From: Candidatus Versatilivorator sp.
GTDB lineage: Bacteria > Acidobacteriota > Terriglobia > Versatilivoradales > Versatilivoraceae
Length of the DNA stretch: 64,000 bases
Assembly: GCA_965207735.1 (NCBI GenBank)
Contig: OZ242296.1
Span: 128,001-192,000, forward strand
Reading direction: 5' to 3'
Part shown: positions 1 to 64,000 of the stretch, piece after piece
How the letters are laid out: the number at the start of each line of letters is the position of its first letter
Numbering within the stretch: the first letter of the stretch is position 1
Translations under genes and position numbers: made by a program
The notes under the pieces: model-generated
What the model saw: only the letters and a program-made list of their open reading frames with translations
What the model was told of the DNA's origin: nothing
The model's database searches: none

Positions 1-1062
1 GGGGAGGACGTCCGGGTCTTCCTGGGGATACGCCTGGATTGCGCACAGTGCCACGACCATCCCTACGAGACCTGGACCCAGGATCAGTTCTGGGGAATTA
101 CCGCCTTCTACGGACAACTGACCCGAATCCGCACCCTCTCGATCTTCATGGATGACATTTCGGGAAACGAGGAGCAGCCCGAGGGACCCAAGGTGATTCA
201 CCCGCGCCGCCGGCGGGAAGTGGTCCCCAGTTTCCTGGACGGCTCTCCGCCTCTGGCCCTGAGCAACAACCCTCGGGACCAACTGGCAGACTGGATGACC
301 TCGCCCGAGAACCCCTATTTCAGCCAGGCCATCGTCAACCGGGTGTGGGCCAACTTCTTCGGAAGGGGCCTGGTCGAACCGGTGGACGATTTCAGACCCG
401 GAAACCCTCCCAGCCACCCCGAGCTGCTGGAGGCCCTGGCCGAGGATTTCCGGCGCAGCGGCTACGATCTCAGGCACCTGATGCGGGCCATCACCCGGTC
501 CGGAACCTATCAGCTGTCCGGAGAGCTCAACCCCACCAACCGGGAGGATGAGGTCAACCACTCCCGGGCGCTGCCTCGCCGGTTGGACGCCGAGATCCTG
601 CTGGATGCCATTTCACAGGTGACCGGCATCGAGGAGGCCTTTGCCGTACACGACTACGTGGGCGGGGGCACCGAGCCCAAGGGAACCCGGGCTATCGAAC
701 TGGTTCCCGAAGTCACTCCCTCTCAGTTCCTGGAAGTCTACGGGCGACCCGTCAGCCGGGACAGCATGCCCTGGCGCGACTACCGTTCCACGCTCAGGCA
801 GGCGCTGCACCTGCTGGTCGGTTCCACCTACACCACCAAGATCGGGGCCGAGGGAGGCCGGGTCGATCAACTGCTGTCGGCCGGCGCCTCCGACCGGAAG
901 ATCGTTCGGGAACTCTATCTGGCCGCCCTGTCCCGCTATCCCACGGCCGAAGAGGAAACCCGGCTCCAGGCCCTGATCGAGGGAGCCCCGTTTCGCCGCA
1001 AGGGTGTCGAAAACCTGGCTTGGGGGTTGCTGGCCTCCCGCCAGTTTACCTATAATCATTGA
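1..1062 (+). CDS. DUF1549/DUF1553 domain protein (5' truncated by window)
   Basis: Frame open from base 1; 'CAQCHDHP' and 'NRVWANFFGRGLVEPVDDF...PSHPELLEALA' motifs typical of PSD1/DUF1553. Confidence 0.9.
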   Translation, partial: GEDVRVFLGIRLDCAQCHDHPYETWTQDQFWGITAFYGQLTRIRTLSIFMDDISGNEEQPEGPKVIHPRRRREVVPSFLDGSPPLALSNNPRDQLADWMTSPENPYFSQAIVNRVWANFFGRGLVEPVDDFRPGNPPSHPELLEALAEDFRRSGYDLRHLMRAITRSGTYQLSGELNPTNREDEVNHSRALPRRLDAEILLDAISQVTGIEEAFAVHDYVGGGTEPKGTRAIELVPEVTPSQFLEVYGRPVSRDSMPWRDYRSTLRQALHLLVGSTYTTKIGAEGGRVDQLLSAGASDRKIVRELYLAALSRYPTAEEETRLQALIEGAPFRRKGVENLAWGLLASRQFTYNH

Positions 1063-1073
1063 GGGAAACGCGT

Positions 1074-2408
1074 ATGGACCTGTCGATCGATCAGCTTGGT
1101 TGCTGCCGGCCCCGCCGGGAATTCCTCAGAGTCGGCGCTCTCAGCCTGTTGGGCCTGAGCCTGAGGCAGTACCTGGCCCTGGAAGCGGCCACCCCTGCCG
1201 CCGCCCGTTCGGGGCGAAAAGCCCAGGCCTGCATTCTGCTGTGGCTGGAGGGCGGGCCCTCCCAGATCGACACCTGGGACCCCAAGCCCCACAGTCCATT
1301 CAATGCCATTCCCACCCGGGCCGACGGCATTCAGATCTCGGAGCTCTTTCCCCGGATCGCCGGCCACATGGACAAGCTGGCCATTGTCCGCTCCATGCAC
1401 ACCGAGGAGAACAACCACCCTCAGGGTACCCACTACGCCCTGACCGGCCACCGGCCCAATCCGGCCTTGAAGTTTCCCAGCCTGGGTTCGATCATCTCCA
1501 AGGAGTTGGGGCCGAGGAACAACCTTCCGCCCTACATGATGGTCCCGGAGCATCAGGAGACCGATTTCTTTTCCTACATGGATGCCTACACCTCGGCCTT
1601 TTTGGGTTCGGAATACGATCCCATCATTCTGCCCGATCCCAGCAAGGAGTCCTTTCAGATTCCGGACCTGTCCTTGCCCGATACCCTGACGGCTGCCGAT
1701 ATTGCCGACCGCCGGTCGTTTATGCAGGCGGTGGACCTTGGGTTCCGCCGGAAGGAGAAACATGCCGAATTCGGCAGGATGGACCGCTTCACCAACCAGG
1801 CCCTGACCATGCTGCTTTCGCCCAGCGTCAAGCAGGCCTTCGATCTGTCCCAGGAGTCGGACCGGACCAAGGAGGCCTACGGACGCACCCGAGTCGGTCA
1901 AAGCGTGCTGCTGGCTCGTCGCCTGGTGGAAGCCGGCTGTCGCTTTGTGACCACCTCCGGATACGCTCACGGGGCCTGGGACACCCACAAGGACAACGAC
2001 CAGAGGCTGCGGGACAATCTGGCTCCCACCCTGGACCAGACCCTTTCCGCCTTGCTGGAGGACCTGCAGCAGCGCGGGCTGCTGGACTCCACCGTGGTGC
2101 TGGCCATGGGCGAGTTCGGCCGCACCCCCCACCTGAATGCCAACAATGGGCGGGATCACTATCCGGACTGCTGGTCGTTGATATTGGGGGGTGGAGGCAT
2201 TCAGGGCGGGCGAGTGGTAGGCGCCAGCGACGAGCAGGGCGCCCAGGTGGCCGAACGGAGGGTCACCATGGGCGACCTCTTCGCCACCATCTACAAGGCC
2301 ATGGGCATCGATTGGACCAAGGAGTACGTCAATCCCGGAGGCCGTCCCCTCTACATCGCCAACTCCATCGATGATGTCATGGGGCAGCCACTCCACGAGC
2401 TGGTGTGA
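1074..2408 (+). CDS. DUF1501 domain protein
   Basis: Tat-like RRREFL, 'LWLEGGPSQIDTWDPK', 'GEFGRTP', 'GRDHYP'; usual partner of DUF1553. Confidence 0.92.
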   Translation: MDLSIDQLGCCRPRREFLRVGALSLLGLSLRQYLALEAATPAAARSGRKAQACILLWLEGGPSQIDTWDPKPHSPFNAIPTRADGIQISELFPRIAGHMDKLAIVRSMHTEENNHPQGTHYALTGHRPNPALKFPSLGSIISKELGPRNNLPPYMMVPEHQETDFFSYMDAYTSAFLGSEYDPIILPDPSKESFQIPDLSLPDTLTAADIADRRSFMQAVDLGFRRKEKHAEFGRMDRFTNQALTMLLSPSVKQAFDLSQESDRTKEAYGRTRVGQSVLLARRLVEAGCRFVTTSGYAHGAWDTHKDNDQRLRDNLAPTLDQTLSALLEDLQQRGLLDSTVVLAMGEFGRTPHLNANNGRDHYPDCWSLILGGGGIQGGRVVGASDEQGAQVAERRVTMGDLFATIYKAMGIDWTKEYVNPGGRPLYIANSIDDVMGQPLHELV

Positions 2409-2437
2409 CCGGCCGGTAGTTGTTCCTTCCTTTTCCC

Positions 2438-3643
2438 CTAATAGGCAGCCTGCAGGATGCCCTCCAGGTCATCTACCGTGGCCTGCCGGGGATTGCTGCG
2501 CATGAGCCGCTTGATCCCGAAGGCCGCTTCTGCGAAGGATCGGAGCTGGTGTTCCTGCACTCCGATTTCCCGGAGCTTGTCGGGGATGCCGATTTCCTTT
2601 CTCAAGGATCGCACCCGCTCGATGGCGGCATCGGCGGCAGCCTCGGCGGACAAGCCCTCCACCTGGAGGCCCATCAGTTCGGCCAGGCGGGCCAGGGGCT
2701 CCACCCGGGCCGGTTTGTTGAATTCCATCACATAGGGCAGCAGCAGGCCGTTGCCGCAGCCGTGGGAGCAGTGAACCGCTCCACCAATGGGATACTCCAG
2801 CGCGTGAACCGCTCCCACGCCCACGTTGCTGAAACCCATTCCCGCAATGAGTGCCGCCAGGTGCATGCCCTCCCTTGCCGTCAGATCCTGGCCGTTGCTG
2901 ACGGCGTCGGCCAGGTGCCGCACGATCAGCCCGACCGCCGGCTCCACCATGGCGTTCCCCAGGGGATTACGTCCCTGATAGATGGAAATCTCGCCCTCGG
3001 GGATTTCAAGATGGGAGCTGTCGGTGGCCATGAAGGCTTCCACGGCGTGGGTGAGGGCGTCGATGCCGCTGTCTGCCGTGGCCTTGGGGGGACAGGTGAC
3101 GGTCATGAGCGGATCCACCACCGCCGCCCGGGGCCTCAGGTAGTTGCTGGCGATGGCCACCTTGATGTTGTTCTCGGTGTCGGTCAGGATTCCCGCGTGG
3201 GTGACCTCGGAACCTGTCCCGGCCGTTGTGGGCACCGCGATCAGCGGCAGGATGGGGCCCGGAACCTTCCCTTCACCCATGTAGTCCCGGGGTTGGCCTC
3301 CGTGGGTGAGCAGGACGCCCACTGTCTTGGCCAGGTCCATGTTGCTGCCGCCTCCCAGCCCCACCAGCAGGTCCGGTTTGTGCCGGGAGGCGAAGTCGTG
3401 GCAGCGGAGCAGGGCGGCAATGGAAGGCTCCGGCTCCCCGCCGTCAAAGAGGGTGACCCGCACACCCCCGGCAGCCAGCCGGGACTGCACCTGGTCGGCC
3501 AGACCGGCTTTCACTAGAGCCTTGTCGGTCACCACCAGGGCATGGCCGGCTCCCAACTCCCGAGCAATCTCACCCAGTTGATCGGTGGCGCCTCTGCCGA
3601 AGTGAATGGCTCCCGCAGTGTGAAAACTCCATGTGGTCCGCAT
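2438..3643 (-). CDS. Iron-containing alcohol dehydrogenase / hydroxyacid-oxoacid transhydrogenase-like
   Basis: 'GLGGGSNMD', 'VPTTAGTGSE', 'DALTHAVE', 'HALEYP', 'HG'; start placed at MRTTWSF (the ORF-track extension runs into repeats). Confidence 0.9.
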   Translation of the reverse strand: MRTTWSFHTAGAIHFGRGATDQLGEIARELGAGHALVVTDKALVKAGLADQVQSRLAAGGVRVTLFDGGEPEPSIAALLRCHDFASRHKPDLLVGLGGGSNMDLAKTVGVLLTHGGQPRDYMGEGKVPGPILPLIAVPTTAGTGSEVTHAGILTDTENNIKVAIASNYLRPRAAVVDPLMTVTCPPKATADSGIDALTHAVEAFMATDSSHLEIPEGEISIYQGRNPLGNAMVEPAVGLIVRHLADAVSNGQDLTAREGMHLAALIAGMGFSNVGVGAVHALEYPIGGAVHCSHGCGNGLLLPYVMEFNKPARVEPLARLAELMGLQVEGLSAEAAADAAIERVRSLRKEIGIPDKLREIGVQEHQLRSFAEAAFGIKRLMRSNPRQATVDDLEGILQAAY

Positions 3644-3814
3644 GCCGGTCTCCCTCCCCATGAACCGTTTCCGATAGTCAGATAGATGAAATCCAGCGCA
3701 GAGTATAAAGATTCCTTGGCCGCGTGTCACCGTCCCGAGTGGTTCGGCAGAAGGCGAAGGCTGATGAGGTGGGGGGAACCGGCCCGGCGCCGGGGATCGA
3801 TATTTTTCCAACAA

Positions 3815-4110
3815 ACATCGATGCACAGGATGCACAGGATAGGCAGGACGAGAGATTGCTGCAGGGGAAGCCCGCTCGCGCGATACGACAGGCTCGATGC
3901 CCGCTACTGGGGCAAGGCAGTGGATGACAATAATCCTGTGCATCCTGTGTATCCATGTTGATTAAAAAAAATAAACCAACATGGATTAACAGGATAACCA
4001 GGACGAGACACTGCGGCGGGGAAAGCTAACTCCGGCGAAGATCGGGTGCGGCATTGCAGATGCTCAGGAATGCAAGCGAGCCGTTTCCTGAAAATCCTGT
4101 GCATCGATGC
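3815..4110. repeat. Two adjacent inverted-repeat elements with ~9-nt periodic arms (GATGCACAG-type)
   Basis: acatcgatgcacaggatgcacaggat (3815) / atcctgtgcatcctgtgtatccatgt (3933); aacatggattaacaggat (~3978) / aatcctgtgcatcgatg (~4093); homolog at 35905-36057. Confidence 0.85.
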
Positions 4111-4328
4111 AAGTCATCCCCAAAAAACCGCGCCGATCGACTGAAATCCGGCTGGTCAGGGACTTCCTGGTCCGTCCGAACCGTTGGCAGATCCCTCATG
4201 AGCCTTCTACGACCCCTTAGCCCATCTTTAACACGGCTTCCAAGTATACGTTTATTATCAACAGGTTACAAAAGGCTCAACGCGCAAGTGGCACTACAAA
4301 CGCGTTGAAACCGGAGATTTTGGAGGAA

Positions 4329-6143
4329 TCAGACGATCATCTTGCGGATCCCTCCAGGAGAGGGATCGATGCCCAGGGCGTCGTAGATGGCCCTCTGATC
4401 GGGTTCGGCCCGTGTGGCCTTGCGGACGTGCAAGGTCCGCCCGTCCTGACGCCGGAAGGTGACCGTGACCCGCTGCTGTCCTTCCAGGATGCGCCGCAGC
4501 GTGGTCCAACTGGAGGCCTCGCCGCGCTGCTTGAGGCGTTTGCGGATGACCTGCACCAGTTGATAGGCGATGACCGTCAGAAACAGGTGACCTTCCGAGC
4601 GCACCGGCTTGTGATGATAGATGGGCCGCAGGCCCAGCTCGGACTTCAGGGAGCGAAACACCGCTTCCACGTCGGTCAGAGTCGTGTAGGTACGCCAGAG
4701 ACTTTCCTCGTCCCAGTCAGTCTGGTTGCTGCGCAGGCAGTAGACCCCCGGATGGGTGGCCATCGAGCCCTGGCGGGGACGGTGCTTCCATCTCAGCGCT
4801 GTCGCCTTGCGGCCGCTCTCGTCGGTGAGGACCTCGATGCTGTAGTGTTGCCCCACCCCGCGGCTCTGTTCCTTCAGCCGCCCGATCCTCTCCCGGACCT
4901 TCTCGACGCCTTTGTGAGTCCGCGGCCGGGAAAGCCCCTCGGAGAGTCGGGTGAGCCCCTGCTCGAAGCGCCGGCTGAAGCGCTCCACGATGCCCTTCTC
5001 CTTCTCAGCCCGCTGCTGTGAGCGGCAGTAGAGACGCACTTCCTGCCCGTCGTCGGAGATCTCCTTGTGGAGCTGCAGCTCGGCCTTGGAAGCCGTCTCC
5101 ACCGTCACGGCCGCCTCGGCATCGAACTGCCTCCGGCCCTGGCGGCTGGCCACCAGGTAGCGATACCCTTCCTCCCTCAACCACTGGATCCGGTCCTCGG
5201 TCGCCACCCCCCGATCCATCACCACCAAGGCTCCCCGGGGCGCCTCCAGCGCCTCCAGCATCCCCTCCAGGGTGCGGGGCTCATCCACCCTACCGGCAAA
5301 GACCTCCGAGCGGCGCACAAACCCCGCCCCGTCCAGCACCAACCCCAGCGTCAGCAGCCGACAGTCGCTGCGCTTGTCCTTCGAGTGGCCCCGCTCGGCC
5401 TTGGGCTGATGGCTGGCCGCCCCTTCGAAGAAGGTGTTGGTCAGATCGAACAGGGTGACGGTCGGCTCCAGATCGAACAACCCCATGGCCCGGGTGAAGA
5501 GGTGACGCTCGATGGCCTCCCGATGCTTCATCAGCGCGTCCGAGGCCCGATACATCTGCATCAGACTCAGGCTCTCGAAGTCAACCTCCAGCAACTCGCC
5601 CAAGCCGCTGCGCCGCCTGAGCCAGCCCCAGGTGGCCCTCTCCGAGCCCGGTCGGGCCAGACGGCCTACCATGGCCCCCAACGCCGCTGCCCGCATCGGT
5701 CCGTTCAGCCCTAACTCGGTCAGCAGATCCCCCAGCCCCAACTGCTCCAGCGCCCAGCAACCGACCTGCTCCACCCCCACGCTGCGCGGACGTGTCAAGG
5801 CCACCGAATCCACCTCGACCGTCTGCAGGTCCTCTGAGGCGGCCTCCCCGCCAACGCCGGTCACGTCGGCTTCGCCCTCAAGCAAGCGCTGGGCCATGCG
5901 TTGGGCTTCCTCCTCCAACGGGGTGGAAGCCACCGGCAAGAGAGGCAACTGACCGGTGAGGATCTGATCGAGACGGCGGCACAACAAGGGCCAGTCCTCA
6001 CGGGGGATCGAGAAGTGTCGACCGAGGTTGAGGAGGGTCTGCTGGCGGACCTTGCCACTGACGCGATGGGAGCGGACGAGGCGGTGGGTGAAGTAGGTCT
6101 GTCCGGAATGGAGGCTGCGGGTCTGGGTGCGTCGGATGAACAT
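4329..6143 (-). CDS. IS1634-family DDE transposase
   Basis: MFIRRT...HRLVRSHR...KVRQQTLLNLG, 'FDLTNTFFEG', 'GHSKDKRSD', 'VMDRG', 'VEAVFRSLKSELGLRPIYH'. Confidence 0.93.
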   Translation of the reverse strand: MFIRRTQTRSLHSGQTYFTHRLVRSHRVSGKVRQQTLLNLGRHFSIPREDWPLLCRRLDQILTGQLPLLPVASTPLEEEAQRMAQRLLEGEADVTGVGGEAASEDLQTVEVDSVALTRPRSVGVEQVGCWALEQLGLGDLLTELGLNGPMRAAALGAMVGRLARPGSERATWGWLRRRSGLGELLEVDFESLSLMQMYRASDALMKHREAIERHLFTRAMGLFDLEPTVTLFDLTNTFFEGAASHQPKAERGHSKDKRSDCRLLTLGLVLDGAGFVRRSEVFAGRVDEPRTLEGMLEALEAPRGALVVMDRGVATEDRIQWLREEGYRYLVASRQGRRQFDAEAAVTVETASKAELQLHKEISDDGQEVRLYCRSQQRAEKEKGIVERFSRRFEQGLTRLSEGLSRPRTHKGVEKVRERIGRLKEQSRGVGQHYSIEVLTDESGRKATALRWKHRPRQGSMATHPGVYCLRSNQTDWDEESLWRTYTTLTDVEAVFRSLKSELGLRPIYHHKPVRSEGHLFLTVIAYQLVQVIRKRLKQRGEASSWTTLRRILEGQQRVTVTFRRQDGRTLHVRKATRAEPDQRAIYDALGIDPSPGGIRKMIV

Positions 6144-6150
6144 GGGAGGG

Positions 6151-6179
6151 ACGCTACCAGAGGAGAGAGAGGGGGTCAA
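6151..6179 (-). promoter_or_regulatory. sigma70-like promoter of transposase A (probably leaderless)
   Basis: TTGACC-17 nt-TAGCGT with TG extension; ATG 7 nt downstream. Confidence 0.55.
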
Positions 6180-6411
6180 GCCCATCCCATACGATTATGG
6201 CACTACATTCACCTCCTCAACCAAGAATCAACAACTTACGGGTGGTTTTAGGCTAAAATGGGGGTAAAATACCTCAAATCGGCCGTTTCTTTGTTAAACC
6301 GAAGTTCCTCCCATTTTACACCCAAAAAATCGCCTTAAGCCATTTGTTTTCTTGGGGAAGAGGATTGAGGCGTGTGGAGTGTTGTTCCCATGTATATGAT
6401 TAGCATTTATC

Positions 6412-6439
6412 TTGACATGATAGTTGTATGTGATATCGT
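6412..6439 (+). promoter_or_regulatory. sigma70-like promoter of transposase B (probably leaderless)
   Basis: TTGACA-16 nt-TATCGT with TG extension; ATG at 6446. Confidence 0.55.
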
Positions 6440-6445
6440 AGTCCC

Positions 6446-8167
6446 ATGTACGTCGAAACCGTCCCCAACCGCAACTCTCCCCCTGCCATCCTCCTGCGCG
6501 AAGGCCGCCGTGAGGGTAAAAAGGTCCATAAACGCACCCTGGCCAATCTCTCCCATTGGCCCAAGGACAAGATCGAGCGCCTCCGGCGCGTGCTCAAGAA
6601 CGAACCCCTGGTCCATCCCGACCAACTCTTCGCCATCGAACGCTCCCTGCCTCATGGCCACGTCGAGTTGCTGCTGGAAGTGGTGCGGCAGCTGAAGCTG
6701 CCGGCGCTGATCGATTCCCGACCCTCTCCCCAACGGGACCGGGTCTTGGCCATGATCCTGCAGCGTCTGCTCTATCCGGCCTCCAAGCTGGCCACCACCC
6801 GTCTTTGGCACACCACCACGTTGGGTGAGGAACTGTCCCTTGAGGACACCGACGAGGACGATCTCTATGAGGCCATGGACTGGTTGCTGGAGCGTCAGGA
6901 CCGGATTGAGCGCAAGCTGGCCAAGCGGCACCTGGCGGAAGGGGATGCGGTGCTCTATGACGTCAGCAGCAGTTACTACGAAGGCCAGACCTGCTCGCTG
7001 ATGCAGTTCGGCCACAACCGGGACGGCAGGCGGGACCGGCCCATGGTGGTCTACGGGGTGCTGGCCGACCAGATGGGGCGGCCGCTGTCGGTGCAGGCCT
7101 ATGCCGGCAACACGGGGGATCCGACCACGGTGGGGGATCAGGTGGAGAAGGTGCGGGGTCGGTTTGGTCTGGAGCGGGTGGTGCTGGTGGGGGACCGCGG
7201 GCTGCTGACCGAGACGCAGATCAGCCATCTGAAGCGTCATCCGGGAGTGGGGTGGGTCTCAGCCCTGCGCCACCACCAGATACGCCGTCTGGTGGAGAGC
7301 GAGGCGGTTCAGCTCTCCCTGTTCGACGAGCGTCATCTGGCCGAAGTCCGCAGCCCGGACTATCCGGGCGAGAGGCTCATCGTCTGCCACAACCCGCTGC
7401 TGGCCGAGCATCGGCGGCGGAAGCGGGAGGCTTTGCTGACAGCCACCGAGGAGGCGCTGGCCGGAATCGCCCGCCAGGTGGCCAGACGGACCCGCACGCC
7501 CTTGTCGGCGACCGAGATCGCCGAGAAAGTCGGCCGGGTCAAGAACCGCTTCCAGGTGGCCAAACACTTCCGGACCCAGATCGCAGACGGGTCCTTCCAC
7601 TATGAACGGCGCACCGACGCCATCATCCGGGAGGCGCAACTGGACGGGTTCTACATGCTGAGGACCAGCGAGCCAGCCGATCGCCTGCCAACAGCCGCGG
7701 TGGTGCGCCGCTACAAGGACCTGACGCGGGTGGAGCGGGCCTTCCGCTCCCTCAAGACCGTCGACCTGCACATCCGCCCCATCCGTCATCGGGTGGAGAG
7801 CCGGGTGCGGGCTCATCTGTTCCTGTGCCTGCTGGCCTATTACGTTCAGTGGCATCTGCGGCTGGCCCTGGCTCCGTTGCTGTTCGATGACGAGGAGTTG
7901 GAAGCGGAACGGGCACGGCGAGACCCGGTGCTGGCGGCCCAGCCGTCGGACTCCGCCAAACGGAAGAAGAGCAAACGCCTCACCGAGGACGGCTTGCCGC
8001 TGCAGAGCCTGGAGACGTTGATGGCGCAGATGGCGACGCGGGCCCGCCACCAGTGCCGATTGCCCTCCGAACCCGATGGTCCGCGAGTCCAGCGATTGAC
8101 CGAGCCGACCCCGCTACAGCAAAGGGCCTTCGAGCTCATCAGGATGTTCCCAGGCAAGACAACCTGA
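6446..8167 (+). CDS. IS1634-family DDE transposase
   Basis: MYVETVPNRNSPPAILLRE, 'YDVSSSYYEG', 'VGDRG', 'VERAFRSLKTVDLHIRPIRH'. Confidence 0.93.
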   Translation: MYVETVPNRNSPPAILLREGRREGKKVHKRTLANLSHWPKDKIERLRRVLKNEPLVHPDQLFAIERSLPHGHVELLLEVVRQLKLPALIDSRPSPQRDRVLAMILQRLLYPASKLATTRLWHTTTLGEELSLEDTDEDDLYEAMDWLLERQDRIERKLAKRHLAEGDAVLYDVSSSYYEGQTCSLMQFGHNRDGRRDRPMVVYGVLADQMGRPLSVQAYAGNTGDPTTVGDQVEKVRGRFGLERVVLVGDRGLLTETQISHLKRHPGVGWVSALRHHQIRRLVESEAVQLSLFDERHLAEVRSPDYPGERLIVCHNPLLAEHRRRKREALLTATEEALAGIARQVARRTRTPLSATEIAEKVGRVKNRFQVAKHFRTQIADGSFHYERRTDAIIREAQLDGFYMLRTSEPADRLPTAAVVRRYKDLTRVERAFRSLKTVDLHIRPIRHRVESRVRAHLFLCLLAYYVQWHLRLALAPLLFDDEELEAERARRDPVLAAQPSDSAKRKKSKRLTEDGLPLQSLETLMAQMATRARHQCRLPSEPDGPRVQRLTEPTPLQQRAFELIRMFPGKTT

Positions 8168-8345
8168 GATTCCTGATTGATGATTGAAGATAAAGGAGTT
8201 ATCTTGTCGGTGGGTCAGGAACTTCGGGTTAAAGATGGGTTAGTGGCCCTTCGTCGTTCTTCGTGTCCCTTCGTGGATAACTCTTTTTTCCCGCACCCGT
8301 AAATTCTTGGCCTTTGGGGATAACGCACACGTGTTTCAGCGGATG

Positions 8346-9995
8346 TCAGTTTTTCCAGGACTGCCGGTGGTATTGAAGAATGGTGGGCCGAAACTTGGTG
8401 TTGATTTCGATATGAGCGTCATCGAGCCAGCCCTTGCCGAATTCGCTGGCGTTGGACAGCAGGGCCGCGGTGAGATAGCCGGTAGGGACCCCAATGGAAG
8501 TCAGCCCCTCCAACCTTTCCTTCATGTCCGACGCGGTGGTTTGGTGCAGCCAGGCCAGGTGCCATCCCCACTCCCCGAAGCTGGGGACGTTCTGCCGGTA
8601 GGGCAGGGCCTGGTAGCCGGCGGCGCGCAGCGTCTTCCCGATGCACAGAAACATCTCCCGGGAGTGGTAGGGAGAGGTGGATTGCACGGCCACCAGACCG
8701 GCGGGGCCAAGCTGGCGGGCCAGCATCCGATAGAAATCCAGAGAGTAGAGTTTGGCCGTGCCCACCGATTTCGGATCGGGAAAGTCGATGATCACCAAGT
8801 CATAGGGGCCCTGCAGGCTGCGAACGAACAAGTCGGCATCCAGGTTTAAGACCCGGACCTTGGCCTGGGGGTAGAGGGTGTCGCTGAGCAGGGAAGAGGC
8901 CAGCTTGCTGGGACGGGAGATGGTCTGAACATCCCCGTCAGAAACACCCAGCGCCGGTCGCAGGGTGACACGGCCGTCCAGCAGGGCTCCCCGGTTGAGT
9001 CGAACCAGGTCGGGATGGCTGGCTGCCAGGTCGGTCATGGCGGGATCGATGTCCACCAGGTCCACTCGACGCACCGTGTCGTACTTCAGCACCTCCCGCA
9101 GGGCCAGGCCGTCGCCACCCCCGAGAATCAGCACTCTGGCGCGTGCGGAAGCCACTGAAAAGGGAACGTGCACCAGCATCTCGTGGTAAATCCGCTCGTC
9201 CCGGGAATTGAACTGCAAGTGGCCGTTGATGAAGAGGCTGAGCCGGTCGTTCCTGCGGGTCATGACGATGTGCTGGAACCTGGAAGTGTGGCTGTAGATG
9301 ACGGGATCGTTGTAGGTCCTCTGTTCCAGCGAAACTCTCCATTCCTCCGACAGGGCCAGCAGGCAGCCCAGGATCGCCACACCGGCGCAGGAGAGCAGCA
9401 ATAGCTTCCTGAAGTGTCGCAGCAGGGGACGGAAGTAGGCCAGCCCCAGCAAGGCCAGCAGGAGGTTGGCGCATCCCAGGGCCACGGCGATCTGGTTGAC
9501 GGACAGGTTGGCGAACAGGACGAAGGTGAACAGCAGGGCTCCCGCCAGCGAGCCCACGTAGTCCATGCTCAGGATCTCGGAGAGGTTGGTTCTGAGACTG
9601 GTCGAATACTCGCGGTTGATGCGGATCAGCAGGGGGATTTCGAGACCGATCAGGATGCCGATCCCCAGTGAAAATCCCCACAGCAGCAACATGTAGCTGG
9701 TGGAATAGACGTAGGCCAGGTAGATGAGCAGGGCGCTGACCCCTCCCGTCAGCCCCAGCAGGATCTCAACCAGCAGGAACTTGTCGACCAAGTCGCCGCT
9801 GATGTTCTTCTGCAGGGTGGCTCCCAGGCCCATGGCGAACATCATCAACCCGATGACCACGAAGATCTGTTCGTGGGAGGAACCCATCAGGTTGTTGCCC
9901 AGCGCCCCCAGGGTGTACTCGTAGGCAATCCCGCAAGCCCCCATGACGAACATGGACGCCGCCAGCACCTTTCGGGCATGTCGGAACCGGTTCAT
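8346..9995 (-). CDS. speE: Membrane-bound polyamine aminopropyltransferase (spermidine synthase-like, N-terminal multi-TM domain)
   Basis: ~7 TM helices, then 'YHEMLVH', 'VLILGGGDGLALREVLKY', 'DIDP', 'IIDFPDP'. Confidence 0.9.
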   Translation of the reverse strand: MNRFRHARKVLAASMFVMGACGIAYEYTLGALGNNLMGSSHEQIFVVIGLMMFAMGLGATLQKNISGDLVDKFLLVEILLGLTGGVSALLIYLAYVYSTSYMLLLWGFSLGIGILIGLEIPLLIRINREYSTSLRTNLSEILSMDYVGSLAGALLFTFVLFANLSVNQIAVALGCANLLLALLGLAYFRPLLRHFRKLLLLSCAGVAILGCLLALSEEWRVSLEQRTYNDPVIYSHTSRFQHIVMTRRNDRLSLFINGHLQFNSRDERIYHEMLVHVPFSVASARARVLILGGGDGLALREVLKYDTVRRVDLVDIDPAMTDLAASHPDLVRLNRGALLDGRVTLRPALGVSDGDVQTISRPSKLASSLLSDTLYPQAKVRVLNLDADLFVRSLQGPYDLVIIDFPDPKSVGTAKLYSLDFYRMLARQLGPAGLVAVQSTSPYHSREMFLCIGKTLRAAGYQALPYRQNVPSFGEWGWHLAWLHQTTASDMKERLEGLTSIGVPTGYLTAALLSNASEFGKGWLDDAHIEINTKFRPTILQYHRQSWKN

Positions 9996-10010
9996 GGTGA
10001 GAAATTCGGG

Positions 10011-10895
10011 TTACAGCATGAAAAAGAGGATGGACGCCATGCCGATGGCCACAACCGACTCGATCCAGGCGACTCCCAGGTTTCTGTCGACCGCGATTTC
10101 GTGGGCGATGCGGGTCCGCGGCAGCAGAGCGTGATCGACCATCTCACGCAACAGGAACAGGGCCACGAAGCCGACGGCCGCCAGGCTGGCGTATTCGGTG
10201 AGACTGGCGCTGAAGGATTCGAAATGGTGGGCGCTTGCCTTGAGCAACAGGATGCCCAGGGCGACCATGTTGCCGCCGAATGCTACCCCTGCCGCCGGGT
10301 TGTCCTTCTCGATCTCGGCATGAATGTCGTAGCGGGTGATCCACTGATAGAAGATGGAGAAGAGGACCAGCGTCACCTGACCTGCAAGGAAATAGCACAG
10401 GGCGGTGATGGGGCCGGTCCAAGCTCCGGCAAAGGCGGATTCGGGGGGGATTTCACCGTAGATCCCTCCCGCCAGGATGAGAGCTGTGGCGATATAGGCT
10501 CCGAACAACACGGCTCCCGTCCCCACGTTTCTGTCCTGGACCAGTTCCTTGTAGATGCTGAATTGGTGCAGCACCAGCTTGTCCACCAGTTTTCTGCCCA
10601 GGTTGAGCAGCACGATTCCGCCCAGGGCGTAGGCGGACACCACCCCCAGTTCGGGCAGGAGCCGGTTGAGATTCAGCAGGTCGCCCTCGGTTCCGGTGGA
10701 TGCGCCCAGGAAGATAATCATGACCCCGGCGTAGTAACCGCTCAAGCTCAGCCCGATGGCGGGGTTGTCCCGTACCGTCAGCTCCTCGTCGAGTGGGTAA
10801 GGCGTGAGCAGGTCGTTGACGAACTTGGCGATCATCAGAATGACCGCGCCAAGAACCACGTAGCACAGGCTGACTCCCAGTTCGATCCAGTCCAT
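10011..10895 (-). CDS. DUF350 (YjfL-like) membrane protein with two DUF350 units
   Basis: Repeated 'EEL..RDNPAIG', 'KELVQDRNVGTG', 'AEIEKDNPAAG', 'HEIAVDRNLGVA' between TM helices. Confidence 0.85.
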   Translation of the reverse strand: MDWIELGVSLCYVVLGAVILMIAKFVNDLLTPYPLDEELTVRDNPAIGLSLSGYYAGVMIIFLGASTGTEGDLLNLNRLLPELGVVSAYALGGIVLLNLGRKLVDKLVLHQFSIYKELVQDRNVGTGAVLFGAYIATALILAGGIYGEIPPESAFAGAWTGPITALCYFLAGQVTLVLFSIFYQWITRYDIHAEIEKDNPAAGVAFGGNMVALGILLLKASAHHFESFSASLTEYASLAAVGFVALFLLREMVDHALLPRTRIAHEIAVDRNLGVAWIESVVAIGMASILFFML

Positions 10896-10897
10896 GG

Positions 10898-12337
10898 TCA
10901 CTTGCCTCCAAAAAAGGAGCGGCGGCCGCGACTACCATAGGAGCCGCCCCGTCCGCTGGCGCTGGCGGTGCGAAATCGAGAAGATCGATACCCCCTGAGG
11001 TTGCCGCCGCTCCGCTTGTAATAGGAGTTTCGATAGCCCCCGCTCCGCACGTAGCGGGAGGATCGATACCGGGAAGAGGTCATCCGGCTGTTGGTGCCGT
11101 AGCGAGGCTGTCCGGCCGCGGTCCGTCCGTAGTAGGTTCTGCCCGAGGTGTAGGATCGGCGATAGTCGGTGTAGTCACGGGGCATTATGGGCTGGTAAGC
11201 GGATCCCCAGAACATGGAGCGCATGAACATGTACTGGCCGTAAAAGACCCAGAAGGAACCGCCGTGGCTGTCCCGGCGCCATTGCCCGTACTGGTTGCTC
11301 TGCCCCGGGGGCGCCAGGTAGGAATAGCCGGCCGGCTGGGCCAGGGATTCGGCTTCTTCCTCGTACTTGCCGGCCGGCTTGCGAGCCACCGACATCCCCA
11401 GCTTGCCTTCCAGGGCGTCGAAGGTGGCTTTGGAAACCTGAACCCATGCCTCTCTTTCGGAGTGGGCGCCCTGTTTCTTCTGGGGGTCCTGGATATGGAC
11501 CGTCACCGTCTTGTACTTGTGGTGAAGGGTCAGAGTTTCACCTTCCCTGACGTCCATGTCCACCAGGATCCTGTCCCAGGAGAGGTAGAGCTGACTTAAC
11601 CGCTGGCCGAGTTGACTGTCCAGTCGCGCCAGTTGCAGCCCGTCGGCCTGCAGGTTCCGGTGGGTCTCCAAAATCAGCAAGGCATCGGCGTTGGGGGCGG
11701 CGATGGTCCGGGAGCGCTCCTTCCACAGGGACGCCGACCGGGCCTTGACCTCAGCCATTCGTTGGATGGCCTGGCTCAGGTCGGCTTTTTTCTCGGGCCA
11801 GTCGATCATGGCTCTCTGAGCACCGGGAATGCTGGCGGGGCGATAGGCGGCAAGCTGCCGATAGCTGGCCCGGGCCTCCCCGACGTACCGGCCGCGGTTC
11901 TTGTCCACCTCGCTGACGGTCCTGGCCAGATCCAGTATGTCGCTGGTGCCCTGCAAGGCCTGGGTCCGCTTCTGCCTGGCCTGGCCGATGCGGCGTTCAA
12001 TCTCCACCCGCAGTTCATCGTCGTCTTGGGCGGCCAGATCTCTGGCCTGGTCCAGCTCGCCGCCAGCCGAGTCCAGGTCCTTCTGCGATTGGTCCAGTCG
12101 GGCCAGCCACTGCTCCCGCTTGGCCTGAGGCAGCCCGGTCATGGAGTCGATCAAGGAGCGGGCCTCCCGACTCAGTTTGCCGTAATTGGCCCGCGAGGTG
12201 TTCAAGAGCTGGTCGGCTGTGGCCAGGGCGGCTTGGGTCTGCGGGTTCAACCCCCCGCCCGAGAAGGTGAGAACCCCGGTCAGTAGAGCCAGCACGGCTA
12301 TTCCGGCCGAGGCGTAGAGCAGGGATTGTTTGTCCAT
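10898..12337 (-). CDS. Membrane-anchored helical protein with R/S/G/Y-rich C-terminal tail (YjfM/DUF1190-like position)
   Basis: N-terminal TM, long coiled-coil, 'GGSFWVFYGQYMFM', low-complexity tail ending FFGGK; RBS aggagg. Confidence 0.75.
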   Translation of the reverse strand: MDKQSLLYASAGIAVLALLTGVLTFSGGGLNPQTQAALATADQLLNTSRANYGKLSREARSLIDSMTGLPQAKREQWLARLDQSQKDLDSAGGELDQARDLAAQDDDELRVEIERRIGQARQKRTQALQGTSDILDLARTVSEVDKNRGRYVGEARASYRQLAAYRPASIPGAQRAMIDWPEKKADLSQAIQRMAEVKARSASLWKERSRTIAAPNADALLILETHRNLQADGLQLARLDSQLGQRLSQLYLSWDRILVDMDVREGETLTLHHKYKTVTVHIQDPQKKQGAHSEREAWVQVSKATFDALEGKLGMSVARKPAGKYEEEAESLAQPAGYSYLAPPGQSNQYGQWRRDSHGGSFWVFYGQYMFMRSMFWGSAYQPIMPRDYTDYRRSYTSGRTYYGRTAAGQPRYGTNSRMTSSRYRSSRYVRSGGYRNSYYKRSGGNLRGYRSSRFRTASASGRGGSYGSRGRRSFFGGK

Positions 12338-12347
12338 GGTTCTCCTC

Positions 12348-12908
12348 CTACCGAAGCGCGGTCACTGACCGGCTCAAGACCGCCGCGGACTCCTGGGGAT
12401 AGGAGTGCAGGGAACTCACCTCCAGTCCCGACTCCAGGGGGCGCACTCCCAGACAGGTCATCGGCGGGCGGCGGCTGGCCTTTTCGGCCGCAAACTCTGA
12501 AGCCAAGTGGACCGGAAAGCGGCTGATGCGGGCTCGCGCTCGATCCAGCTGCTCCAGCCCCGAGGTCCCTCCGGTTGATATGAGCCCGATCTCGAACTCG
12601 AAGTGGAGGTCCCCGTCCAAGTAGCGGAAGGGTTGCCGCCCGGAGAAGTCCGGCCCCAGGGACAGGACCGGAGCCATTTCGCTGCCGCCGGCGCAGGAGA
12701 GCAGTTCCGACCAGCGCCCACACCGTACCAGGTGGCTGGTTGCGATCACATGAACCTGGAAGTCCAGGTCGAGATGGCTCAGGCCGGCCGAGGCCACGAC
12801 CTTGAACCGGGAGGGGTCGATGGCTCCCCGAAACAGGCAGAGTCGCAGGTTCCGGTGGGAGGTGTCCCGGTATTGAATGGCGAGCGCCGGCTCGCCATTC
12901 TCAGTCAG
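12348..12908 (-). CDS. DUF2617 family protein (start uncertain)
   Basis: Frame is open upstream of the ORF-track start: 'IQYRDTSHRNLRL...VHVIATSH...WSELLSC...LHSYPQE...SRS' resembles DUF2617; context with DUF4178/DUF350/speE agrees. Confidence 0.7.
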   Translation of the reverse strand: MTENGEPALAIQYRDTSHRNLRLCLFRGAIDPSRFKVVASAGLSHLDLDFQVHVIATSHLVRCGRWSELLSCAGGSEMAPVLSLGPDFSGRQPFRYLDGDLHFEFEIGLISTGGTSGLEQLDRARARISRFPVHLASEFAAEKASRRPPMTCLGVRPLESGLEVSSLHSYPQESAAVLSRSVTALR

Positions 12909-13033
12909 TCGCTCGGTGCAGGGTAGGGAAGTTAATTGCCGCAGCGTTTTTCCGGTCCTGTGGTTGTGGTTAAGGTGTGAAGGCCGTCGGAGAGAAACCG
13001 TGCCGGGCGCTCCTCCCGGGTGATAGTTGCTGG

Positions 13034-13651
13034 CTACGCCCGAAAGATCCTGACCCGGCTGGGGTCGATTCTTTCCGAGATGCCGACCTCGAATGGGTCG
13101 CCCTCATATTTCTCGATGAAGAGCTGCAGGTCGTCGCAGTCGAACTTCCAATAGTAGAAGCCCTCCGCCTCCGGCCCGTCGTCCTTGAAGTAGCCGGCCT
13201 CGGCGCTCTCCCGGTAGACCCATCGCTTGCCCTGATACTCGATGAAGCGGGACCGCGATCTCTCCTCGTCCATGCGGGCCAGATCTTCTTCGCTGACGCC
13301 GATGGCTTCCAGGTGCAGTCCGCCCTGCCGCTGGATCGAGATCTCCAGTTCGTCGTCCTCGGACCACTCCAGGAAGACCCTCTTGCCGGCGCTGAGGCCG
13401 CTCAGCTCGAACCACTGCTCGCCGTCGGACTCGTAGCGGTTGAGCCGGTCCACGGTAAAGGACAGATCTTCGTAGGATTGACCCGCTCCGGAGAGGATGA
13501 CGTTGTCCCCCCGGGTTGCATCCTTGACGGTGAGGTTGGCCAGGTCGGCTCGCTGGGGGAAGTCCTCCACCTTGGGCTTTTTTTTGCGCAGCGCCTTGTA
13601 GAGGAGATAGCCCGCCAAGCCCAGAAGGATCAGTATGAGGACTTCGGTCAT
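13034..13651 (-). CDS. DUF4178-like protein with N-terminal TM helix
   Basis: 'WFEL', 'FLEWSEDDELE', 'IEYQGKRWVYRESAEA', 'YYWKF', 'LFIEKY'. Confidence 0.75.
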   Translation of the reverse strand: MTEVLILILLGLAGYLLYKALRKKKPKVEDFPQRADLANLTVKDATRGDNVILSGAGQSYEDLSFTVDRLNRYESDGEQWFELSGLSAGKRVFLEWSEDDELEISIQRQGGLHLEAIGVSEEDLARMDEERSRSRFIEYQGKRWVYRESAEAGYFKDDGPEAEGFYYWKFDCDDLQLFIEKYEGDPFEVGISERIDPSRVRIFRA

Positions 13652-13675
13652 GGCGAGGTGCGGTTTGCCCTGGGC

Positions 13676-14362
13676 TTACGGCCTCTTGGAGGACTCCACC
13701 TCGGCCTTCAGCCGGTCCAGCTCGCTGTCGGTGGTGGAGACGTCCAGGGCGGCAAACTCCTTCTCCAGATCGGGGTCGGCGCCGGCCGACATGTTTTCAT
13801 AGGCCTTGGCGGTGGCTTCTTCCCGATTGACGGCCTCTTCGAAGCGCGAAATGGACGCAAAGGCGTTGTCGTCGGTTCCCAGGCCGCTCATCACCTGTGC
13901 CATTTTCTTCTGGGCGTTGGCGGCGTTCTTCCGGGCGATGAGGGTGCTGGCCTTGCGCTTGGACTCGTCGATCTTGCGGCGGAGCTGCTCCACCTGGTTC
14001 TTGAGCTTGTCGCGGGCGATCACGCCCTGATCCACCGCATCCTTGAGGGATGCCGCCTGCTGGTCGCATTCGGTCTTCTTGGCCAAGGCCTTCCTGGCCA
14101 GATCCTCGTTGCCCGCCAGCAGGGCTTTCCTGGCCTTGCCTTCCCAGTCCTTGGACTGCTCCAGGTGCTTGCCGTACTCGGCTTCCAGGCGATTGCAGTT
14201 GCTCATGGCATCGGCGGCGGACCGGATCACCCGGTGAAGCTGGTCCTCCATGTCCCGAATGCTCTGCCGCAGGGTCGACTCGAAAGTGGCATCCTCCAAT
14301 TTGTCGACGCCCTCGTTGAGCTTGCCCTTGCTGACTCGAAACAATCTGTCCAGGATCCCCAT
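13676..14362 (-). CDS. pspA: PspA/IM30 (bacterial ESCRT-III) family protein
   Basis: MGILDRLFRV amphipathic N-terminus, 'WEGKARKALLAGNEDLARKAL', 'LIARKNAANAQ', 'DLEKEFAAL', 'ELDRLKA'. Confidence 0.92.
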   Translation of the reverse strand: MGILDRLFRVSKGKLNEGVDKLEDATFESTLRQSIRDMEDQLHRVIRSAADAMSNCNRLEAEYGKHLEQSKDWEGKARKALLAGNEDLARKALAKKTECDQQAASLKDAVDQGVIARDKLKNQVEQLRRKIDESKRKASTLIARKNAANAQKKMAQVMSGLGTDDNAFASISRFEEAVNREEATAKAYENMSAGADPDLEKEFAALDVSTTDSELDRLKAEVESSKRP

Positions 14363-14407
14363 GGTTGTTGACTCCTTCGCTAAGAAATGCGGGTCAGGGT
14401 TCTGAGG

Positions 14408-14806
14408 CTAATCCAAAAGGTCCCTGGCCTCGCAGACATCCCCGACCAGGAAGCTGATGCAGGAGAGGATGTCGTCCCGATCGTCCTCGCCCAGGCTTTG
14501 CAGCTTGGCAAAGTTGTTCAGGGTGATGGCCGTCTTGCCGTTCCCCAGGTCGTAAAGCTGAAAACTGGAGGTGGAGATGCCGTTCTGGGCATCCAGCATC
14601 CGAGCCATCAGGGTAGGGGTGACCGAGCCCGAATCCACCACCTGGCACGAGACCGTGTTGTAGAGAATGTCATGCTCCAGCACGCAGGAGACCGGAATGC
14701 CGCTCTCGATGTCCCTGATCTGAAGGGTATCCCCTTCGACCTTGACCACCTCGTAACCCGCGTTGGCAACGATTTCCTCCACCTCATCGATCATCGGACC
14801 CGCCAT
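14408..14806 (-). CDS. YjfI/DUF2170- or CesT-like chaperone-fold protein
   Basis: 132-aa acidic alpha/beta protein directly upstream of pspA, good RBS (agggagg); family call rests partly on context. Confidence 0.6.
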   Translation of the reverse strand: MAGPMIDEVEEIVANAGYEVVKVEGDTLQIRDIESGIPVSCVLEHDILYNTVSCQVVDSGSVTPTLMARMLDAQNGISTSSFQLYDLGNGKTAITLNNFAKLQSLGEDDRDDILSCISFLVGDVCEARDLLD

Positions 14807-14854
14807 CGAGAAACCTCCCTGAGCAAACTTCCAAAACACATGCGCGACGCCGCC

Positions 14855-14883
14855 ATTATGGCAGCAATGCCCGCGATTTTCAA
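14855..14883 (-). promoter_or_regulatory. sigma70-like promoter of the pspA operon
   Basis: TTGAAA-17 nt-CATAAT, about 50 nt before the first start codon. Confidence 0.55.
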
Positions 14884-15054
14884 TGCCGGTGGGATGGGGC
14901 GGATTGGGAGGTGCCGGCGGTAGTTGGAGGCCGGATGCCTGAGAGGCCGGAAGCATTCGAACTGCAAGGGATTCGTGTTAGAGTCGGGCAATCGGCGCTC
15001 CTATACATAACATGAGGGCAGGAGAGCCTTTTGCAAAATTCGTCGTGCAGAACT

Positions 15055-15170
15055 GGGGACGTTGTTGAATTGCTGGAACAACTTCGATCAGTCGCTCCTA
15101 AATAGCTTTGATTCAATAACATCTCCTACGTGCTCTCTGCCAGTTATTCCAGTAATTCAACAACGTCCCC
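15055..15170. repeat. Short (116 bp) member of the GGGGACGTTGTTGAATT inverted-repeat family
   Basis: ggggacgttgttgaattgctggaacaact ... agttattccagtaattcaacaacgtcccc. Confidence 0.85.
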
Positions 15171-15214
15171 TATTCGCTTCCCTCAACATTGCCGAAGCCG
15201 GCGCCTGCCCACCC

Positions 15215-16369
15215 CTACCAGTAGGAACCCATCCAGGTGGCTTCCTGGGGGACCTTCATGGGGGGATATCTGCGGATGGCCTCTTCGTCGATGTCGGTGC
15301 CCAGTCCCGGTCCCTGGGGGATGGTGAGGTAGCCGTCGCGGTACTCGATGGGCTCGGTAAGGACCTGGTTGTAGCGCTCCAGGTAGGGGTAGAAGAATTC
15401 CTGGATCTGCACGTTGGGAATGCAGGCGTCCAGGTGCAGGCTGGCCACGGTTGACAGGGGGCCGTTGGAGTTGTGGGGCTGGACGCTGACGTAGTAGGTC
15501 TCGGCCATGGCCGCGATTTTTTTCAGTTCGAGGATGCCGCCGGCGTGGCAGATGTCGGGCTGGATGATGCGGGCGGCCTGCTTTTCCAGCAGCGGGCGGA
15601 AGTCCCAGCGGGTGTAGAGGCGCTCGCCGGTGGCGACCGGGATGCGAATGGACCGCTGCACCTCGGCCATGGCGTCGATGTTGTCGGGCGGGATGGGTTC
15701 TTCGTAGAAGAAGGGGTCCAGCGGCTCCAGCTTGTGGGCGATGCGAATGGCGCTCCACATGTTGAATCGGCCGTGGCATTCGATGAGCAGATCGATGTCG
15801 GGGCCTACGGCCTCCCGAACCGCCTGGACGGACTCCAGGGCGTACTTCTCCTCGCTCTTGGAGATGACCTGTCCGCCGTCACGGAAAGGATCCCATTTCA
15901 TGGCCGTAAACCCCTTGTCCACCATGGCCTGGGCCTGGAGGGCCACCGATTGGGGAGTGTCCTCGGCCTTGGTCTCGGTCACCACGCCCCGGAAGGCCCA
16001 GGCATTGGCGTAGGCCCGAACCCTGTCCCTCAGGCGCCCGCCCAGCAGCTCGTGGACGGGAACCCCCAGTGCTTTGCCCTTGATGTCCCAAAGGGCCTGC
16101 TCCACCCCGCTCAAGGCGGCCAGCTGGATGAGCTGCCCATACCAGAAGGTCTGCTTGTAGAGGGAGTTCCAGATCAGCTCGATCCGGTGGGGATCCTTGC
16201 CGACGAGAAAGTCTCGGAACGACTCCAGCGCCCGGATCAGCAGGGGATCGTGGCGCTCCATGGAGGACTCCCCCACGCCGGTCAGACCCACGTCGGTGTA
16301 GAGCTTCACGAAGATCCAATTGGCGTGGCCTCCCGCCATGTGGAACACTTTCAGATCAGTGATTTTCAC
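15215..16369 (-). CDS. Mandelate racemase/galactonate dehydratase-family enolase-superfamily enzyme
   Basis: GTG start VKITDLKVF; 'ALWDIKGKALGVPVHELLGG', 'KWDP', 'ECHGR', 'EEP', 'TGERL', 'QPDICHAGG'. Confidence 0.92.
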   Translation of the reverse strand: MKITDLKVFHMAGGHANWIFVKLYTDVGLTGVGESSMERHDPLLIRALESFRDFLVGKDPHRIELIWNSLYKQTFWYGQLIQLAALSGVEQALWDIKGKALGVPVHELLGGRLRDRVRAYANAWAFRGVVTETKAEDTPQSVALQAQAMVDKGFTAMKWDPFRDGGQVISKSEEKYALESVQAVREAVGPDIDLLIECHGRFNMWSAIRIAHKLEPLDPFFYEEPIPPDNIDAMAEVQRSIRIPVATGERLYTRWDFRPLLEKQAARIIQPDICHAGGILELKKIAAMAETYYVSVQPHNSNGPLSTVASLHLDACIPNVQIQEFFYPYLERYNQVLTEPIEYRDGYLTIPQGPGLGTDIDEEAIRRYPPMKVPQEATWMGSYW

Positions 16370-16460
16370 GGTTGAATCTCCCGGGATGGCGCGACTGACA
16401 GAGAAGACAGGTAGATCACGGCAGGTTCCAGCGCACGGCCTCCACAAATGTGGGTCCCAA

Positions 16461-16490
16461 GGGGACGTTGTTGAATTACTGGAAAAACCT
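16461..16490. repeat. Solo end of the GGGGACGTTGTTGAATT family
   Basis: ggggacgttgttgaattactggaaaaac. Confidence 0.75.
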
Positions 16491-16620
16491 GTCCTGCCGC
16501 CTGGAGGGGGAAATCTTACCATAGAGCCTCCCGCGGAGGGCGCAACCAGGAGCCAGGACGGCATGGTCGCCGTCGAGGGTCCATCGCTCCCTCCTCGAGG
16601 GGAAGAGTGGTGGATGACGA

Positions 16621-16775
16621 CCTCCCGGGTGCGCGGGCGTCCCGCCCGCACAGGCTCTGGCACAGACTGGCCCATTCCTGGGACACGACCGTAGGTGCGG
16701 TTGGCCAGGGGATCGTAGAGGAGGGGGCGTTGGCGGGATAAGGATGCGGGCGGGACGTCCGCCCTCCCGGGGGGT
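16621..16775. repeat. REP-like inverted doublet
   Basis: cccgggtgcgcgggcgtcccgcccgca ... tgcgggcgggacgtccgccctcccggg; another arm at ~36770-36797. Confidence 0.7.
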
Positions 16776-16923
16776 GCCACTTGGACGGGTACCCCATTTG
16801 CATCGGTTACGGCCTTGTGTGACAATCTCCAGCCAGTCCGTGGAGGGCCGCAAGGGATGGGTTGCAAACCGGACCCTTACCGCGTCCCTTCCACTTCCAG
16901 CCCGACCTTTCCCTGGAGAACCC

Positions 16924-18024
16924 ATGTCTCAACCCTTGATTATCGATTTGCACCTGGACCTGGCCTGGGATGCCCTTTTCTGGAATCGCAACCTCACCCT
17001 GACCGCCCACCAGGTGAGGCAGCAGGAGGCCGGCGAGCCTCCCCAGGTGGCTTCCGACTACAACGTGGGTCTGTGCACCGTCACCTTTCCGGAGATGCGC
17101 CGCGGCAGCGTGGGCATCATGCTCAGCACCATCATGTCGCGGATTGACGGTCGGCGGGGCGCCATGCGGGACGGCATGAGAACCCAGGAGCAGGCCATCG
17201 GCATGGGCCGCGGCCACCTGGCCTACTACCAGGTGATGGCTCGCCGGGGCCAGATCAAGCCGATCAAGTCCCTTCAGGACCTGAACGAAGCCGTGGAGGC
17301 CTGGAAAGACCCGAAGGACGACACCCCCATCTACCACGTGCTCTCCATGGAGAGCGCCGACCCCATCATCGATCCCGATGACGTGGAGTTCTGGTGGGAT
17401 GCCGGGCTTCGCGTGGTGGGACCGGCTCACTTCGGCCACAACACCTACATCCACGGCACCAATACCGTGGGCGGCTTGAAGCCTCCGGCCAAGGACCTCT
17501 ACCAAGCCATGCGAGAGGCGGGGATGGTCCTCGACATCACCCACATGGCCGATCAGGCTGTCTGGGAGTCCTTCGAGATCTGGGACGGCCCGGTGATGGC
17601 TTCCCACTGTGTCTGTCGATCCGTCGTCAGGGGGCAGCGCCACCTGACCGACGACATGATTCGAGAGGTGGTGCGCCGCGGCGGCATCATCGGCATGGTT
17701 TTCTGCCAGATGTTCATCGATCCCGAGGTCGTGTGGGAAAACAAGCCCGACAGATCGACCTATGTGTCCAAGTATGGCATGGAGGGGCTGGTCCCCCATA
17801 TCGAGCACATCGGGGAACTGGCCGGCGGCTCGCTCGAAAACATCGCCATCGGGACCGACATGGACGGAGGCTTCGGGGCGGAGGTCACTCCCACGGACGT
17901 GGACACCATCGCCGACCTGCAAGGCTTTCCGGCCGTGCTTGGGAAGGCCGGCTACGGGGAGGAAGTCGTGGAGGGCATCCTGAGCGGCAATGCCCTGCGC
18001 TTTTTCCGCCAGGCCTGGCGATAG
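16924..18024 (+). CDS. Membrane dipeptidase (peptidase M19)
   Basis: 'IDLHLD', 'SMESAD', 'DITHM', 'ASHC', 'IGTDMDGG'. Confidence 0.9.
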   Translation: MSQPLIIDLHLDLAWDALFWNRNLTLTAHQVRQQEAGEPPQVASDYNVGLCTVTFPEMRRGSVGIMLSTIMSRIDGRRGAMRDGMRTQEQAIGMGRGHLAYYQVMARRGQIKPIKSLQDLNEAVEAWKDPKDDTPIYHVLSMESADPIIDPDDVEFWWDAGLRVVGPAHFGHNTYIHGTNTVGGLKPPAKDLYQAMREAGMVLDITHMADQAVWESFEIWDGPVMASHCVCRSVVRGQRHLTDDMIREVVRRGGIIGMVFCQMFIDPEVVWENKPDRSTYVSKYGMEGLVPHIEHIGELAGGSLENIAIGTDMDGGFGAEVTPTDVDTIADLQGFPAVLGKAGYGEEVVEGILSGNALRFFRQAWR

Positions 18025-18142
18025 CGGGATCCGCCGGGACCGTCCTGCGCCGCCGATCCCGTGGCGTCAGCTTCTTCTGAACGGAGAGTGAAGGCTGGGG
18101 GTTCGTTGCCGGACGCCTTCACCGGCCCCTACGGGAGGGACC

Positions 18143-18958
18143 ATGGAAAAGTACCGCTTCGCCGAGATGATCTGGTACGAGATTCGGGAGGCCGCCAGAC
18201 AGGATCGGGTGGCGGTGCTGCCGGTGGCCACCTACGAGGACCACGGGCCTCACCTGCCGGTGGATGTGGACGTCAGGCTCTGCACGGAGATCTGCGAGCG
18301 GGCCGTGGCCCGAATTCCCGCCGAATCCCTGCTGGTTCCGGCCGTGCCCCACGGCTACAGCCCCCACCACATGGATTTCCACGGCACCCTCACCATCGGC
18401 TGGGACACCTTCATCCGCTATGTGAAGGATGTCTGCTGCAGCCTGGCCCACCACGGCTTCAAACGCATCCTGGTGGTCAACGGCCACGGGAGCAACACCT
18501 CCCCCCTGGATCTTTCCGCCCGCCTGTCCAACCTGGAATTCGAGGGGAAGATTCTCTGCGCCACCGTGAACCACTGGGGGCTGCGCAAGGTGCGGGAACT
18601 GGGCGCCAGGCTGCGGGAGTCCGACTATGGGGGCACCTCCCACGCCGGGGAATACGAGACCTCGCTCTACCTGGCCCTGAAACCGGAACTGGTGGAGATG
18701 GACAAGGCGGTGGACGAACGGTCGCCGCTCCCTCCCAGCTTCCAGAGCGACCTGCTGGCCGGGAGTCACCCCCGAGGCTCGGTGGCCCACATGGTGCCCT
18801 ACTGGAGCTCACAGAGCGCCAGCGGAGTCAAGGGAGATGCCACCCGGGCGACGGTCGAGAAGGGAGAACAGTTCCTCGAGGCTGCGATTGAAGGGCTGAT
18901 CGAGCTGATCCGGGAACTCAAGGGTACTCCCATCCTGCCAAGGCGCGATCAGCACTGA
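18143..18958 (+). CDS. Creatininase/creatinine amidohydrolase family protein
   Basis: 'EDHGPHLPVDVD', 'NGHGSN', 'HAGEYETS'. Confidence 0.92.
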   Translation: MEKYRFAEMIWYEIREAARQDRVAVLPVATYEDHGPHLPVDVDVRLCTEICERAVARIPAESLLVPAVPHGYSPHHMDFHGTLTIGWDTFIRYVKDVCCSLAHHGFKRILVVNGHGSNTSPLDLSARLSNLEFEGKILCATVNHWGLRKVRELGARLRESDYGGTSHAGEYETSLYLALKPELVEMDKAVDERSPLPPSFQSDLLAGSHPRGSVAHMVPYWSSQSASGVKGDATRATVEKGEQFLEAAIEGLIELIRELKGTPILPRRDQH

Positions 18959-18961
18959 ATC

Positions 18962-21775
18962 TCATTCCTTCCGCACATCGATATACACGGCTTTTAGCAC
19001 CGGGGTGCTGCCTCCGTTGGGGGTGCTGAGGGTGGCGCGGTATTGGAGCCAGGGGTGGGCCGCGGGCAGGTTCAGGGCGGCCCCCGAATCCTTGAAGTGG
19101 TCTTCTTCTCCCCCGGTTCCGGTCCAGGCGGCATCCATCAGCGCCGATTCGGAGGCGGCGCTGCGCACTTGAAGCAGGACCCCGGTTCCGTGGGGAGTGG
19201 TCGCCTCCCAGCGAAGACGGCTGGCCTGCTTGCCTGCCGGCAGTTGAATGGGGGCCGATCGGTAGCTTTCTCGGAGCTTGCGGTCATAGATGTTCCCGAC
19301 ATCCTTGCGGGCGCCGAAGTGAGGGCCGAAAGTCTGGATCCAGTGGCGTCGGTCGACGGAATACCCTTGGGGGCTGCCCCAGTAGATGTAGGCGCCGGCG
19401 CCGTGGTCCCCCCGGTCCAGGTGGTTGAAGACCACGATGTCGTACCAGCCGTCCTGGTTGAGGTCAGCCACCGTCAAGGCCCCCGAGGACTCGGCGGGCA
19501 GGTGGCTGCGACGGGATTCGCTGTAGCGTCCATCCGACGAGCCCCAGTAGATGAAGGCGGGGATGCTACGGGTGAAGTAGGCGTGATAGTTGCTGGTGAC
19601 GATGTCCAGGAAGCCGTCCCGGTTGAGGTCGGCCACCGCATGCTCCAGGGGGTCGTAGCCCTCCAGGCGCAGGATACGGTCCTCGGAATAGCCCTCCCGG
19701 CTTCCCCACACGATAGAGATGTGCTGGGTCGGCCGGCCGAACTGCTCGGAGTCCCAGCCGCCGCCCACGATCATGTCTAGCCAGCCGTCGGCATTCAGGT
19801 CGGCCACCTCCACCGTGGAGGAGGGCTGGACCCGGAGCGAGGAATGCCGGCTCCGGCTGAAGGTGCCCTGGTCCGTTCCCCAGAAAATCTCCACCTGAGG
19901 ACTGTCCACGTCGCAGAAAACCAGGTCCAAGAAACTGTCCTTGTTCAAGTCGGCGACGGTCGGGCTCTGGCTGATCAGGGTTTCGAGCTTCAGCTCGCTT
20001 CGCCGTGACCAGTCGTAGCCGGCGCTGCCGCCCCACAGGATAATGCCCTTCGGTTTCGGTTCTCTGTAGGCCGTGCCGGCGGATATCACCAGGTCGAGGT
20101 AGCCGTCCCGGTTCAGGTCGGCCGTGGCTGCGCCGTATCCCGAGGGGACGGACAGATCCTGGCTGTGCCCCTGGCTGTAACCCTGGTGTCCCCCCCAATA
20201 GATCCGGCCGGTGGGGAAGGCCACGTCCGCCCAGCCGTCCTGATCCAGATCGGCGATGGCCGGCGCCGACATGGAGAAAGGGAGCGTGGACAGGGCTGCC
20301 GGCGAATAGTGGTGGTTGGGGTTACCCCAATAGATGAGGGAGGGAATGGAGGTCTCGCTGCCGGTGTTGCGGTTGACCAGGACCAGGTCGGCATGGCCGT
20401 CGAGGTTCAAGTCGTCGGCCTGCAGGCTGACCGCGCCGAAACCCTGCAGTTCCAGACGATGGGCGGCGTCGAAGCCCTCGGGACCGTTCCAGTAGATGTA
20501 AGAGTTGACGTCGAAGGTGCGGCCGTCCTGTTCGTTGGCGAAGGCCAGGTCGACCCACCCGTCACCATTGAAGTCCCGGAAGGCGGCCGCCGCCGCATGC
20601 AGGGTGGGAAGCTTCAGCATTCCCTGGGCGGATGGGCCGGTCGAGGTTCCCCAATAGACGTAGGAGAACTCCCCCTTCTGGTTGGGAACGACCAGGTCGG
20701 CAAATCCATCCCGGTTGAAGTCGGTCACGCCGAGGGTGGTTGCGCCCTGGGTGGGGAAATGGCGCCAGGGTTTGTCCTCGAAACCCTCGGCGTTGCCCCG
20801 GCGGACTTCGGCCCGGTTGTCCCGGTGGGTCACTGCCAGGTCCAGGGAACCGTCGCCGTTCAGGTCGGCCAGCTCGGCCCCCGTCAGATCTCCCCAGTGG
20901 TGGATTTGGCGGCGGGACTCCGAAAACCCCTCGGCGCCTCCCCAATAGAGGTAAAGACTCTTCTCCTTGGCGTTGTTGTTGAGGAAAAGCAGTTCCGGGT
21001 AGCCGTCGCCGTTCAGGTCTTCCGCCTCGCAATCCACGGCGCTGATGCTGGGGATGGAGCTTCTGCGCTCGGTGGAGAACCCGGTGGGGCCGTTCCAGTA
21101 AATGTAGGATTCCAGATGGTGGGCGTGTCCGTGGCGCTCACCTCCCTCGGTGCCGTTGTTGGCGAAGGCCAGGTCCAGGTAGCCGTCCCGGTTGAAATCG
21201 GCGGCTTCCACGTCGGAGGCCATCAGGGTGGGCAGTTCGGTCCGCCGGTCCGTCCCGTATCCCTCGGGGCTTCCCCAGTAGATCAGGGCCTGCATGTGGA
21301 CCGAGTAGTTGTGGATGAAGTTGCAGAAGACGATCTCCAGGTAGCCATCCCCGTTGAGATCGGCCAGCAGAGAGGGTCCTCCTCCATCGGTGGGGAGCCG
21401 GGTGACGCCGCCGTCCCGGGCGCGGATTTCCCGCAAGAGCTTGCCCAGCGGCTGCTGGTCGGGCAGGGGCGGCAGAATCGACCGCGGTCCCTGCGCGGTC
21501 CCCCAGTAGATCAGGAGGTCTTCGTTCTCCAATTGGTTGTGGTCCTGGGCCACGAAGATGTCGAGGTAGCCGTCATTGTTCAGGTCCAGGGTGTGGATCA
21601 TGCGCACCGAGCCCGAGCGGGTGACGTAGAGGTTGGCGCCGCCGTCCTCCAGCGTTCCGCCGGCGAAGTCGGCGAAGTCGGTATGGTGCAGCCAGGCTTG
21701 GTGGGACTCGCCCCCGGAGGTCGCTGGGGGCGACCAGAGAAAGATCAGGATGGCAACGCTCAGCAACAGTCTCAT
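18962..21775 (-). CDS. Secreted FG-GAP/VCBS repeat protein
   Basis: Signal peptide; more than a dozen D(L/F)NxDGxxD repeats, most followed by an IYWG-type motif. Confidence 0.9.
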   Translation of the reverse strand: MRLLLSVAILIFLWSPPATSGGESHQAWLHHTDFADFAGGTLEDGGANLYVTRSGSVRMIHTLDLNNDGYLDIFVAQDHNQLENEDLLIYWGTAQGPRSILPPLPDQQPLGKLLREIRARDGGVTRLPTDGGGPSLLADLNGDGYLEIVFCNFIHNYSVHMQALIYWGSPEGYGTDRRTELPTLMASDVEAADFNRDGYLDLAFANNGTEGGERHGHAHHLESYIYWNGPTGFSTERRSSIPSISAVDCEAEDLNGDGYPELLFLNNNAKEKSLYLYWGGAEGFSESRRQIHHWGDLTGAELADLNGDGSLDLAVTHRDNRAEVRRGNAEGFEDKPWRHFPTQGATTLGVTDFNRDGFADLVVPNQKGEFSYVYWGTSTGPSAQGMLKLPTLHAAAAAFRDFNGDGWVDLAFANEQDGRTFDVNSYIYWNGPEGFDAAHRLELQGFGAVSLQADDLNLDGHADLVLVNRNTGSETSIPSLIYWGNPNHHYSPAALSTLPFSMSAPAIADLDQDGWADVAFPTGRIYWGGHQGYSQGHSQDLSVPSGYGAATADLNRDGYLDLVISAGTAYREPKPKGIILWGGSAGYDWSRRSELKLETLISQSPTVADLNKDSFLDLVFCDVDSPQVEIFWGTDQGTFSRSRHSSLRVQPSSTVEVADLNADGWLDMIVGGGWDSEQFGRPTQHISIVWGSREGYSEDRILRLEGYDPLEHAVADLNRDGFLDIVTSNYHAYFTRSIPAFIYWGSSDGRYSESRRSHLPAESSGALTVADLNQDGWYDIVVFNHLDRGDHGAGAYIYWGSPQGYSVDRRHWIQTFGPHFGARKDVGNIYDRKLRESYRSAPIQLPAGKQASRLRWEATTPHGTGVLLQVRSAASESALMDAAWTGTGGEEDHFKDSGAALNLPAAHPWLQYRATLSTPNGGSTPVLKAVYIDVRKE

Positions 21776-22000
21776 GGTTTTACGCTTCTTTCTTTGAATT
21801 TCATCCGGCCTCGGGTTGGAGGGATGCTATGGCATTTGGCGGAGAGGGGTCAAGGGGTACCGGGGGCCATGGCAGGGTGATCCCGCGCTACCAATCGCGG
21901 GACGGCGCCCTTTACAAAGATCCACAAAAATGAGACAAATGCCTGACCCTGCGGATGGTCCAACGGCTGACCGAACTCTTCACCGACCGAGGATTGGACA

Positions 22001-23614
22001 ATGACCATTGCCGAACTGATCATGGAGGACGCACGAGCCCGCAACCTGCGCCATTTCTTTGGCATTCCCGGGGGTGGAAGCCCCCTGGACCTGATGGAGG
22101 CCGGCCGCAAGCTGGGCGTGGACTTCGTCAGCGTGAACCACGAGTCCTCGGCTGCCATCATGGCCGCCTATTACGGTCTGATGAAGGATACGGCCGGGCT
22201 GGCCCTGACCATTCGAGGGGTGGGGGCTGCCAACCTGGTGGGCGGCGCCGCCAACATTCACTTCGAACGGGCCCCGATGGTGGCGGTCTGCGAGACCTGT
22301 CCTCCCGCCACCGCCGGTTACGAGATGGTCCAGCACTGCGACCAGTTGAGCCTCTTCAGCGGCATTGAACGCTATAGCGAGACGCTTTCCACCGAGAATG
22401 CGCCGCTGGCGGTTCAGGAGGCCAGCTATCGCGCCACCGAGGGTCGGCCGGGGCCGGCTCTGCTCAACTTTCCCGCCGACCTGGGCAGTGCCGAGTGCGG
22501 TCCGCCACTCCCCCCGCGGGCGCACGCCCCGGCGCCGCCGGCGCCGGAGCATGAAATCGCGGCCTGCAGGGAGGTGCTTTCGAAGTGGCGCAAGCCCGTG
22601 GTCATTGCCGGGGCCGACGTGGTGCGGGACGATGCCACCGGGGAACTGCTCGCCTTGGTGGAGAACTTGGGAGCCGCGGTGCTGGTGACCATGGAAGCTC
22701 GCGGCGTCTTTCCCGAATCGCATGATCGCTGGGCCGGGGTCTTCGTGGGCATTTACTCTCCGGGAATCATCGAGTCCAGAGCCTTTGAGAAAACGGACGG
22801 GGTGTTGCTGCTGGGTGTGGATGCCCTCATGACCCACGGACCCTGGAAAAGCGACTTGCCCACGGTGGAGGTGCTCAGCAGTCCCGAGTATCGATCCCTT
22901 TCCCAGCAGCCCAGGGTCCGGGTCAACGGTAACCTCAAGAGTGTGCTGCCGGCCCTGGCGCCGCAGGCGCGCGCCGGCTTCGAGGGCCGGGAGGTCCAGG
23001 CGCTGCGCCAGGAGGTCTTGCCCGCCTTCAAGCGGCCCGGCCAAGCCAGGTTGGCGGCCCAGGACGTTATCGAGATCTGCCGGAAGGTGCTGCCGTCGGA
23101 TGGAGTCCTCATTTCCGAGACCGGAGTCTTCATCTGCATGCTGGAGCATATCTGGCTGGCGGACCAGCCGGGGACCTACTACGGGACCTCGGGAGGGCGC
23201 ACCATGGGACTGACCCTGCCGGCCATCTGCGGCGCCCGCCTGGCCGATCCCGAAAGGCCCATGATCGGGCTGGGCGCCGACGGCAGTCTCCTGATGCGCC
23301 TGGGAGAGCTGGAAGTGCTGGCCCGCACCGGGGGCACGGTGCCGTTGGTGATCGTGAACGATCGGGCCCTTGGGACCATGAAAGCCCGCCAGAAAATTCG
23401 CAGCCTGCCCGACTACGCGCTGGATCTGCATCCGGTGGAGTTTGCCGACGTGGCCAGGGCTTGCGGGCTGAAGGCGGCCACCGTGGACACGCCGGAGGAT
23501 TTCGAGCGGGAGCTGCGGGCCGCCATGACCGCCGGGTGCGGGACGCTCATCGACGCCAGGGTGGACCCGGAGATCTACCAGGACAGCTTCGGCCGCACCG
23601 TGGGGATGGGTTGA
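22001..23614 (+). CDS. Thiamine pyrophosphate-binding protein (acetolactate synthase-like)
   Basis: 'FGIPGGG', 'HESSAAIMA', 'GADGSLLM...VNDRALG'. Confidence 0.88.
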   Translation: MTIAELIMEDARARNLRHFFGIPGGGSPLDLMEAGRKLGVDFVSVNHESSAAIMAAYYGLMKDTAGLALTIRGVGAANLVGGAANIHFERAPMVAVCETCPPATAGYEMVQHCDQLSLFSGIERYSETLSTENAPLAVQEASYRATEGRPGPALLNFPADLGSAECGPPLPPRAHAPAPPAPEHEIAACREVLSKWRKPVVIAGADVVRDDATGELLALVENLGAAVLVTMEARGVFPESHDRWAGVFVGIYSPGIIESRAFEKTDGVLLLGVDALMTHGPWKSDLPTVEVLSSPEYRSLSQQPRVRVNGNLKSVLPALAPQARAGFEGREVQALRQEVLPAFKRPGQARLAAQDVIEICRKVLPSDGVLISETGVFICMLEHIWLADQPGTYYGTSGGRTMGLTLPAICGARLADPERPMIGLGADGSLLMRLGELEVLARTGGTVPLVIVNDRALGTMKARQKIRSLPDYALDLHPVEFADVARACGLKAATVDTPEDFERELRAAMTAGCGTLIDARVDPEIYQDSFGRTVGMG

Positions 23615-23633
23615 CAGGAGGGTGGACGAAGGT

Positions 23634-24359
23634 ATGCCGCGGCCAGCCGCTCGTTCGCGGGGGTTCTCCCCTCAGCACACTCGATTCCGTCCGGAGTTCC
23701 TCGACTTCCGGCGGGGAATTCGGGTTGGGAATCTGGATGACGACGAACGCATCACCCGCATTCTGAAGGTTGCCCTGGAGGCCAGATACCGGCAGTCCTT
23801 CGTCACCGAGCGCTGGGGCCGCGGGGTCTACTGGCAGTGGATCGGCTTCCTGGCCAAGGCCAATCGAGCCGTCAAGCCGCTCTCCTCCAAGGTCAGCTTC
23901 GGGTGCGCCAAGTTCTTCCTCATGATCGATTCCGGTGAGCAACGCTTCAAGTGCGGGCTGCAGGTGGAGCGGGGCTTCCTGAAGGCTCCCCCCGGTCAGG
24001 AGCGCTTCGAGTTGAGGGACGATTGGGACTGGCACCGGCTGATGCAGGCGCTCAAGCCCAAGGGGGCCATGGAGCGGGAGCTGAAGCGGCTGGTGATTCG
24101 GGAAGGCTTTCGGGTGCAGGCCGGCGGTTGGCGCTCCGATCTGTTTCACTACTCCAAAACGACCCTTCCCACGGTTTCCCGCTTGCGCGCCGCCCTGGAG
24201 CAGGCGCCGGGAGACGGCTGGGCCGGGTTCCTGCTCTATTTCCCCATGGACGAGGATGCCGTGCGGGGCACTTCCGGAACCGACCTGGTGGAATCCATGC
24301 TGGCTATCTTCGAGGAGGTGACTCCGGCCATGCGGTTGTGCACCCAGACACCGCTTTGA
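23634..24359 (+). CDS. Hypothetical protein
   Basis: Operon position, plausible globular composition ('WGRGVYWQWIGF', 'CGLQVERGF'). Confidence 0.7.
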   Translation: MPRPAARSRGFSPQHTRFRPEFLDFRRGIRVGNLDDDERITRILKVALEARYRQSFVTERWGRGVYWQWIGFLAKANRAVKPLSSKVSFGCAKFFLMIDSGEQRFKCGLQVERGFLKAPPGQERFELRDDWDWHRLMQALKPKGAMERELKRLVIREGFRVQAGGWRSDLFHYSKTTLPTVSRLRAALEQAPGDGWAGFLLYFPMDEDAVRGTSGTDLVESMLAIFEEVTPAMRLCTQTPL

Positions 24360-24384
24360 CCCAGCCATCAATCAAGGGAGATCC

Positions 24385-24891
24385 ATGCAAACTCCAATCG
24401 ACTCCTCTCAATTTCGCAGGATCATGTCGCGCTTCGCCACCGGGGTCACCGTGGTCACCACCCGGTCGGGCCAGGAAGTCCATGGGCTCACCTGCAACGC
24501 CTTCTGCTCCATCTCGCTGGACCCCTGCACGGTCATGGTGAGCGTGGCCAAGGACGCCCGTTCCTGGCCCCTGATCGAGCGGAGCCGGCTCTTTGCCGTC
24601 AACGTGTTGAGCGAAGACCAGTCCTTCATCTCCGATCGCTTTGCCGGACGTCACCGGGACAAGGACGACAACCGCTTCGAGGGCATCGAGTGGACCACGG
24701 CGACAACCGGAGCGCCGATCCTGGGCGGGACCCAGGGATATCTGGACTGCCGGGTGACCCAGGCTTACGACGGCGGAACCCACACGCTCTTCCTGGGGGA
24801 GGTGGTTGCCTTGAACCTGGACGATTCCCGGCCCCCTCTGGTCTTCTACGGATCGCGCTACATGGGGATCGACGGCCTCAAGGCGCTGTGA
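24385..24891 (+). CDS. Flavin reductase family protein
   Basis: 'FRRIMSRFATGVTVVT', 'SISLDP', 'GGTHTLFLGEV'. Confidence 0.93.
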   Translation: MQTPIDSSQFRRIMSRFATGVTVVTTRSGQEVHGLTCNAFCSISLDPCTVMVSVAKDARSWPLIERSRLFAVNVLSEDQSFISDRFAGRHRDKDDNRFEGIEWTTATTGAPILGGTQGYLDCRVTQAYDGGTHTLFLGEVVALNLDDSRPPLVFYGSRYMGIDGLKAL

Positions 24892-24909
24892 GCTAGCCCG
24901 CATTTCTCA

Positions 24910-25777
24910 GTGCGCCATGGAAAGGCGCCTTCTTCCAACGGGTGCGAAACCCGTCCAACAACTGTCGCTCCGGTTGGTAGCAGCCAGGGCGGATCATGGA
25001 GGTAACGATATGGTCTGAAGCCCTCTGGTGTCAAAGGGCCGCTTAAGGCGGTTCAGCGAGCATGCGGGCCGGAACGCGAGTGAACGTCGAGCAGGCCTCG
25101 AAACGGGCAATGCGGGGGTCGACCCACCTGAGAAATGGGGAAGGCCGAAGACGGAGGGGGAAGCGAGCGACGCGGGCACCCCTTTGGACCCGCCGGGGTA
25201 GTGGCGCTGGCACGCATGGAAGGGGAAGAAGGCAGCAACATGGGAAGCCCTGTGGGTGGTGAGGCACGCACCGAACCGGAAGCTCGCGAGAGTCAGTCTA
25301 GGCCGACAGGGTGGCGGAGAGGCCTGTAGTACCGGAGAAGCCGGGTAATACCGGTGGAGGGAAGGGGCCTCAGGTGAGGAGCGGTGACCGAAGGGGGAAG
25401 GGTCCCGGGAGTGGCGAAAGCCTGAAACCCCGACCAAAAAAGGGCCGGAGACTCCGGAAGCATCACATGCAAAAGTGAAAGGGTCGTCGGAGGAGGACGG
25501 CGTCGTCAGGGCATCAACAGGCCTGGCGGCAACCCGGGAGCGGAAGTGGATGGAGTGGGGACGGGTGCCAATCCCATAGGAGTCGTCCACGGATGCGAGC
25601 GGGGACCTGTGTGCGAGACGCATGATCCCACTGGAGAGCCGAGATGCGGGAAAACCGCACGTCCGGTTCGGAGAGCGGGGACTGGAAACGTGATAAGGGA
25701 GCCGGACTGAGGCCCGAAGCGAAAGCGACGGAATAGCCACCGGACCCTATAGTCAACGCGCCAGTCCTCGACTCTAC
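24910..25777 (+). ncRNA. ORF-less group II intron
   Basis: 5' GTGCG; domain V gagccgagatgcgggaaaaccgcacgtccggttc (25636-25669); domain VI ending ctcgactctac; EBS1 tgagaaa (25129-25135) complementary to exon end tttctca. Confidence 0.9.
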
Positions 25778-26007
25778 CCAGGTCGCTGGTGCCATGACGA
25801 AAAGTAGTTTATCTTCAGTACTTTGATTGGCTCCCTGGTAAGGGCTTGCGGGTAACAGACGGCGCTGGGCATGCCCTGGCTTGTCTTTTTCCGTTCAGCG
25901 CGCACATGCTCCCTCGCGCGTAGTGACCGCTACGCTCTTCGGTCGCGAGCACGCGCTGAAGGGAAAAATCCTGCGCCATGTTCATGCCCCCTGGTGAGAA
26001 ATGCGGG

Positions 26008-27681
26008 CTAGAAGAGCCCCACCACCCTTCCTTCTTCATCCAGATCGATCTCATTGGCCGCCGGACGTCTGGGGAGACCCGGCATGGTCAGGATGTCACC
26101 GCAGATGACCACCAGGAATTCGGCTCCGGTGGCCAGCCGCACATCCTTGACCGGCAGGACGTGCCCCGAGGGGGCGCCTCTCAGCAGAGGGTCGGTGGAG
26201 AATGAATACTGGGTCTTGGCGATGCAGACCGGATAGTGTCCGAATCCTTCCTTCTGATAGCGGCGGATCCTGGCCCGTATCCGGGAGTCGGCGACCACCT
26301 CGGAGGCGCCGTAGATCCGGGTGGCCACCTTGGTGATCTTTTCCCACAGAGAGTCCTTCTCATCGTAGACGAATTTGAAGTTGGCTCGGGTGGTGGCGAT
26401 GGTTTCCACCACCGTTTGGGCCAGGTCCAGGGAGCCTTGGCTGCCCCGGGCCCAGTGGTCGCAGGCCACCACCGGGACCGAGTGGTGTGCCATGCGGTCT
26501 TTGAGGAGTGCGATCTCTGCCGGGGTGTCGTGGCTGAATCCATTGATGGCCACCACGCAGGGAAGGCCATAGTGGTTGCGTATGTTGTTCAGGTGCCGTT
26601 CCAGGTTGGGGATCCCTCTTTCCAGGCTCTCCAGGTCTTCACGCTCCAGGGAGTTCTTGTCGGCTCCCCCGTGGTACTTGAGCGCGCGCAGGGTGGCCAC
26701 CAGCACCACCAGGTCGGGGCGGAGCCCGGCCTTGCGACATTTGATATCGAAAAATTTCTCCGCGCCCAGATCGGCTCCGAATCCGGCCTCGGTCACCAGG
26801 TAGTCGGCAAGCCCCAACCCGGTGAGGGTGGCGATCACGGAGTTGCAGCCGTGGGCGATATTGGCGAAGGGGCCTCCATGCACCAGGGCCAGGTTGTTTT
26901 CCAGCGTCTGGACCAGGTTGGGCTTGATGGCCTCCTTGAGCAGCACGGCCATGGCTCCATGGGCATCCAGGTCGCTGGCCCGGATGGGTTCCCGGGTACG
27001 GCTGTAGCCGACGGTGATGTTGCCCAACCGCTGCTTGAGTTCCTGCAGTGAACGGGAAAGGCAGAGAATGGCCATCACTTCCGAGGCCGCCACGATTTCA
27101 AAGCCGCCTTCCCTGGGATAGCTGTTGCCCAGGCCTCCCAGACCCAGGACGATTCGACGCAGTGCCCGATCGTTCAGGTCGACCACCCGATTCCAGGTCA
27201 CCCGCCGGAGATCCAGGTCCAAGCGGTTTCCCTGGTGGATGTGGTTGTCCATCATCGCGGCCAGAAGATTGTGCGCCAGGCCCAGGGCGTGAAAGTCGCC
27301 GGTGAAGTGCAGGTTGATGTCTTCCATGGGAACCACCTGGGCCATCCCGCCTCCGGCGGCGCCTCCCTTCATGCCGAAACAGGGGCCCAGGGAGGGTTCT
27401 CGCAGACAGATCAAGGCCTTCTTGCCCAGGCGGTTGAGCGCGTCTCCCAACCCCACCACGGTGGTGGTCTTGCCTTCTCCGGCCGGAGTGGGAGAAATGG
27501 CGGTCACCAGGATGAGTTTCCCTTGTCCCCGTCGTTCCGAGTTCAAGGTGGCCGGCGACAGCTTGGCCTTGTAGTGGCCGTAGGGTTCAAGGTGGTCCAC
27601 CGGAATCCGGAACTTTTCCCTGGCCAGGTCCACCACATTTATCAGTTTGGCTCGGCGGGCGATCTCGAGGTCGGTTTGCAC
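26008..27681 (-). CDS. fhs: Formate--tetrahydrofolate ligase
   Basis: '[14 protein letters not shown]', '[10 protein letters not shown]', '[14 protein letters not shown]', '[14 protein letters not shown]', 'TMPGLP'. Confidence 0.97.
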
Positions 27682-27899
27682 TGGCGGCGGTCCTCCACTC
27701 CGATCCGGGAAGGCTCGATATGCCTTTGGATCGGGGCTCAACGGTTTGGGACAAGCGGCCGCACCCGGGGCTCGCTTAACGGCGTCCGGAACGGAGAGTG
27801 GCCGGCGTCTCCCGGTAAACCAGGTTTCCGTTCCCGGAACAGCGCACCGTGCCATAATACGGAAATTCGCCGGTTGCTTCAATTCCAGGAGGTTGCCCT

Positions 27900-28883
27900 G
27901 TGCCCAGCGTCATGATCTTCATCCAGTTTCTGCAAGACCCGAACGGCCCCCATGTGAGCCTGCTGAGGGAGGCCGGGCTGGAGGTCCGTTTCCCTCCCAG
28001 GCCGGACATCTCGGACGAGAAGGAAACCATCCGGGTGCTGCAGGGGATCTCGGCCACCATCGCCGGGGGAGAGCCCTACAGCCGGCCGGTAATGGCCGCA
28101 CTGCCGGATTTGAGAGTGATCTCCCGCTGGGGGGTGGGTGTCGACCGCATCGACATGGAGGCGGTGACCCGTGGCAACGTGGCGGTCACCATCACCCCCA
28201 CCACCAACTACGAGGCAGTGGCCGAACATGCGGTGGCGCTGCTGTTGGCAACGAGTCGTTTTCTGGTTCAGAGGAACGACGAAATCCACCGGGGTCTTTG
28301 GAAGCGGAAGTGTTCGCTGCCCCTTCGGGAAAAGACGCTGGGCGTGATCGGATTGGGGCGTATCGGCCGGAGCGTGGCCGTGCGGGCCAAGGCCTTCCGG
28401 ATGCGGCTGCTGGCCCACGAGGCCTTTCCGGACCGGGACTTCGCTCGGAAACACGACATCGAGCTGGTGGATTTGGACACCCTGCTGGCGTGTTCCGACT
28501 ACGTCAGCCTGCACGTGCCCCTGACAGAGGAGACCCGCGGCCTGATCAACCGGCAGACGATTTCACGGATGAAACAGGGAGCCCTCCTGGTCAACACCTC
28601 CCGCGGTGGTCTGGTGGTCGAGGAGGACCTGGTGGATGCATTGAAGAGCGGTCGGCTGGGCGGGGCCGGACTGGACGTCTTTGTGCAAGAGCCCATCCAG
28701 AGGGACCATCCCTTGCTGGAACTGGACAACGTCCTGGTCAGCGATCACACGGCCGGCATCGACACCCGCTCGGTGGAGGACATGGCCGTGGAGGCAGCCC
28801 GGAACATCGTGGAGCTTTACCGCGGGGGATGGCCGGCCTCGGCGGTGGCCAATCCCGCCGTGCGTGAAACCTGGAAGTGGTAA
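27900..28883 (+). CDS. D-isomer 2-hydroxyacid dehydrogenase (phosphoglycerate dehydrogenase-like)
   Basis: 'GVGVDRID', 'GLGRIG', 'NTSRG', 'LDVF..EP', 'HTAG'. Confidence 0.92.
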
Positions 28884-28939
28884 GGCCGTCCAGAGGACAC
28901 CAATATCCGCCAAGGGAGCCGGCGCCGAGACAAAAGAGA

Positions 28940-28990
28940 TATCCACGAAGGGACACGTAGGACGACGAAGGGGCACGAAGAACGACCAAA
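28940..28990. repeat. CACGAAG-periodic repeat arm
   Basis: tccacgaagggacacgtaggacgacgaaggggcacgaagaacgac, between convergent genes. Confidence 0.75.
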
Positions 28991-29007
28991 ATTGCTGATC
29001 TGAGAGC

Positions 29008-30372
29008 TCACTCCGCAGCAGCGTTCCGGGCCAGGGAGGCGCGGATGATCTCCCGGTCGTTGCGGGCGAAGATGTGCCGGTTGGCGTAGGCGGGGTGGGA
29101 CCAGTTGACGGCGCCGGCCTGGCGCCGCCCAATCCCCATGCGGGAGGTGGGAGCGATCAGATGGGTCCGGTCGATCTCCTGGTAGCCTGAAGGCGACAGC
29201 CTGGCGATGATCAGCTCGCCCCGGTCGTTGGAAATGAAGTATCGGTCCCCGTGGCGGACCAGAAAGGCCGTGGCCCAGCGAGCCTTTTCCCCGGTCACCG
29301 CCAGCGTCTCCCACAGCCGTTGGCCGGTGGCGGCGCTCAGACCCCTGAGGTGTCCATAGCTACAGACCCCATAGAGGGTGTCCCCGTCGATCACCGGCGT
29401 GCTGATGAGGGAGTGAAGCGTGTCGGTATCGATCTCGCTGTCGCTCTTGCCGCGCCAGATCAGTTGGGCCGTCGGGGACTGCCGATCCAGATCCAGCATC
29501 ATGGATCCGTTCACGAAGGCGCTGACCAGCAATCGCGAGCCACTGAACACGGGGGTGGCCACCGAAAGGCCCTTGTCCGACCGAAAGGGCTGCTGCCAGA
29601 GGAGCTCGCCGGTTCGGGGAGCGAGGGCGCTCACCGCCTTGGGATGCCAGACGATCAGTTGACGGCGTCCGCCGGCTGAGATGAGGATCGGGGGGGCGTA
29701 ACCGGGTTCCGAGTCCGAAGGCAGCGCCCGCCAGAGCTCCCGGCCGGTCTGCTTGTCGAAGGCTACCACCTTGGCTCCCTCCCGCCCACCCACCAGGGCA
29801 ATCAGGCGAGGGCCGTCCACCAGGGGAGCACCCACCATGCCCCAGACGGGGACCTCGGTTCCATAATCCCGCACGAAGTCCTTTTGCCACAGGATCTCGC
29901 CGCTGTCGGTACGGAGGCAATAGAGCGCCCCCTTGGCTCCCAGGACGTAGACTCGACTGCCGTCTACGGTGGGAGTGGCCCGGGGACCGATGGCATAGCT
30001 TCCGGACAGCCCCGTGTAGTCGGCCTTCCAGGAGCGGCTCCAGAGTTGGCGACCGCTGGTCTCGTCCAGGGCCAGCAGGCGTTCGGTTCCCTTGCGGGCG
30101 GTTTCGGCCAGAAAATCCAGTACGAAGACGCGACCCTCGGCCACGGCGGGGCCGGCGTAGCCGCTGCCCAGAGGCTGCCGCCATTTCACCTGCAGGCCCG
30201 ACGGGGGAAATCGCTGCAGAATGCCGTCTTCGCGCCAGACTCCCCCTCGTCCCTCGCCCCGCCATTCGGGCCAGTCGGCGGCCCAGCTCGGAGCAATCAG
30301 CCAGGTCGCCAGCAGGAGCAGGGCGGAACCGGACCTTTGGAAAGGGAAGGGAACTCTCATGGTGTCTTGCAT
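29008..30372 (-). CDS. Secreted PQQ-binding-like beta-propeller protein
   Basis: Signal peptide, 'DWPEWRG', 'GPRATPTV', Trp-docking repeats, 'WSHPAYANR'. Confidence 0.9.
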   Translation of the reverse strand: MQDTMRVPFPFQRSGSALLLLATWLIAPSWAADWPEWRGEGRGGVWREDGILQRFPPSGLQVKWRQPLGSGYAGPAVAEGRVFVLDFLAETARKGTERLLALDETSGRQLWSRSWKADYTGLSGSYAIGPRATPTVDGSRVYVLGAKGALYCLRTDSGEILWQKDFVRDYGTEVPVWGMVGAPLVDGPRLIALVGGREGAKVVAFDKQTGRELWRALPSDSEPGYAPPILISAGGRRQLIVWHPKAVSALAPRTGELLWQQPFRSDKGLSVATPVFSGSRLLVSAFVNGSMMLDLDRQSPTAQLIWRGKSDSEIDTDTLHSLISTPVIDGDTLYGVCSYGHLRGLSAATGQRLWETLAVTGEKARWATAFLVRHGDRYFISNDRGELIIARLSPSGYQEIDRTHLIAPTSRMGIGRRQAGAVNWSHPAYANRHIFARNDREIIRASLARNAAAE

Positions 30373-30402
30373 GGACTCTTGCCGGAGGCGCGGGGACGAA
30401 TT

Positions 30403-31308
30403 TCAGCGCATATGCCAGGGTATGGTCAGGGGCTTGGCGCCGTTCAGCTCGGCGTACCCGATCCCCGTGGTCCCCTTGGGGTCGGGGCCGAAGTAGCGGT
30501 CGTCCAGGGGATCGGCGGCCGGCTGAAAGCGAATGTCACAGGAGAGCCGCACCCGCCCGGCCTGCGACCGGTTGTCCAGGGAGCCGTGCAGGGTGTGCAT
30601 GCCGAAGGCTACCAGATCTCCCGGGCCGAAATCGGCGGTCAGGAGCTTGACCTGACGCTGCCGGGCCAGCTCCACCGGGTGGGGGTCCACCATCACTTTG
30701 GGTGAAGAGGTGGAGTTGTAGTCGATGGCGCGAGCCCTTTCGATCAGGTCCGAGAACCGATTGGAGCCCTCGACCACCACCAGCGGACCCTCCTCGACGG
30801 TCACTTCGCCCAGGGCCAGCCACACGGTGTGAACCCGCTGCGAGCCCCTGGCAAAGAAGGGATGGTCGTAGTGAAGGCCGGTGGAGCGGCCAGGGACGGC
30901 CACCCGGAGGAAGATGTAGTCCTGGGGCCTGCTGGGCGCTCCCAGCACCCGGTCCATGATCCCGCGAAGCTGCCCGCCGTGGGTCACTTGCCGAATCGCC
31001 GGGCCTTCGCTGACCGACTTCCAGAAGGCGCCCAGTCCCTCCGGCCGCTCCTGCCTCCGGCTGGTCCCGGTAAAGATGCCCTCGATGGCCGGAGGATGGA
31101 TCTCGCCCACCTCCACCAGGGCTTCCAGGATCTCCTGGCGCGCGGCCATTACCTGCTCGTAGTCCAGCGCCTGTCGCAGCAGCAGGTATCCCTCGTTCCG
31201 GAGCCGCCGCTGCAGCTCGGTGGGATCGTCCAGGCAGGAAGAACTGTCGCTCAGCTCGCCAACGATTTCGGGGGGAATTTCCTGTTCCTGGACCACACAC
31301 TCTGGCAT
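30403..31308 (-). CDS. Phytanoyl-CoA dioxygenase (PhyH) family Fe(II)/2OG enzyme
   Basis: 'EGYLLLR', 'LHYD', 'TVWLALG', 'LHGSLDN', 'RLSCDIRFQ'. Confidence 0.9.
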   Translation of the reverse strand: MPECVVQEQEIPPEIVGELSDSSSCLDDPTELQRRLRNEGYLLLRQALDYEQVMAARQEILEALVEVGEIHPPAIEGIFTGTSRRQERPEGLGAFWKSVSEGPAIRQVTHGGQLRGIMDRVLGAPSRPQDYIFLRVAVPGRSTGLHYDHPFFARGSQRVHTVWLALGEVTVEEGPLVVVEGSNRFSDLIERARAIDYNSTSSPKVMVDPHPVELARQRQVKLLTADFGPGDLVAFGMHTLHGSLDNRSQAGRVRLSCDIRFQPAADPLDDRYFGPDPKGTTGIGYAELNGAKPLTIPWHMR

Positions 31309-31486
31309 TGGGGGCACCTCTTCGTTTCGTGGGAGGGCAATTGTATCCGGAAACCCCGGAGAGAGAAAGCAGAACCGCCGATGCTTCCCGCCGGCCATTG
31401 CGGGTATGGCTTCTCCCGGGGTATGCTGGTGTCTCAAGGTTGATGGCGGTTTTTCCATCGCGGCCTGATTCCAGGGAGATTTGGCG

Positions 31487-32812
31487 ATGTTTGACAGAGG
31501 CTCAAGGTCCGGTCCCCAAGTGCCGCCGGCACGGTGGTCCGGACCGGCCATCGGCGCGGCGAGGTCGGGGTTGCTGTCCTGGGTGGGTGCATTTCTGCTC
31601 GCCCTGACGGGCGCCGCCCATGTCGGGGCTGAGGATCGGCAGCCGGGGTTGGCTCCGGCGGAACTGTCGGGGATGCAGTTCAGCCTCGACGGGATGAGCT
31701 CGGAGGGAATCCGTGAGGGCCACACGTTGCTCTTCCGCGACCAGGTGGAGTTCAATGCCAGCAGGACCGTGGCGGAGGACGCTCGCCTGGACGATTCCGG
31801 GAGCTACGCCTACCGGAGGACAGGGCCAGACACGGCAACCCTGACAACCACCTCCGCAGATCCCGGTCGGGAGACCTGCAGCACCCTCCTCAACTTCACT
31901 TCGGCCACCACCGGCATCTACACGAGTTGGTGCCATCAGGGCGTCAGCAGCACCGGGCAGTTTCAACTGGCGGTAGAGGACCCCTTCTGTGCTTCCCTAT
32001 GGGACGGCTTGCCCTGCGCCAGCGTGGCCAATTTGCCCCAGGTCTACCTGGGGCCGGTGGCGGAAAGCACCGCCACCACCGAAGTCGTCATCGCCAACAG
32101 CGATCCCAATCCCAGCTCCTGCGAGGTTGCCCTGCTGTTTCACCAGGGCACTTCAGAGGGTTCGGCAGTATCGTTCAACGGCCAGCCCATGGACCGGAAC
32201 CTCTTCCAGGCCGCCATTCCCAGGGAAGGCGCCGAGATCGTGACCTTGACCGCTCCCGAGGCGCAGGACCTGGTGACCGGAGCTGTCTATGTGTACGCCA
32301 GATCTCCCTGTACGGCTGCATCCCTGCAAGTCCAGGGACGTTCCCTGATCGAGAACCGAAATAATGGCGAGATCGAGGAACTGGTGTCGGTCGCCGGCCA
32401 GGCCCCCCGGGACTGGCTGGGGGATGGGGATTGCCGGGTCCTGACCGGTGTTTTCGGCAACGGGCGCAACCTCCGCCTGGCCTCGGTCACCAGTCAGCCC
32501 GGAAGCGCCGCTCCCGCCGGCGCCGCGCTTCGGTTCCGCGCCTTCGACCTGAACGGGAAGCTCACCGGCAACGCCACCAGCCTGGCTGTTTCCGGGTCCC
32601 GGCATTCCTCCGAGCCCTGGGAATTCTCCGAACCCCGGATCATCGAAATGTGTCTGGAAATTCCGGGGACCAGCAACTTTCGGACCGCCCTCATGGCTTT
32701 CGCCTCCAAGACGACCGGCCGAAAAACCCAGATGACCGAGGCGAGCTTCGCGGACGCCTACCGTGTGGGAGACCTCACCGCCTGGTCGGCCGCCGCTTCC
32801 GGTGGGAATTGA
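31487..32812 (+). CDS. Secreted beta-rich hypothetical protein
   Basis: Signal-like hydrophobic stretch, beta-strand-rich, several Cys. Confidence 0.65.
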   Translation: MFDRGSRSGPQVPPARWSGPAIGAARSGLLSWVGAFLLALTGAAHVGAEDRQPGLAPAELSGMQFSLDGMSSEGIREGHTLLFRDQVEFNASRTVAEDARLDDSGSYAYRRTGPDTATLTTTSADPGRETCSTLLNFTSATTGIYTSWCHQGVSSTGQFQLAVEDPFCASLWDGLPCASVANLPQVYLGPVAESTATTEVVIANSDPNPSSCEVALLFHQGTSEGSAVSFNGQPMDRNLFQAAIPREGAEIVTLTAPEAQDLVTGAVYVYARSPCTAASLQVQGRSLIENRNNGEIEELVSVAGQAPRDWLGDGDCRVLTGVFGNGRNLRLASVTSQPGSAAPAGAALRFRAFDLNGKLTGNATSLAVSGSRHSSEPWEFSEPRIIEMCLEIPGTSNFRTALMAFASKTTGRKTQMTEASFADAYRVGDLTAWSAAASGGN

Positions 32813-32831
32813 ATGGGAAGGGAATGCTCCC

Positions 32832-35447
32832 TCACTCCCCATCCGCCTCGCCGGCCAACCGTTCGTAGACGCGCCTGGCCTGATCGAACTGCCCCAGAAC
32901 GTGGTTTTTCTCAGCCGATGATCTCCAATCCGGCCACTCCGCCGCCTGCTGCTTCAACCGGTCGATCCATCGCATGAAGTACTCGGCCGAACGCCGGCTG
33001 CGAATCTTGCCGTTGCCGACGTAGACCCGGATGGCATTGGTGGAAGCCATGGGGTAGCCGGTCTCCAGGGGACGGGAACGGCGGGGTCCGGTGGCCGTCA
33101 GGCTGAACCATCCGCTTTTCCTCACCTCGATCGCCTCCTCGATGGAAACCTCCGACTGCCCTTCGGTGAGAGAGAACTCCTTGAGCACCTCGCCGTTGCG
33201 ATAGAGGGTCACCCTTTCCAGGGGGGCGATGGACCGGACCCTGGCCCGCAGACGGATGGTTCCGCCTTCCTCCGGCAGTTCCATTTTTTCCCCGGGAATC
33301 CGGTCGCCGATGCGAAAGTCCAGCAGCGGACCGCTGCTGAAGAAGGTCCTTCCCTGCCGGACAGACTCGATCCAGGATTGAGCCGTCAGCTTGCCCTTCA
33401 GGTGGGCGTAGGTGCGGACGGCCCCCGGCAGGCTGGATCGGTGCAGGTCGGTAATGGCGTCCTCGCCCCCCACCGGCGTGATGCCCAGGTCGTTGTTCAA
33501 CGTGTGGTGCCAGACGCGCAGGGTGGCCGAGTTGGGCGAGGACCACTCCAGGGTGTCGACTGTGCCCAGGGCCGCATCCACCGGGAATGTCCTGGCGTGG
33601 GTCAGACCCTTTTCCAGGGGATCGGTCTCGCCGCCATAGGCGTGGACGTATCCGACCAGGGCCCCTTGAGCCCTGGCCTTGCGAAACATGTCGGTGTTGC
33701 TGGGATAGAGGCTCTCGATGCCGGTGCCTTCGTAGCCGGTGGTGAAGGGCGAGATGAGATGGTCTCGAAGTCCCAGCAGCGAGACGTGGCCGTGAAAGGG
33801 GGGGCGGTACTCCTCTCCCACGATCACCACCAGGTCGGGATCCGACATGGAGACCGGGTGTTCGATCCGGTTGGGAACGAAAGCGTCCCAGTCCAGGATG
33901 CGGTTGTCCTTGTTGGCGATCAGCTCGCAGACCACATCCTGATCCTCGGCTCTGGCCAGGAACATCAGGTTCTCCAGCGTATTCCGCAGGTTTCCGCCGT
34001 AGTTCATGTGTACGTGGGTGGATCCGCTGAACCATCCCCGCGCGGCCATATCGACCATCGGCGACAGCACCAGGCTGACCCGGGAGACCTCGCCGGCCCG
34101 GATCTCCACCTCCTGCCGGGCGGGCCGGTACTCCAGCCCCTTGACCGCCTCGAGAGTCATTTTCCCCGGCGGCAGGGTCATCTCGAATTCTCCGCCGGTA
34201 TGGAAGAGAGGCTCTCCCGAGATGCTGATGCGAGCGTAGCTGTCTCCGGGGGGGTAGAGCTTTCCGTCAGCCGCTTTCGCGTAGATCCGGGCAGCCGTCC
34301 GGCGGCCGGTGCTCCGGTCCCGCACCTCCCCCCGGAGGATGCCCATGGGGCGCTTCCAGTGGTATTCCCGAGGCTGCACCCTCTCCTTGCGGCCGCCGTA
34401 GGTCTCCATCAGCCACAACTGGGGTAAACCGGGGCCGGATGGAAACGGGGGCTGGTTTGAGATGTAGGCGATCCGCTCTCCGTCCGGGGACCAGCGGGGA
34501 TGGAAGTGGTCGTAAGCGCCGAAGGTCAGCTTGTAGGGCGCCCCGCCGGTGACGGGGAGCACGTAGAGGTGGTTGAACTGGTCGGCAGCCCCGCCGGTGG
34601 AGGAGTAGACAAAGCGCTTTCCGTCGGGAGAGAGGTGGGGGCGGGTGCGGTAGAGGCTCTGCTCGTTCAGGACGGGCTCGGCATTGTCCATGCCCGGCCG
34701 GTCGATCGGCATGCGCCACACGTGTCCCGATCCCAGGGGGACGCCCCGGTTGGAAAGCAGGAGCAGCTCTTTTCCGTCCGGGCTCCAGGCGGGTTGAATG
34801 TGCATGTCCCATTCCCCGAAGTAGAGGCGCGTTTTCCCGTAGGAATGGTCCCGGGTGAGCGCGGTGGCCGGCCCGGCCCAGCGCCCCTCCCGGATGGGAC
34901 GCACGTAGATGTTGAAGTACCCGCTGGGTTCGGTGGAGACGTAGGCCAGCCGGTCTCCCTCGGGGGAAAACACCGGATCGGCGTAGAGGTGGGCGTCGTC
35001 GGTCAGGGTGTGGGAAAGCCCCGTTTCCAGGTTCAGGATCTGAAGCTGGATGGTGCGGCCCCCGTGATCGGCGGTGTAGACGATCCACCTGCCGTCCGGG
35101 GACCAGTCGGGAGACGAGTGATAGTGCCTATCGTAGGTCAGTTCAAAGGCTTCCGAGCTCGCCAGGTCGATCCGCCAGATGGAGCCCTGAAGGCCGACCG
35201 CGATCTGCTGGCCGTCGGGAGACCAGGCGGGGGCCCAAGCCGTGGACGAAGGCGCCGGCGGGAGGTAGTAGTTGTGCATGTAGCCACCGCCTTGCCTGGC
35301 GGCGGAATAGGTCCCGCCGGGCCGGGGCGTAGCTTGCCGAGCTGCGTCCGGGGTTTGAGGGGAGCGGGAGCAGCCGGTAGAGGCCAGTCCTCCCAGGGCC
35401 AGCAACAAGACCCAGAAGAGATGAGACAACCGAGGTGCCGGGTTCAT
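32832..35447 (-). CDS. PD40/TolB-like propeller fused to CehA/McbA-type (PHP-like) metallohydrolase, probable lipoprotein
   Basis: Lipobox-like 'LASTGC', several 'PAWSPDG' repeats, 'WFSGSTHVH', 'GEEYRP'. Confidence 0.85.
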   Translation of the reverse strand: MNPAPRLSHLFWVLLLALGGLASTGCSRSPQTPDAARQATPRPGGTYSAARQGGGYMHNYYLPPAPSSTAWAPAWSPDGQQIAVGLQGSIWRIDLASSEAFELTYDRHYHSSPDWSPDGRWIVYTADHGGRTIQLQILNLETGLSHTLTDDAHLYADPVFSPEGDRLAYVSTEPSGYFNIYVRPIREGRWAGPATALTRDHSYGKTRLYFGEWDMHIQPAWSPDGKELLLLSNRGVPLGSGHVWRMPIDRPGMDNAEPVLNEQSLYRTRPHLSPDGKRFVYSSTGGAADQFNHLYVLPVTGGAPYKLTFGAYDHFHPRWSPDGERIAYISNQPPFPSGPGLPQLWLMETYGGRKERVQPREYHWKRPMGILRGEVRDRSTGRRTAARIYAKAADGKLYPPGDSYARISISGEPLFHTGGEFEMTLPPGKMTLEAVKGLEYRPARQEVEIRAGEVSRVSLVLSPMVDMAARGWFSGSTHVHMNYGGNLRNTLENLMFLARAEDQDVVCELIANKDNRILDWDAFVPNRIEHPVSMSDPDLVVIVGEEYRPPFHGHVSLLGLRDHLISPFTTGYEGTGIESLYPSNTDMFRKARAQGALVGYVHAYGGETDPLEKGLTHARTFPVDAALGTVDTLEWSSPNSATLRVWHHTLNNDLGITPVGGEDAITDLHRSSLPGAVRTYAHLKGKLTAQSWIESVRQGRTFFSSGPLLDFRIGDRIPGEKMELPEEGGTIRLRARVRSIAPLERVTLYRNGEVLKEFSLTEGQSEVSIEEAIEVRKSGWFSLTATGPRRSRPLETGYPMASTNAIRVYVGNGKIRSRRSAEYFMRWIDRLKQQAAEWPDWRSSAEKNHVLGQFDQARRVYERLAGEADGE

Positions 35448-35544
35448 GATCGAGCCTTTCTTTTCGATCCTGATTGAATCCGGCCAGTCTATTACAACCG
35501 TTTCCGACTGCGGCCGCTTTTTACCGGGGTCGCGCCCGCCGAGG

Positions 35545-36800
35545 CCGCGGGCTTGTCTTGCCTGAAACAACCGAAAAAAGACAAAAGACAAAAGACAAAA
35601 GACTTATCCACGAAGGAGCACGAAGAACGACGAAGGGGCACTAAGGCGCTGAGGTTGGCCGCGACGGGGTACCAAGTTCGCGAAGGGATGGTCGATTTCC
35701 GATTGTTTCACTCTCGTATGATCCGCACGGCAGGGCGGGGGCCCGGCTTGTCTGAAACAACCGAAAAAGAGTGATCCACGAAGACACACGAAGGACAACG
35801 AAGGACACAAGGGACAAAGAGGATTTGTCCGCGAAGAAGCCACAAGGACCGCGACGGAGCCAGTGGGGGGGCTTCCGACCCCATCGTGATTTAAAGAGAT
35901 CATTAACATCGATGCACGGGATTCACAGGATTCTTCAGGAAATGGCTGGCTTCTAATGCCGGGAATCCGCAAGTCCGCACCGGATCTTCGCCCGAGTTGG
36001 CTTCTGGTGCAGGAAGCTCTCGTCCTGTCAATCTTGTGCATCCTGTGCATCCATGTTCAATTCTTAGTCCTTCTCGATTGATCTTCCCCGTGGCGGGTCT
36101 TGGCCGTGCCCAACGCCCCGATTCCCAGTCAGCGTCCCGTGCAGCGGCCTCTGGTCCTATTAATCCTGTCTCTTTCCAAAACGCAAACAGCTGGCTGTTT
36201 CTCCTCTGAATGATCCGCCTGGCACGGCGGGGGCCCGGCTTGTCTGAAACAACCGACAAAAGACAAAGAAAAAGACTTATCCACGAAGGGGCACGAAGAA
36301 CGACGAAGGGGCACTAAGGCGCTGAGGTTGGCCGCGACGGGGTACCAAGTTCGCGAAGGGTTGATCGATTTCTGATTGTTTCACTCTATGTATGATCCGC
36401 ACACCAGGGCGGGGGCCCGGCTTGCCTGAAACAACCCTGTTTCACCCTCGGATGATCTGCCCGACAGGGCAGGGGCCTCGCTTGTCTGAAACAAAGGAAA
36501 AAAGACAAAAGAAAAAGAGGAACCCACGAAGGGGCACGAAGGACCACGAAGGGACACGAAGGCGCTGAGGTTAACCGCGACGGGGTGCCAAGGTCACGAA
36601 GGGATGATCGTTTTCCGATTGTTTCACCCTTGTTTGATCCGCCCCGGGGTAGGGTGGCGGGGCCGGGCTCGCGGACAAACGGGAGTTTTCCAAAGGGCGC
36701 CGGTCGGCTTTCAGAGAAGTCGCCCGCCGGATACGCTCCATCGCACCATCGGGACGACCCACCCGGGAGTGCGGGCGGGACGCCCACGCTCCCGGGTGGG
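35545..36800. repeat. Composite intergenic repeat cluster
   Basis: About three copies of a ~190-bp unit (cttgtctgaaacaacc...ccacgaaggggcacgaagaacgacgaagg...tgatccgcacggcagggcgggggcc), (AAAGACA)n run, GATGCACAG element at 35905-36057, REP-like arm. Confidence 0.88.
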
Positions 36801-37040
36801 CATTCTCCCCTGACGCCGTGACACCAACGCCACAATAGTGCAGAAGCACCCGGGATCCGCTCCAAAATGACGTCAAAGCCGCGCCTCAGATTCTGCACCC
36901 TTGCCACGATCACACCCCCGGTAAGAGATGCGGGCTCGCCAAACGGCGCCCGGTTCCCGGCGTTTTCCGGTTGGCCTGATGGAAGGTCTGGGATATCTTC
37001 AAGGCAGCCGGGGACAGTGGCGGTGGGTTGGGGAGGCGAC

Positions 37041-38375
37041 ATGATCCTGAGAGCCTGGATGCGTTCGAGCCTGATGCGGGGTCTGGCGTGCGGGGCGCTG
37101 ACTGCCTTGGCAGCGCTTCCGCTTTGGATGGGGAGTGAAACCGGTCCAACCGAGGCTGCTCTGTCTTCCGCCATTGCGGGCATTCCGGGGACCGGACCGG
37201 CGGCTTCGTCAAGGGCCGAGGGATGGACCGACTTCAGGGGGCCGAGGCGCGACGGCCACTATCGGGAAACCGCTATCCGCACCCGTTGGCCCGAGCAGGG
37301 CTTGAACCCCCTCTGGCGTCGAACCGTCGGCGGCGGATATGCCTCCCTGGTTCTGGCCAAGGGTCGGGGCTTTACCATTGAGCAGCGCGGCGCGCAGGAA
37401 GTGGTAGCGGCTTATGATTTGCGGACGGGGGATGAGATCTGGACTCATTCCTGGGAGGCTGCTTTCGAGGAGTCCCTGGGCGGGGACGGGCCCCGGGCCA
37501 CGCCCACCTGGCACCAGGGCCGGATCTTTGCGCAGGGAGCCACCGGAGAGTTGCGCTGTCTGGACGCTTCCGAGGGGCGATTGATCTGGTCTCGAAACAT
37601 TCTGCAGGACAATAGGGCCAGGAACCTGACCTGGGGTGTGTCGGCCTCGCCCCTGATCGTGGAAGAAAAGGTCATTGTGCTGCCGGGAGGCTCCGGTGGC
37701 AGATCGGTGGCGGCCTACCACAAGGAGACGGGGAATGTCTTGTGGAAATCGCTGAGCGACAAGCAGGCCTACACCTCTCCCATGTGGGTTACCCTGGCCG
37801 GTCAACCCCAGCTTCTGATCGTGAGCGCCAAGCGGATGATGGGGCTCGCCGCCGAGGACGGATCGCTCCTGTGGGACTTCCCCTGGATCACCGACTATGA
37901 CGTCAACGTCGCCCAACCGATCCTGTTGGGAGAGGACCGGGTCTTCATCTCGGCGGGCTATGGCCATGGCGCGGCGGTGGTGCAGGTGAACCGGACGTCC
38001 GGGGGATTTGCGGCGAGCGCCCTTTGGCAGAATCGCCGCATGAAGAACAAGTTCACCAGCTCTGTGCTGAAAGACGGATTTATCTACGGGTTGGACGAAG
38101 GCATCCTTGCCTGCGTCCAGGCCGGGACCGGGGAGCTCAGGTGGAAAGGCGGGCGCTACGGGCACGGGCAGCTTCTTCTGGCCGGGGACCACCTGATTGT
38201 CCTGACCGAGTCGGGCGACCTGGCGCTGGTCAAGGCCGATCCCGAGAGGCAGCAGGAGTTGGCCCGGTTTCCCGCGATTCAGGGCAAGACCTGGAATCAC
38301 CCGGCCATGTCGGAAGGACTGCTTCTGGTCCGCAACTCGCGTGAGATGGCCTGCTTCGACCTGGCTTTGAGATAG
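37041..38375 (+). CDS. Secreted PQQ-binding-like beta-propeller protein
   Basis: 'WTDFRGPRRDG', 'GPRATPT', 'YTSP', 'TWNHPA'; start approximate. Confidence 0.88.
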   Translation: MILRAWMRSSLMRGLACGALTALAALPLWMGSETGPTEAALSSAIAGIPGTGPAASSRAEGWTDFRGPRRDGHYRETAIRTRWPEQGLNPLWRRTVGGGYASLVLAKGRGFTIEQRGAQEVVAAYDLRTGDEIWTHSWEAAFEESLGGDGPRATPTWHQGRIFAQGATGELRCLDASEGRLIWSRNILQDNRARNLTWGVSASPLIVEEKVIVLPGGSGGRSVAAYHKETGNVLWKSLSDKQAYTSPMWVTLAGQPQLLIVSAKRMMGLAAEDGSLLWDFPWITDYDVNVAQPILLGEDRVFISAGYGHGAAVVQVNRTSGGFAASALWQNRRMKNKFTSSVLKDGFIYGLDEGILACVQAGTGELRWKGGRYGHGQLLLAGDHLIVLTESGDLALVKADPERQQELARFPAIQGKTWNHPAMSEGLLLVRNSREMACFDLALR

Positions 38376-38379
38376 CGTC

Positions 38380-38913
38380 ATGGCCAAGGCCCGGTCCATT
38401 GTCGAGGCGCTGTGCAGGGCGGGTATCACCGACGTCGTGGGGCTCCCCGACAACAGTTCGGCGGCCCTGTTCGCCCTGCTGAAGGATGGCGGGGAACCGG
38501 TCATCCGCCGGGTCACCCGCGAAGGGGAGGCTTTCGCCATGGCCGCCGGGCTCTGGATGGGAGGCCGAGCCCCGGCCGTCCTGATTCAGAACACCGGCCT
38601 GCTGGAGAGCGGGGACAGCTTTCGCGGCACGGTCCTGCGCATGAGGATTCCCCTTCTCTGTCTGATCACCTTTCGGGGCTATGCCACGCTGGAACGCTTC
38701 GGACCCCTCCCGGAGAAGCCGGACGGGCGTCTGCTGAGCCGTCCCGACCTGGACTCGGCGGCGGTGCTTACCGAGCCCACCTTGCAGGCCTGGGGATTGC
38801 CCTTCGACTACCTCCATGGCGACCAGGACGTCGCCAAGGTCAACGCCTCGGTTGAGAGGGCCCATCGCCTGTCGACTCCGGTCGCCCTTCTGGTGACGCG
38901 GGAGATGACTTGA
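38380..38913 (+). CDS. Sulfopyruvate/phosphonopyruvate decarboxylase alpha-subunit-like (ThDP Pyr domain)
   Basis: 'GLPDN', 'TREGEAFAMAAGLWMGG', 'IQNTGLLESGD'. Confidence 0.82.
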   Translation: MAKARSIVEALCRAGITDVVGLPDNSSAALFALLKDGGEPVIRRVTREGEAFAMAAGLWMGGRAPAVLIQNTGLLESGDSFRGTVLRMRIPLLCLITFRGYATLERFGPLPEKPDGRLLSRPDLDSAAVLTEPTLQAWGLPFDYLHGDQDVAKVNASVERAHRLSTPVALLVTREMT

Positions 38914-38985
38914 GATTGAGCTCGCCGTGAGCCGTTCCGCCCCCTTCCGACGCCCTCCCTTGCATCCTGCCTCCCGGGAGGCACC

Positions 38986-40257
38986 ATGCCCGACAGCCTG
39001 AAAGTCACCCGCCAGAAGCGAAGCGGGTTTTTTACCGACTGCAGCCGGCAGGAGTTTGAGCGGCGCCTGGGACGGCTCCGGGAAGAGATGGAGCGGTTGG
39101 GAGTCGACGGACTGCTGCTGACCCAGCAGACCAACGTGCGTTATGCCACGGGATTTTATGAAGTGGGCTGGATCGTGCCCGCCTACTTCTACATGGCTTT
39201 CATTCCCAGAAGGGAGGACCTTCCTCCAGCCGTCTTCTGCCCCGAGGGATGCCAGATTCAGACAGAGGCCGCCTGGGTGGAGACAGTGATCCGATGGGAC
39301 TTCCCGGTGGGATTCTATACCGGCCGCGTCGGCGACAGCCTGGTCCAGGCGACGGCCTCCTGGTTGCGGAAGCTGGGCCTGAGCCGGGCCCATATCGCCA
39401 CAGAGCTGAGCGCCCACTTCCGCATGGGACTGTCGGTGGAATGCTTCGATCGCATTCGGGCGGCCTTGCCCGGGGTTCGCTGGGTCGATTGCGGGGACAT
39501 CATGTGGGCCGTGCGCCGTATCAAGTCTCCGGAAGAGGTGCGGCGGTTGCGGGAGGCGTGCCGCATCTCCTGCCTGGGGGTGAAGGCCGGTTTCGAGGCT
39601 ATAAGCGAGGGAGAGAGCGAACGGGACATTGCCAACATCATGTCGGCCCGGATGCACGCCGAGGGAGGCAGCCAGATCCACTTTCTGGCTCTCTACGCGG
39701 GGCCCGACAGGGCTCTGTGGGCCGATTCGACCCCTCGGCGGGAGATGGTCCTGGCTCGGGGAAGCCTGCTTCAGTTTGACGGTGGCTGCACCTACGACGG
39801 CTACTTCGCCGATTTCAAAAGGTTTGCCTGTCTGGGAGAGCCGACCGCCGATCAGCGCCACGGCTTTGAGATCGCCAAGGCCAGCGAACAGGCGGCCATC
39901 GAGGCAGTCAAGCCGGGCGCCATGTTGGGGGAAGTCTATGAGGCTTCCCAACAGGTTATTCGGGATGCGGGCTATCCCGACTTCGTGGACTGGTGCCAGT
40001 CCATGGGCTGGTCCGGCATCGGTCACAGTCTGGGACTCGACATCCATGAGATGCCGGGGATTTCCATCGGTAGCCGGACCCGGATCGAACCCAACATGGT
40101 GCTGTGCATTGAGCCCTTCTTCTATCACCAAGGCGGGTATCCCCTCTGGGAGGTGAGCAACAAGTACGGGCTGGAGGACGTGGTGCTGGTGACGGAAACC
40201 GGCCGTGAGGTCCTGACCCCGGAGTCGATCGTCAGCCGGGACATCTGGGTGGCCTGA
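38986..40257 (+). CDS. Xaa-Pro peptidase / M24 family
   Basis: 'IKSPEE', 'DGG...YFAD', 'GHSLGLDIHE', 'CIEP', 'EDVVLVT'. Confidence 0.9.
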   Translation: MPDSLKVTRQKRSGFFTDCSRQEFERRLGRLREEMERLGVDGLLLTQQTNVRYATGFYEVGWIVPAYFYMAFIPRREDLPPAVFCPEGCQIQTEAAWVETVIRWDFPVGFYTGRVGDSLVQATASWLRKLGLSRAHIATELSAHFRMGLSVECFDRIRAALPGVRWVDCGDIMWAVRRIKSPEEVRRLREACRISCLGVKAGFEAISEGESERDIANIMSARMHAEGGSQIHFLALYAGPDRALWADSTPRREMVLARGSLLQFDGGCTYDGYFADFKRFACLGEPTADQRHGFEIAKASEQAAIEAVKPGAMLGEVYEASQQVIRDAGYPDFVDWCQSMGWSGIGHSLGLDIHEMPGISIGSRTRIEPNMVLCIEPFFYHQGGYPLWEVSNKYGLEDVVLVTETGREVLTPESIVSRDIWVA

Positions 40258-40287
40258 GAGCTGCGCGCGGGGCGACGCAAGTGATTA

Positions 40288-40495
40288 GTGACCGGCCAGC
40301 CCCCGCCCTGCCGTGCGGATCATACGAGGGTAAAACAAGGAATCTTCATATCCTGCCGGGAATAAGGGCCATATCGTGCTAAACCGGTTTTCGACCAATT
40401 GAACATGGATGCACAGGATAGACAGGATAAACAGCCAGCCGTTTTCGTTTTGGAAATGAAGACGAACCATAAAAAGCACAAAGGTCACAAAACGA
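40288..40495. repeat. Cluster of repeat fragments
   Basis: cccccgccctgccgtgcggatcatacgag (reverse of the 35.7-kb unit), aacatggatgcacaggatagacaggat, accataaaaagcacaaaggtcacaaaa. Confidence 0.7.
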
Positions 40496-40700
40496 ATTTC
40501 TTGATTTCGAGTCTTTACGATCCGAAGTTGATCCCCATGGCGCCGTGTTGACCGGATGTAGGCAGATAGCGTGGAACTCGTGCGACATGTTCGGGAGTCA
40601 ACACCTTGCAAGACAAGGGGTGTCTTGTACCAGCGCTGCTTAGGGCGTACAATCGGTGCCACTTGCAACCACGATCAGGCTGTCGGAGGGAGATTGAACC

Positions 40701-41672
40701 ATGCGAATCGTTCTCATAGCCATCACCGCGATCTGCCTTTGCGTGGCCTGGAACTGCGCCTCTGATCCGCCGCTGCCTTCCGAGACCGACACCCTCAAGC
40801 TGATTACGGAGGGGGTGTGGTTCCGGATGGGCGAGCGAGAGCATGGGCACTGCAACAACGTGGTCATTGATGTCGGGGAAGGCCTGCTTGTGGTGGATGC
40901 GAACTTCCCAAGCGGCGCCCAGGCGCTCATGGAGGACATCAAGCAGGTCACCACCAAGCCGGTCAGCTACGTGTTCGACACCCACCATCACGGGGACCAT
41001 GCCTATGCCAACGCGGTCTGGACCCGGGCCGGCGCCACCACGCTCGCACATGTCGGGGTGGCCGAGGAGATGAAGCGCTATGAGCCCGCCCGCTGGCAGC
41101 AAGCGGCGCAGAGCCGTGAGGATGTGGCCGCGGTGGGCGAGGATACGGTGCAACTTCCGCAAAAGACATTCAGCCAGGTTCCGCACGTTCTGGAAGGGGC
41201 GAGCCGGCGGGTGGAGTTCCATCACTTCGGGTGGGCCCACACGCGAGGGGACGGCATGGTCTATCTGCCGTCAGAGAAGATCCTATGCACGGGCGACGCG
41301 ATCGTGAACGGGCCCTTCAACTACACGGGCGACGGCAACACGGGCAACTGGCCCGATGTGGTCGGAAAGGCCCTGGAGCTGGGCTTCGAAACCATCCTTC
41401 CGGGTCACGGCTCCTCGGGAGGGCGAGAGGTTGCCGAAGGGCAGCGGCAGTTCATGCAGGAAATCAACGCTGCCGTCGAGAAGGCCTTCGAGGACAAGAC
41501 GCCGTTGGAAGACCTGGTGACGCTGGAGGACGGAGCCGGGGTTGCGACGACCGTGAAGTTGTCGGACGAGGTCGGTAACTGGGTCGGCAAGCGGTTTGCG
41601 GAACAGGTGCGAGTGCGGTACGCGGAGCTCGCCGAGGGCAAGCCGCACGGAGAAATCCTGGGCGGACCATGA
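40701..41672 (+). CDS. Secreted MBL-fold metallo-hydrolase (cyclase-like)
   Basis: Signal peptide, 'THHHGDH', 'HTRGD', 'GD', 'PGHG'. Confidence 0.9.
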   Translation: MRIVLIAITAICLCVAWNCASDPPLPSETDTLKLITEGVWFRMGEREHGHCNNVVIDVGEGLLVVDANFPSGAQALMEDIKQVTTKPVSYVFDTHHHGDHAYANAVWTRAGATTLAHVGVAEEMKRYEPARWQQAAQSREDVAAVGEDTVQLPQKTFSQVPHVLEGASRRVEFHHFGWAHTRGDGMVYLPSEKILCTGDAIVNGPFNYTGDGNTGNWPDVVGKALELGFETILPGHGSSGGREVAEGQRQFMQEINAAVEKAFEDKTPLEDLVTLEDGAGVATTVKLSDEVGNWVGKRFAEQVRVRYAELAEGKPHGEILGGP

Positions 41673-43009
41673 CCTCTTCCCGGTTTCCAATGATTTCCCG
41701 CAGAAAGGTGATGGCAGGGATACCCGCGGCGCTGCTGCTCACGGGCTGTCGTCCCGGTACGCCCGAACGCCCCAAGATCGCCGCCCTGGTCACCGAATAC
41801 CGCCGCCGGGCTCACGGCCAGCACATCGTGGACCGTTTCCTGGGCGGCTACGGCTGGGGGGGGCGATTTCACCGGCCCCCCATGGATGTGGTGTCGCTCT
41901 ACGTGGACCAGGTCCGAGAGAGCGACCTCAGCCGCGACCGGGCCCGGCAATACCCCTCCATGAAGATCTATCCCACCATCGCCGAAGCCTTGACGCGGGG
42001 TGGAGACAGGCTGGCGGTGGACGGGGTTCTGCTGATCGGCGAGCACGGAAGCTACCCCCGGAACGAGAAGGGGCAGACCCTGTATCCGCGCTACGAGTTC
42101 TTCCGGCAGATCGTGGACGTCTTCCGGGCCAGCGGCCGCGGCGTACCGGTATTCAACGACAAGCATCTTTCCTGGAAATGGAAATGGGCCGAGGAGATGG
42201 TGGAAACGGCCAGGGAGCTGGACTTTGCCTTGATGGCCGGCTCCAGCATTCCGGTGGCCTGGCGCCTTCCTCCGTTGGAGATTCCCTCGGACGCCGAGGT
42301 GGAGGAGGCCATGGTGATCGGCGCCGGCGGCGGGGCGGACAGCTACGGCTTTCACGGGTTTGAGTCGATGCAGTGCATGGTCGAGCGGCGGCGGGGCGGG
42401 GAGACCGGGGTGGCGGCGCTGCAGGCAGTGCGCGGCCCCAGGGTGTGGGAGTCGCTGAAGGCGGGATCCTGGGACGGGGGAGGCTGGGATCCGGAGCTGT
42501 TCGAGGCCTGCCTTTGCCGCAGCCTGGCCCTGACCTCGACCCGGGAGGGCTTCGACCACAGCTACCCGCTCTTGGAGGAAATACCCGGGCTGGTCAAGGA
42601 CCGGGTTACCGACTCCGGCCCTCAACTGGATCAGCCTCTGGCCTTTCGCTGCGAATATGCCGACGGGATGAAGGCCACGCTGCTCCTGTTGGAGGGACTC
42701 ACCATGGGTTGGACTTTTGCGGCCCGTCTGAAAAACCCGCAACGACTGGTTTCCACACACTTTTACCTTCCGGTGAGCGGGTTGGGCGGGGGTGCGGAAG
42801 CCAACTTCTTCAGCCCCCTGGTGAACGGCATCGAGAAGATGTTTCTGACCGGCAGGGCAACCTACCCGGTAGAGCGGACACTGCTGACCAGCGGAATGAC
42901 CGAAGCCGGAGTCGATTCCCTGTGGCGGGGCCAGCATCGAGTCGAAACGCCCCACCTGGCCCTTCGCTATCGACCCACTCCCGAACCCACCTATCGGAGA
43001 CGTTCGTGA
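41669..43009 (+). CDS. Tat-signal hypothetical protein with Gfo/Idh/MocA-like fold
   Basis: SRRK signal, 'LAVDGVLLIGEHG', 'PVFNDKHL', 'AGSSIP', 'YGFHGFE'. Confidence 0.75.
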   Translation: MTSSRFPMISRRKVMAGIPAALLLTGCRPGTPERPKIAALVTEYRRRAHGQHIVDRFLGGYGWGGRFHRPPMDVVSLYVDQVRESDLSRDRARQYPSMKIYPTIAEALTRGGDRLAVDGVLLIGEHGSYPRNEKGQTLYPRYEFFRQIVDVFRASGRGVPVFNDKHLSWKWKWAEEMVETARELDFALMAGSSIPVAWRLPPLEIPSDAEVEEAMVIGAGGGADSYGFHGFESMQCMVERRRGGETGVAALQAVRGPRVWESLKAGSWDGGGWDPELFEACLCRSLALTSTREGFDHSYPLLEEIPGLVKDRVTDSGPQLDQPLAFRCEYADGMKATLLLLEGLTMGWTFAARLKNPQRLVSTHFYLPVSGLGGGAEANFFSPLVNGIEKMFLTGRATYPVERTLLTSGMTEAGVDSLWRGQHRVETPHLALRYRPTPEPTYRRRS

Positions 43010-44238
43010 CTGGCAGGCGCACTTTCCTGAATACCGCTTCGGCTGTCCCGATGGCCGGCTTGCCCAACCGAACCCGGCCAGGAGCCAAGAGATTGGCCAT
43101 CCTGGCTTCCCGCTGGACTCCCGGCTCTCCGGCCCGTCAGGTCGCAGACCGCTTCCTGATCGGCTATCCACGGGAGGGCAGGTGGCGCCGGCCCGCCATG
43201 GATGTAGTGTCTCTCTACGTGGACCAGACTCCTGATGTGGACCAGAGCAGGGCGCGCGCCGCCGAGTTCGGCTTCAGGATCTATCCTTCGGTCGCGGAAA
43301 CGCTCCGTTGCGGCAGGGACCGGCTGGCCGTGGACGGAGTGCTGATGCTTGCCGGTCAGGGTGCAGATTCGAGCCCCCGACCCTCGGGCTCCGACTTGCT
43401 CGAGCCGATGGTCAGGGTCTTCGAGGAAGACCACCGGGCGGTCCCGGTCTATTGGGACGAACCGATGGGACTGGCTCAGGCCCGCAAGATGGTGGAAGCC
43501 TCCCGGCAACTGGGGTTCCCGGTGCTAGGCGGATCCTCCTTGCCAATGACCTGGAGGCTGCCCCCTCTGGAGTTGCCGACGGGCTGTCGGGTTGAGCAGG
43601 CCCTGATGGTGGGCATCGGCTCTAGGCGCTCCGATCGCTATCGGGCTATTGAAACCCTGCAGGCCATGGTGGAGCGTCGCAGAGGCGGCGAAACCGGTGT
43701 GCGGTCGGTGCAAGCGGTGGCGGGTGAAGCGGTGTGGCGCGCCGGCAGCAGCGGTCGTTGGTCCCGGGAACTGCTGGAAGCAGCCGTGGCCCGATCCGAC
43801 TCCCTGCAGGGAAAGACCTTGGAGGACGGACGCCCCCGGGATCTGGTCAAAAGCGGGGAATTGCCCCGGCTGGTCGAACATCCGGAAGCCTGCCTGGTGG
43901 ACTATTCCGACGGACTGAGGGCTACAGTGCTGATGCTCAACGGAGCCGTGGGGGACTTCACTTTTGCGGCCCGCCTCCTCGACGTCTCTGAGGTTGCATC
44001 GACCCATTTCCTTCTCCCCCCGGAACCTAACCGTGCCGGCTCGGTCTGCCTGGCCGCCCGGATCGAGGACCTGATTCAATCCGGGCGAAGTCCGATTCGT
44101 CCGGAACGGGCCTGGATCGCCGCCGGCATCCTGGATCGTTGGATGAAATCCCAAAAAAAGGGAGGCCTCACTCTGGAGACTCCGGAACTGACGCTGGAGT
44201 ACCGGCCCTTCGCCGAATCCTCTTTTTGTGGATCCTGA
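43006..44238 (+). CDS. Paralog of the preceding protein
   Basis: GTG overlaps upstream stop; GRRTFL; shared 'MDVVSLYVDQ', 'LAVDGVL', 'MVERRRGGETGV'. Confidence 0.75.
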   Translation: MTGRRTFLNTASAVPMAGLPNRTRPGAKRLAILASRWTPGSPARQVADRFLIGYPREGRWRRPAMDVVSLYVDQTPDVDQSRARAAEFGFRIYPSVAETLRCGRDRLAVDGVLMLAGQGADSSPRPSGSDLLEPMVRVFEEDHRAVPVYWDEPMGLAQARKMVEASRQLGFPVLGGSSLPMTWRLPPLELPTGCRVEQALMVGIGSRRSDRYRAIETLQAMVERRRGGETGVRSVQAVAGEAVWRAGSSGRWSRELLEAAVARSDSLQGKTLEDGRPRDLVKSGELPRLVEHPEACLVDYSDGLRATVLMLNGAVGDFTFAARLLDVSEVASTHFLLPPEPNRAGSVCLAARIEDLIQSGRSPIRPERAWIAAGILDRWMKSQKKGGLTLETPELTLEYRPFAESSFCGS

Positions 44239-44240
44239 TC

Positions 44241-44837
44241 GTGTTGACCAAGCAGGAATTGTTACAACCCCTGGCGTCGCTGAGGACGGACGAGGTGGTG
44301 GTGACCACCATGGGCGTGGTGCGGCCCTGGTCCAAGGTCTCGGACAGCCCGTTGGACTTCGCCTCGGCAGACAGCGCCATGGGCCACGTTGCCGATCTGG
44401 CTCTGGGCATTGCCCTGGCCCAGCCCCAGCGCAGGGTCATCTGCCTGAACGGTGACGGCAGCCTCTTGATGACTCTGGGCTCCCTGGCCACGGTAGTGGA
44501 AGCCGGAGCCCGCAACCTGATTCTCTTCACGGTTGAGAACCGGACTTATGAAATCACCGGAAATCAAGCCATTGCGGGCGCCGGCCGGGTGGACTTTGCC
44601 GGATTGGCCCGGGCGGCGGGTTTTGACAGGGCCTACGCTTTCGACGATCCGGAGCTCTATGCCCGGACCCTTCCCACGATTCTGCGGGAACCCGGTCCGG
44701 TGTTTGTGGCCGCGCGGGTCGAACCCGGATCCGAGGGTCCGCTTATCCGAAGCCGAAAGGGAGAGCCGGTGGCATACCTGCAACCGTCTCTGGCCGAGTC
44801 GGCCCACCGATTGAGGAAAGCGCTGATTTATTGTTAG
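44241..44837 (+). CDS. Sulfopyruvate/phosphonopyruvate decarboxylase beta-subunit-like (ThDP PP domain)
   Basis: 'SAMGH..LALGIALAQP', 'NGDGSLLMTLGSL', 'ENRTYEITGNQ'. Confidence 0.82.
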   Translation: MLTKQELLQPLASLRTDEVVVTTMGVVRPWSKVSDSPLDFASADSAMGHVADLALGIALAQPQRRVICLNGDGSLLMTLGSLATVVEAGARNLILFTVENRTYEITGNQAIAGAGRVDFAGLARAAGFDRAYAFDDPELYARTLPTILREPGPVFVAARVEPGSEGPLIRSRKGEPVAYLQPSLAESAHRLRKALIYC

Positions 44838-45151
44838 CGACTTGACGGGCATCTCTGTTATTCTGATCGCTGGCGAAGGTTGGTTCTTTAATGGCCCGGC
44901 AACCTGTTTCGCCGGGCAGTGCTCCGGCAGTCATCCGGGGACAGTATCGCTGCCGGTTTCGACGGCATTACCGGAATACACGATATTTAATTTAAATTCG
45001 CTGACAATTCGCAGTGGGAATTTCCGGCTCGTGGATCGCTCAGGGAGCCTTCCTTCGGGAAGCCACGGACACCTGGGAAGCCCTCCGGGGACAGGAGGGT
45101 CTGATGCCATGGTGAGGGGCACGGCCGGTTGCAGGCTTTGAAAGGAGAATC

Positions 45152-47146
45152 ATGAGAGAAGTGACCTTGGGAATAGGAGGGGCCGCCGGCGACGGGTTGG
45201 ACAAGACCGGCGACACTTTTGCCAAGACCGCCTCCCGTCTGGGGCTGTATCTGTATGCCTACAACAGTTACCAGTCCATCATCCGCGGGGGCCACATCTG
45301 GTTGCGCGTGAGGATGGGCGAAGAGAAGGTCTACTCTCACGGAGATCACCTGAATCTGCTGATCGCGCTCAATCAGGACACCCTGGAGAGGCATGCCCGC
45401 GAAGTGGAGCCCGGCGGGGCTGTCCTGTTCAATTCCGACAAGTTGACCCTCGATTCCTCGCTTTTCGAAAGCCAGGTTCTGCCGGTGCCGATGCCCGTGC
45501 GGGAGTTGCTGAAGCCGTTGGGAAAAACGCTTCCCGTCATGCAGAACACGGTATCTCTGGGCGCGGCCATCTTCCTGCTGGGACTGGATTTCGAGATGAT
45601 GGCCGAAGTCCTGGCCGACACCTTCCAGCACAAGGGCCAGGAGGTGGTCAACCAGAACATCCAGGTAGCCAAGGCGGGTTACAACTACGCCAAGGAAAAA
45701 TTCGTGCCCCTGGGGTATGAATGGAACTTCAGCCGCACGCGGAGACCCTTCATTACCGGAAACGAAGCCATGGCCCTGGGTGCGGTTGCTGCCGGCTGCA
45801 AATTCTATTCCGCCTACCCCATGACGCCCGCCTCCACCATTCTGCACTGGATGGTCGCTCATGCCGACCGTTGCGGGATCGTGGTCAAGCAGTGCGAGGA
45901 TGAAATTGCGGTCGCCAACATGGCTGTCGGCGCCGGCCTGGCAGGGGCTCGCTCCATGTGCGCCACCTCGGGCGGCGGGTTTGCCCTGATGACCGAAGCC
46001 ATCGGTCAGGCCGGCATGATCGAAGCGCCGGTCGTGTTCATTACGGTCCAGCGCGGCGGTCCTTCGACGGGGATCCCCACCAAGACCGAGCAGGCCGATC
46101 TGAACCAGGCCCTGGGAGCTTCCCAAGGCGATTTCCCCCGCATCATCATGGCTCCGGCCGACGTGACCGAAGCCTACTATACCGCCGCCGAAGCCCTGAA
46201 CCTGGCCGACAAGTACCAACTCCCGGTAATCATTCTCTCCGACCTGCTGCTTTCGGAACATCCCGAGACCATCGAGAGGGATGCGCTCAAGCCCGATCTG
46301 GTGATCGATCGGGGCCAGTTGGTGACCGAGTGGCCGGAAGACAACGGAACCTACAAGCGCTACGCTTTCACCGAGTCGGGAGTATCCCCCCGAGCCCTGC
46401 CCGGGACCAAGAACACCGTCTACGTCTCCCCCACGGATGACCACGACGAGGAAGGGATTCTGATCAGCGACGAGTACACCAGTCCGCCGGTGCGCCGCAA
46501 AGTGCAGGAAAAGCGCATGAAGAAGCTGGAAGGAGCCCTGAAGGAACTGCCGCCTCCTCAAATCGAGGGTCCGGAGGATGCGGACGTCACCCTGGTGGGC
46601 TGGGGGTCCTGCAGGGGCGTGATTCGGGAGGCCGCCGAGATCCTGAGATCTGATGGCGTTGCCGCCAATCAGCTCCATTTCAAGTATCTGCTGCCGTTTC
46701 ACGTCAAGGAGGCCCTGGAGATCCTGAATGGATGCAAGAGGACCATAGGCGTGGAGGTGAATTACACCGGACAGTTTGCCCGGCATTTGAGGTCCGAGAC
46801 CGGTTTCTCCCTGGATGACATGGTCCTGAAGTATGACGGGGAGCCTTTCGAGCCCGCCTTCATCGCGAATCGGGTCAAGGAGATCGTAGGAGGCGAGCCG
46901 CTGTCGCTGGAGGTCACTCGGGAGGAAGCACAGGAGATCGCCTACCACTACATTCGAACCCATTTGGGCAACTCGGTGCGGCCGGCCTCCATTGAGGTGG
47001 GGAATGGCGTGCCGGCGGAAGAGCCCACCTGGTGCATTGAGCTGGTGAGCCGGAAGGGCGGCGAAAAGACCGGAGACCTGTTCGTCGGGCAGCGAACCGG
47101 ATCCACCTATGCCTGGAAGCCGGTCTCGACCGTATCGCAGGATTGA
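45152..47146 (+). CDS. korA: 2-oxoacid:ferredoxin oxidoreductase alpha subunit (gamma fused)
   Basis: 'GGAAGDG', 'YPMTP', 'EDEIA', 'ATSGGGFALM', 'RGGPSTGIPT'; substrate not determinable. Confidence 0.9.
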   Translation: MREVTLGIGGAAGDGLDKTGDTFAKTASRLGLYLYAYNSYQSIIRGGHIWLRVRMGEEKVYSHGDHLNLLIALNQDTLERHAREVEPGGAVLFNSDKLTLDSSLFESQVLPVPMPVRELLKPLGKTLPVMQNTVSLGAAIFLLGLDFEMMAEVLADTFQHKGQEVVNQNIQVAKAGYNYAKEKFVPLGYEWNFSRTRRPFITGNEAMALGAVAAGCKFYSAYPMTPASTILHWMVAHADRCGIVVKQCEDEIAVANMAVGAGLAGARSMCATSGGGFALMTEAIGQAGMIEAPVVFITVQRGGPSTGIPTKTEQADLNQALGASQGDFPRIIMAPADVTEAYYTAAEALNLADKYQLPVIILSDLLLSEHPETIERDALKPDLVIDRGQLVTEWPEDNGTYKRYAFTESGVSPRALPGTKNTVYVSPTDDHDEEGILISDEYTSPPVRRKVQEKRMKKLEGALKELPPPQIEGPEDADVTLVGWGSCRGVIREAAEILRSDGVAANQLHFKYLLPFHVKEALEILNGCKRTIGVEVNYTGQFARHLRSETGFSLDDMVLKYDGEPFEPAFIANRVKEIVGGEPLSLEVTREEAQEIAYHYIRTHLGNSVRPASIEVGNGVPAEEPTWCIELVSRKGGEKTGDLFVGQRTGSTYAWKPVSTVSQD

Positions 47147-47268
47147 GAGGGACAACCGAGGGAAGTCGGCCCGACAGCCGACGGATCGATCAGGTTTGCT
47201 AACGCATTGGATTTGATTGGCCGCGCCGGCCGAAAGGGCGCGGGAGGAACGGAGAGGCTTAAAACCCT

Positions 47269-48150
47269 ATGGAAATGACGATTTCTTTACCCATCAGCAC
47301 CTATGAAAGCATCATCGATCCGGACTGGTGTCCGGGCTGCGGCGATTTCGGTGTTCTCAGGGGCGTCAAGATGGCGGCCGGAAAACTGGGCATCAAGCCC
47401 GAGGAACTGTTCACGGTCTCCGGGATCGGCTGCTCGTCCAACCTGCCGGGCTACATCCATGCCTATGGTGTCCACAGCCTGCATGGCCGGGCCGTGGCCG
47501 TGGCTTCCGGGATCAAGTTCGCCAACCAGGACATGAACGTGGTGATCACCGGCGGGGATGGCGACGGTTACGGCATCGGTCTGGGCCACTTCGTGCACGC
47601 CATGCGCCGCAACCTGGACCTCACCTACATCGTCATGAACAATCAGATCTACGGATTGACGACCGGCCAGGCCTCCCCCACCACCATGAAGGAGGTACGG
47701 ACCAAGTCCACTCCCCGGGGCAACGTTGAAATGCCGCTCAATCCCATCGCGCTGGCCATTGTCTCCGGCGCAACCTACGTTTCCCGGGCCTTTTCGGGCG
47801 AGCCCAGGCACATGGCCGATGTCATCGCCGGCGGCATCGCCCACAAGGGATTTGCCCTGGTGGATGTCTTCAGCCCCTGCGTGACCTACAACAAGATCAA
47901 CACCTACCCCTGGTTCAAGAAGCGGGTCTACAAGCTGGAGGATGACCCGGACTACGATGCCACCGACCATCGAGGCGCCTTGAATCGGGCCTTCGAGTGG
48001 GGGGATCGCATTCCCCTGGGCCTCTTCTACCGGGAAGAGCAGCCGACCTACGAGGAGAGCGAACCTGCCTTGAAGGAAGGCCCCCTGGTGCACCAGAAGC
48101 TGGGTCTGGAAAAGGATCTCTTTGACGACCTGATGGAGGAATTTGTCTAG
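47269..48150 (+). CDS. korB: 2-oxoacid:ferredoxin oxidoreductase beta subunit
   Basis: 'WCPGCGD', 'SGIGCSS', 'GGDGD', 'YGLTTGQASPT', 'SPCVTY'. Confidence 0.92.
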   Translation: MEMTISLPISTYESIIDPDWCPGCGDFGVLRGVKMAAGKLGIKPEELFTVSGIGCSSNLPGYIHAYGVHSLHGRAVAVASGIKFANQDMNVVITGGDGDGYGIGLGHFVHAMRRNLDLTYIVMNNQIYGLTTGQASPTTMKEVRTKSTPRGNVEMPLNPIALAIVSGATYVSRAFSGEPRHMADVIAGGIAHKGFALVDVFSPCVTYNKINTYPWFKKRVYKLEDDPDYDATDHRGALNRAFEWGDRIPLGLFYREEQPTYEESEPALKEGPLVHQKLGLEKDLFDDLMEEFV

Positions 48151-48350
48151 GTTTTGGCCAAGACTCGGCCCCGGCGAGTCTTCCGGGACGAGTCCTTGCA
48201 GCAGGACCGTAGGAACATGCCACTGTCCCCGGGCTCACGCCTGGGGGATACGCGGCCGACCTGAGTCAGCCGCATCCTTCCGGAACACACGACCTCTCCA
48301 GAAAAACGCCTAATAAGTCCCCGGGCTTGTGCCCGGGAGACGTCCATGTG

Positions 48351-49748
48351 TCAGGGGTGCAGCAACTCTAGCGCTATGGCCGTCAAGGCCTTGACGCCCG
48401 TCTTGAGGGTGGGCTCCGGATCGGGCGCGTAGCGGCTGGAGTGGAGCGAGGGCAGGGGAGAGGCTCCCGGTTTCCTGCTGGCTTCCATCTTCTCGGGGGC
48501 AACGGCGCCGAGCCAGAACAGGCAGAGCGGCACCTTCTGAGGGGTCCTTCCGTAGAGGCCGAAATCCTCTCCTCCCATCACCGGCCTCAGATCCAGTACA
48601 TTGTCCTTGCCCAGCACCCGGGCCATGGCTCGGCTGGCCCGCCGAGCCAGCGCCGGATTGTTGTAGGTGGGTGGAGTGCTGTCCAGCACCGACATCAACG
48701 GCATGCGGTCCGGGGGCACCCCGGCGGCGCGGGCGATCCCCTCCGAGATTCGCCCGATGCCGTCGCGGATTCTGTCGCGGGTTTCATCGGTGTAGTAGCG
48801 GACGGTGAGTTGGAGCCGGACCTCGTCGGGAATAATGCTGTGCTTGGTGCCCCCGTGGATGGATCCCACCGTGACCACCGCCGGGTCTATGGCGGGAATT
48901 TCCCGGCTGACAATGGTCTGGAGCGACAGCACCGTCTGAGCGGCCATGACCACGGGGTCCTTGGTGGTGGAGGGATAGCCGCCGTGTCCCGAAACGCCCC
49001 GAACTGTCAGATCGACGGAGTCGACCCCGGCAAGGGCATAGCCGCTGCAGACTCCCACCCGGCCTGCCTGCATGCCGGCATCGTTATGGAGCGCAATGGC
49101 GAAGTCGGGGACTGGAAACCTCTCGAACAATCCATCGGCCAGCATGGCCTTGGCCCCGGCTCCCCGTTCCTCGGCGGGCTGAGCCACCATCAGCAGGGTG
49201 CCCTTCCAGCGACTCTTCTCCCGGCTCAGAATGCGGGCAGCTCCCACGAAGCAGGTCATGTGGACATCGTGGCCGCAGGCGTGCATGAGGCCGATGGACT
49301 GCCCGTCCGGATCCTGAATGCGGACTTTGCTGGCATATTCCAGGCCGGTCTCCTCGGTGATGGGTAGTCCGTCCAGGTCGGTCCTGAGCATGAGGGTCGG
49401 CCCCTTCCCGTTTCTGAGAAGACCGACGACGCCATGCCCCCCGATCTCCCGGCTGACCTCGAAGCCCGACGCCTCCAGCTCTCGAGCCATGCGCCGAGCG
49501 GTCCGGACCTCTTGAAAGGCGATCTCGGGGTTGGCATGCAGGTGCCGATAGAGCTCGAACAGGGAAGGGAATTCTCGATCGACGCGCGGAGGGATCCAGG
49601 AGGGGGCGGCCCCGGATGACTGCGCCAGCCCCGACCAGATCAGCAGGATGAAGAACCCGCAGAGGCTGGCCACCGATAGAATTCGTCCGGCACACTGGCG
49701 GCCCCTGGTGTTTCTTCTACAGGATGGGAATTTGCACAGTTGCATCAA
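48351..49748 (-). CDS. M20D family amidohydrolase with signal peptide
   Basis: 'HANPE', 'RTDLDGLP', 'MHACGHD', 'QPAEE', 'GGEDF', 'LHS'; start uncertain. Confidence 0.9.
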   Translation of the reverse strand: MMQLCKFPSCRRNTRGRQCAGRILSVASLCGFFILLIWSGLAQSSGAAPSWIPPRVDREFPSLFELYRHLHANPEIAFQEVRTARRMARELEASGFEVSREIGGHGVVGLLRNGKGPTLMLRTDLDGLPITEETGLEYASKVRIQDPDGQSIGLMHACGHDVHMTCFVGAARILSREKSRWKGTLLMVAQPAEERGAGAKAMLADGLFERFPVPDFAIALHNDAGMQAGRVGVCSGYALAGVDSVDLTVRGVSGHGGYPSTTKDPVVMAAQTVLSLQTIVSREIPAIDPAVVTVGSIHGGTKHSIIPDEVRLQLTVRYYTDETRDRIRDGIGRISEGIARAAGVPPDRMPLMSVLDSTPPTYNNPALARRASRAMARVLGKDNVLDLRPVMGGEDFGLYGRTPQKVPLCLFWLGAVAPEKMEASRKPGASPLPSLHSSRYAPDPEPTLKTGVKALTAIALELLHP

Positions 49749-49984
49749 CGCTTTCGGCGCCTCCAGAATAAAGACGAACCACGAATGAACACGAAAACGG
49801 ATGGACCCCCTTCAATGACCAACCGCGCCCCAATGCTTCTGCGATATCGTGACCTTGATATCCCGACGTCATGGGAGGAAGCCCGCGCTCCCGGGTGGGC
49901 CGCTTTCGTCACGATTGCCCTTCAAGGGAGAGTCGGCGCAAACGAACTGGCTGAATGGTCGCCTTGAATCCCGATTTGACAATC

Positions 49985-50195
49985 CCTTGGTGGATAGCTC
50001 TTTTTCCTTTCGTTTCAGGAAAGCCGGGCCCCCGCCCCCCACGACGGGGCGGATCATTCGAGGGTGAAACAATCAGAAATTGATAATCCTTTCGCGACCT
50101 TGGTACCCCGTCGCGGTCAACCTCAACGCCTTAGTGGCCCTTCGTCGTTCTTCGTGTCCCTTCGTGGATTACTCTTTTTCTTTTGTCTTTCTTCG
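49985..50195. repeat. Reverse-strand copy of the ~190-bp composite repeat
   Basis: gccgggcccccgccc...cggatcattcgagggtgaaacaatc...ttggtaccccgtcgcggtcaacctcaacgccttagtggcccttcgtcgttcttcgtg. Confidence 0.85.
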
Positions 50196-50225
50196 TTTAT
50201 TTCAGTCACCCACGATGGCGCGAAT

Positions 50226-50915
50226 TCAGCGGCTCTCGGTCCGGTTGCCGTTGCCCTGGATCAGGTGCCGGGTGATGGTGGCGCCCACCGTGGAGAAATC
50301 GTCCAGGGGGAAGAACGGCAACTGTTTCTGCCGGCATAGGTTAGCCAGCCTGCTCCGGGCAAAGACCAGGTCGGCCTGGTCGGCGGCGCGCAGGTCGGAC
50401 AGTCCGTCTCCCAGGAAAGCCGTGGCATAGCCTGCCGACCGGGCCTGGACCAGGGCTGCTCCCTTGTCGTGCCCCCAAGGGGTGTCGTCCAGGAAACGCA
50501 AGGTCCAGCGGTGGTCGACGATTTCCAGGGGATTGGCCAGCAGCCGCACGTGATCGAGCCCGAAGGGCGCCAGCAGTCGCTCGATGACGTCCTTGATGCC
50601 GGCACTCAAGATGGTCAGGGGAATTTCCCGGCGCCGGCACCATTGGGCAAAGGGTGGAAAGGATTCATCGATTTCGACTCGCTGCCTGAGAAAATCCAGG
50701 ACCTGATCGAGGTTTCCCCGGATGGCGGCCACCTCGGTCGCGATTCCGTCCCGGAGGGAAATTTCTCCGCTGGCGATCTTGCCGCCGATGTCCCTGCGAA
50801 ACTTCACCCCACCGAAAGTCTCGGCCAGCAGGTTGATGGTGTCGGGATGGGCGATGGTCCCGTCGAAGTCGCTGAAGACGGCCACCCGACGGGATTGAGA
50901 AACGGAGGCGTTCAT
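50226..50915 (-). CDS. HAD-IB phosphatase (MtnX-like)
   Basis: 'SDFDGTI', 'ILSAG', 'GHDK', 'GDGLSD'. Confidence 0.88.
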   Translation of the reverse strand: MNASVSQSRRVAVFSDFDGTIAHPDTINLLAETFGGVKFRRDIGGKIASGEISLRDGIATEVAAIRGNLDQVLDFLRQRVEIDESFPPFAQWCRRREIPLTILSAGIKDVIERLLAPFGLDHVRLLANPLEIVDHRWTLRFLDDTPWGHDKGAALVQARSAGYATAFLGDGLSDLRAADQADLVFARSRLANLCRQKQLPFFPLDDFSTVGATITRHLIQGNGNRTESR

Positions 50916-51372
50916 GGGATCCAAGCAGACAAGCCCAAGGGAGCTTGCGGGGCCGACCAGGGCCGGCCCGGGTGAGAAACTGGGTCAGCCTCCCCGGTCC
51001 GGACTGCGGACCGCGGAGACGAACGAGATCATCCTTCAAGAGGGTCCCGGCGCACAACAAAAATCGTTTTCTCCCGCACAGAGACAAGAGATATTGGTTG
51101 CCGTCCCCGACCCACGATTTCTTTGGACAGAGACTTGAGGAACTGTGTGAGAAATTATGGGAGAGCAGGATCATGCTATGTCCAGAGGAAGTAATTCAGC
51201 CGCTGGTCGGACCGGCGAAGTATCGAAAACCCCAGGGGCTAAGGGTCGTCCAGCCGAAGAAACCGGCGATGCAGGGCCGGTCAGGGCTACTCTTTCTGAC
51301 TGTTTATTCGGTGTCTCCGTTTTTCTCGTAGAAGACACGCTGATTAGGATCAGCTCGTTTCGAGAACATCAC

Positions 51373-51401
51373 TTGTAAGCTGAGTCGCATCACTATACAA
51401 T
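51373..51401 (+). promoter_or_regulatory. higBA promoter (probably leaderless)
   Basis: TTGTAA-17 nt-TACAAT; ATG 7 nt downstream, no SD. Confidence 0.55.
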
Positions 51402-51408
51402 TCAGAAT

Positions 51409-51687
51409 ATGCTCAGGACGTTACGGCACCGAGGCCTGAAGCGGCTCTTCGAGCGTGGCGACAAGAGCAAGCTGCGCGGTGATCAAGTTGAGCGGATCGA
51501 GGAAATCCTATCCCGGCTCGATGCTGCTAGCGGCGCAAGGGATCTGAACACTCCAGGTTACCGCCTTCATCCGCTCAAGGGTGACATGCAAGGCTTCTGG
51601 AGTATTCGGGTTACCGTCAACTGGCGCATCGTCTTCCGCTTCGAGGAGGGCGACGCCTGCGATGTGGACCTGACCGACTACCACTAG
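51409..51687 (+). CDS. higB: HigB/RelE-family toxin (plasmid maintenance killer type)
   Basis: 'HRGLKRLFE', 'LHPLKGD', 'WSIRV..NWRIVFRF', 'DYH'. Confidence 0.93.
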   Translation: MLRTLRHRGLKRLFERGDKSKLRGDQVERIEEILSRLDAASGARDLNTPGYRLHPLKGDMQGFWSIRVTVNWRIVFRFEEGDACDVDLTDYH

Positions 51688-51700
51688 GAGGATGTGTGAA

Positions 51701-51967
51701 ATGCCGATGAAGAACCCACCCCACCCTGGACGTGGACTCAGGCGAGACTGTGCGGAAGCAGGACTCAGCGTCACAGCGGCGGCGAGGAAGCTGGGCGTGG
51801 CCCGTATCACCCTATCCCGCGTGCTGAATGGGCAGGCGGGCATTTCGCCCAAGATGGCCTTGAAGCTCGAAGCGGTGGGTTGGTCGAACGCCGATTTCTG
51901 GATGCGTCTCCAAGCGGCCTACGACTTGGCGCAAGCTCGGCTACGCCAGGAAAAACCAGCCGCCTGA
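51701..51967 (+). CDS. higA: HigA antitoxin (HTH XRE)
   Basis: 'MKNPPHPG', 'SVTAAARKLGVAR', 'ISPKMALKL', 'FWMRLQAAYDL'. Confidence 0.93.
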   Translation: MPMKNPPHPGRGLRRDCAEAGLSVTAAARKLGVARITLSRVLNGQAGISPKMALKLEAVGWSNADFWMRLQAAYDLAQARLRQEKPAA

Positions 51968-52250
51968 GCCGCAACGATGCCGGCGCCCGTCAGGAGGCGA
52001 TCATAGCCCAGCAAGCCCCGGGAAATCCCCTCCGGAAGTAGGTGGCCAGTCAGAGCCGTTCTCCTTCCCGAATCGACAGAGGAGGGCGCAAGGAGGCCGA
52101 TCTCCTTGTGGGACCGGCGGCTGCGCTGGCGACCTGCCTGACCCCCAAGTTGGCGCACTTCGCATGGGGGCCATTGACTCGCTACAGGCTACTAGGCAGC
52201 GGGGTCCTTGGGCAATCGCTGGGGACGTTGTTGAATTAGGGGCAATCGCT

Positions 52251-52455
52251 GGGGACGTTGTTGAATTAGTGGAGTTACCTGTCAACGCATCCTGCAACAA
52301 CGTCTCGATAATGGGAAAGCTCAAACCGCTGCAGCATGATGGGTGTAGCCTCCAGAGGCCGGTAGAGGGATTTGGCGGGGCACAGAATGTCGGCGCCTTG
52401 TCAGGCAAGGCTCAGAAGTTGGGCGAAGTTATTCCAGTAATTCAACAACGTCCCC
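52251..52455. mobile_element. 205-bp MITE/REPIN-like element
   Basis: Ends ggggacgttgttgaatta / taattcaacaacgtcccc; preceded by a 30-bp tandem duplication (52210-52239) of its left end. Confidence 0.85.
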
Positions 52456-53000
52456 AACTTTCGCCCGGTCACTAGAACGATGGAAGCCGTTGGGACGGAG
52501 TTCAAGGACTTGGAGGAGCCGGAAATCACGCGGAGAGAAGTGCGGTATGTTCATGGAGACACGCCATGAAGATCGGCATCCTCAACCTCTGCAACCGCCT
52601 GTGATCCAGCCTTCAGATCCAGGCATTTCCGTTTAATAGGGTTTTGGCTGTCAGGTAGTCACGAGCAGAGCATCACGTTTGCCAGCAAAAAACTACCCTG
52701 CTGCGAATTTTACAAAAGGCTCTGGCCGAAAAAGTGGTTTGTCATCTTCCACTGGTCGAACGTCCCGACCCGTTCCGACTTCCGATAACGTCTCATTATG
52801 TAAACTTTCCGGAAAGACGTAACTCCCACCTTTTCCACCACTTCATGAAAATAGAGGCCTGAGCCGGGCCGACCAGGGGAGGCCGACCACAAGATGTTGT
52901 GGTTGGGAGCTCCTGTCCGGGAGGCGTTGTGCCGTTGTGAGGGAGCAGTTTGTGATTCAGGTATAATTTCGCCCAACAGAGTTAAAAACTTACAGCGTCA

Positions 53001-53258
53001 ATGCCGGGGCTGCCCAAGCTACCGTCCATAGGTTCGATGCCACATTATTGGTTTTTCATGGGAACTGGGATACTCATAGGCACCATGTTCGGGGCACGGA
53101 TGCGAAACAGCAGCATGACGAGAGGGCAGTTTCTGCGCTTGGTGCTCCGCAGTGCCACTATTATTTATCCGATCTTATATGTGTGGGACGCGTGCTTGAC
53201 GGCGTATTACAAGAGTGAGGGATGGGTTGCCGTCTTGTTTCCCTACCTTTTTTGCTGA
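53001..53258 (+). CDS. Small membrane protein
   Basis: 85 aa, 2-3 hydrophobic segments, lower GC. Confidence 0.45.
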   Translation: MPGLPKLPSIGSMPHYWFFMGTGILIGTMFGARMRNSSMTRGQFLRLVLRSATIIYPILYVWDACLTAYYKSEGWVAVLFPYLFC

Positions 53259-53820
53259 TGAATAGCTCCCTAAGTTCACAAACTCTGAAAACAGTTCAAG
53301 CCAACGCTCATTGACCGAGTCTTCGGGTGCAAACCAGGATACGGTCGGGGGACCGCTCGACGACCTCGGTAACGGTCGCGTCCCAGGATTTACCGCTTCT
53401 GGCCCGGACAGTGATGGTGAGGCCGACGAGGTCTGGGGCCAGGGGCGGCGATCGAGGCGAAGTTCCAGATGGGAGAGAGGGAGGTCCGATCCTCAGCCGT
53501 AGCGGAGGCCAGGGAGATCGAGGAGCGCAACGACCGATGGGCGAGTGGATGGGAGTCGGTGAACCAGGAATTGAGCCGGTGCAGGAGGAACTCGGCCTGC
53601 TGCTGGAGGAACTGCGGGGGGTGGAGCGGGCCATCCGGGAGATGGCCAAAAAGGTCGCAGATCGGGCGCGGCAGGTGTTCGATCGCCAGCCGGCTGGCGA
53701 GCTGGTCCGGGAGCCTTCCGGCCAAGCCAAGAGCCGCAGCCGGAGCGAGGTGGAGGCGGGAGGGATTTGCCCGAGAAGTCACGGGACCGGGACCTGTGCC
53801 GGTGAGGTGGGGCAATCGCT

Positions 53821-54025
53821 GGGGACGTTGTTGAATTAGTGGAATTGCCTGTCAACGCATCCTGCAATAATGTCTCGATATTGGGAAAGCTCAAACCGCT
53901 GCAGCATGATGGGTGTAGCGTCCAGGAGCCGGTAGAGGGATTTGGCGGGGCATGGAGTGTCGGCGCCTTGTCAGGCAAGGCTCAGAAGTTGGGCAAAGTT
54001 ATTCCAGAAACTCAACAACGTCCCC
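53821..54025. mobile_element. 205-bp MITE/REPIN-like element
   Basis: Near-identical to 52251-52455, including short flanks. Confidence 0.85.
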
Positions 54026-54128
54026 AACTTTCACTTGGAGGTGTGGGTCCGGGGCCGTTGCTAAGTCCTCTAGAATGAGTGGCGGCGACTTCCCCCAATA
54101 GGTCAAGTAGATAAAACTCAGGGTGCCC

Positions 54129-54851
54129 ATGAAGACAAACACAAGTTTATGGAAGTTTTTCAGACAGAGCACGGCTACGGGACTTGCGCTTCTCCTGACT
54201 GTGATTGGATTTGCGCCTGTGGCAGAAGCCGGAACGTGGATCAGGCGGGACTGGTCCAAGGTGCAGAGAATTGCATCCGGAGCCCGCACCAGGGTACGGC
54301 TCTACAAGGACCGGGCTCCTGGAGGCATTCAGAGGGTTGAAGGACAATTCCAGTCGGCCTCGGCCGAGGCCATCATGCTCCTGTCGCCGACCGGGCAATC
54401 GCTCACTCTCCGGAAGCAAGCCGTTGAAAAGGTTCTCATATATCGCCCTCTTTCAAAACGGTACCCTGGCTGGATCACTGCTGGGGCCTCCACGGGGATT
54501 TTTCTCGGGTTGGCACCCGGGTGGGATCTGAATGGCCGAGGATGGGCACTGTTTAGTGGTTTGTTCGTGGGAGTGCCCACAGGAATTGCTTTCCTGGTTT
54601 CCCCGAGATGGGGCGGTGTCTACAACGTGCCACGCAAGCTCCGAGATGATCCTACGCCGGAGACCCGGCCAACAGCGACCAAGCAAAGCTCAACCCCGAC
54701 GGCTTCGGGAGAAGCGTTGGCCGCCTCACTCATTGAGGAATCAAGTGAGGAACGGCTTCGCCGGCAATCCCGGCGAGTTGTGATGCGGCACGATCTCCCG
54801 CTTGATTTGTCAAACCTGCCCGTGCATGTGCACAGATCAGGTATTGACTGA
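54129..54851 (+). CDS. Hypothetical exported/membrane protein
   Basis: Signal peptide ending AEA, Sm/SH3-like beta segment, Gly-rich hydrophobic hairpin. Confidence 0.6.
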   Translation: MKTNTSLWKFFRQSTATGLALLLTVIGFAPVAEAGTWIRRDWSKVQRIASGARTRVRLYKDRAPGGIQRVEGQFQSASAEAIMLLSPTGQSLTLRKQAVEKVLIYRPLSKRYPGWITAGASTGIFLGLAPGWDLNGRGWALFSGLFVGVPTGIAFLVSPRWGGVYNVPRKLRDDPTPETRPTATKQSSTPTASGEALAASLIEESSEERLRRQSRRVVMRHDLPLDLSNLPVHVHRSGID

Positions 54852-54935
54852 TCTCCTCTGCTGGGCCTTCTAACGTCCGATAATCCCACTATGTCAACTT
54901 TTCAACGGGACGTATAGGTGTGTCTGATGGGAATC

Positions 54936-55060
54936 ATGAATGACCAAACCGCCCGATTTGAAAACCAAGACATCGAGCAACTGCGGAAGGCCGCCATGCA
55001 CGGAGATGCCGAGGCGCAACTCAAGCTTGGGGTTCATGTACTCCGAAGGCGAGGGAGTAC
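54936..55060 (+). pseudogene. Sel1-like repeat gene fragment
   Basis: 'IEQLRKAAMHGDAEAQLKLG' continues as 'FMYSEGEGV' only after a frameshift. Confidence 0.65.
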
Positions 55061-55095
55061 TGACGGGCGAGAAAGTGCAGCCTGACCGGCAAAGC

Positions 55096-55413
55096 TCACG
55101 GATTTTGGGGGAATCTGGAAACCTCTGCAGCGAGATCCGCAAAGAACCAAGCGTTTGCAGCAATGAGGGACATGCTGGTTGTCCTGCCAGGTAAGCCGTC
55201 AAGCCAGCGAATAGCCAGCGCCGCCAGCAGGTAAGAACCAACCGGAAACAATCCCCAAACCTCGAATCTCGGCGTTGCCGCAAGGTAGGCCGACGCCGGT
55301 AGGACAAGGCCAGCCGCTACGAGTAACGGGATGGTCTTTCGCAGGATTACTCCCGCAATGGCAACTACAACACTAAGCGCCACGGCCGGCCAGAAGAACA
55401 GGGTGACTATCAT
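55096..55413 (-). CDS. Small membrane protein
   Basis: 105 aa, 3-4 TM segments. Confidence 0.6.
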   Translation of the reverse strand: MIVTLFFWPAVALSVVVAIAGVILRKTIPLLVAAGLVLPASAYLAATPRFEVWGLFPVGSYLLAALAIRWLDGLPGRTTSMSLIAANAWFFADLAAEVSRFPQNP

Positions 55414-56025
55414 GATTCCGATCCGAGCCGTAGATCAGCCAAGTGAACTCTCCCCTCTGCGCTGATACATGGATTGTATTTCTAGGGACCAGTGGGCAGA
55501 TCCTACTACTCTGGTGTGTGAGAAGCTAACTAATTGCCTCATTCTTAGAAAACCAACCATATTGCGAGCTTCCAGCTAAAGTGGAACCCTACGAGTGTGC
55601 TCCCGTCAACGACAAGGCACGCGCACGTGCTTGTCCAATCTTGTGCCCTTGGTGTTCCTTCGCTTCCTTGGTGGATGACCCACGTAATTGGTTTCTGGCC
55701 AGACCGGTTCCTGCTGCAATTGGCGGACCATGCGAGAGTGAAGCAACAGGCCCCTTGGCCCTTCGGGAGCCTGGCGAGCGTCCGGTGGAAATTGGGGGTC
55801 CAGGTCGACACTGCTTCACTGCGAAGCAGCCCATTTTCTTTGGGCTGTTCTTGGTTTTACATCGTGGTTCTTCTTGGATGATTCTTTCGTCTACTACGTC
55901 CGAGACTGTTTCCCTCCCGGTAAGTGGGAAAAGCTGGACTTTGCGGATGGGTTCTACTGTTAGAATGGTGAGGCTCTCGCGAACCTCTTGGAATACGTGG
56001 AATACTTATTAAGGAGACTGCAAAT

Positions 56026-57036
56026 ATGGCAACAAAGATCGGCATTAACGGATTTGGAAGGATTGGACGGCAGGTTCTTCGAGCGATATTGGAGCGACAT
56101 CCGGATACCATCGAGGTGGCGGCCGTCAACGATCTGTTTCCCGCCGAGACCAATGCTCATCTGCTGAAGTACGACTCGACCTACGGGCCTTTTCAGGGTG
56201 CGGTGGCGGCCGACGACGGGTCGCTGGTGGTGGACGGCCGCAGGATCAGGATCCTGGCCGAGAGGGATCCGGCAGCTATCAGCTGGGCCGATCTGGGGGT
56301 GGAGGTGGTGATCGAGTCCACCGGGGTCTTCACCGACGCCAACAAGGCCAAGGCCCACATCGAATCGGGCGGCGCCAGGAAGGTGATCATCTCCGCGCCG
56401 GCCAAGAACGAGGACCTCACCATCGTGCTCGGAGTCAACGGGGACCGGTACGACCCCGAGAAACATCGAGTGGTCTCCAACGCTTCCTGCACCACCAACG
56501 GGCTGGCTCCGGTAGCCAAGGTCCTCTTTGACCGCTTCGGCATCCAGAAGGGGCTCCTGACCACCGTGCACGCCTACACCAACAGTCAACGGCTGCAGGA
56601 TCTGGCGGCCAAGGATATGAGGGATGCCCGCTCGGCGGGTCAGAACATCGTGCCGGCGGCCACCGGCGCCGCCAAGGCGGTGGGGCTGGTCATCCCCGAG
56701 CTTCAGGGAAAGTTCGGGGGCATGGCCTTCCGGGTGCCGACGCCCACAGTTTCGGTCATCGACTTTACTGCCGTGCTGGAGCAGGCGGCCACCCGGGACC
56801 AACTGCGCCAGGCCATGCTCGACTACGCCCGGGGCTCCATGAAGGGCATCCTGGAGGTGACCGACGAGCCCCTGGTCTCGACCGACTTGAAGGGCAGCAC
56901 CTTCTCTTCCATCTTCAGCGCGGTGGATACCATTGTCGTCGACAACCTGGTCAAGGTGGTCGCCTGGTACGACAACGAGTGGGGCTATGCCTGTCGAACC
57001 GCCGACCTTGCCGCCATCATTGCCGGCAAGCTGTGA
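56026..57036 (+). CDS. gap: Glyceraldehyde-3-phosphate dehydrogenase type I
   Basis: 'INGFGRIGR', 'SNASCTTN', 'WYDNEWGY'. Confidence 0.98.
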
Positions 57037-57039
57037 CCG

Positions 57040-57519
57040 GTGGACCGATCCGTACCAGGCCGACCCATTCGCAAGAAGTCCCTGTCCGAGCTGGACCTGT
57101 CGACTCTCACCCACTTTGTCCTGACGGCTCGGGACCGGACCGACTTCCACAGGGGAGTGCGGCTGTTCAACCAGGCCAGGTTCTGGGAAGCCCATGAAGC
57201 CTGGGAGGCGGTGTGGCTGCGCCATCCCGAAGACGGGCGCTTCTTCATTCAGGGGCTCATTCAGCTGGCGGCCGCCTACCACCAGTTGCGGCGCAGGATC
57301 TATCGGGGCTTCCTGATCCACCTTGGCCGGGCCCAGGAACGCCTGGTGCTGTTTCCGGATCTTTTTCTGGGCATCGACGTGGCCGGTCTTCGCAAGGAGA
57401 TTCGCCGGGCGCTTCCACCGGGAGACTCGAAGGAATCTGAGGATAGCGCCGATTATTCCCGGATCGTTCCCCCGCGGATCCGGGTGGTGGACCCGTCAAC
57501 TCCCCGGGGACGTTGTTGA
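57040..57519 (+). CDS. DUF309 domain protein
   Basis: 'LFNQARFWEAHEAWEAVW', 'QGLIQLAAA'; stop codon lies inside the downstream repeat end. Confidence 0.88.
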   Translation: MDRSVPGRPIRKKSLSELDLSTLTHFVLTARDRTDFHRGVRLFNQARFWEAHEAWEAVWLRHPEDGRFFIQGLIQLAAAYHQLRRRIYRGFLIHLGRAQERLVLFPDLFLGIDVAGLRKEIRRALPPGDSKESEDSADYSRIVPPRIRVVDPSTPRGRC

Positions 57520-57710
57520 ATTGGTGGAATTAACTGTCCCCGCGTCCCGCAAAAACGTGTCGATATTGGGATGGCTCAAACCCCCGCAGCATGATGCGTG
57601 CAGCGGCCTGGAGCCTGCAGAAGGATCTGGCGGGGCATAGCGTGTCCACGTCTTGTCGGGCAAAACTCAGAAGTTGAGCAAAGTTATTCCAGTAATTCAA
57701 CAACGTCCCC
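57506..57710. mobile_element. 205-bp MITE/REPIN-like element (diverged copy)
   Basis: Same ends and alignable interior as the 52251 and 53821 copies. Confidence 0.85.
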
Positions 57711-57783
57711 TGCATTCTTTGCATATAATTCCCACGAGGTGTTCCCAATATCCTTACGCTACCGAAGCTTCGGAGAATTGACC

Positions 57784-58746
57784 ATGATTCGATCGTTTTG
57801 TCTTTCCATTTTGATTTCGTTGGCCACCATCCTCGTCCCGCCAGCCCTGCTCTCGGCGGATACTTGTGCGGAGCGCTTCGTTGTGGCCAGCGCCGTGCGC
57901 ACCCAGGGTGATGTCCAGGCTTTTGTCCAATGCGCCTACGAGTACGTCCAGGAAATGGGCATCGAGGAGGCCCGGCGGGCCTTCAACGAGGACGAGCAAT
58001 GGAAGAGCGGCTCCACCTATATCTTCGTCGACGAAGTGACTCCCATGACCGACATGGCTCGAGCGTTCGTCTTCCCACCCGACCCCTCCAGGGAAGGGGA
58101 GCCCTGGGGGCTGCTGATCGACGCGTTCGGCAACGACTACTACAAGGAGCTGACTCGTGTCATGGGCCACTCCGACGAGGGTTGGATCTACTACTCCTTC
58201 ACCAATCCGGCCACCGGCAGAGATGAGCCGAAGGCTTCTTATGTCAAGGCACTCGACTGGGGCGGAACCCCGGGGGCGATCGGCGCAGGAGTTTATCGCC
58301 GTGACATTCCGGGCACCTGCTGGAGCGAAGAAGTCCACGCCACGGGGCTGGAGGAGGATCCTTCCCCCGAAAGGCTGCAGGAGTTTGTCCGCTGCGCCGC
58401 CATGGAGTTGGATTCGGGGGGGTATTTCGCCTCGGTCAGCCTGGCCAACGATCCCCGTTGGCGAAGCGGCTCCATCTACCTGTTCGGGCTGGACATGTAC
58501 GGCTACACCCTCTTTACCGGCTCCCCGGCAAATCCCTTGATCGGCTCCGAGTTGTCCTCCAATTTCATCGGCAGTTTCGGGGGACGGAACGTTTTGGGTG
58601 TTGCCAATGCTTTTGGTGAAACCTTCCTCTACTACTCGAACCGGAATCCGGGCACCAACCAGTGGCGGCGCAAGGTGACCTTCGTCCAGCGGGTCACGTC
58701 TTTTGGAGTTCCGGTGCTGATCGGCGCCGGCTATTACCTGGATTGA
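57784..58746 (+). CDS. Secreted protein with two Cache-like domains
   Basis: Signal peptide; two repeats of 'FVxCA...W.SGS.Y.F...Y...NP.T....K..(Y/F)V...IGAG.Y'. Confidence 0.8.
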   Translation: MIRSFCLSILISLATILVPPALLSADTCAERFVVASAVRTQGDVQAFVQCAYEYVQEMGIEEARRAFNEDEQWKSGSTYIFVDEVTPMTDMARAFVFPPDPSREGEPWGLLIDAFGNDYYKELTRVMGHSDEGWIYYSFTNPATGRDEPKASYVKALDWGGTPGAIGAGVYRRDIPGTCWSEEVHATGLEEDPSPERLQEFVRCAAMELDSGGYFASVSLANDPRWRSGSIYLFGLDMYGYTLFTGSPANPLIGSELSSNFIGSFGGRNVLGVANAFGETFLYYSNRNPGTNQWRRKVTFVQRVTSFGVPVLIGAGYYLD

Positions 58747-58758
58747 GGCGATGTACCT

Positions 58759-59559
58759 TCAGGGGCCGATCAACTGCAGCCAGTCTACGAAAATGAACTC
58801 CATGCGGCCGACCAGCAGGGCAATTCGGCCCATCACGGTATAGCCGAAGGCTGCCCCGAAGGTGATCATGAGGATCCAGATCCCACCGCGGGACACCTGG
58901 CCCAGGAAGCCCTTGTGCTCCACGGAGAAGAAGAAGTAGATCAGGGCCGCCAGCAACCCGAACACGGTCACCAGGGCTGTCAGGGTCCCGATCCAATCGA
59001 TTCCCAAAAAGGCCGTCTGGCTGGGTTCCACCAGGGGAATCAGGGCGGGTGAGACCTGCTTGGTGAAATCGCTGACCAGATATCTGGTCAGGTTGGTGCC
59101 GGCGGCCCAACCCACAATGACCGCCAGCGGCCAACGGGCGATCCAGGTTCCCTTGGGCGCCAGCCGCCACAACAGCAGGCAACCGAGAACCAGTTGCACC
59201 AGGGCCATGCTCCGGTCGACAGGATCCACTTCCAACGGGACCTGGGCCATGTGCTCGTTCACAAAATGGGGAGCCAGCCTCCCCAGCATGTTGGGAATGA
59301 GCTGTTGCCAGATGCCCTGGACCATCCAGTAAGCCGCCGAGACCCCGATAAAGAGTGATTCCGCGAAGCGATAGAAGGGGTTGTCGTCGTATAGAAAGCT
59401 GAGGATGGAGAGGGTCAGAAAGGCTGCGAACCAGGTGCCCAGGCCGGCCCCGCTGACCCAGAATCCTTCCATCTGCCCCAGAGCGCTCCAGACCAGGGCG
59501 AACACCACCATAAGCCCTACCGCACCCACCACCAAGAAACGCCTGGTCTGCTCGTTCAT
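58759..59559 (-). CDS. Conserved hypothetical integral membrane protein
   Basis: ~7 TM; 'SFLYDDNPFYRFAESLFIG', 'YFFFS', 'ITFGAAFGYTVMGRI'. Confidence 0.85.
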   Translation of the reverse strand: MNEQTRRFLVVGAVGLMVVFALVWSALGQMEGFWVSGAGLGTWFAAFLTLSILSFLYDDNPFYRFAESLFIGVSAAYWMVQGIWQQLIPNMLGRLAPHFVNEHMAQVPLEVDPVDRSMALVQLVLGCLLLWRLAPKGTWIARWPLAVIVGWAAGTNLTRYLVSDFTKQVSPALIPLVEPSQTAFLGIDWIGTLTALVTVFGLLAALIYFFFSVEHKGFLGQVSRGGIWILMITFGAAFGYTVMGRIALLVGRMEFIFVDWLQLIGP

Positions 59560-59563
59560 TGAC

Positions 59564-60466
59564 TTACTTTTCCAGAGACTTCAGCCGTTCACCCGACGAT
59601 CCGCGTGAGGCAAAGTAGGCGATGTTCCCGACCACCAGGAACAGGATGATCACCAGGTGGGCCAGGGTTTGGGGACCCATGCGTCGAATGGCGGCAAACC
59701 TCTCCGTATCCGCCCCGTAGGCTTCCGAGTACCCCTTGATCAGGAGGGACTCGTACTCGGCGGCCGCTTTCAGGCCGCCCATGATCCCGCTGAGCTGCCT
59801 CGGATAGTAGGGGTAGAGCAACGGCGCCATGACCGCGGTAACCCCTCCGGCGACCGGTACGCCGGTGCGATCGCCCCCGAACTGGATCCACTCCTTGAGT
59901 CCGGGATACCCCCCGCTGACGTTGAGGATGAGATCCATGTCCTTGAGCCCCTTGACGTTCTGCATTATGGGGATCTTGTCGATGGGCGTACCTTCGACAT
60001 CCGACTGATAGAGAGTGCGAAAGTCCGCCACCACCACCTGGATGACCCCTTGTCCGCCCGGCCTGAAGCCCAGCATGACATAATCCCGGCCATACCTGTA
60101 GTCGGAGAACTCCTGCTCCAGCACCTGATCGACCGTCTTTAGCGTTTGCGCTTGACCGGTAGGCCACAGGCACATGAAGAACAGCTTCTGCTTGCGGCGG
60201 CCGAGGTGGCGGACATAGCTGTCGGCCATGGGCTGGAGCTCGGGCTCGCTTTCGGGGCCGTAATCGAATGGGAGCAGAACATTGGAGCCGGGGGGAAGCG
60301 CCTCGATTCGATCATAGATGGCCTGAACCTCGGGAGTTGCGACTTCGTCGATGGTCAGGTCGAAGGCCAGAGGAATCACGACCGCCAGCATGATGAACAG
60401 GAAGATCCAGCGTCGGTCAATGACCTGCAGGCGTTCAAACATCGAGGGTCTTTCCTTTTGAGCCAT
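59564..60466 (-). CDS. Conserved hypothetical membrane protein with soluble alpha/beta domain
   Basis: TM at each end; 'FDYGPESEPELQP', 'YGRDYVMLGF', 'GGLKAAAEYE'. Confidence 0.85.
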   Translation of the reverse strand: MAQKERPSMFERLQVIDRRWIFLFIMLAVVIPLAFDLTIDEVATPEVQAIYDRIEALPPGSNVLLPFDYGPESEPELQPMADSYVRHLGRRKQKLFFMCLWPTGQAQTLKTVDQVLEQEFSDYRYGRDYVMLGFRPGGQGVIQVVVADFRTLYQSDVEGTPIDKIPIMQNVKGLKDMDLILNVSGGYPGLKEWIQFGGDRTGVPVAGGVTAVMAPLLYPYYPRQLSGIMGGLKAAAEYESLLIKGYSEAYGADTERFAAIRRMGPQTLAHLVIILFLVVGNIAYFASRGSSGERLKSLEK

Positions 60467-60478
60467 GCGGATTTCGTC

Positions 60479-61315
60479 CTAGTCGTTATCGCTTCCCAGA
60501 TAAGAGCGTTCCACTCCGAGGATGAGTCGGAGCGACATGGAAATGATGCCCAGGCAGATACCGATCATGATGGCCCGTTGACCCGCCAACTGGGGCACGA
60601 CCATGATCCAGTTGACCAGGTCGGGAACGGTCAGGAGGTAGAAGTCTCCTCCTCCGGCCAGGATCAGGTAACCATAGAGGGTGCGAGCCAGCACAAAGGC
60701 GGCTAGTGCGCCAATCAACGAAAGTGAGACCCAGCGCTTGGAGCGGTATTGCTCCCATGCAAGGTAGGCCAGCAGAGCACCGAACAGCAGCTCGAGGGAG
60801 CCAGGCAAGGTTTCGGTGAGCGCCGTGCCCACCAGCGTCCGGCCCAGCAGGATGATCAGGGCCGCGATCAGCAGGACGGTGGCTTCCCGGTTCTTGGCCC
60901 GGAAGGCCCGATAGGAAGCGGAAGCCACAAAGAAGGCCAGCAGGGAGAAGGTGGTCGCCGACAGGGGAAGGAAGCAGTAGTCGTAGGCGGCTTGAAACCA
61001 GCTCCCTTCAGCCTCCAGGGCGTGCTTGACTCCGGACGGTCCGCCCACCTTGAAGAGCCCGATGGCCAGCACGGCGAAAAAGCCCGTCATGGTGACCGCG
61101 CTGTACCCCCAACCGGGCTGAGAACGGGAGATCTTGGCCAGGTGGATCTTGGCCAGGTTGCCCCCGCCCAGCACGAAGGCGAAGGCGGCCAGCACGTCAA
61201 AGGTGATGGACAGGCTCTCGTTGAGCTGGTCGAAGGGCGGGTGGGGGATGAAGGCCTCGAACAGCATGATGACCCCCACCACAAACGTGATCAGCAACGG
61301 TATCTGTCGTCGCAT
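60479..61315 (-). CDS. Conserved hypothetical integral membrane protein
   Basis: 'PLSATTFSLLAFFVASASYRAFRA', 'AGQRAIMIG', 'LRLILGVERSYLG'. Confidence 0.85.
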   Translation of the reverse strand: MRRQIPLLITFVVGVIMLFEAFIPHPPFDQLNESLSITFDVLAAFAFVLGGGNLAKIHLAKISRSQPGWGYSAVTMTGFFAVLAIGLFKVGGPSGVKHALEAEGSWFQAAYDYCFLPLSATTFSLLAFFVASASYRAFRAKNREATVLLIAALIILLGRTLVGTALTETLPGSLELLFGALLAYLAWEQYRSKRWVSLSLIGALAAFVLARTLYGYLILAGGGDFYLLTVPDLVNWIMVVPQLAGQRAIMIGICLGIISMSLRLILGVERSYLGSDND

Positions 61316-61324
61316 TCGGGTTTC

Positions 61325-62524
61325 CTAGACGAACATCTCCAGCTTGAGAAAATCCACCACCGACTGAAGGCCTCCACTTCCCGTCCACAGCGCCAGGGTG
61401 GCGGTGAGGCTCCCCAGAAGAATGGCCCCCATCACGATCAGCTTGCCCACATCCTGCCCCTTGAGACTGCCCAGTTGCTTGGGATCGCCGCTCAGATAGG
61501 CGCTGGCCGCGAAGAGTTCCTCGCCCATCAGCGTGTAGTCACAGGCCGCCACGAAGAATGGAAGCTGAGAAGGCATGGCGGTGCCGGCGATCTGGATGGC
61601 CCCGATCCGGTTGCCGGTCTCGGCCAGCAGCAGGGATTCGGCGAAAAAGGCTCCCATGTAGAGGCAGGTGGCCGGCTCGTCCCGAAGCAGCATGCCGTTG
61701 ACCCCGGCGACGTAGCCGAACTGCTCGTCGGTGAGGTAGTGGACCATGTCCTCGTTGTAGCTCTCGGGGCGGCCGGCTTCCAGGTAGGCCTGCCTCACCA
61801 CCTCCCTGCCGGTGGTCATGACCAGAGAGCGGCTGACCGGGACGTCCAACTTGGCGTCGTACTCGGCGATGGTGCGGGAGACGTATCCCAGCAGGGTGAG
61901 ACCGGCCAGGGTCTGAACGTTGTCCATGTCCATGATCCCCGGCACGAAGACTACCGGCCGCCCCATCTCGGTGGCGCGGCCCACGGCTTCGTCGACAGCT
62001 TCCAGGCCCGCGATCTTGCGCACGAACAGTTTGCGGCCTCGGCTCGCCAGCTGGATAAAGAGGATGACAAAGAAACAGATGGTGCCGCCGATGATGAGAA
62101 TCCACAGCTTGTCCCGGTCGAACCACTGGGCCCTGGATTCTCCGGTCACGACTTCGGAAGAGGCACTGGAGTCGGCCGTTGTGGCCACTACCTTGAAAGA
62201 ATAGCGGACACCCCGTTCGGCGCTGGAGAATGTCCACGCCTCCTCGCCGGGGCCCACCGATCCCAGCGACAGCCAGGAGGCCTCCTCGGTGCCCGGAGCC
62301 GTTTCCTCGGGCACGGGTGACCGGAAGACTTCATAGGAGAGGACCCCGGGATCGGGGGAATCCTTCCAGCGGATTTCGATGGCGTGCCCCGAATCGTTGG
62401 GCACGTCCGACGCTTGCACTCCGGTCGGCGGAGACGGTGCCTTCGAAGGAGCGTCCTGCGCCTCGAGCAGCGGAGCGAGTGCCAGGGTGGCGACCCATAG
62501 AGCCGGCGCACAACGGAATTTCAT
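61325..62524 (-). CDS. Fibronectin type III + DUF6754-like membrane protein
   Basis: Signal peptide, FN3-like 'PTGVQASD..W...YEV...YSFKV', TM, 'RKIAGLEAVDEAVGRATEMGRP', 'GEELFAASAYLS'. Confidence 0.8.
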   Translation of the reverse strand: MKFRCAPALWVATLALAPLLEAQDAPSKAPSPPTGVQASDVPNDSGHAIEIRWKDSPDPGVLSYEVFRSPVPEETAPGTEEASWLSLGSVGPGEEAWTFSSAERGVRYSFKVVATTADSSASSEVVTGESRAQWFDRDKLWILIIGGTICFFVILFIQLASRGRKLFVRKIAGLEAVDEAVGRATEMGRPVVFVPGIMDMDNVQTLAGLTLLGYVSRTIAEYDAKLDVPVSRSLVMTTGREVVRQAYLEAGRPESYNEDMVHYLTDEQFGYVAGVNGMLLRDEPATCLYMGAFFAESLLLAETGNRIGAIQIAGTAMPSQLPFFVAACDYTLMGEELFAASAYLSGDPKQLGSLKGQDVGKLIVMGAILLGSLTATLALWTGSGGLQSVVDFLKLEMFV

Positions 62525-63654
62525 CAGTCGCGACCCTCGATTATCTCGACGTTGGCCCGGGGCACGTAAACCGGCTCTTCCAGGCCCTCCACCCGCACCG
62601 AAACCACCCTGGCCCTGGACCCCGAATCCAGCCGGGTCGGCTCGGAGGGCAGGGCCGCCACCCGGCCCAGCTTTCCGAACCAGGGATTGCGGATGATGCG
62701 GACGGTGCTTCCGACGTCCATGCCCTGCTCCCGGGTCCGCTCCAGTGACTGCGGAGCCGCGCCCTTGAGGGGGATAATCACCTCGGGGCGAATGACTCCG
62801 GCTCGAATCTGGGTGGCTCCGTTGATGGAGGCCCGCTGTCCCTGGTGGCGTTTCAACAGCCTGAAGGTGCGGGGCGCCATGTCGATTCTTCCAAATCCTT
62901 CGGTGACGATCAAGGTCACACCGAGATTTTCATGTCCGGTAATGGCCACACCGAGGTCATGGCCCAGGAATCGCCGCAGGTCCTGGTCATCGAATCCTCC
63001 CGCCACCACGCCGCGGATGCCGAGATCAACCGCCTTCTGAAGGGCGGCTCCGGTGACCAGCGACCCTCCGACCACCACCCGGCCGCGCAGGTCCGACGAG
63101 AGCGACTCTTCGTCCAGGACCTCTCGGGGCGAGGAGGAAACCATGGCAATCTCACCGGCGGCCTCGCCTCCGATGCCAAAGATTCCCTGAATCAGGGTCC
63201 CGCAGCTTTCGACCACCACCCCCTGCTCGGGCACCACCTCCCGGACCCGGCCCTCGATGTAGGCCTCGACTTCAACCGGTTGTGGCGGGCCCCGCAGCAC
63301 CACCTGTCCGGTGACACCGGAAATGCTTTCGATGGTCCCATCCAGGGTGGCCGCCGCTCGGGAGGTGAGCAGGCCGAACAGCGACCTGGCTTCGGCAATG
63401 ACCTCGCCCTGGCGCACCTGCTCGCCCTCCTTCTTGAGCATGGCGCCCGGCACGTCGCTTTGATCGACACCCATCTTGTTGGCGACGTTGACGATTTCGA
63501 CCTTGCCCGGCAGGAAGGTGCGGGCCACCACCTGGTGGGGCTCGACCCTGGCTCCCTCCTCCACCACCACCTCCCCCGGAATGGGCAGAAGCCGCCGCCT
63601 GTGGAGCAACTCGTTCTCCGTCACCTTGAGACCGGGAGTGTAGGCGTGGGCCAT
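62524..63654 (-). CDS. Conserved hypothetical soluble protein (barrel-sandwich hybrid repeats, C-terminal KOW-like)
   Basis: 'MAHAYTPGL', 'GEVVVEEGARV', 'KKEGEQVRQGEVIA', 'TEGFG', 'NGATQIRAGVIRPE', 'GSTVRIIRNPWFG'. Confidence 0.85.
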   Translation of the reverse strand: MAHAYTPGLKVTENELLHRRRLLPIPGEVVVEEGARVEPHQVVARTFLPGKVEIVNVANKMGVDQSDVPGAMLKKEGEQVRQGEVIAEARSLFGLLTSRAAATLDGTIESISGVTGQVVLRGPPQPVEVEAYIEGRVREVVPEQGVVVESCGTLIQGIFGIGGEAAGEIAMVSSSPREVLDEESLSSDLRGRVVVGGSLVTGAALQKAVDLGIRGVVAGGFDDQDLRRFLGHDLGVAITGHENLGVTLIVTEGFGRIDMAPRTFRLLKRHQGQRASINGATQIRAGVIRPEVIIPLKGAAPQSLERTREQGMDVGSTVRIIRNPWFGKLGRVAALPSEPTRLDSGSRARVVSVRVEGLEEPVYVPRANVEIIEGRD

Positions 63655-63658
63655 GGCT

Positions 63659-64000
63659 TCAGCGAGGGATCGCCCCCGGGGAATAGACGCCGATTTCCTC
63701 GATCCAGGTTTTCAGGGCGCCAATTCTCTCGGCCGGATCCGAGTGGAGCGACAGGGGCCGCCCCCGGCAATCGACAACCAGTCCGACGGTTCCTCCTTGA
63801 ACCGTGGCTTCCAGCGGCACACCCTTGCCGGATCCCAGGTCGAAATCCCGGGCGGGGTCCAGGTAAACCCGGGCCTCGGCGCCGGTCTCCAACGGGTGCC
63901 GGCGCATCTCGCCAACTCGGAGGGTCTCCCGTCTCTCTTTGCCTCCGGGAAGCTCCAGCCTGTAGGCCAGGGCCGGCCGGCCCGGCTTGGCCGTGCCCCG
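63659..64000 (-). CDS. C-terminus of GlmL/MutL (glutamate mutase L)-like protein (5' part outside window)
   Basis: Frame open to window end; 'FDLGSGKG...GGTVGLVVDCRGRPL' recalled as the C-terminus of long GlmL-like proteins that precede this gene set. Confidence 0.65.
   Translation of the reverse strand, partial: RGTAKPGRPALAYRLELPGGKERRETLRVGEMRRHPLETGAEARVYLDPARDFDLGSGKGVPLEATVQGGTVGLVVDCRGRPLSLHSDPAERIGALKTWIEEIGVYSPGAIPR

Follow-up and report, generated by a model that had tools for sequence, protein, structure and literature searches.

A predicted ATPase of the actin/Hsp70-type (ASKHA) fold, protein A, together with its fixed partner B, very probably serves a module of four membrane proteins, C-D-E-F, encoded in the same operon. 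The gene set is kept together in many bacterial groups without the B12 enzymes that we tested, and it is therefore likely to be an undescribed ATP-driven membrane machine. Our main reading, to which we give a probability of roughly 45% on the basis of sequences and structural models, is that A-B would power C-D-E-F as a type of solute importer that has not been described; judged from sequence, the odds that the six-protein system is a transporter appear about even. With more than 5,000 clusters at 50% identity for E, this conserved multi-gene machine leaves membrane biology with a large gap, whatever its role.

Composition and conservation of the unit

A sequence-only reading of the window (the whole 64,000-nucleotide stretch of DNA that was analysed) had described six co-oriented genes with gaps of 12 nt or less and one TGATG overlap. 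This arrangement is confirmed, and upstream retrieval extends it to eight tightly packed genes, called at the locus in the order U2, U1, A, B, C, D, E, F (Table 1). The protein assignments of that reading also hold. Its GlmL-like first gene encodes, at full length, a PF13941 member with ASKHA motifs. Soluble B is predicted to have both the barrel-sandwich hybrid and the KOW-like end, with a swivel domain in addition. The exported FN3-TM-DUF6754-like protein, C, matches DUF6754 (PF20539) with 399.3 bits against a cut-off of 27, and the two polytopic membrane proteins and the doubly anchored alpha/beta protein are D, F and E, respectively.

Table 1. Genes of the unit, with positions in the window and, where given, in the contig (G000:C1).
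Gene	Position in window	Strand	Position in contig	Product
U2	beyond window, upstream of A		193835-194254	139 aa, small membrane protein, no recognised family
U1	beyond window, upstream of A		193473-193838	121 aa, soluble, no recognised family
A	63659..64000 (3' end, 113 codons)	-	191659-193476 (whole gene)	605 aa, predicted ATPase
B	62524..63654	-		376 aa, soluble partner
C	61325..62524	-		399 aa, FN3-TM-DUF6754-TM
D	60479..61315	-		278 aa, polytopic membrane protein
E	59564..60466	-		300 aa, TM - alpha/beta domain - TM
F	58759..59559	-		266 aa, polytopic membrane protein

U1 is present at 32/80 genome loci and 33/80 metagenome loci, and U2 matches at 35 of the other fetched loci; neither has a Pfam or PADLOC match, and none of the eight proteins matches PADLOC anti-phage defence models at E<=0.01. 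A promoter and terminator scan stayed at chance level, and a plasmid collection searched with C gave no match. RNA-library contigs from three libraries and two studies, mostly of 90-95% likeness, span much of the operon, and those in X1 bridge F/E, E/D and D/C; such contigs cannot tell transcription or strand and were given no weight.

The synteny looked for elsewhere was found, with gene order conserved across many phyla. We sampled 301 Acidobacteriota and 201 Planctomycetota genomes. All nine DUF6754-bearing Acidobacteriota (six of them from one family) have PF13941 within ~4 kb, as do, at any distance, 54 of the 56 DUF6754-bearing Planctomycetota (lists compared by eye). The DUF6754 marker thus occurs in 56/201 sampled Planctomycetota, and also in many poorly studied phyla. 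The two domains co-occur even when 250-530 kb apart (G331, G340, G406, G435). Exceptions are the two Planctomycetota genomes with DUF6754 and no PF13941, one genome with a strong PF13941 match and no DUF6754 (G474), one locus with C alone in 21 kb (L035) and one where the search beside C detected none of D, E and F (L108). Five more distant ATPases (L100-L102, L104, L105) carry B-like domains without a cassette next to them. A and B are fused in 4/44 loci and in L100-L102, and E and F in 3/150 representatives. Genomes with one PF13941 match can carry two or three copies of the whole C-D-E-F unit (L015/G303, L022/G305); several diverged cassettes would then be served by a single A-B pair.

The ATPase and its relation to B12 mutases

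A matches PF13941, a family that databases group with helpers of B12 enzymes, over residues 10-482 (E=5.6e-120; 401.6 bits, cut-off 27). The phosphate-1, phosphate-2 and adenosine-type motifs of ASKHA proteins are all present, and all 18 module-linked copies in our tree conserve them. GlmL/MutL of glutamate (methylaspartate) mutase (NF040745, TIGR01319) and Or-4 of ornithine degradation (NF040744) have the Pfam family and the ASKHA core motifs in common with A. However, GlmL and Or-4 are 445-487 aa long, whereas A is a long form of 605 aa with a C-terminal extension of ~120 aa, and it scores under all three NCBIfam cut-offs (NF040745, 204 against 475 bits; NF040744, 201 against 600; TIGR01319, 147 against 204). 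In the tree, the 18 module-linked ATPases group together (support 95/98), parted by a branch of ~5 changes per column from four mutase-adjacent forms, to which A is 26-30% identical. B and C-D-E-F are fixed partners of A but were not detected beside the four mutase-adjacent genes. A PDB sequence search with A returned no significant match.

Short GlmL genes adjoin genes for glutamate mutase or lysine/ornithine aminomutase. The sequence-only reading saw no mutase subunit near A, and the wider search bears this out: no glutamate mutase E subunit was found beside A or elsewhere in its genome (100% complete). GlmE was found in 0/9 Acidobacteriota and 0/54 Planctomycetota module genomes (controls G158, G163, G265 and G344 positive), as was lysine/ornithine aminomutase, PF09043 (control G163 positive). 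Across the two sampled phyla, 63 genomes have the module and 4 a mutase; most PF13941 genes there are neither beside nor accompanied by the tested mutases, which affects metabolic reconstructions. We rejected a GlmL/TIGR01319 identity for A, given its scores and the lack of glutamate mutase in the genome, and likewise an Or-4/aminomutase reactivase identity, given the NF040744 score and the PF09043 counts.

An ordinary reactivase role for A, with its B12 enzyme encoded elsewhere and an incidental linkage to C-D-E-F, is highly improbable. The score of A far above the PF13941 cut-off would fit such a role; the client search covered glutamate mutase and aminomutase, so methylmalonyl-CoA mutase, diol dehydratase and ethanolamine ammonia-lyase may be further candidate clients. 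Against it stand the absence of GlmE and aminomutase from all 63 module genomes, a co-occurrence with DUF6754 that holds when the genes are unlinked, and the distance of A from the GlmL/Or-4 models and mutase-adjacent forms.

The soluble partner and the predicted A-B-C complex

B is predicted to fold into a barrel-sandwich hybrid (residues 51-123), a swivel beta/beta/alpha domain (152-296) and a KOW/SH3-like end (310-375); a PDB sequence search gave no significant match. The swivel carries GGxDDxDL at the position judged equivalent to a phospho-accepting His. No His is conserved there at the positions checked (only 3/28 rows have His at 232 and 241), so we rejected the identity of a PEP-utilising phosphohistidine carrier. 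In the barrel-sandwich hairpin, the copy in our window has R90 and T97 in place of both lysines, with F93-G94 at the tip. K97 occurs in 27/28 alignment rows, but it begins the next strand. A biotinyl/lipoyl carrier was rejected, as no Lys lies at the hairpin tip.

These features bear on whether the unit is a membrane-bound ATP-dependent enzyme or group translocation system, in which A would phosphorylate or activate a substrate coming from C-D-E-F, like hydantoinase/oxoprolinase-type ASKHA subunits or sugar kinases, with the acidic swivel loops of B as part of the site. The missing conserved His and the lack of both hairpin lysines in this copy argue against it, as does the lack of any enzyme gene as a constant neighbour, and we regard it as improbable.

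According to PMC7674605, the alpha subunit of dehydratase reactivases comprises an ATPase and a swiveling domain. A plus B present the same pairing as this Hsp70-like ATPase and swiveling domain of the diol/glycerol dehydratase reactivase. However, the reactivase has no sequence match to A or B and is absent from the top 50 fold matches of B, though the predicted fold of B is swivel-type. The apparent client of A-B is the membrane module, with a predicted contact of C on A and not on B alone.

The cytoplasmic DUF6754 domain of C is weakly predicted to dock on A. Modelled together, A (8-492), B (1-300) and C (164-360) scored 0.58, compared with 0.00 for the best control and 0.00 with A replaced; runs agreed in at least 92% of contacts, and partner pLDDT was at least 76. 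In our calibration, the mark was reached by 116/157 solved and 2/215 mismatched pairs. The docking support is nonetheless weak because scores at 0.60 or under came from only 18 solved pairs and both mismatches. Taken together with co-occurrence and fusions, this weak docking prediction supports the ATP-driven membrane complex that had been proposed from the window as a putative transporter or envelope machine, and the predicted A-C contact offers a direct entry point for experiment.

The membrane module and its candidate roles

We assigned membrane topologies from hydropathy and K/R counts only. C consists of a signal peptide, a variable outer FN3 domain, a TM helix, the highly conserved DUF6754 alpha/beta domain (predicted cytoplasmic) and a second TM helix. 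Among relatives its ectodomain is absent, a single FN3 or 500-700 residues long. DUF6754 may resemble DHS-like domains. A PDB search with C found FN3 matches only; when full-length C was folded, FN3 took up both structure-match lists, and the ESM Atlas gave no usable match to DUF6754. E has an alpha/beta domain predicted outside and a near-invariant His in TM2, and tolerates large insertions. Its relatives form 5,131 clusters at 50% identity (E<=0.001), with no recurring Pfam family among the matches, unnamed clusters only in the ESM Atlas and PDB matches reaching E=0.81 at best.

D has a six-helix family core, predicted N-in, to which this copy adds ~50 residues that are in part hydrophobic; PDB matches of D reach E=0.3 at best. 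The core of F is predicted to lie in the opposite orientation (the script called five helices, the sixth being a manual reading); F has no PDB match and likely contains a threefold internal repeat (self-alignment offset ~63, P=3e-4, probability 39%). Conserved charged residues lie mostly close to helix ends in D and F, and none is conserved mid-helix in C and E, which counts against the transporter reading. C-E paralogy was not supported: hhalign gave P values of 0.04 and 0.06, and of 0.018 once the profile was enriched, none of them significant (probability ~3% or less). D-F paralogy was not found, the reversed control outscoring the true alignment. For the C and E domains only, hhalign gave P 0.014 versus 0.39 for the reversed control. 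As a lead only, the helix/strand order and end-to-end alignment of C and E look parallel.

No characterised complex matched in Pfam, NCBIfam or the PDB, in keeping with the initial reading; searches with D, E and F gave neither a transporter family nor a solved structure, which also counts against a transporter. In ECF and ABC importers, a soluble ATPase unit is common to several membrane units; this sharing and an outward-facing alpha/beta domain resemble what we propose for A-B and E. Those importers, however, use a P-loop ABC ATPase, whereas the ATPase here is ASKHA and C-F match no permease or binding protein. We rejected an ABC or ECF identity, no P-loop ABC ATPase or permease family scoring above cut-off in the eight genes (Pfam, NCBIfam). 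An Rnf/Nqr redox pump (RnfC/NqrA, RnfA-E/NqrD-E) was also rejected: no Cys is conserved above 50% in D, E and F as a membrane ligand, no flavin or Fe-S domain was detected, and nothing matches above cut-off.

PilM on PilN and FtsA are actin-fold nucleotide-switched scaffolds. Like A in our proposal, the actin-fold protein of the PilMNOP alignment complex and FtsA docks on inner-membrane proteins, but these belong to another ASKHA family, the partners in our module are polytopic, and its neighbourhood has no recurring pilus or division genes. An envelope assembly, secretion or sensing machine, with A as such a scaffold and nothing small imported, would agree with the very variable C ectodomain and the insertions in E. 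An Rfam scan of 17 module loci returned tRNAs only and no riboswitch, and the module has no constant metabolic neighbour, both of which also suit such a machine; the missing riboswitch counts against the importer. A MoxR-DUF58-BatA-DUF4175 cluster lies directly upstream in close kin, but the DUF4175 link is confined to eight close-kin loci, and on that ground we rejected the module as part of this cluster. Genes for secretins, pilins, outer-membrane proteins or wall synthesis do not recur next to the module, and repeated diverged cassettes with one ATPase resemble ECF-type importers. The chance of an envelope role appears small.

A slimmer chance attaches to an importer of cobamides or another cofactor, in which A would keep ancestral reactivase chemistry and pry a tightly bound cofactor from the alpha/beta domain of C after capture by E. 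Relatives of A adjoin B12 mutases, ASKHA plus swivel is the reactivase architecture (PMC7674605), the E His is present in 97% of 111 rows, and the genome encodes eight B12-binding domains. However, the riboswitch scan found no cobalamin riboswitch, His is not conserved in C, the scanned neighbours include no btu or cob gene, and only in L142/L194 is the module followed by a gene for a B12-binding radical SAM protein.

In the solute importer that we favor, A and B would dock on the inner-membrane module C-D-E-F. E and the C ectodomain, both predicted to face outward, may capture the ligand, and D and F, with their predicted opposite orientations, may pass it across the membrane. The ATP cycle of A, with the swivel domain of B, would then remodel C and release the ligand inside, by analogy with ASKHA-plus-swivel reactivases that pry cofactor from a client. 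We know of no transporter class driven by an actin/Hsp70-fold ATPase, and we found no paper on DUF6754, PF13941 or the membrane module, the GlmL literature being judged by title among the matches listed. A bolder version remains rather doubtful: a new primary active transporter class run by such an ATPase, with a shared A-B motor on interchangeable, pseudo-symmetric C-D-E-F cassettes (C/E inverted copies of one domain, D/F inverted helical bundles), importing peptides in many uncultured phyla and with GlmL and Or-4 as family offshoots.

For the cargo, peptides or amino-acid compounds are the best guess, though a weak one and, taken by itself, unlikely. The genome has no PF08352 match, and the 198 neighbours scanned (94+46+58) are mostly unrelated housekeeping genes. 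In favour of such a cargo, across 185 loci (2.36 Mb) an oligopeptide-type ABC ATPase occurs in six, four of which may be kin, compared with four PF08352 matches in five genomes of ~19.5 Mb. OPT, SBP_bac_5 and gcvP occur in two of these loci each and CstA in one.

Gene content and conservation of the operon

The six minus-strand genes A to F lie where the sequence-only reading had placed them, with intergenic gaps of 4, -1 (TGATG), 9, 12 and 4 nt. The source genome is a single contig with a completeness rating of 100%, of which the window covers positions 128001-192000, and the upstream sequence, retrieved as that reading had proposed, completes A (605 aa) and adds two further operon genes, U1 and U2, joined via GTGA and ATGA overlaps. 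Contigs from RNA libraries, which cannot show transcription, span much of the operon. A MoxR cluster ends about 23 nt before U2; its DUF4175 gene occurs only in 8 close-kin loci, and the cluster is linked to the module (C-D-E-F) only in close kin.

Conservation of gene order, which the sequence-only reading had proposed to test, was borne out: D, E and F accompany C across many phyla, in the order C-D-E-F in metagenome loci. Of the 384 genome loci of C, the 80 best include 77 with D, 71 with E, 69 with F, 52 with B, 45 with A and 32 with U1. Record titles name Acidobacteriota, Planctomycetota, Ignavibacteria, Zixiibacteriota, Eisenbacteria, Marinimicrobia/Fidelibacterota, Calditrichaeota, Fermentibacteria, Gemmatimonadetes, Verrucomicrobia and Pseudomonadota. 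The best 80 of at least 551 metagenome loci, retrieved with divergent C proteins, hold D (72), E (61), F (54), U1 (33), B (25) and A (16). Up to three cassette repeats occur per genome holding a single PF13941 match, and the order U1-C-D-E-F-A-B was also found. As exceptions, one locus (L035) has C alone, and D, E and F were not detected beside C in another (L108). In a close relative, A, B and E carry apparent frameshifts, which may reflect assembly error or decay; in two other loci A and B are separated by HepT-like and nucleotidyltransferase genes.

The E family comprises 5,131 clusters at 50% identity, and the profile of F matched 7,737 of 8,000 candidates scored. Searches with D, E and F gave nothing above cut-off in Pfam or NCBIfam and no match among PDB sequences or PADLOC models. 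As the sequence-only reading had supposed, we found no account of the system in the literature searched, though subscription papers or supplementary tables may mention it. The system is real, widespread and apparently undescribed.

Coordinates of the genes and neighbouring features
Feature	Coordinates	Remarks
A, GlmL/MutL-like ATPase (PF13941)	source contig 191659-193476	minus strand
B, soluble partner with KOW end	window 62524..63654	minus strand
C, FN3-TM-DUF6754-TM	window 61325..62524	minus strand
D, E, F, membrane proteins	window 60479..61315, 59564..60466, 58759..59559	minus strand
U1, U2	source contig 193473-193838, 193835-194254	upstream of A
MoxR AAA_3 ATPase, DUF58, BatA-vWA, DUF4175 genes	L001:9279-17150 = source contig about 194278-202149	upstream of window, co-oriented
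Oligopeptide-type ABC ATPase	L023 about 13600-14500	
Oligopeptide-type ABC ATPase	L059:13966-14916	
Oligopeptide-type ABC ATPase	L063 about 13658-14539	
Oligopeptide-type ABC ATPase	L143:8761-9657	
Oligopeptide-type ABC ATPase	L115:8739-10619	
A-B fusions	L059:6888-9920, L063:6871-9915, L050:2-2623, L080 about 6933-9929	
ATPases with B-like domains	L100:7278-9749, L101:8310-10814, L102:6780-9512, L104:8391-11329, L105:7390-10322	
Relative with apparent frameshifts	L008:7047-13048	
HepT-like and nucleotidyltransferase insertions	L015:4441-4773, L022:2310-2600	
Glycine cleavage genes	L114:11161-15492, L196:865-3728	
Double Cache-domain protein	window 57598-58746	plus strand
GAPDH	window 56026-57519 (with the DUF309 gene that follows)	plus strand
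Similar intergenic stretches	window about 52000-52400, 53840-53980, 57510-57720	
2,022 aa protein	L002 (source contig 218044-224112)	minus strand

The ATPase and B12 mutases

GlmL acts as a reactivase, and co-occurrence with glmE was a check named in the sequence-only reading. PF13941 is above cut-off in 12 and DUF6754 in 9 of 301 Acidobacteriota genomes, and all nine DUF6754 genomes, six of them from one family, have PF13941 within about 4 kb. The glutamate mutase subunit GlmE occurs in 0/9 of these module genomes versus 3/3 of the other PF13941 genomes, where it is adjacent; lysine/ornithine aminomutase occurs in 0/9 versus 1/3. Among 201 Planctomycetota genomes, 56 have DUF6754, 57 PF13941 and 54 both (genes 250-530 kb apart in four cases), and neither mutase was found in those 54; in both phyla many of the genomes are draft assemblies, and close relatives do not count independently. 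Three Planctomycetota have PF13941 only, one (G344) with adjacent GlmE and two (G474, G500) with neither mutase. GlmE and aminomutase are the B12 enzymes this test covers, and the source genome holds eight B12-binding domains. Set beside these counts, an ordinary reactivase linked to the module by chance seems very improbable.

Natural A-B fusions occur in four loci, three of which (L059, L063, L050) have a linker in place of B's start Met. In a 27-row ATPase tree, rooted for drawing only, the 18 module-linked copies form one group (95/98); five further forms with B-like domains fall outside it and four mutase-adjacent forms sit on very long branches. At five loci B-like domains that lack a KOW end are joined to a PF13941 ATPase or encoded next to it, and no membrane cassette adjoins them.

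Predicted architecture and mechanism

C, read earlier from sequence as an exported FN3 domain joined by a TM helix to a DUF6754-like domain, consists of a signal peptide, FN3, TM, DUF6754 and TM; FN3 fills its fold hit lists. Family alignments, read for hydropathy and K/R counts, predict DUF6754 inside, E's domain outside and D with six helices and its N-terminus in; they also suggest that the core of F is inverted relative to D. A script finds five helices in this core and the sixth is our reading; a threefold internal repeat in F is likely. E and F are fused in 3 of 150 representatives through a hydrophobic linker that fits the predicted topology. Paralogy of C with E and of D with F was tested and was not significant.

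The complex prediction proposed earlier for five proteins was run on pieces of three, A 8-492 and B 1-300 with C 164-360 as partner, so that the C-terminal extension of A and the KOW domain of B fell outside the model. It scored 0.58 against 0.00 for three controls, one with A replaced, with contact agreement of at least 92% and partner pLDDT of at least 76. In the benchmark 116 of the 157 solved pairs reached the mark, as did 2 of the 215 mismatched ones. The prediction tool grades the support for C docking on A-B as weak because, of the pairs that reached the mark, those scoring 0.60 or under comprise only 18 solved ones, yet both mismatches.

Gene content, the ASKHA motifs of A, the fusions and the absence of the two tested mutases are observed directly. 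With B's folds likewise predicted, the most likely reading (probability about 0.45) is that A-B would form a cytoplasmic motor common to the cassettes, docking through A onto DUF6754 and driving C-D-E-F as an importer. For comparison with ECF/ABC systems, PilM/FtsA, the topology of Rnf subunits and the chemistry of hydantoinases we draw on general knowledge. The system could also be an ATP-dependent enzyme bound to the membrane, or a group translocator, which we consider unlikely. C's ectodomain ranges from none to about 700 residues, and an envelope scaffold or sensing machine is a comparably doubtful alternative. Very large ectodomains occur in C frames of 938-1036 codons (L142, L158, L184, L194), and two E proteins (P0202, P0209) have, by eye, Ig-like or HEAT-repeat-like insertions at a single fixed point of the outer domain.

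Neighbouring genes and possible cargo

We scanned 198 neighbouring proteins (94 + 46 + 58) drawn from longer lists, selected with a home-made gene picker and partly as cluster representatives; the majority are unrelated housekeeping genes. An oligopeptide-type ABC ATPase lies near the module in 6 of 185 loci, four of which may be kin; in the five tabulated it either immediately follows F or separates two cassettes, and no permease was seen among scanned neighbours of these loci. OPT (two loci), SBP_bac_5 (two), CstA (one) and several peptidases also occur. As a rough background, 5 genomes (about 19.5 Mb) hold 4 matches to PF08352 and 6 to PF00496. Against this, the recurrence suggests that peptide-related genes are enriched beside the module, although the source genome has no PF08352 match. 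The pattern hints, weakly, at a peptide cargo. Seventeen loci scanned for riboswitches yielded none, and import of a cofactor instead appears quite unlikely.

gcvP lies near the module in two loci. In L114 and L196 glycine cleavage genes are directly upstream, accompanied by a downstream OPT transporter and CAAX protease in L114 and an SBP_bac_5 gene in L196. Within the window, an exported double Cache-domain protein without a signalling domain is convergent with F (gap 12 nt), beside ordinary GAPDH and DUF309 genes. Three of its intergenic regions hold short stretches whose translations resemble one another, which suggests a dispersed repeat element. Farther along the contig, a 2,022 aa protein has, by eye, many leucine-rich-repeat-like units, with FG-GAP/ASPIC-type and TPR-like genes nearby.
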